DNA of 63,270 nt, filler included, from Sphacelaria rigidula (lineage: Eukaryota), in NCBI GenBank assembly GCA_964200075.2. It is 7 parts of 7 records of this genome, joined end to end, with 100 filler letters (N's around TTAATTAATTAA, not from the genome) between each part and the next. Parts side by side here need not be neighbours in the genome. Positions count along the whole stretch, not along the records: positions 18,110 to 27,062 come from CAXNAA020009666.1; 6 more parts are not named here. One strand, written 5' to 3'. The notes below the pieces were generated by a model. The model searched no databases. It was not told the origin of the DNA and saw nothing but the letters and a program-made list of their open reading frames with translations. The position numbers and the translations under genes were made by a program. Below, one piece after another: positions 1 through 63,270 of this stretch. Every line of letters starts with the position of its first letter. Position 1 is the stretch's first letter.

Positions 1-238
1 GCGACCATGTCACGGGTACACAAAATTCGACTTCATGGTCGACGAGGGAAAGGGACTGCTGAACCCCTCTCGCGATAGAAGGTTAAGGCAAGCACCGCAG
101 AAGGAAGGTGGGGTATTAAAAACGAATAAAAAAGAAGCTCCTGTGTTGACCTTCCTCCTGTGTGACCCGGCTGATGCGCCCACATATACCGAAAGGTGTA
201 GACTGGTGCCCAGAACAAATGGGACGACAACACACACA
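1..238 (+). mobile_element. tRNA-derived SINE, 3' portion (5' end cut by scaffold start)
   Basis: Colinear with 58972-59210 (shared blocks such as GCAAGCACCGCAGAAGG and TTCCTCCTGTGTGACCC). Ends in a short CA-rich tail. Confidence 0.7.
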
Positions 239-2824
239 AGTCAACGTACATTCGTAACTTCGACTTCGGAACAATTTGACGGGCACTGATTGGTCGATAG
301 ACCTTTTCGCTCTTGGCGCCACCACCATGGGCTTACACACTAATCTAGCTATGTCACGCTCTTCAGCTGTCCATGGCGGTCAGTGCGACATTTGGGTAGG
401 TATTGCGGAAGAAATTTGCTCATGACACAAGTTTGAGTGAAAAGCGTGAACCAGCCTGTGTGACTGTGTGCGTCCCCTGGCAGCTGCCTGAACTGCGGAA
501 TCTGTACAAGCTGGCCCGGGCAGGTCAGGAGTGGGCTATGACTCATCAAGGAAGAATTATCTTCCCTGCACGAGAAATCGTGAGAACAATACTCGAACAC
601 CGCGACACCCGTGTCGTGAGCCGAGGACACTTTGCAACACACACTCAATTTCATACTCCACCTCGAGAATCGTTGGCTCATCGGAGGCCACTCATCTCAC
701 AAATCCGAATCACGACGAGAACCCCCGCACCACGCATTACTCGCTGGTCACGATTAGCTGCAGGCAGGGTATATCCCGCCATCCCTGCGTTGACTTCTCG
801 TCTCGCATCATGAAGTGATCGGCTACAGAACCGGGCCGTAGCCACGGAAGTATAGGCACCTTTAGGTGGACAAACGGAAACACCCGCTGAGAAAGGTGAC
901 CAAATAAATAATGAGACAAGAAAAGCCACGAGGAAAGAGACGCAGAGCGGAGCACGGCCGGGGAGAACACCGGGCGATAAAAAAACTACCCTAAAACTGT
1001 ACCATTGAATCGTTGATTTCACAGGTGATGGTTGCATGAATCTACTCTCTTCCCAAAACTTGAAAGGCTCGCTTCTCCTCCCTCATTCCTCCCACACCAC
1101 GAAGTGGAGAACTTGATACAGAACGCTCACGACCTCCGTCATTCAGGCACGGCTGGAGGAACCGCAGCGACAAAAAAAACCGCCGAGGAGATATGCTCGT
1201 CTTCCATCTCTGTTACATCCAAGTCGAGGCAGTTGAAAGAAAGTGTACGGTGACCCCGCCGCGGGGGGGGGAACTTTCGGTCGATCGAAATCAAACTTGA
1301 ATCGTGTGCCCGACGGCCTACTTAGTAGTAGATTCAAGACGGGAAATACGGGATTTCCGTCACTGTTATTTTGTTCCGTAACCTGACAGTTCGTGTTATC
1401 CAAGAATAGAAGGGGCACCAAGACATTCAAGAGTATCGTATTCATATTCTAATGTCACTGTGGTACGCGTGGCCTCGACCTCTGAGAGTTTTCGCCACAT
1501 TTGAACAGAGGAGTCGCCGAGCGCTGCTAGATGACCGAAAATCTTTACACCATAACCCCCTGCTGCTGCTCTTCACTTCTATCCCGTCGAAGGCTCTCTC
1601 GAACAGTTCGAAAGTCCGGCGAACCTTTTAACGAAGCATTTATTCATGTCTTCGTTTTGTTTGGTGCATGCGGAGGGATTATCACCTCTTGAATACAGGT
1701 GTTTTACAGTAGCTCTTCCACCTCCACCAGGCCTCGCCCATCACGTGTTCTTCCCCAAATGGAGAGTGTGGACGACGACCCCCTGAATACCCACTACCGC
1801 AGTACTACAGAACAAGGTTTGCTCCCACACGTTCCATACTCATGAGGGGACTAATCAGTTGGCATTAAATCGACACAAGTATATATTTGCAGCATAGTAT
1901 AGCGGTTAAAGTTCGAAATCTAGACAAACCACAAGTAGTGTATATCTAGGGAAGACATCTTGGAATGACCTCAACATTGCAATGAAGGAACACTCTCGGA
2001 AATTGACCTCTTTCATACGACGAAAAGATGGGTCCTTCTCAACCTTTTTCGCTTACCGCTGCGCTGCTACCACAACAAATATCAACACGCCCGAAGACCG
2101 TCACCCCGCCTTCCCTCCCGACTAGCATTTCGCCCATTCTTTCCCATAAAATCCCTCCTCCCTTTTTTCATCCGTGAGGGGGGCTCCAAATCGTCGGCGC
2201 CATGACCCCTCCATGGATTGGTTCCTTAGCCAAGAGGAGGGGGGTGGTCGACCGCCGGCTTCGTGCGGGAGGTCCTCCTGCCTTCATTTGTCCCCTCTCA
2301 CGTCTTTATTCATGGCAAAAGCGACATGTTATGGATCTCGTTTCATGATTTTCTCCTTCCAGTTGTACGCATCGCTTGCGATTCTCTGATCTTTCCCTCT
2401 TCCTCCGGTCTTACATAGGCTCAAATTGCAGTACATACGTGATATCTTCGTCGGAGGCTGACGATGGTGCTGGTGGAGTATATCTGTTGACAATTGTTTC
2501 AGAGTTCCGGGGATCGGCGGCGGCAGGAAGAGGAGGGGGCGTGAGAAGGGAGAGAGGGGAGGAGAGGAGAAGTGACGTTGTGGGGTTTTTGCGCGTATCC
2601 CCCCGTTCGCGGTCGCCCACGGTTTCTGCTCGGCCTCATGTTTGCAATACTGTATACATTTGAAATGGGCGAACGTGAAGGTACGTGTTTGGTATAGTGG
2701 GCATGGAAGCGACACATTTTCGCTCGCCAATGTAAGAAGAGAAACATACAATTTTTCCGTGAGGGTACTGATGAAAGAAAGGACGTTTTTCCAAGACACC
2801 TTGCACAAACAAAAAATGTCGAAA

Positions 2825-2885
2825 AAACTGTATTGCGTACAGTGTGGAATCTACTGTTTACTGCAATTGATGCAATAGTCGATAC
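2825..2885. repeat. dispersed repeat, inverted homolog at about 62228-62285
   Basis: TATTGCGTACAGTGTGGAATCTACTGTTTACTGC matches the reverse complement of GCAGTAGACAATAGATTCCATACTGTACGCAGTA. Confidence 0.65.
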
Positions 2886-3419
2886 TGTACACATTACATT
2901 TTGGGGGGATATCCTCAACACCCTTCACGTTCGTGACCATCGCCACTGTTGGGAACCTGTTTCATGTCCAATACACGTTCGTACCACGTCCCCAAAAAAA
3001 CGTTCGTGTCAATGAAGCCTCCATTCTTTGCATACCTTCGGAGCCAAGGCCATGTTATATTTCATGAGTTCCGCATACATTGCAAATCACACCTCCACGA
3101 CAAGAACAAGAACAGACAGATACCACAATGCTCTGCAATGCCTGAGGCCCCAAAATGGAGAAAAAAGTGGACTGTCGTTCACGCGTCATGGCAAGTGTGA
3201 GTGGCATGAACAATCGGTTAATTCCGCAATTTTGACAGGGGATAGGTATGTGTCCATCATCCAACCCATATGACATGAAGGTAGGAAATAGCTACCGTTG
3301 GCAGTGTACTGCACGACACAAAAGCTTAAAACCTTCATGACTTACAAATGATGTACGAATCGCATGATTTATCCGTCGAAAACAATTATACGAGTTGCGC
3401 TGGTCCATGAGATATACAC

Positions 3420-3501
3420 GCGACTTTTGCGCCATCCAACGTGTCTGGGCTGCGTGTACCTAGGTTGCAACGCTGAAAACAAAGCCTGGGGATTGATTCG
3501 T
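3420..3501 (+). repeat. dispersed repeat; inverted copy at 4091-4167, direct copy at about 57290-57372
   Basis: Shared core CTTTTGCGCCAT...GGCTGCGyGTACCT...TTGCAACGCTGAAAACAAAGCC in all three copies. Confidence 0.75.
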
Positions 3502-3785
3502 CACGAGTCGAATCAAATATACTGTACCGTCAAAATAGGTTTACAGAGTATCACTCCGGGCAGACGCGTGTGCTCTTCCTCGATGAGAATAAAAAGTCAT
3601 GTAACAAATCACCGTATGCATCATCGAAAGTAGCTCGATACCGTGACAAAAGTGAACAGCCTCACAAAAAGCATCAAGAATCCAGCCTTGATCAATTTTG
3701 TCTTTACGTAACAAACCGCAAAAAAAAAACAGTGTTCCCTACCGTACATCCTACTCGCAATACTCTCCCGAAACAACGTCGGAAC

Positions 3786-6700
3786 TCACTTGATAGGAAT
3801 TCCGGTAGCATCGTAGTACTGCCAACCCTTTTCCTCCGTAACGCCCGATCGCATCCATATTGTGGCAACCCATTTGGTACCCTCGACAACCGGGCACTCC
3901 GAGTACCGTGTAAACCCGGTGTCAGTCCGGCCGTCCAGGTCGAGGTACGAGAAAAACACGGCCTGAAATTGAATTGTCGAGGGGTGCAAACGACGGACGG
4001 AGTAAGAAGTGAAAGGGGAGGGGGGGGAAAGCACCCATGCTCCTGCACGCCGTGGTCATAACACCATATAATGTTGCATGCTATACTAGAACCAATCCCT
4101 GGGCTTTGTTATCAGCGTTGCAACCCAGGTAAACGCAGCCCCGACACGTGGAATGGCGCAAAAGTTGAGTGGATACCCCTTGGACCAGCGATCATCTTTT
4201 TTCTCCCTTTTGGGCAATCAGGCCGAAGAACTCGTGAATCTGGTGATTTTGAGTCGTGATGATTTGTCCTAACCGTGAAACCCTGAACGAAGCACGCCGG
4301 ATTTTCGCCGGACAACGCCCACATTGATTCACTATGCGCGAAGCACCGTCATGATTTCAGAGAGTCGCACAAAGGGTGAGCTGCATCCTACCAGGATTGT
4401 CAGATGCGAAGCGCAGTGATTATCTTCCATACGGATGATGGCATCGAGAGAGTTGCTCCATTTCATGGCATCGCCACTTAGAGACACAGCCACGCGGCGT
4501 ATACACTGGTTTGGGGTGAGCTCTCCCGCACCGCGTCAACTCACGTCAAACAAACCCAGTCGAGTACTTGATTTACTCACGCTCTCATGCTTTCCAGGGT
4601 GGAAATCAGTCATGTATTATAGTTGATTTTTTGGAACGGATTAACGATGACGCCAACCCTAACCCCGACCCAGGACGTGCGAGACCGGTCATGGGGGAAA
4701 CATACGTTCCCCCGAGGCAGAGAAAGCTTTGGCAGATCTGAGATCGACGCCGCAGGCGCAGATTCCAACAAAAACACGTTGTGATCGAGCTGAGTCTGTT
4801 GCTCACCTGCCTCAACCCATGAGTTTTCTCAGAACTTTTCTAGTTTAAACTCTAGTCAAAATGTCAACCATCTACATACCACCAGAGCTCTAGGTCTACT
4901 GGTTCTCTCGCCCCTTTAGTATGATCTAGCTCGACGACTGTGATGGTTGCCGCAAAAATAAGAACGGTAACATGGTTGCTCAGCTTGCGCCGTGAGTGGC
5001 GTGTTTCGCAGCAGCGTTGCCAACCGAATCCAACCCCATTGACGGCGGAAGGGGGAGGGCTGTAAGACTGTTGGCTTCGCATCCCTGTAAAGCCGAGACG
5101 GAGCAAGCCGGGTTCTCGCCGGGCCAGGCTTGCTCTCAGTCACCAAGCGCGAAGGGCCGTGGTGTGTTGGGGATTCGAATGAAAGTTAAGCTGCGGCCTG
5201 CTGAGATTTCTCGACCCGAAGACTACTGATTATCTTGCATTTGGATGACAGCCTGCAATGCGTTGCTTTGTTTTCTCGCATCGCCACTCCCAGAGACATA
5301 CATCGCTTCAACAGTGCCTCATGGGTGTCACCAGGTAGTGCAGGGGGGGTGTACGTATGATCATGCATGACATCATCATCAGACCGTTGAACTTACATCC
5401 CTACAAAGCCGGGACGGAGCGCGCCGGGTTCTCGCCGGACGAAGCTCGCACTTAATCAACTAGCGCCGTGGTGTGCTCGGCGAGTCGCATCAAGGGTAGG
5501 CTACATCCTGCTGAGATTGTTCGGCCCGCAGCCTACTCGTCATCTCGCATGTGGACGACAGCCTACAAAAGGTTTCTTTATTTTCTGGTATCGCCACTTC
5601 CAGAGACAGCTATTATTTATACACTGCGGAAGGGGGAGGGGGGTCCCGATTAAAATTGTTCGTTGGTGTCGCAGCATTGGTCATCTGCAATGTTTGACTG
5701 TTCTCACCTGTCCCACTTTTCCCTGAATAAAGACATCAGCAGAGCTGAAGGTTGTCCCGCCCCCAAGCTCAGCTGTCTCGCAGAACATCACCTGTTCGAA
5801 GAGAGATAATTGCCCAAAATAAAACCCGGAAAAATAGCATTTAGCGAGCGAACACCGCGAGGGGCCCCTTATCGGGAAATCCATGCATCACCCCCCATTC
5901 GCCCTAAACCTCATTGTGAGGTTGAACGAGGAGCGAGGTACCCTATTTCATGACTGGGGTACCCCCCTGATCGCTGGATAATGGCGATAGTGATTGCGGT
6001 ACTGCACCACGTGTTTGCCGGTAACGTCGGCCTGCGCCGCGGGTACCGGAACGGTAGGTAAGTAGAGAAGAACATGCCCGCACAAACAAGGAGTGAAAAT
6101 CAAAGCGCTCAGGGTACCGGCGCTGGAAATGTGCCGCAGATGCCAGAAGTTTTGCAAGGGGTGAACGTGAAGGGGGCGCGCACGCCTGGCACCCGGGAGT
6201 TTGCATGGATCTGCTCTTGCGGGCACAACAACATCAACATCAGTGTAATTACATTTGATAACTGCCGCTGCCTCGATGTTGGATATTATTTTTCGAAACA
6301 CCACGTCTATAACTTTCCCCTCTTCAACCTTCACCTCTCTCATGTCGCAGTGCAGTATGTTATGTAGTATGTAGATTACGCGTTTCATGAACGCGGCGGT
6401 CTGCCCAAACGCGGGCAAAGTACGTATTATCTGCAACTCAAACATTGTGCACGTCTATAATATCGTGACGTTTTCGTGCCGGCTGGTAACACCGCACAAT
6501 CAACTTACTGCATGTCCATTTCAGTCATTCGGTAGCAGTGTGGAACTCTTCGTCGTACACCGCACTTCTTAGCATGGCGGCTGTATCACTGCGATAGTGC
6601 AAGGTCGGTAACAACCAATCTTGCAAAAGTCAGCGGGACTCAACATTAATTATCCGGTGATCGCCGCGACTCGAAAGTCATTTTCCAGCCGGTAAAATTG

Positions 6701-8060
6701 ATCCCTGATCGCCACAAGAACAACTGGCATACCAAAACTCCTCGGTTTTGGGCTGCTCACCTTGAGGCGAGCCCAGAGATATTCGAATCATTGTCCAAAT
6801 CTGTATACTAGAGTAGGAAAAGAAACAAGATTTTTGCCAAATTGGTTGAGCATTTTCCTCATTCTCGACCGCAGGTAAGAGGGGGGTAGCGGTGGTGCAT
6901 GGACTTCCCGATATGGGGCACCTCGCACACCGCCATGAATACAGACGGAGTCAACACTTTGCGATAGCCCTCCCTCATCGACTCGCTCTCCCCCTTGATT
7001 CAAGGATATGGCTTGCGAGGTGATCACTACGTAAAACACAATACTTATTTGCTTCCAGTGAAATCATTCACGAAGTATGAATCAATCCTTGCGCGTTGTG
7101 TTTTCATCATCGCTCGCTCGTTACGTGGACAAGCGTATGGTAATTTGGGTGGAGAATTTCCGTTCTTCCTTCGGGAATCGTGGATTTGGTGACTCGAACC
7201 AGCGACGACTCGTACGACCTTCGCTACATCACTCTGGGGAGTCGGAGCATATATCTGAAAAAAACCAGTTTCGAGGAGCATTGGAAGCGAACTCATCACG
7301 ACGCTTCGAGCTTGGTGATCGCAAGCCTGATCGGGCGAAAACCCGGCGTGCTCCGTCCAGACTTTTGTAGGAATGCGAAGTAAATGGTTCCATGACTACG
7401 GTATACAATTTCACGACTACCCTCCCTTCCTCGCTTATCCCTCTTGACTCCTTGACCGTACCGGTATGTAGCATTACGGGATCAAGCCATATCTGCCCCG
7501 TGCTCTTTACCTGGTGCTGTAATGTCGAGTGTCGGATGGGCACTCCGGCAGCGCCTGGACGGTTATTCAGAAGTCATTACTTGTCATTACAGTTTTCGCT
7601 TCGTCGTGGCATATTTTTCACGGTCTCCGACAGGGCACACTGACCGTAAAAAGAGAATACCTGTAGCACTGTGGGGATTTGATGCCATGAAATACTGAAC
7701 ACCCTTCCCTCAAACAAGCACGCTGATGCCAACAACCTTTAGCCCCGTTGTCTACGTGTGTGCATGTGATAACATTCGAGGAAATAATCTCAACACACCT
7801 ACTCGTGCCTCCAAGGGTGAAGAAAAGCGAAAACAATGAAACACAACGATGGAGGAAGGCCGATCTCGAACCGTATCATCTGTCCCTCCCTCACCATGGA
7901 AGCTACCCGTCCCCCGGTTTTGAACTTCGTTCCCGTGCAGTCTCCGTCGCAGTGCGGCATGTACTCGTCCGTCGTGTCGTATTTAACCATGGTAATGTCC
8001 TCTTGCCCCTCGGTTGTCAAGTTGTGCCCTGTAACATTGCTGGCGAAGTCGTACGCTCGT
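3786..8060 (-). CDS. prolyl 4-hydroxylase alpha-like 2OG-Fe(II) dioxygenase, last three exons (5' part not found in this scaffold); possibly catalytically dead
   Basis: Exons 8060-7895, 5791-5708 and 3962-3786 have canonical AG/GT ends and phase-0 joins. Spliced: ...QEDITMVKYDTTDEYMPHCDG...GGRVASM|VMFCETAELGGGTTF...KVGQ|AVFFSY...CPVVEGTKWVATIWMR...stop. HxD, GGxTxF and CPVxxGxKW are P4H motifs. Confidence 0.88.
4278..5610 (+). repeat. three diverged copies of a ~220 bp repeat inside the last P4H intron (about 4278-4490, 5078-5298, 5395-5610)
   Basis: Shared blocks GCCGGgTTcTCGCCGG, GCTrCrkCCT and ATCGCCACT...AGAGACA. Confidence 0.65.
4654..4817 (+). repeat. dispersed repeat beginning with telomere-like CCCTAA; second copy at about 16524-16690
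   Basis: Both copies read AACCCTAAyCCCGACCCA...CGCCGCAGGCGC.GATT...AAACACGTT...TGCTCACCTGCC. Confidence 0.65.
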
Positions 8061-8956
8061 CTGCCCCGAAAAAACAAGATCATTGAAAATGGGAGGGGAA
8101 GGGGGGACTCGTGATCTTGCATGCCGTATCCGTACAAGCATGCGCCGTAAAATCGATGGGGGCATGTAATTGATATCAAGGAAAAAAACACGGCATCTGT
8201 TTCGGCCTCCAGCTTGTAGCGGTCCGAGAGCAAGGATCAACACAAAATAGAGGGGAGAATATTCACAAACGACGTATCGGAACCGTCTCCACGCCGTCGG
8301 GAGTTCAATGACTTTGTGACATTTTTAGCTCAAGCTTCGAGCGTTTGGTATCCAAAATTTCGAGGGGAGACGCACAGCAATAATGCCCATTGTTCCGAAA
8401 AATGAAGACGGATTTGGTAGTCTTTATATATAATGACAAGGAAATATCGCAACGATCAACGAAATATCAATTTTGCACTTTTTCCCGGTCCGTAAAATCT
8501 TTCAACGTTCGAATATCGGGCCCAAGTCCAAGGCTCGTTATTTCATTATAGTCTCGAGTAGTGTGATCATGCTACAAGACTCGGAGCGAGGATGCAAGGC
8601 CCGACAAATGACGACTCATCTGGGAATGACTTGCTTGAAGTCTCCCTGCCATACGAATTGATCCTTGCTTTCTTTTGCCGCGTTGCCCTCCCTTCAGTGC
8701 GCGCACATGGAATGGCGCAAAAAATACAAGCACTTTTCGGACCGCGAGCATTTCTTCTTACAGTAGTCAGCGTCAAAAGTATGCAGAATCCGTAATTCCT
8801 TAGTTTCTCAAAGTTGTCCAAATTTGTTTTGCTTGCCACAGCTATCACGGTGACTGTTGGATGCGAAAAAATGCGCTCCCGGGGTTATTTGAATCCTCTT
8901 GACAAATATTGAAAGGAAAATCATCACCGATCAATCATGAGTGACTTACGGGCTTG

Positions 8957-9056
8957 NNNNNNNNNNNNNNNNNNNNNNNNNNNNNNNNNNNNNNNNNNNN
9001 TTAATTAATTAANNNNNNNNNNNNNNNNNNNNNNNNNNNNNNNNNNNNNNNNNNNN
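8957..9056. other. artificial scaffold spacer
   Basis: 100 nt of N with a central TTAATTAATTAA (stops in all six frames). Confidence 0.98.
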
Positions 9057-11960
9057 CTAGGTTTTGGTGGCTTGTTTTACAGCGCCGTTGCCACTCGACG
9101 CCAACCCAAGAGTCTAGAGGTGAGGGGGGGTAGAAAGTGTCGGGGATGTCCGGAGTGATTTGGGCGTGGTGTCTACGTGTACTACTGTTGTATTCGTTAG
9201 TCATGGGCCAGTAAATTACCTTGTCTTGTTGCTGACGTACCTTTGCACGTTCGTGCAATCCGTTGCACCTTAGAGTCGACCGGTTATTGTGATCGTTCGG
9301 GCAGTTATTCGCGTGTTCGCTGTTTATCATGTCATTGCGCGGGGCGGTTATATCATCGAATCCTTCATGCGTGTAAGCTCTACTCTCCCATCTACTGTAC
9401 TGTGCCGACATTTGCTTTCTATAGTAAGTCTTGGTGGGGTTGATCATCGACTTTGTTGTCGGGTGTGGGTGATGCGGAATGGAACTACGCGATCTACGGC
9501 TACGACGTACTTAGTGTTGCTAAATGCATCGGTACTTCTGCTCTCACCGTGGAAGAAGCTTGCCGCCACCGACCCCGGTTGGGGGGCCTGGGCGATACCC
9601 ACCGATTTCGCTGGGTCCGTGACCGATGCTCCTCCTCCCCCCAGACTGGTAGGCCCCGCCGACTGGCGGAGCCCGCACCCTCAGGTGCCCCGCCCGGCTC
9701 CGCCATTGCCGCCGTAGTTGTGGGGAAACCGCGCCACTGTACCCGCTGCGGCCGCCGGTGCCGGTGGGTTTGCCGCCACCGTTACCGGGGCTGATGGTGT
9801 CATCTTGACCGCCGCTGGCGACTGGGCAAGCGGGCCTCCGACGGCTTCGTGCTTGCTGGTGTGGTCCGGGAAGCGGCAGCCGCGCCCCCGTGGGCATGTG
9901 AGGCCCTGCCATGCTCGCAAGCAGACGCCCGCCGGCGGAGCCCATGACACCAGTTCCGTGTTGGAATCCGTGTTTGCCTGGGTGAGGTGAGACCACTAGA
10001 GTGGGTACGACGAGGGGTGGGGGGCGACGCCTTTTACCGCGTTGTTTGCGCCTCCGTCGGGGAGCGCCTGCCGGTTTGTGGCAGTCTTGGGGGCGGGCTG
10101 CGCGGGTGAGCCTGCTGCGGATGAGGCCGGGGTTCGGCCGACCGATGAGGCTGCTGGGGTGGCCGTCGGCGGTGAGCGCCTTAACGCGGGTGAACGCTGG
10201 TACCGGCGCTGCAGGTCCCTGCCCATTAGCGGGTGGGACGGTGGGTGAATCCGTGCGCAGATTAAGCGTGGCGTCCCTGCAGTCTGTAAGCCACCCGTTG
10301 ACGTCGTGGTTGAAGTCGGTAATTATCCGAGCTTTGACGGCAACCTCGTCTTTGTACAGTTCGGCGTAACTTTTCCCGGTGTAGGCGTCGAGCGCCGACG
10401 CCATTCTTAAGAGCCCCCCCGTGATGAAAGCCCTCCTATCGCGCCCGCCGTCATTGTCGTTGGTGCTGACGTTTTTGATGATGGTCAGCGCCTTGATGAA
10501 AGTAGTAACGTGAACCTCGGCACGGAAGTATGGTTTTGTCGTGGCGGGGGACACCGGGGAGTGGAAGTTCGCGACGTCCACATCGGTTAGCGTCTGGAGG
10601 TTGGTGAACATGTCGCGGTTGCTGTCTGCCACATTGCGGAGTTTAAGCTCGAGGTTTGCGTCCGACATCGGGATGGAAATGGAGACCCCAACCCTCAGAA
10701 GGAGAGATAAGTGCTTTGTTTTCGTCCAAGAGCCAGTTGTTGATTTCCCGCTTCTCCTGCATTTCGTCTGCCTTCTTTCTACTGGCGGGGGCGGTGTTGG
10801 CCGCTCCCATTGCTTGAATAACTTGTTGAATCTGCCCCCTCCCCCATGGTTGAGGAGCTGGAGGAGTTATTGCACCTGGGGCTGGGGCTGTGCTTGGTAT
10901 TGCTGGAGTTGAAGTTGCTGTTGTTGCTGGTGTTCCCCACCGATGGCTTGGGCCCTCTGCGCTTGGTCGCCGTACTGTTGGTATTGCTGTGAGTTGTGTT
11001 GCTGTACGTGGTGCTGGCCCGGCTGCGGCTGCGGCTGCGGCTGTCGATATTGCTGATGCGGCTGCGGCTGCGGTGGTTGAAATTGCTGATGCCGTTGCGG
11101 CTGTTGGTGTTGTTGATGCAGCTGCGGTTGTTGTTGCTGTTGATGCGGCTGCGGCTCTTGCTGCTGCTGATGCGATTGCGGCCCTCTGATGGATGGCGGA
11201 GGAGGACCACTGGGGGCGGGCGGGAGCAGCCCGCCTGCTCCTCCTCCGGCCAGTTGTTGTTGCTGTGCGGTGCTCGCCGGTTGACGACCGGCCCCGCCAT
11301 GTTGTTGTGGGTGCCCGAACTGGAGAAGTTGCATCTGCTGGTTGAACGGTTGTGATCGCTTGGCTCTGTTACTGGTGTTGCCGTGTCATGTGGTGGATGT
11401 TGTTGTTGGTCTGTGCTTGTGCCTGTAGGATTTGGACCAGCACGTCTGACGGCTGGGTTGCGCCAGGCGGGGGTCCCATCGGGAGTGGTGGGGGCGCTTG
11501 TGCGACAGCGTTGCACTGCACTGCGCTGCTCCGCGAGCCAGCGTGTTGGTCGGCGGAGGTCGTACCGCTGTGCGCGCCTCCGTGTTGTGGGGCCGCGACT
11601 AGACCTGGCTCCCCTCTTGCCGTTGCTGCCATCCCTCCTTTCGCTCCCGCTGTCTTCAATGCGCCCATTGCCCGAGCTCCTGGTGTGCTTCTATGCTGAT
11701 GTTGGTCTTGGTCTTGTAGGGCTGCTGCCGCTGATGCTGCTGATGCTGCTGATGCTGCTGTTCCCGATGCTGGTGTGTCGGCCATTGTAAAAATCGATCA
11801 AGTGCCAGAGACTACTGTGCTACCAAGACTGCTGGCGTGCCACTGTCTGGGCGTTTGGTCTCGAGTGATACTGTCTGCTTCTTTGGTGCTCTTGCACTAG
11901 ACCAGTCTCTCTCGCTTGGACATCACTCTGTGACAGTGGTGCTTTGACTACCCAAACCCC
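9057..11960 (-). mobile_element. degenerate DIRS/Ngaro-like (tyrosine-recombinase) retrotransposon 5' part: gag-like ORF1 and possible start of ORF2, truncated by scaffold end
   Basis: One long intronless coding-like tract starts at ATG 11785 and is broken by stops (11369-11371, 10867-10869) and frameshifts. It has a Q/A/P-rich N-terminus, a globular segment (about 10668-10250) and a CCCH knuckle CLRAWQGLTCPRGRGCRFPDH (9923-9861). A further ORF (9447-9057) ends PPSPLDSWVGVEWQRRC. RT and recombinase motifs are not visible. Confidence 0.55.
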
Positions 11961-12362
11961 TTATATTTGATTTCGACCTCGGCATACGCCAGAATACACC
12001 CCTTATAACTCGTCATCCGCCGACACAAACCTCGTATTTATTCTTGCAGAATACAGCCATTCCATGCAGAGTGGACATTTAACTCTGGAGTTTGACCTTA
12101 TTTGTTGAGACCCCAGAAATTTTGTACTTGCATATTATAGTGTAGACCATGACCCGAGATATACAGATCGATCGAACCATATGCGCAACCCCTCTAGTGG
12201 GGTGTGTTATCCCCCAAGATCTACGGTGTGTCTACAGAATGGCCTTAATGTTTCACCCGTCAGGACGGTGCCGTATCGATGATGTTGCCATTCGCAGTAG
12301 GTTTCAAGGCGAGGGTGTCGTCATAATATCATTAAAAAATGAGCAGTGTGGGACTGATTTAC

Positions 12363-12476
12363 CTGAGCAGCAACCTTTTCCAGCAAGTCGTCTGGGAAGC
12401 AAGTGCTGTTGGCGAACACCACGTCGCCATCTGACCAATCAAATTCCAGGAAACATTCAAGATATACCGCAGCATG
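12363..12476 (-). CDS. single internal exon of a DOT1-like class I SAM-dependent methyltransferase
   Basis: 114-nt phase-0 exon bounded by TAG and GTAAAT, encoding HAAVYLECFLEFDWSDGDVVFANSTCFPDDLLEKVAAQ. DWSDxDVVFANSTCF is typical of protist DOT1-like proteins. Not in the ORF track; other exons not located. Confidence 0.7.
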
Positions 12477-12648
12477 CTATCGGCAGAGTTACACGCGAAT
12501 ATGAAAAACAAACGTGGCACGAAATGAAGGTGGGGTAGGGGGGATTGGGGGGGGGGGGGGGGGAGAAAGGTAAAAAAAAAAAAGGAAAGAGGGGGGAGGG
12601 GTGTGGGAGGAAAATTGGGAGAATATGAGAAGCGNNNNNNNAAGAAAA

Positions 12649-12717
<69 letters not shown>

Positions 12718-13504
12718 CTACACGTTAAACAATCATAGCGACGAGTGTAGTCATGGATATTATGAAATAGTTTCGAAATCTTGACACGCACGAGCAGCAC
12801 ATCACGCCAGATGATTACTTGAGCGAATGTTGACAATAGTAACCAAAACTTACTTGCAAAAACGACAGGGCCACGACGGGTCAGGGAGGTTTCTTTCTTG
12901 CCTTGTATTCCAATACTACACTACTACTGTGACGGTACCATTTGTTGGAACACTTGACAATAACGCATTCATGAACGCGTGTAGCGCGTGGCCGCAGCAG
13001 GTTTCTCGATACACATTGGTGTCTGAGCAAAAAAGTGCGCGAGAGCAATCCGTTCCGGAGGCTACTACATAAGTCACTCCTTGGAAGCACAAAGCACATG
13101 CAAACCGAAGCCTTTGGGGAGGAGGATCATAATCTTGTGTGCCGTGCGCATTTGTGTACGTGCGCATGCGAATAACTACAGTTATTTCTGACGATATATA
13201 ACATCCCCATATATCGCAATGAGCTGCATATACCCATATTGCGCATAGCCATACGTAACACATATGCTCCGCTCACTCTACAGTATATAGCACCTGAGGT
13301 ATGAGCACGGTATGACAGTCCTGCATGGTACTGCATGTACCGTCTAGTATACAGTATATTGTTGTGATTGTATAGGCCACGGCTGGACCCCTGCTGGGGC
13401 GGGGTAAGTTAAAGTACGGCAGTTAATCAATCAATCAATTATCCCCATCAAAGTACATACAAACCGCGATGATATTTTTTTCACGTTTTTGATCTAAAAA
13501 ATCA

Positions 13505-14173
13505 TTCGGTTTGTCTTGGTAGATATCGGGCGACTGGATTTCAATGACCTTTATGCATACATGTGCGAGGTTCACACCGATATTCCAGCAACTTCACCAC
13601 GCCTGCAGCTGAAGCGTCACTTCGGAGCACAGGCGTGTGGGCATACAGTCGTACGCAGTTTTTGGGATTTTTGTTCAGCGAAAGCTGTTGAGAACCCTGT
13701 CCTTTAGCTCAACTGATGTATGACTTGGGGGGCAAGGGGATGAGATCTTTTCAACAATGTTTGCTGCATCTCGGATCCCATCCCCTGATTACTGTGCAGT
13801 ATGTGGGACTTACACAGCTGAGGTTGTTCGCAATACGTTCCTCTTTGCCCGAATTCTGGATGAATTGGCGGGCAAAGTGAGGATTTATTTCGAGCAGCTT
13901 CTCCTGTTCAAATGACGACTCTGCCAGTGTGTATGGGGTTTGTACAGCAGAAGAAGCTGTTCGAAATAAATAATTTCACAAATTTTGTAACAAAATAGTT
14001 TGAAATTTTCAAATTCTGAGTGCCTCTCCGTAAGGTTGCTCACAGGGTGTCGAGAAAAACGCTATAAACAATTCTGGTAGAGGTACGAGGGTTCGCAAAT
14101 ACCGTACAAGGGTTCTCACAAAAACTACGAAGAACCCTGTGCAGCACGTCCTACAGGGTGCCATCTGTCCGCG
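13505..14173 (+). mobile_element. unclassified hairpin-rich repeat, copy A, with decayed ~150-aa reading frame
   Basis: Colinear with 19690-20640. Contains a 20-bp inverted repeat (13883-13902/13952-13971) and the shared 3' end ACCCTG...AGGGTGCyATCTGTCCrCG. Confidence 0.65.
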
Positions 14174-14499
14174 TGTGAGGGTTTATGTCAATAATATCGA
14201 AATCCTCTGGATTTTTCGTAAGCAACTCGCGCTGTGGAAATCCTATACTACTGTCCAAGGTTCCTCTTCCCGAGGTTGGTACGGGCCTCCCGGGGGTGAC
14301 GCAAGTCGAAAATATATGGTTCAGATAGCCTGTTGTATCTCAATGTATAGTAGTGATCCTGGCTGTACAAAACATCGCATGTGTTATTCAATATCCTTCG
14401 GAGAAAGGGTCGACATCGTACCTGCCGACGTAGGACATGTGTGGTATTTCCGAGGTGCCAGAGTGCGAAGAAGCTCCCGTGCCACAAATATATGACAGC

Positions 14500-14582
14500 G
14501 TTCTCATGTGTTGCTTACCTTAGTCGTTTGACCATTGACCACGCATCCCTTTCGAGACGGAGCACCGTTTGGGAGGGGGGAG
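14500..14582 (+). repeat. short G-tract-flanked dispersed repeat; other copies at about 38891-38945, 45268-45318 (minus), 50085-50180 and 63158-63250
   Basis: Core CTCATTTGTTGCTTGCCTTrGTCGTnTGACCATTGACCACGCATCCCTT occurs, whole or partial, on four scaffolds. Confidence 0.8.
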
Positions 14583-15029
14583 GGGAGAGATTCGTAAAAA
14601 ATTTCCCCCCTCTGTGCCCAAATTTTGGAGAAGGGACAACGTCTCTACTCCGAACCGCAGTTGGCCACGAATATATTTGCCGCGTGTCATGAGTCATTCC
14701 TGCATTATTCCCGAGTTTGGGGGTAACGTCAGATCATGAGGTCACGACTGCACTCAGAGCAGGTCAGTTCGAGTGCGCGATGAAGGATCAATTATCGTGG
14801 GGACGTTGATTAATCCATCATCAATCAAGCAGATGCCACCAGCAGAGCCACAAACACTTCCTTCTCACGTGAAAAGCTACAGGTTGTGTGTTGTCTTGTG
14901 TACCGCGGGCGATTTCACGATACGATACACATGCGTCAACTCTCGTCAGGCGATAGGTAAGGTATACCAATGTTGTACTCTGTAGGTCATATATCCGGAA
15001 GTGGGGATTTTTTTGGTCTGACACATTAA

Positions 15030-16059
15030 CCCTTTTGGGACCGTACCCCCACTAACACAGGGTTGACCCTGTGTTGGTGAAATAATTAAAAATATGTTAT
15101 CGAGCGACCTGCCCAGTCACGGCGAGGCGAAGTTTATCGACCAGACTCGAACGATCAGCGCGGGGATTGTTGTCGAGTGGAATGCCACTGCAAAGATCGT
15201 GTGGGGCCCTATCCCTGACCCAGGTAAGCCTCCCCAGGTTTCCAAGTGCAGGGTGGTCGCAGCTTAGTTTTATGGTATTACTTGCTCTCAGTGCACTGTT
15301 CCCGAGTTTTTCTGGAGTGTTTTTTGGGTCCCAATTCTATACTGAAACGTAGTAATTTACACTAACGCAGGGTGGACCGGAAAAAACCGGGAAGGAGTGT
15401 ACATGCCACTATGTGGTCATTTTCACGAGGCACAAAATCCAGGTGGGCTGTGGAAAGACAAAAGGAGCTACCGTAATGAATTCTGCGTATCCCTCTACCG
15501 ATGACTTGCAGTGTGCAGTCCACATGTATGTAGTGGACGGGGATGACAAAGTTGTTTATAGGCAGCTGATTTCGGTAGCTGAGAATTGCCGAGAACGTGC
15601 AAGGGAGTATGCAGCGGCAGCTGCTGCTTCAGTCGGGGAGGCTTACTACACTGTACTGTACTATACTGTTGTTGTGTGCATGCGCACCGCAACACTGATA
15701 CCCTCCGAAGAGAATGTGCCGCATGCAACAAGAGGGGAAATGGCGGCCCGCCCCGACCACAAAGGGCTGTGTGGCAAGGTGATGAAGACAAAAGTATCAT
15801 CCAAAGCCACAAGTTGCCGCATCCTGTTGAAAGCTCTCTACCGCGACCCATACTGCTTTGCTACATCAGATGCGCACCACCTAATGTGCACCCTGCACAT
15901 GAAAGCAGATGGGATGAAACTTTCGGTCTTCGTCATAACAACCCTGCGGTTACATACAAACGCGGATTTTCAGCAACACGCCACTGTTTCGTGCAGACGC
16001 CAGACACATCATTCCTGACCAGCCTCATTGGTCGTTCTGGAGGCCCGGTCCCAAAAGGG
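15030..16059. mobile_element. non-autonomous piggyBac-type element
   Basis: Perfect 14-bp TIRs CCCTTTTGGGACCG (15030-15043) and CGGTCCCAAAAGGG (16046-16059), with TTAA on both sides (15026-15029, 16060-16063). No transposase motifs. Internal segment 15550-15670 has an inverted homolog at about 17540-17665. Confidence 0.88.
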
Positions 16060-16063
16060 TTAA

Positions 16064-16242
16064 TTTTGAAGATGGTCGAAATCACGACTCATAAGATCGG
16101 GATTTTTGTTTCCACCGCACTTTTTCGATCGAAAAATGATGTGCTGATAAGGCCCTGTCTCAACACAGTAGTTTTCGATCGAAAAAGTGAGGTGGAAAAC
16201 ATAAATCTCGACATGATAGGTCGATTCCAACCATCTTCAAAA
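16064..16242. repeat. ~180 bp foldback palindrome (MITE-like), partial third arm to about 16315
   Basis: Termini TTTTGAAGATGGT / ACCATCTTCAAAA; internal arms TTTCCACCGCACTTTTTCGATCGAAAA / TTTTCGATCGAAAAAGTGAGGTGGAAA. Confidence 0.75.
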
Positions 16243-18009
16243 TGAACGATGGTTTAAATTACAACCTATCAGATCGAGAATTTTTATTTCCACCGCACAA
16301 TTTTGATCGAAAACCATATATAGTGTGCGAACACAGGGTCTAAGACACGGCCTCGATGTTAGCTTCGGGGTTTGGTTGGGTTGACGCAGTAGACCTCAAG
16401 AAATGTTCGTACACAATGGTTGGCAGGAATGAATACTTGATTTTAGATTTGAGACGTTTTTCACCTCGAGAAATGTTCGTGAACAATGATTGATGGGAAA
16501 CATCATGGAGTGTGACAAGTAACACTAACCCTAATCCCGACCCAAGGCGCACGAGACTCTCGGGCAAGGAGGGTGCACAGATTCCCCCGGGTAAAGTGCG
16601 CGTTGGATCTCAAATCGTCGCCGCAGGCGCCGATTTCGACAGAAACACGTTTTGGGCGAGCTGGGTTCACTGCTCACCTGCCCCAAACCATAATTTTGAT
16701 CTTGATCCTTTTGAGACTGGGCCTCCAGAACGACCAATGAGGCTGGTAAGGAATGGCGTGTCCTGCATATGCATGAAACAGTGGCTTCATGTTGCTAAAT
16801 ATCCACGTATGTATGTAACCGCAGGGTTGGATACCACCAAAAGAAAAAAAATCGGAACAAAATCCGACATATTTTCGCGCCAATACGCATGCACACACCG
16901 CGCAACCCCAGATTCAGCAAAATGAGGTTGTTGTCTGTTGTCTACATGACATGTGGTCGAAGTTTCAGCGCGTAAAAGCACTGGAAGCGCTTGCACGGCC
17001 GTGCCTCCTGAAGTGAGCATCTCTACAGGCGTTACCGAGATAGGTACCGCGTAGAATGGCATTATCCAGAGTGTGCCCAATACGGATCGATACGTTTGTT
17101 TGCCGGGGTAGGAGCCATCCAGTAGGAAGTGAGCGTATCTGCGTGTCAACAAATACATCCACTGACGTCTCACGCAGTCTGGGCCGAAGGGACTGCGTTT
17201 TGAGGGCGTATCGATGGCATTGCCCGAAATCCGTCTTTTGCTTCGTGCGTCTGGCGCACCACGTAAAACGTGCCGCCGATCCGGGAATATGCTGTCTGTG
17301 TTGTGGTCTACCTCTGTGCCAAGTTTCAGACTGGTTCGAACAGACACGGCGCAGAAATCCACAAGCGAAGTAACGCTTGATTTGTACTGAAAATACGGTA
17401 CTAAACCCTGCTAAACGGTCGAAAGATACATGAGGTGCGTATGATATGGTATGGTCCTTGTATACGGGCATCTTGGCAGTTGACTCGCTTTTTTTATTTT
17501 GGCTCAAGATTGATAATTGAACAGCATGGGCGTTGCGCTGCAGATACAGTACAACAGTGCAGCACGCCTTTCCGAATGCAACAGCAGCTGCTGCCGCTGC
17601 ATAATCCCCCACATGTTCTGGGCAGTTCTTCGCGACGGAGGTCAGCTGCCTATACACAACAAGTTCGTTACCGATTACTTACGACCTCACCGCCGCTTCT
17701 ACCGCTCCGACAGAGGAATACGCAGAACTCATGCCTCTGGCTCGGCCTCTCGTCCCACAGCGTTGCCAGATTCAGTTGCCTTGTGAACATGACCACATAT
17801 TTAGTACTCGAGGCAAGGGCGCACAAAAAACAAATCCTGGACCCATACTCCCATTCTTGTATTTTGGGCCTTTCGAGGGGCGGGGGGGAGCGGGGGTTGT
17901 TGACATACTAATTCCTATATATACAGACGAGTCAACAGTATTTCCTTCACATGCTAAGTTACCCGACCTAAACTGGGTACGAGACACGTCCAGACATCAA
18001 TGATCAGCG

Positions 18010-18109
18010 NNNNNNNNNNNNNNNNNNNNNNNNNNNNNNNNNNNNNNNNNNNNTTAATTAATTAANNNNNNNNNNNNNNNNNNNNNNNNNNNNNNNNNNN
18101 NNNNNNNNN
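18010..18109. other. artificial scaffold spacer
   Basis: 100 nt N/TTAATTAATTAA/N. Confidence 0.98.
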
Positions 18110-18389
18110 GGCTGCTGGGAATGCTGTGCAGTGTGTCTACGCACAAACACTACTCTTCACATGCAGCTGCGGGCGCAAGGTACTGGCGGAAAAAAGAACT
18201 GATAAGGTTGGACGGAGAATCGATCCCTGACCTTCATCACTGAACAGTCTCTGTGTTACACACAGAGCTGCGCGTGGTAGTCGTTAAGGAGTGGATCATT
18301 TTTTTGTACTTCTGAATTTTGGGGCCCTCGAACGTCCGTGTCAATAACACTGAAATCCCTCGAATTGTTTTTAGAGGCACAAGTGTTAT

Positions 18390-18670
18390 GGAAATCTGAA
18401 ATTTGGACAGCCGCTGCTGTTCGAAATAAATCCTAATTGCAAACTTGGAATAGGGAAAAAAGGCTTCATTCAAAATAAATCCTAATTCCAAACTTGGAAT
18501 ATAGGGGGAAAAGTATTCATTTCGAAGAGCTTCAGCTATACAGATAATCCCATATACACTGTATATAGCAGATGGAACTTGTACACCACCAAGAACACCT
18601 GAAATTGGGTGGAGAAAGAACTTGCTCGTGAGCAGCTTCAGCTGTTCAAGTCCTATATACTGCACGCAAC
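18390..18670 (-). mobile_element. unclassified hairpin-rich repeat, partial copy C (intronic)
   Basis: Minus-strand translation QYIGLEQLKLLTSKFFL and IRIYFEQQRLSKFQI matches copies A and B. Confidence 0.55.
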
Positions 18671-19471
18671 CTTTTGTTGCAGCTGATGTCACGATAACAG
18701 ATCGCAACTGACCTCGCTCGTAGATGCATACACCTGATGAAAACCCCGTAGTCCCGCGTCGACGAAACTAACACAATATACAGGGGATAATGAAACATCG
18801 ATCTTATCGCATACTGCGTAATCGGGATATATATTCACAACAGTAACCTATACTGGACTGTACAAGGCCATTGCATGCGGGACAGTGCGCTATACCGCCG
18901 TGCTCATACGTGCGGCGCCATGTATTGCAGGTGGATAGCTGTAAATACAATGTAGATGCCTGCAGCTTATTTTGATATATGGGGCGGGTGTTATATTCCG
19001 TCACGAACTCCAGTTTTTCACGCCCGTTCCACATCATATTTGCGCGCACAGCTGCTGCAGCACATTAAGTAGGGCGTGAAAGGGAAGGGGAAAAGTATAC
19101 AGTACAGACAGCGCAGGACAATGTGTATATGTATGTTTTCTACCTACAGTGCGACGTGAAAAGGACTTGAACAACGTGCAGCATATCGTACGCGGCCTGT
19201 ATGCTGCACTACAGTATGTTATATGGCGGTGCGTCCGCAGCATACATATGATGGTGAGTGTGTATATGCGTAACATAGGCGACCGGTTGATTATTGTTCC
19301 TCGCACCCCCGCCTGTATACGCACCCCGCGTAGATGTCGTCGCCGCGCGATGTCGCGACCATGAAAGAAGAAGGTGCTCAAGTTTCCACCAACGAGAAAT
19401 ACATCATATCCACCCGCACGGCAGTGTGTATGTGTCTATATCCCTGTGCCCAACCCGTGCTCTTTGCTGCG

Positions 19472-19625
19472 GGGTTGTGGTGGTGTAGCTGGGCGGAATA
19501 ATACTGTTCTGCGGGCGGGTGCGTTTATTGATGTTCGATTTGTGTGTATCGGGTTGTGGTGGTATAGCTGGGCGGAATAATACTGTTCTGCGGGCGGGTG
19601 CGTTTATTGATGTTCGATTTGTGTG
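19472..19625. repeat. 79-bp tandem duplication (2 copies, near identical)
   Basis: GGGTTGTGGTGGTrTAGCTGGGCGGAATAATACTG...GATTTGTGTG starts at 19472 and again at 19551. Confidence 0.92.
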
Positions 19626-19689
19626 CGGTGATAAATATACGGAGTGATGGTCCACATATACTATTTATATACTAAGTGATATTTTCCAC

Positions 19690-20640
19690 ACATGGTTCGT
19701 GTTGGTAAAGGACGGAAGACGGGGTTTTGTGAAAACTGTAAAAACATTGACAAGGTATACCGGACACCTGACATCTTCCCACCTTCCCAGGGGCTTCAGA
19801 CGAAGCACAGGTGTGGAAATACGCACGTATCCAACGTGTGGGATCTCTATTCAGCGAAAGCGGTTGAGAGCTATTCATCCTTAAGCCCATGTACACATGG
19901 ACTGGGGGGCAAACGGATGAATACCTTTCAGCAATTTTTCCTGCGTGTCGGATCCCATGCGCTGGTAACGATGCCGTATGCGGGATTTGCCCAGCAGCTG
20001 ACGCTGCTCGCCAGAAAATTTCTTTTCCCCCAATCTCTGGATGAATTCGAGGGAAGAGTAAATATTTATTTCGAGCTTTTTCTGCCGGTCAAATTCTGAA
20101 TCTGCCAGTGTGCATGGGATTCGCGCAGCAGAAGACGCTGTACGAAATAGATCCTTTTTTCGCTCATCTCAAAAATGGGCGAAAAAAGGATTGATCTTGA
20201 ACATCTTCTTCTGCTCTTCTGAATAAATCCTTCTTTTTGCCGAAATAAATTCGGCGAGAAAAGGATCTGTTTTGAAGAGCTTGTCCTGCTGTCCAAAATA
20301 GATTATTTTTCGCTTGATTCAAATCGGGTGAAGAGGAATTTACCTCGGACAGGAAGACAAGATATTGAAGATATATTTATTTACAGATTTTGTACCAAAA
20401 TATTTGGAATTTTCCAAAGAAAAACTTGAGGTTTTTCCACCAAAACAATACCACATGACTGTGCAGGGCTTTGCTGACGTGCCTACACAGGGCTGCAAAT
20501 CCAACCCTGGGGAAAACCCTATCAAAACGCTACGAGGGGTACAGATTTTGCATTTCACTGTCAGTGTTTTTTCACAATGACTGTGGAGGACCCTGTACGG
20601 ACCCTGCACAGTGCGCCCCATAGGGTGCTATCTGTCCACG
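19690..20640 (+). mobile_element. unclassified hairpin-rich repeat, copy B, with near-intact ORF 19692-20150 (one internal TGA at 20097-20099)
   Basis: Homologous to 13505-14173. Hairpins at 20151-20191 and 20227-20266. Lies in an intron of the transposase pseudogene. Confidence 0.65.
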
Positions 20641-23600
20641 GATGTATGCATATGTACTACACACACATGGTCATAAAAAGAGGCGTGTGATATTATGGCG
20701 AAATAATGACTCTGAATCTTGAACATGGCATGGTCCAACCCAGTCTACATGCGGTTTCATACACCTGTGACGGGAACATTTATTGCTCAACTTCGATTTA
20801 TCACCGTGATGCACGCGGAAGACCCTATTCGTGAGATTCAGAGGGTTGTATTAGAGTCGGAGTGGATACTCCAGCGTTCCCAACAGGAACATTTCATTAT
20901 TTTGTTTTTGCTTGAGCATTATCACTTGTTGCGATCAAGTGATGTGTCAAAATGATCGTGTAGATGACAGCTTTCATTGAAGCCACCTCTTCACCAGCTG
21001 AGCGCATTACTCCTCGATCTGTAGCAATGTCAAAATCGACGGGAAAGTCGATTGTTTCGGGTCTCACTCTGAATCTGAAACGACCCTCTGAATCTCACGA
21101 ATGTTGTGTTTCGGGTGTTGTGTCAGGGGCGACGGTGGTCCAGGAGACGGTAGGGATCCTGTTCACCGAAACAAAATCCTGGCGTTCCTCGAGAGATACG
21201 CAGGAATGTACGGGCAAAACATGCCGCACCAGAATGCTATATACTTCTACATGAGAAACAAACAGGTGGGTGAATGTAGGCAGCGCTTGCACAGCCATTG
21301 TTTCGTTCGCGCTTATCGACCGATATGTGTGTGTGGGCGGTGGTTGGGGGGGGGGGCTGCCTCTCGGGGCATCACCCACGGTGAACCGCGTCTTATTTCA
21401 GTTTCATCTGGTACTTTTTTGCCAAAACATTTGAGGAAGCAGTTGGTAAATATCGTTTTGATTTGTGTTTTTGTCGGACTAGAGATACGGGCCTGGAACA
21501 CTTCGATCCCCGACGGTGTTCATAGTCTTCGATCCCAATTCAAATGACTGGACCATCGACTACCCCTTAGCGCATCTAGCACGCGATTTCGGAAATTGAG
21601 CACAGTTGTTATGAAGGAATAACGCTGGGACCCGCCACAAGCATCGAATTGTTTTCGAAGTATAATTACAAATGCACTCTCCGGCCGTAATGTGTGGCGT
21701 CGCTCATTATGGGAGAAGACGCCGATCATTTGTAAAATCCCGTGTTTTGTAGGGGACTCTGGAATACAAGAGCAGTGCAAAGTATAGGAAGGACCGGAGG
21801 ATTGACCTGTTCCGTGTAAGTACAGGTTGCCGCAAGTTGCAGACGGACTATTGTTCAGGAGGAGCCACGCCACACGGCACAATCGGAGAGGGCAGTTTTG
21901 TTGTGTATTGTGTAATTGTAGTGATGCTTACGAAGGCTCCCAACGCTCAACCTCACCGAAATATCCATCCCCAATTTTCAATATCGCGTCGTATCTGATT
22001 CAGTTCAACAGTCGGATCCGTCCCCCCTGCGAATAGCGTCGCAGAGAGAGGCAATGCGGTGGATGACAGTACAGATATACGCGCCGGAGCCCGGGACGCA
22101 GCGCATCGCGCTTGTGTGCCAGTTGTTTGGCTTCATGCGCACGCTGATGTTGCGCTAACAACTTCATGCGCGCGCACAATTTCGTAGCCATATAGCGTAA
22201 CTATCCGGCGTTGCGGGCTCAACTTCCTGCGCACGATCCCTCGAAACACGCGACCACCTCACATCCCCAATGACAGGAAGTATATGATGCGTTCGTGGAG
22301 GATATGCGTAGTACGGGAGGAGGGGCGGCCGCAAGTCTTCGCTATTTTTACACCACGATGCGCAAGGACCGACCCCACTACAAGGCCAAGGTAGGCGGCA
22401 CATTCATGAAGTGTAACGCGTGCACTCTGTACCATATCACCCTTAATGGGAGTTCTGGTGTGAGGGTCACCGCTGACCCCGGCAAGATCGATGAGGTCGC
22501 TATGGAGCAGAAGGCGCACTTGCAAGTGAGTCGTCTTTTCGTCGAAATTGTCGGCAGCTCGTGATGTAACCGGAAAAACGAAGATACGCAACATGTGAGA
22601 TTGCGCCACGATTTACATCCAAAGCAGTCGCAGGGGTATCGAATCAGTCAAGGGGAGGATATTTCCGGACAACTATATTTCCTCAGCTCGTACCTGCAGC
22701 GACCCGTCGATACCAAATGTTTCGACGCGAGCACGCGTCGAAATTCTGTCGAGTAAACCTCCATCTCCCTATGCGACCTCGGCTGATTCCGTCACGGTAT
22801 CGCCAGTCGCGAGTGCCCCTCCATTCAATTTTCCCAGGTCCATGTGACCGAGTAGCGTTTCCCAGTTACACATTGTCTTGGCGGAAACTCTCTCCGCCCG
22901 AGCCGCGTATCAATAGCCGACCGTGTTTTTTATCATTTGCCTTGCTTATTTTTAGTTCGTTACTTCGGATTGGTTTCGTTTGTTGTGTGTATGTTGATCT
23001 GAATTCATCAACTATGTTTGTGTTTTTAATATCTGTGGTTACTTCACGCCTCCCGAGCGGGTGTTTCTGTGCTTCCTTCAATCCCGGGTTCGTCTTTCAT
23101 GGGACCACGGCTGGAGGCACGTGGTTTGCCCCAACGGTAGATACAACGCTCGAGATATTCATCAACCTTACGATGCGGACCTCCCCTCGACCGTTACAGT
23201 TGGTGACTCTAGACCGTCAGCACCTGGCTTTCATTAGTCGGGCTGCCATTCGAGCGAAGGCCAATCAGGAGCCGTTGAAGTTCGTGTCTCTACAAGCCGA
23301 TACAGCAGCTCAAACGGTGTTCGCTCTACCTGTGTTCTCCAGTGACGCACGGCACAGATAAGTGAGTATGAACGACAAATGACCGTGCATTCGACGGTGT
23401 CCCCCTTTGGTTAGCGCCTCCAACACTCGCGCACACCTACGGTCATGGCGCTAGCGGATACTCGTTCGCGCATGCGTCGACGTCGATGTAGACTGTACCG
23501 TATCTGATTCGACTCCACAATTGTACACGATGCGCGATGCGGCGACTGACAGGGGATATGCCGAACGCCAAAACATCATGGCAGTTCTCGTGGAGGGCCA

Positions 23601-26600
23601 GTTCGTGGATTTCTTCCTGGCACCTCAGACCGTCGGAGGTGGTGAGTTCGAGTACGGTGCTCGTGTTATGCAGTCGCCGAATTATACCGTGAGGCGATCG
23701 TCGGCATGGTTCGTTCGCATCTCGATTTTTTTATAGCGTAGTATCGCCGCCCACCCAATTCGAAGTAAGTAGCTGTTCGTCTGCCGTAGTCTATTTGTTC
23801 GATACTTCTACCGCCGAGGCGCGTGGTTCGGTACAGCACACTGCCCCACAGTCCACCACAATATTTATTCCACAAACATAGCGAACATCGCACGCTGTCC
23901 GTCCCGGCATCCCGCCATTACCTTGCCGTGAACTTGTTTCGCATGCAGCAATCTTATATGCACCTCCATCCACCGGGCACTGACGCGACTGTTCGACACG
24001 CACTGCAGCGCCGGCACCCCAGCGTACATCGACGAACTATACACCCAATTCGACAACTGCGTGGGCGAGAACAAGAATCACATCGTCTTAACGTACCTGG
24101 GTTCTCTGGTGGCTCGAGGCATAATCGGACGGGTTGAGGTCAATATCATGATGGCTGGACATACCCACACCATGATCGACCAGGTCTTCTCGAGGTGTGT
24201 ACAAAGATGTGTGCGTCAAAGTTGAAGATCGGTATCGAATTGAAGAACAAATCGTGATCAGAACAGTCGATCATGCGCACGGACGTGGAAGACCGAGAAG
24301 CCGACATTGGTCGATTCGAATCAAAATCTAGAATAGATAATCGATTGTTCACACTCCCTGGTCTGCTCGTGGCGGGGCTATTCTCTCTTTATGTTCAGCT
24401 GTCTTAGAGTGCCCTCTTGCGGTTCTGTTTGGGTTCTTATTTATTATTTGTGTGCTTGTTTCTCGAGAGGCTCGAAAGAAGCAATGAAAACTCTTTTGCA
24501 AGGCACAGCAGGGATGGTATTGGCAAGACTAGCGCACGTCTGTGACCACGACAGGTCGGGCTAGTGTGCGGAAATAATACTAATGACGATAATACTAGTA
24601 ATAATAATAATTTACATATTTCGCGTAATTTATGAACAAAACGGATGGAATGGTGATGCCAGCTACCCAAAATCCCCGTACTTTCTACGGCTGCACTCGT
24701 TCACCACTACTTCTAATCCCACAGCCGGGGAGCAACACCGCACAACCGCACACCACACATCACACAACACCTCGCGGCGGACCAGGCTGTTTCTGGACAC
24801 AGAGTAAAGTTTTACAAGAGTCCTGTGCCCGGATAGGTCTTACGGAGTTGCCAATTGGACGACAGACCCAAATCCCCGCGATGTGTTTGGCACCAACGCG
24901 GACAGTACGCGCGTATGGCACACGTAGGGATGAGTTCTTGCGACAAAGCACCGAGAATGCGTGCAACCTATATCGTATATGTTTTTCACCGCATCAACTG
25001 CGGCTAGACTGTGTTATTGGTGAACGTGGGGGACCTCCGACAGCAACGCATGATTGCGAAATAAAAAATGCGACTGGATCATCCGGCTGTGATGTATGGC
25101 CTCGCTCATCCCACGGTTAGGCCCCGACCCTAACCGTAACCCTAACCCCAATGAGATGGAGGGTTCCTACAAATTCACCCCTGCCGTGGGATCACTCAGT
25201 AAACCTTTGTAATTTACCGCGCTAAAGTATCTTGGCACTTGGGCTGGGAATCGGCTGTAACTTCCAACCTAGGTAGAAATATTCAGGACCGAGACCGGGG
25301 TTAGGTTCGTATTCGCAAAACCTCACTCTTCCTATTTTGAACGAAATCTGAGACATCAAGTCACAGAATATATCGCAAATTCCCGCCAACTAAAAAACAC
25401 GAAATAAAAGCCCGGAGCACATCCTGCAAGTAATGCCGTTACGCGGGTGATCTTTTCCGGTGTCAAATCATGTGCGGTATCAGTACGACTCTCGCAGGGG
25501 TAAGAAGATATGGTGCACAGTACATGAGCGTCCACACATATCTCGATGTCACGAGTTATGTTGGACATTGAAGGGCCAGTGTGCAGGTGGAAGTATGTGA
25601 TCGATGACCACATCTGGTACTTAATTACGATTGTTTTACAGGATTGCTGTACACTGCAGGGGCTCTTGCCTGTTCACAAGACAACAGCAGGCAGAGGCCT
25701 TCAGTGCTGCGTACACGAGGTTGCTCGTCTACACGACCACTCTCCGCTCCTTGGACAACTTCAAAGGGGCCCTGACAGACGGCGGTCGCGTGTTTCCCAT
25801 CGTTGGCATAACCTTGCCGCGGTCGTTCGAGATCCGGCCTGCGGGGCCGGCCCAGGTCAGCGTTGGTATGAAATAGTACATGCACAAGCCTGACTTCACC
25901 GGGATAACGTCTCCCGGTGTATTCGAAGGCCCCCCACACTCACTTTTCCGAGCGGGTGTCCCAGATATGGAGTTAGCACCTCCCTTCAACCTGAAGGTCG
26001 TCGATGCAGTCGCGCGGGCATGCGTTCTGGCCCGCTACAATGCCGTGCACTGTCGCCTAGCGTCCCTCTACCCCCTAGGTGCGCGTACACCGGAGATTCC
26101 CCGTCTTTATATTGTGCCGCACAAACTATCCTCGAGTGATCGCGCGTGCACGGTTTTTGCTGTCGTACCCCACCTTGTCGTCATGATTGTTCCGCTTGAC
26201 GCATCCCCGACTTTAGTAACCGGTGTTGATGTAGTCCTTGGTCAGCGGTCTCACGATGTGCTCGAACCCTGAGTCTGTACCCGCCGTACGGCAGAATATC
26301 AAAAGGGTGTAATATTTTGAAGGCTCGTTATCCTCTGTCCTCTCAGCACATGTTGATTGTTTTCGTGAAAACAATGGCGCTTAGAGATGGAGGACACCCC
26401 CAACGCAAGGTAGACAGCGAGGCTGGGGGCAACCGAAGTACCCAAGAGTACAATACAGGGATTCAACATGGCGTCTCTGCGTTAACCCGGGGTACTCAAA
26501 GTTGCAGTTGAGGGTCAATTTGCGGAGGGTTCAGTACTGACAGTTTCATTTGCGGGTAGGGCGGTCGGGGTAGACCTCTGTTCCCACATTTTGTTTTTGT

Positions 26601-27062
26601 TTTCGTCGACGACGTACCAGTGTGTACTTCTGCGCGCATCGTGTTACGGAAGAGGCAGGCCGCAAAAGCCGGCAACCTCTATTCCAGGTTGGGTATTTAT
26701 ATGTTTTCCTGCTTGGTCTAGTTATGAGTTTGTTACCAACCCTTTTTTTAACGGTTTGTATATGATTGTCCTTCACTTTCCTCCAATGAGTGTCCCAGTT
26801 CCGGTCGTCGTACTGTTACCACGGCTCGATTGCTGGGGGATCATTTGCTGCGCGGCGATCAATTAAACAATCATCTTGCCGAACCAAAACCACGAGGAGG
26901 TCGCACACTAGCCGCCCCTGATCCCATCAGACCGCACGCGTGCTCGCAGATTTGGAGAGGCAGGAGACAATCAAAAATGAAATGGCTACCTCCCACAGAC
27001 TACTCGGCGCAAAGGGCTCCGTGCCTTGGAATCTACCTTGCCACTGGCTGCGGCGTAACGAC

Positions 27063-27162
27063 NNNNNNNNNNNNNNNNNNNNNNNNNNNNNNNNNNNNNN
27101 NNNNNNTTAATTAATTAANNNNNNNNNNNNNNNNNNNNNNNNNNNNNNNNNNNNNNNNNNNN
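27063..27162. other. artificial scaffold spacer
   Basis: 100 nt N/TTAATTAATTAA/N. Confidence 0.98.
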
Positions 27163-29395
27163 CGCCAAAGAGGGCGGGCGGCCGGGGGACGGCGGGCGGA
27201 TTGGTGGCAGGCTCTAGTGTTGAAGGTGTAACGAGAAAAATATATATCCTCGTTCTTCGAGTTATTGAAAGATAATGAGGGAAAACGCGATATGGTAAAA
27301 TAAAATAAAAAGAACGCGACCGGATCAATTCACGAGGACGCGCACTCGTTCATGGCCTTTTGGTTCAGGAACAAAAACCACGAGCAACCAAAAACCCTGG
27401 TGGGCATCCGTCGTGGCAAATAACCACATACACCAGCGACACGTATGGGAAAGTGTACCACCTCGTAGCAATCCGATAAACCCGTCCTTGCACCAGCTCC
27501 GCTGTGTATTGGCTCCTGAATCGGGTTGTTCTTGGGCAAGCTGCTGGGCGCAGCGGGGGGCGACAAGGTCCCAACCCAAACTCAAACCCGTTCAATGTAA
27601 TCAGGGGCAGCGCACGCGCGCACGGAAACGCGACCATCGAGCGATTCATCTCCGGAAGATTGCGAGTGATTGCCACGAGTCACCCCACCTCGCACCTCAC
27701 CCTACGGCTGTTATACAGGACTTGGCTTGCACAAGCAAAACTCCTACCCTAAGCAGTAGTAGCAGACACCCATAGCAGTACTGCGTGTCGAAGGAATTTG
27801 CCGTGTAGGGAGAAGAATATGCATCACATGTGGAGACCACGGCACCATCATGCCGCCGCGTCCCTTTGGCCCGACTGGTAAAACTGAAACTGGGTAGGTC
27901 GGTCAAATCCGCGTTCATTTCCCCGCAAGTCGTCGTCGTCGTCGTTATTGGCGTTGTCTTCACATGAGTAATTGTTCCGATATCTGCTCAGTACTTTTAT
28001 TTCCGTTTTGGGCATCTGATGCGAACGCCTTCCGTGGCCACAGCTTAACTGCCCAAAATAACGTGTAAGGAAACAAATAAAATAGGAGCCAGAAACCTCC
28101 ATACAGACGTGATACGAAATGAAAACAAATACTGCTAACCCTTGAAGTTCCGGTGCCGCAGGCGACCATTTGGGCTACCGGAGGCAGAGCCCAAGGTTCC
28201 GACTGGACACGCGAAGCCGAACAGAAACAGAGCCAAGCTCGGCAGTACCGAAGTTCACTAACCACAACAGCAGGAATTGCACGGTCCTATCCTTGTACGG
28301 GACACCCATATGTACAAGTCTGCCAGGCAAAACAAGAAAAGCACCACAGTGCAACACACCACCTCGGGGGATGGGAACACTCGAGTGCAAGAACTAGTAG
28401 GAACAAGGGATACATGAGAGATGGTGGGGATTTCTACCACCTTCGCCATGTTCAATCTGGCACATACCTGGCTACACGTTCTGCCATCTTCCTCCTACTC
28501 TGCATTTTCGTTGTTTATCGCTAGGAATTTCGAGTAGTAATGAAGGATAATGCTTGAGAAAAACTCAAGAACTACAACAACTACGAATTCTGAAAACTTC
28601 CGATGCTGACTACTATATGCCTTCTCGATGATGGCCGGCTTCAGCGTGCGCGATTTGGTGTTGCGCAGGACTGCACCTGGGTGTTTCTCTATGATGATTC
28701 TCTCTAAATTTCAATGAGCAGAATGCGAGGGCGTGCGTACCAAATAAATTGTATTAGCCGACATTCGACACGGCATGAGTGTGCTGATCCTACCCGCAAT
28801 ACAAATATGTCAGGCGTGTACAATGGGAAAGACGGGTTGATCCCCTGAGACGACGGACTCGTCCCGAGGCAGGAGAGGAGATGAAAATTTGACGAGAAAG
28901 AACAAACTTGTGCGTGCAGAACTTCGTCCGGTCGGCCAGTAGGATGTTTTGTTGCGGTCACCATCAGTAACCTCAGCACAATAAACATCGGAATATGTTG
29001 GAAGCTAAGTGCCACCTACGCTATCCGGAAGGACGTACGCTCATTCGAACACTCTGGCCGGGCTGTGACGTGTGACAGGAGCGGACGCTGGGACAGAAGC
29101 GATGGGCCAAGATCGCGGGAAAGCTTCGATTACGGGCAAAGAAGCAAGGTGCGGGGTAGCTTCCCTGCCGCGTAGGTGTTCCCTGGATGACGCCCTACTG
29201 CTTGTGCCACTTATACTTCGGGCAGACTAGAAAATTTGGGAAATGAAATAAACGCGGTTCAGTTGCCGACTGTAGGAGATTAGAGGCACACAATTACCAG
29301 CTAGCTGCCAGTGCAAGCAGAATTGCCAGTGGCCTATGGAAATCTAGTTTGGGAATGAACGCTTTGGTTGATTACTTGCTTATATCGAACATATC

Positions 29396-29453
29396 GTTGC
29401 TGTCGCTGTCGCTGTCGCTGTTGCTGTTGTTGTTGTTGTTGTTGTTGTTGTCG
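29396..29453. repeat. compound (GCTGTC)n/(GTT)n microsatellite
   Basis: Direct reading. Confidence 0.9.
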
Positions 29454-30939
29454 CGGAAATATGTACTCAAGAGGCCTGTTTTGAAATACGGGGGTCAGAT
29501 ATTTACTCTGTGGAGAAATGGATAAATTGCTGGTTCACAGAGGCTCATTTCCATCATGGCGGATACATTCTCAAATGCACCCTCTCGAAGACCATCGCCC
29601 ATATGGCCTGCCGGCTTCAGTAATAGCATGGACTACAGTTGTTTGGTACCTCCAGGTACATCGGTTGCCTTAGGTGGTGATGTTGAAACAAACGATATAG
29701 TGGAAACAATACTTTGTTTCGAGTATCACGATACCCCTCTTGACGCCGTGGGTCGCGTTTCTTCGTGTTTGATTCTCCATATTTGTGTTCTGCTTTATGC
29801 AGAAGCACAGAACCGACAGAGGCTGGGGAAGGCGGCGACCCCGGGGGAAAAAGCGAAGGTGTTGGCGGAGCTGGAGAGGGAGTATTTGGTAAAGCGGAGC
29901 ATCCAGGGAACGAAGAGCGACAGGTCGAGCAAGTGCACCGCTCATGCTTTCTAATTTGTAGGTCATTTTTGGGGTCGCCGTCAGCACTGCAGCACAATAC
30001 AGCGTGCAAACCATGGGCGCAGCAGTAATGTAAGCTCAGTGCAATGTACCGATTCTAGAGAACGGTCATCTCGGCAGTGATGGTCATGCCTTGGTTGCAT
30101 TTTCTGGTTACCTCAAGGACTACTTTCCTTCATATATGAGTGCACGGGAGTTAAGTATCCTCATCAGAAACCTCATAAGCGAGTATTTTTCCCCACGGAC
30201 ATCGACGACCACCGTGGACGGCGGGTGAGCGCAGCCTTACATACCTACAGTACACATTTACTTAGATTTCAGTCGCCGGAATTCTCTTTTATCCTCACCT
30301 TTTCCCTCCCCTTTTTTTTTATATAAAACCTGTCACGAAACACGAACTACTAGCTTTTTTGTTCCGATGGTCATCCTTTGGACCCCGCCCGTTCCTCCCG
30401 ACGAGCCGGTCCGTGTCTCAAGTGATCACCCCATCTCTCCCTTGGCACATGTCGGACATTTTGGTATCGCGGATTGAATCATGACCGACACTCTTGCACC
30501 CTCGGCGACATTCGTTTTCTTTTATCCTACTGTTCACACCATCACGTTATAAACGATGAAAATCAGGAACTCCTCGAAAAAAGACAGCCGTATCTGCCGG
30601 TATACGAATCCGTTACTGGATCCTATCCATTTTGAACAGGCGCAACTTTCGTGAAAGAGTTCTCGACGTTGAAAGGACCAAGAGTCAGCCTTTTGGTATT
30701 CATGGGTTATGATTTGACACAGAATCTTGAGCAATCTCCGGGGTACGCGTGCTTGGCTGTAGCGCAGCCACCGACGATGTTGGCGAAAACATATTCACTG
30801 CGTGTAACGAGTGCCGGCGCCGAACGTGGATCGGGCTTTCGCCACCCGAACGAGAGCCTTGTGTTAACGAATAACGCCTGTCCAGGATATGAACACCTAC
30901 CTGTGATATTCATCCGGATTATAATACCCATTTGGGCTA

Positions 30940-31099
30940 TCCATCTGGGATGCCAATGTTCAACCGAGTCTCTCTGAAACGTCAAATCTGCCTGGGATGT
31001 CAATCTGGAAGATCCCGTGGGATGTCCATATCATAGATGGGTATCCAGACGCGATATTTCAGATGGACTTCCGGCAAAGATATCTCCATCCCAGATGGA
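30940..31099. repeat. small inverted-repeat element (MITE-like)
   Basis: TCCATCTGGGATG (30940-30952) pairs with CATCCCAGATGGA (31087-31099). TGGGATG and AGATGG motifs recur internally. Confidence 0.5.
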
Positions 31100-31779
31100 G
31101 ATTGCACGTGATAAGAGGCCGTACGTGATGTGTTTTGTAGGTACATGCACCTGTCTTTACTTGTGCGTGCATATGTGCATATGTTTATGTCTCTGTGTCT
31201 ATGCGCTTGATGCCCGCGTCCAATTGCAATGCTTCAACTCGTCATGCTCGCAAGCATGACATGTATGTACGGCTGTGCGATCCTAGCGGAATGATGCGCC
31301 TGTTGGATGCGCACATGATTTATGCACGTTTGTAATTCCGTTATATTAGTGTACCCAAATGTTATGACTTAAATTACGGCAGGTTGGAAGCTACTACAGA
31401 AGCGTTGCGTTCAGGAGAAAAAGGTCTTCCTCCCAACTTGATCATCAAGGGAGCCCTAAAAAGGGCCAAGCCGTCGAACACGTGAGAGCCACCCTACCTA
31501 TACGAGCTATAATGATTGATGGGGTGTAACACTACCAGTAATAGGAATTGCAACGATTCCACCCCTGCGGTAGCGCTAAATATACTTGAACGCATAAGGG
31601 GCGGAAGACGAAAATGCGTATCTGTGAAGGTGAGCCACACCTGTGAACACCAAATGAAATAGGTCCGCCTGTATGTACATACATGGACAGAAAGTGTACT
31701 TGTAGGCTACGCCTTTGACGGCTGCGAGTCCCTTGGGGTCTTTCCTGCAAAAGCAGCATCCGTGAAATGAAGGTCAAAC

Positions 31780-32230
31780 TTCCATCAAGTTCGAACGTTG
31801 GATGAGCACCAACCAACAGTCCGCACAGCCATCAGAGGGTTGACAGACAATGCTGCTTGCATTTACCCGTCCTCATCCAACGCATGGACCGGAGCACCGT
31901 ACTTCACCACTATCGTCAACGTAGTTGCGCCAATACGAACATGCTTGTGTTCATGTTGGTCATACTCCAACCCACGCCCCCTTACCTCAGAACGAGCTCG
32001 TAGGCTCAAGATATTTCCCTGTCTCTCCTCTAGCAACAATGCTAGTGACATTGTTGTTCATGCCCGTGAATGCTCTTCCCGAAGGTAGACCATTGGCACC
32101 AACCAGCTGCGGAGTAAACAATGGGCGGATATCTTCATATTTCATCGTGTGATATACCGCATCATGCCGTTTCATTAAACCTGCAGTGGAAGCACAAATT
32201 AATGCTGATGTGGGTTGTGCTATATTTGAA
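31780..32230 (-). pseudogene. degenerate ankyrin-repeat coding remnant
   Basis: Across stops and frameshifts: PTSALICASTAG ... IVVKYGAPVHALDEDG* MQAALSVNPLMAVR / LLVGAHPTF. This resembles the ankyrin consensus G.T.L..A..G....V..LL..GA.V...D. Confidence 0.45.
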
Positions 32231-32242
32231 CATGAACTTATG

Positions 32243-32335
32243 GATATAGATATAGATATAGGTATATCCAAACATAAACTTATAGATATAGATATAGATA
32301 TAGATATAGATATAGATATAGATATAGATATAGAT
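32243..32335. repeat. (TATAGA)n microsatellite, interrupted
   Basis: Direct reading. Confidence 0.92.
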
Positions 32336-33005
32336 GCTCGAGAAACAATGTGATGCTTGGTGCTAACTTGAATTCATCCCTCGATCGCACGCCTCGCCCT
32401 TGAATACTCGTTTTACGAATGTGTTGCGCAGTGCTGAGCAAAGCACGTCCGTCCGAGATCGGCTGAAAGCTGCTAAAGAGAAAAATAATGCACTGGAGGA
32501 TGATGCCGAACACTGGCAAAGTGGGCCTTCGGGGTGAGACTTTTAGTGATTTGTTTAAATAATGCCAAGCGAGAATAGTCGATGATTGAACTTTCTATGT
32601 AAGGGCTATTGAAGTGTGCCCATCGAGTGTTTTCGCGTCGTATTGGAATGATTCTACGGTAGGGGTGCACTTTTTTCTCTAAAGATCAGTTCATATATGG
32701 CTATCCACGCTCGGTGTAATCGCTTTAGTCTATCGCGAATTATTTCCTTGCGTGCTCGGCCGCTGGGTTCTTAACTGCGAGCTCTGAGTCTGCAAGTGAC
32801 GAGGGCATGCACGACAGTACAGCACACAATATGCAGTTGAGAACTTCAAATTACCAACCAAAACAGCGGTACTCGGAGGTTAGTCTGTAATGCAGAGCAC
32901 GAGGCAGATGTTTGGTTGCTGGGGTATACCTCCAATATCCATTGTCATGAAGGTCGCGTAATGCAAAACTCCACATTATGGTCTCTCGATTGACTTCTTG
33001 CAATG

Positions 33006-33594
33006 AATGGAGTCACAAGCCCTTATTGCAATGGAATCCTAAACCCACAATCAATGTCCATCCGATTCAAAAGAAATTTGTGAGGCTTACCTGCATCCAA
33101 CGGTCTGGAACACATAATGTCAAACGAGAAGCATCGCTGCACCATTTAAAGAAACATTGGAATAAACGTCAGAGTAATGCTACGGTAGGGATGCACAAAT
33201 GTTTTCTGAGGTTAGAATCGTTGGGAGCCCTTTATTTCATTCAAAGCATAACTTATGAAAGTTATGAGAGTACACCATAATTACTATTTTCATGTGCCGG
33301 GGATTTCCCGAATGCAATTGCAAACGGGAAATGCCCTGACCCATATTCTTGTGCATCTAGAATCGTTAGAAGCCCCTGAACCAGACAAGTTTTTGCGCAA
33401 AATGTGCACCCCTACGGTAGCATCGCTCAATGGAGCCACAAGCCCTTATTGCAATGGAGTCCTAAACCCACAATCAATGTCTATCAGACTCAAGAGATTA
33501 TTGTGAGGCTTACCTGCACCCAACGTTCTGGAACACATAATGTCAAACGAGAAGCATCGCTTCATCATCTGAAGAAGCATCAGAATAAACGTCA
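33006..33594. mobile_element. 257-bp TIR element (33172-33428) flanked by a 166-bp direct duplication (33006-33171 and 33429-33594)
   Basis: TIRs GAGTAATGCTACGGTAGGGATGCACA / TGTGCACCCCTACGGTAGCATCGCTC. The same TIR motif occurs at 32654-32670 and 36278-36298. Both flanks start AATGGAGyCACAAGCCC and end AATAAACGTCA. Confidence 0.8.
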
Positions 33595-36115
33595 GTTAAA
33601 GTCATCCTCCGTATCTGATTTAACATCGCTAGGTCCGAGATAAGTTCCCCTTTCCTTCGCCACATGTACCCGACTCGTCAAGTCTATATATTTCATCGTC
33701 GGGCACTTGTACCGCACCAACCTCACGTTGTGCTTTTCAGCTTTGCTATATGTTCCCGTCGAATACGCCCTTCTAAATAGGCTATGTACTCACCTGGATC
33801 TACACTCTCTCTAGTACCGATGCTTCGTGTGCGAGTGCTAGCATTTTCATGCAAAATCACTGATGCCCTCCTGCATCAGAGTAGCCCCATAGTGCCAAGG
33901 GATCACTCATTTTCTTCCCTTACATTTCCTTGCTTTCGAGCAGCGGATCGGTACAATCGTGTGATGTGATAAGACAAGGAGTATGAAGTTGCGCTGTCAA
34001 GATACGGGAAAGCACGAAGTTATCAAAGCCGCATAATATCCCGAACGCCTTCAACAACTCGGAGGGTAGTGTGGTTTGTGTGCAACGTTCGTGATTTGAT
34101 GTAGTTTTGAAGTGTTTGTATCCAAGATCGCAAAGGGAGCGCGGGAATTATCTCATACAGTATTTCGACGTACAATTTCGGTCCGGCTGTCTTATCGTGC
34201 CACCAACAGCACCGGAGGTTTGAGACAGGCTTGTTTCCAGATACTTCGTCAGAAGTGGTCTTGATTTCTGTGAGTTGTTATTGGCCCTTGCACGAAGAAC
34301 GAAACTGCACTATCTCGGGGAAGAAAGGGCAAGGGGGGGGGGGGGGGGGGGGGGGCCACGCGCAGAAAAAAAATAGAGCCGGGCTAAAGGGGCAGGGGGC
34401 GGTGGTTGGTCCCAGGTAGACGCCTTGTTGCTNNNNNNNNCAGGGGGGGGGGGGGGGGGGGGGGGGGGGTGGGGGGGGGGGGGAGGGGGGGGGGGGGGGG
34501 GGGGGGGGGCGGGGGCTACGCGCAGAACATAAATAGAGCCGTGCTTAATGGGCAAGGCGCGATTGTTGGTTCCATGTAGACTTCATGCTGCTTATGCGGG
34601 ATAGTATGAGTATTCTTTTTAGCGCTCTTTCAACTCCCTCCCGATTCAGGGGTCCCGTACTCGATAGATCGGCTAATCTTTCCACCTTCGGCTTCAATTT
34701 TGTTTCATACCTTGATAATTTCGACCCCCCACCCTCTCCTGGACGAGTGCGTAGTCTCGATGTATCAAGCTGTCTGTTCCCCCTGTAAGTGACTCCTGTT
34801 TTATTATCGAAGATGAAATCAGCACTCCCGCAGCGAGTCGGCTCCAGCAGAATTCCTTTGTCACTGACGCCCCCATGTATTCGACAACAGAAACCAAAAT
34901 GTTCTCCAAAACAAATGGCGTGCCTGTCGGGACTCTATCCCTGAAGCTCCTGCCCTAGTCGACTCAAGACGCGCCAGTTACACCCTCCGGGCAAGGTAGC
35001 CATACTTGCCCTGCACTCTATCACCGAGCATTGAAACATGACCATCAGCACTTCCGTAGTCTGTTGACTATCACCGGGCTATTGTGTCAGCTTCTATTCT
35101 CACATGAGAGGATCGTTGAAACCCGGGGAACAGCTCTCCTGCCGGGATTTGAGCCAAAACATTCCCCCCGAAGTAGTGCTTGTGACCCACTTTCATCCCC
35201 CCGGGCACGACGGAAGTGCCCTCCTCGTACAAAAATGCCTCGAATTCACTGATACACGAAGAGGGGTGACTGCCATTGTGCGCTGGAACCACTGCATCTG
35301 AGAACGGCCGTCGCAGTAATAGCCCGGACTAAATAATCACACGGTATTTTGACACTTTCTACGATAGCCCCCCCCCCAAAACCAGCCCAAAAGTGTCACG
35401 AAAAAAGGGTCACACAGCGCCTGATGTTTGGGTTTAGGCTGCATGAAACGCCTCATATTGGCAACAATAACGAGAACGAACCCAAGCGTGGGAATTCCCA
35501 GCTGCTCGTTGTGCTCGGCGTTTCCCATTTCGATTTACGTGAAAATTTTGCCTCCCAAAACCATGCTCTTTTGGGGGGGGGGGCTATCGCAGAAAGTGTC
35601 TTGTACTTTGCATGTTCAAATGTCCCGTGAAGACATGAGTTCCGAACCCTTCATCCGCGCTGCGTTCACCGTCTTGTGGGACCAAATTGCGACATTTAGT
35701 TGTTTTGTCCAGCCATACCAAAGAAGCTACAGAGTGATCCTAAACGAGGGGTGGGGCGGGGGGGACGGGGGTTCGATTCCACGGGAAAAGGTCCATGGGT
35801 GTGGTAAATGTCCTCGCATACTCGGAGTGCTCTTGTATGTGGGTGGAAACGGTGTCAAGCAGCATGAATGAGCGTTTTCCATCGATGACGACCGCGTTCG
35901 AACAAGTGTTGCTGCGTTTGTGGAAGACATGGCCTCAAATATCCCTCCCCCCCCCCTGCGGGGCTTTGTAGGGATGCGAGGTCAATAGTCTGATGACTAT
36001 GGCATGCATGATCATGAGTACACCCTCCCCCCCCCCCCCCGTCGACTTAATTTTATATACCCAAAAAGACAGGACAGCCTGTTTATACCCGCTAATGAGT
36101 GGTACCAATATACTA

Positions 36116-36215
36116 NNNNNNNNNNNNNNNNNNNNNNNNNNNNNNNNNNNNNNNNNNNNTTAATTAATTAANNNNNNNNNNNNNNNNNNNNNNNNNNNNN
36201 NNNNNNNNNNNNNNN
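36116..36215. other. artificial scaffold spacer
   Basis: 100 nt N/TTAATTAATTAA/N. Confidence 0.98.
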
Positions 36216-36708
36216 AAGTCGTGTTTTGGATGAGATACGAGGCTCCTAACAATTCCAACCTCAGAATTTTTTTCGGTACCCCTACCGTAGCATCACTCGA
36301 TAACACTGTCCGGTGCGATCCGGGACGACGAAACTGTTATATTTTTTGGTTTGGATATTATTCATCGACGTTTTTGACAACGTCTCTATTGCCTCTGATA
36401 CAACCAGAAATATGGGGATAAACAACCTTGTCGCGTCCAGGGGGAAACGCAAGGGTCAGGACGAAGTCACTCAATGTTTGACTTGTCACGGATCGCTGAA
36501 ACACCGTTGTTTCGACACTTACAGTCCGGGTCACTCATAGAGATTGACGACCTGGCATCTTACTCGCATAAAAGCGAATGTTCACACTCCCGTGTACGGC
36601 CCCTGTACGCTTCATATATAATGTGTAAAATTTGCACAGAGTAACCTTCCCATGTAAAACTATGAAGCGTGTCCATTCCAACATGATCATCAAGTTGCGT
36701 ATTGTCAC

Positions 36709-63270: not shown

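Follow-up and report, generated by a model that had tools for sequence, protein, structure and literature searches.

A probable non-autonomous EnSpm/CACTA-type transposon family with an inverted-repeat array and a tRNA-like cassette in the brown alga Sphacelaria rigidula

The genome of the brown alga Sphacelaria rigidula contains a dispersed family of repeats, comprising several subfamilies without coding capacity, whose members appear to be non-autonomous DNA transposons of the EnSpm/CACTA type (CMC). We place the probability of this assignment at roughly 0.8; it is made from the ends of the elements and their target-site duplications (TSDs), not from a transposase. The unusual feature of the element is a tRNA-like cassette near its left end, and in all other respects it is an ordinary kind of transposon. 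The catalogue of brown algal repeats, of which little is known, thereby gains a well-defined family.

The analysis began from a window of 63,270 nucleotides, assembled from seven parts of GenBank assembly GCA_964200075.2. In keeping with the host, the best named relatives of the plastid Ycf4 encoded in this assembly come from brown algae. The linkers between parts, of the form N44-12 nt-N44, at positions 8957-9056 and at five similar sites (with TTAATTAATTAA at 18054-18065) are artefacts of how the window was built. An earlier note on this DNA had described a repeat of about 1 kb in three copies on two unlinked scaffolds: copy A (13505-14173, plus strand), copy B (19690-20640, plus strand) and copy C (18390-18670, minus strand). 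Homologous stretches do lie at these places, A on contig C9665 and both B and C on contig C9666. A and B align with 72.7% identity over 359 nt. C is a weaker, inverted match: the part that precedes its array matches the corresponding part of the A majority sequence with a score of 99 (shuffle maximum 57), and that of the B majority with a score of only 61 (shuffle maximum 61).

DNA searches of the assembly produced 519 candidates for B, 1193 for A and 295 for C, of which 40 were scored for each query. In many contigs, matches to B and C occur together at a fixed spacing; thus, B and C are parts of one element rather than separate copies. Instead of three copies, the genome contains hundreds of ends of this family. 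The supposed 1-kb unit is the right module of elements that are mostly 1.1-2.8 kb long, and complete copies elsewhere in the genome measure 0.6-2.8 kb between facing terminal inverted repeats (TIRs). The description of a mobile unit holds. The family is dispersed and has shared sharp ends, TIRs and a 2-bp TSD.

The element that unites B and C, here called the BC subfamily, occupies 18110-20644 (plus strand) and is 2.6-2.8 kb long when whole. From element position 187 onward, the window example is 89-91% identical to a complete copy (C21507); approximately the first 185 bp, including the left TIR, have been lost at the contig start. Copy C corresponds to a second, inverted and more diverged array module within this element (18380-18790, minus strand). 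Beside it lies a non-coding middle segment (18811-19493, minus strand) with 70-82% identity to three long A-type elements (L034, L045 and L051) on the opposite strand. Because the BC middle is inverted relative to these long A-type copies, copy C presumably arrived with an inverted middle-plus-array segment. The BC subfamily presumably formed when an element received such a segment from a sibling in reversed orientation, which gave rise to copy C. A near-exact duplication of 75 bp is also present inside the BC element (19472-19625). Copy A belongs to a subfamily that is sister to BC. What the window contains of the A element is its right-hand 1033 bp (13145-14177, plus strand), which are 74% identical to complete copy L034 at positions 961-1960; about 960 bp of the left side are absent.

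Homology among 30 B loci ends 4 nt past window position 20640. Complete copies carry on their left side, in inverted orientation, the 25-mer of this right end, which in its family form is CACACGTGGACAGATAGCACCCTGT and begins with CACAC; it is the TIR of the family. The right TIR lies at 20620-20644 (minus strand) in the BC element, where it is degenerate at the tip, and at 14153-14177 (minus strand) in the A element. Copies A and B, for which no TIRs had been reported, thus both terminate in the family TIR. Neither window element retains its left end, which is why the TIR pair is not visible in the window. Exact searches of the genome with three TIR variants gave 199, 133 and 48 matches, or 380 ends, and reversed-pattern controls gave none.

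A 2-bp TSD of variable sequence was observed for 36 of 50 end pairs, where about 3 would be expected (chance of about 1 in 16). The fraction was 10/17, 12/16 and 14/17 in three sets, the second and third of which were picked from exact TIR matches. No 2-bp match was present in the other 14 pairs, some of which have visibly nested or mismatched ends.

Inside the right TIR of the BC element is a subterminal region carrying ACAGGGT/ACCCTGT repeats (20400-20619, plus strand; the inner boundary is approximate). In 13 complete elements, the motif ACAGGGY/RCCCTGT lies chiefly within 250 bp of either end, and the middle is free of it in 11. A terminal ACCCTG..AGGGT stem common to A and B had been noticed previously; we find it as well, and it consists of the inner TIR and a subterminal ACAGGGT repeat. 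Short subterminal repeats in both orientations are a feature of plant En/Spm elements. CACTA elements are mobilized by a DDE transposase, which binds both their TIRs and their subterminal repeats, cuts the element out and reinserts it with a 2-bp stagger. By this model, a DDE transposase from an unseen, probably much longer autonomous element would bind the TIRs and subterminal repeats of the Sphacelaria family and, acting in trans, would excise non-autonomous copies and reinsert them with a 2-bp stagger.

Published work assigns non-autonomous elements to CACTA/CMC on the basis of CAC..GTG ends and a 2-bp TSD (PMC6004678; PMC12730594). The CACAC TIRs and 2-bp TSD therefore place the Sphacelaria family with non-autonomous DNA transposons of the EnSpm/CACTA type, and the proposal of a possibly undescribed element class gives way to a known one. 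According to the same papers, the CACTA/EnSpm elements of the CMC(T) clade have 5'-CAC..GTG-3' ends and TSDs within 2-5 bp, and a TSD of 2 bp, as in our family, characterizes ENS1_Cis and CMC-NA_1/2. The Sphacelaria family differs from CACTA/EnSpm elements in that no transposase or TnpA-like gene was seen in it, its fifth base departs from CACTA/CACTG, and it carries a long internal array of alternating arms.

By its description, the closest known element is EnSpm-N1_Ec32 of the brown alga Ectocarpus. The Ectocarpus library (PMC12477816, supplement 1) includes five EnSpm families with CAC ends and a 2-bp TSD. In that library, EnSpm-N1_Ec32, EnSpm-N2_Ec32 and EnSpm-N3_Ec32 share with our family a brown algal host, a non-autonomous nature, CAC termini, a 2-bp TSD and a TIR of 20-25 bp, and EnSpm-N1_Ec32 has "complex palindromes in subtermini," comparable to the array-bearing Sphacelaria family. 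However, these three Ectocarpus elements are 6.9-11.2 kb long with CACAG/CACCG ends, whereas the Sphacelaria elements are 0.6-2.8 kb long with CACAC ends. The word "tRNA" is absent from the transposable element table and main text of PMC12477816.

The ends also resemble those of hAT-2_Ec32 (hAT-2_ESi), which the Ectocarpus table gives as having CACAC-GTGTG termini and a TIR of similar length (PMC12477816, supplement 1, row 124). Elements with the anatomy described here might accordingly be moved by a transposase outside EnSpm proper, either from another CMCT lineage or from a hAT-like enzyme that produces a 2-bp duplication. The 8-bp TSD of hAT-2_Ec32 is only assumed in that table, and 139 matches to the hAT dimerisation domain were found among 150 scored candidates in Sphacelaria. 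Profile searches of the assembly with the EnSpm-type Pfam families (PF02992, PF18759, PF13960 and PF06918), run without a positive control, yielded no match. However, hAT elements are expected to generate an 8-bp TSD, or one of 5-8 bp by a published account (PMC12730594), whereas the duplication here is 2 bp; an 8-bp duplication was absent from all 34 end pairs, tested to 10 bp. Moreover, the hAT domain was seen in none of the elements examined. Mobilization from outside EnSpm is thus quite improbable, and an EnSpm/CACTA-type enzyme is the preferred reading.

A search for the autonomous partner found none in the 60 stretches examined, and 65 open frames in or adjoining elements gave one weak match, under the cut-off. 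Gene-bearing EnSpm elements of Ectocarpus are 12-15 kb long (PMC12477816, supplement 1), and the contigs of the Sphacelaria assembly are mostly 5-15 kb. Because such elements would be longer than most contigs here, a blank search is expected. A search with PF20231 (DUF6589) recovered a transposase-like family, one copy of which (on C4986) has the TIR and array of our element just upstream. This family was rejected as the partner, given that 24 other loci are without the TIR and array and that the family has its own end, ...AYACTG, in three copies.

The DUF6589 element is itself multi-copy and longer than 10 kb (L156-L159 and L196-L207; contigs C12991, C4986, C2678 and others), and its protein carries the motifs FDNND, GDEETY, HPGGWHLMLH and LDEYHE. 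A deleted copy of the CACTA-type element, comprising TIR and array, lies within the 5' part of one DUF6589 element (L159:3369-3765). Intronless PPR genes adjoin two truncated copies of the CACTA-type element (L094:1240-3801 and L104:1993-3726).

The repeat had been reported to encode a conserved protein of about 150 amino acids, with many synonymous differences between A and B. The quoted peptide can indeed be read in copy B, as 135 codons, a TGA and 17 more codons. This open reading frame (ORF; 19692-20150, plus strand) is best regarded as a chance open frame of copy B, and about two thirds of it consist of array arms. When the window copies B and A are compared in this frame, 48 codons are identical, 18 differ synonymously, 75 differ non-synonymously and 2 are stop codons, which does not confirm a synonymous bias. 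Mismatches by codon position number 46/43/39, and 10 of the 11 indels in the ORF shift the frame. The majority sequence of the B subfamily has two frame shifts relative to window copy B; the 135-codon frame is largely private to that copy. A comparison of the subfamily majorities gives a frame shift at 8 of 11 gaps and a pN/pS of about 0.87 (hand-summed over five blocks).

A tree of 87 copies gives the same picture. On its internal branches there are 134 changes that are synonymous, 325 that are non-synonymous and 14 that create a stop codon. The synonymous fraction is 0.283 on internal branches and 0.262 on tips, within the range of 0.221-0.296 observed for the other five frames, and a dN/dS-type ratio of internal to tip branches is 0.92. 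The only further support for a protein, apart from the open frame of copy B, is the share of internal-branch changes that fall at third positions (213/556, or 0.38), and the same share is found in one reverse frame. Three core motifs occur together in one open frame in only 8 of the 87 copies, and the ORF contains repeats of the same arm in either orientation. No homologue was found among 5.8 billion proteins of 74-237 amino acids, and no family in Pfam or the ESM Atlas (recognition 1623). With ratios near 1 both between subfamilies and within the tree, the ORF is without protein-level selection, and it is extremely unlikely that the repeat encodes a conserved protein. The family is instead a clean example of a hairpin array that mimics a conserved ORF.

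The hairpins noticed in the same region are real. Both copies fold far beyond chance, copy B with a z-score of -11.5 and copy A with one of -6.5, each relative to 20 shuffles. The array is built from one arm of about 55 bp in alternating orientation, starting at 13664 in A and at 19840 in B, and it is these alternating inverted arms that create the hairpins. Copy A has five alternating arms (13664-13988) with scores of 45, 41, 48, 51 and 70. The array of copy B (19840-20330) is degenerate inside and better kept outside; its arms score 37-68, relative to a shuffle 95th percentile of 38 and maximum of 42. The two innermost B arms, with scores of 37-38, stand at the 95th percentile, and their identification leans on the alignment with A. 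The number of outer arms differs between copies, and an array is found in every subfamily seen.

The persistence of the array could mean that it is a selected single-stranded structure, either a hairpin RNA feeding small RNAs or a cruciform DNA, that benefits the element. The two long hairpins still form in both subfamily majorities, with folding energies of -47 to -58 kcal/mol. A 92-pair structure based on the A majority has 84.3% paired cells, compared with 83.6% in column shuffles (0/500 as high), and its covariation score was matched by 13 of 500 shuffles. Of five measures, these two exceed shuffles. However, 22 pairs have changed on both sides, where 23.5 would be expected (372/500 shuffles). 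Compensatory pairs between the subfamily majorities amount to 1/48 and 0/44, compared with 8 and 9 broken pairs, and RNAalifold retains only 20 pairs. The number of units also varies freely. Rfam recognizes no family in window positions 12700-20800, where three weak miRNA matches fall far under the cut-offs.

Covariation is weak. Weak selection on the structure of the array may act, but a selected structure that benefits the element seems unlikely. For what had been proposed as a structured 3' RNA or ssDNA region, an array of inverted repeats at the DNA level is the better explanation, and inverted duplication accounts for it without selection on RNA. The array presumably grew through local inverted duplication, and both the hairpins and the apparent ORF would be by-products of this growth.

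The tRNA-like cassette is of the Pol III type and points at the left TIR. In the BC element of the window it lies at 18190-18277 (minus strand), with an A box at 18261-18277, a variable spacer at 18229-18260, a B box at 18216-18228 and a T-run at 18190-18195. The cassette is present in both subfamily groups, 340-450 bp inside the left end, and the B box follows about 43 nt after the A box. A strict A-box/B-box/T-run pattern, composed after the sequences had been viewed, matched 9 of 29 complete elements, always between 344 and 449 bp inside the left end; among 2900 shuffles, it matched 3.

Among 12 nuclear tRNAs compared, host tRNA-Asn is the one that BC cassettes resemble, with a mean local score of 50 (shuffles 26); A-type copies score 33. 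The cassette does not have the cloverleaf structure of a functional tRNA, as judged by ARAGORN, which found no tRNA genes in the window and 37 loci, and by the Rfam tRNA model, which matched neither of two cassette copies. The A box, the B box about 43 nt later and the resemblance to host tRNA-Asn recall tRNA-derived SINE heads and tRNA pseudogenes; unlike these, the cassette ends in a T-run as a tRNA gene does and occupies a single fixed position within a DNA transposon. Of 33 exact matches to the 17-nt A box, 28 are on contigs already seen to carry the element (compared by eye), which rules out a free high-copy SINE.

The cassette also stands out in its rate of change. In the spacer, diversity among 27 BC copies is 0.37-0.39, and in the upstream flank it is 0.33; elsewhere it is mostly 0.04-0.12. 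Tip changes per site, counted in 29 copies, are most frequent upstream (2.50) and in the spacer (2.34), with values of 1.23 for the B box, 0.82 for the A box and 0.84 for the remaining sequence; the counts are inflated by two spacer subtypes and by alignment noise. The spacer and upstream flank thus evolve roughly threefold faster than the remaining sequence. The A-type set shows a weaker contrast (0.45-0.55 versus a mean of 0.33). At active tRNA loci, flanks are 3-4-fold more divergent (PMC6130373). Because the fast spacer and flank match this behavior, past Pol III transcription is a likely cause, and the cassette is probably the remnant of a captured tRNA gene that was once transcribed by Pol III, as its mutation pattern suggests. 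Several points speak against past transcription as the cause: the commonest change is A>G and not C>T, the counts are inflated, and the contrast in the A-type set is weaker. Contigs from three runs that are tentatively taken to be RNA span the whole element and provide no evidence for or against expression. Nothing relevant on tRNA-like cassettes or Pol III units in elements of this kind turned up in the literature searched, which leaves Repbase and most subscription papers outside.

A more speculative possibility, which we consider doubtful, is that the cassette has been kept through all subfamilies as a selected, protein-free anti-silencing device of a CACTA-type transposon. If so, bound TFIIIC/Pol III would keep the transposase-binding end in open chromatin or, alternatively, an RNA of about 90 nt with a fast-changing middle would act on silencing, and the hairpin array at the opposite end would be a platform for protein binding or small RNAs. 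The family could be used to test whether a DNA transposon escapes silencing with the aid of Pol III units. In addition, hundreds of copies with conserved boxes and a fast-changing spacer and flank offer a test of Pol III mutagenicity outside true tRNA genes.

Several other repeats are present in the window. Another inverted-repeat element lies to the right of copy B (20827-20864 and 21065-21102), and positions 20918-21200 have several-fold higher contig depth than the CACTA-type element in the three runs presumed to be RNA. Long imperfect palindromes unrelated to the array, at 16059-16314 and 40170-40303, are probably other MITE or foldback repeats. Direct repeats, comprising a tandem with a period of about 200 bp and a 167-bp duplication, occur at 43603-44253 and 33006-33595. 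Finally, a short dispersed repeat has seven copies in the window (14498-14585, 35970-36040, 38888-38945, 45268-45326, 50091-50181, 50571-50663 and 63150-63251).
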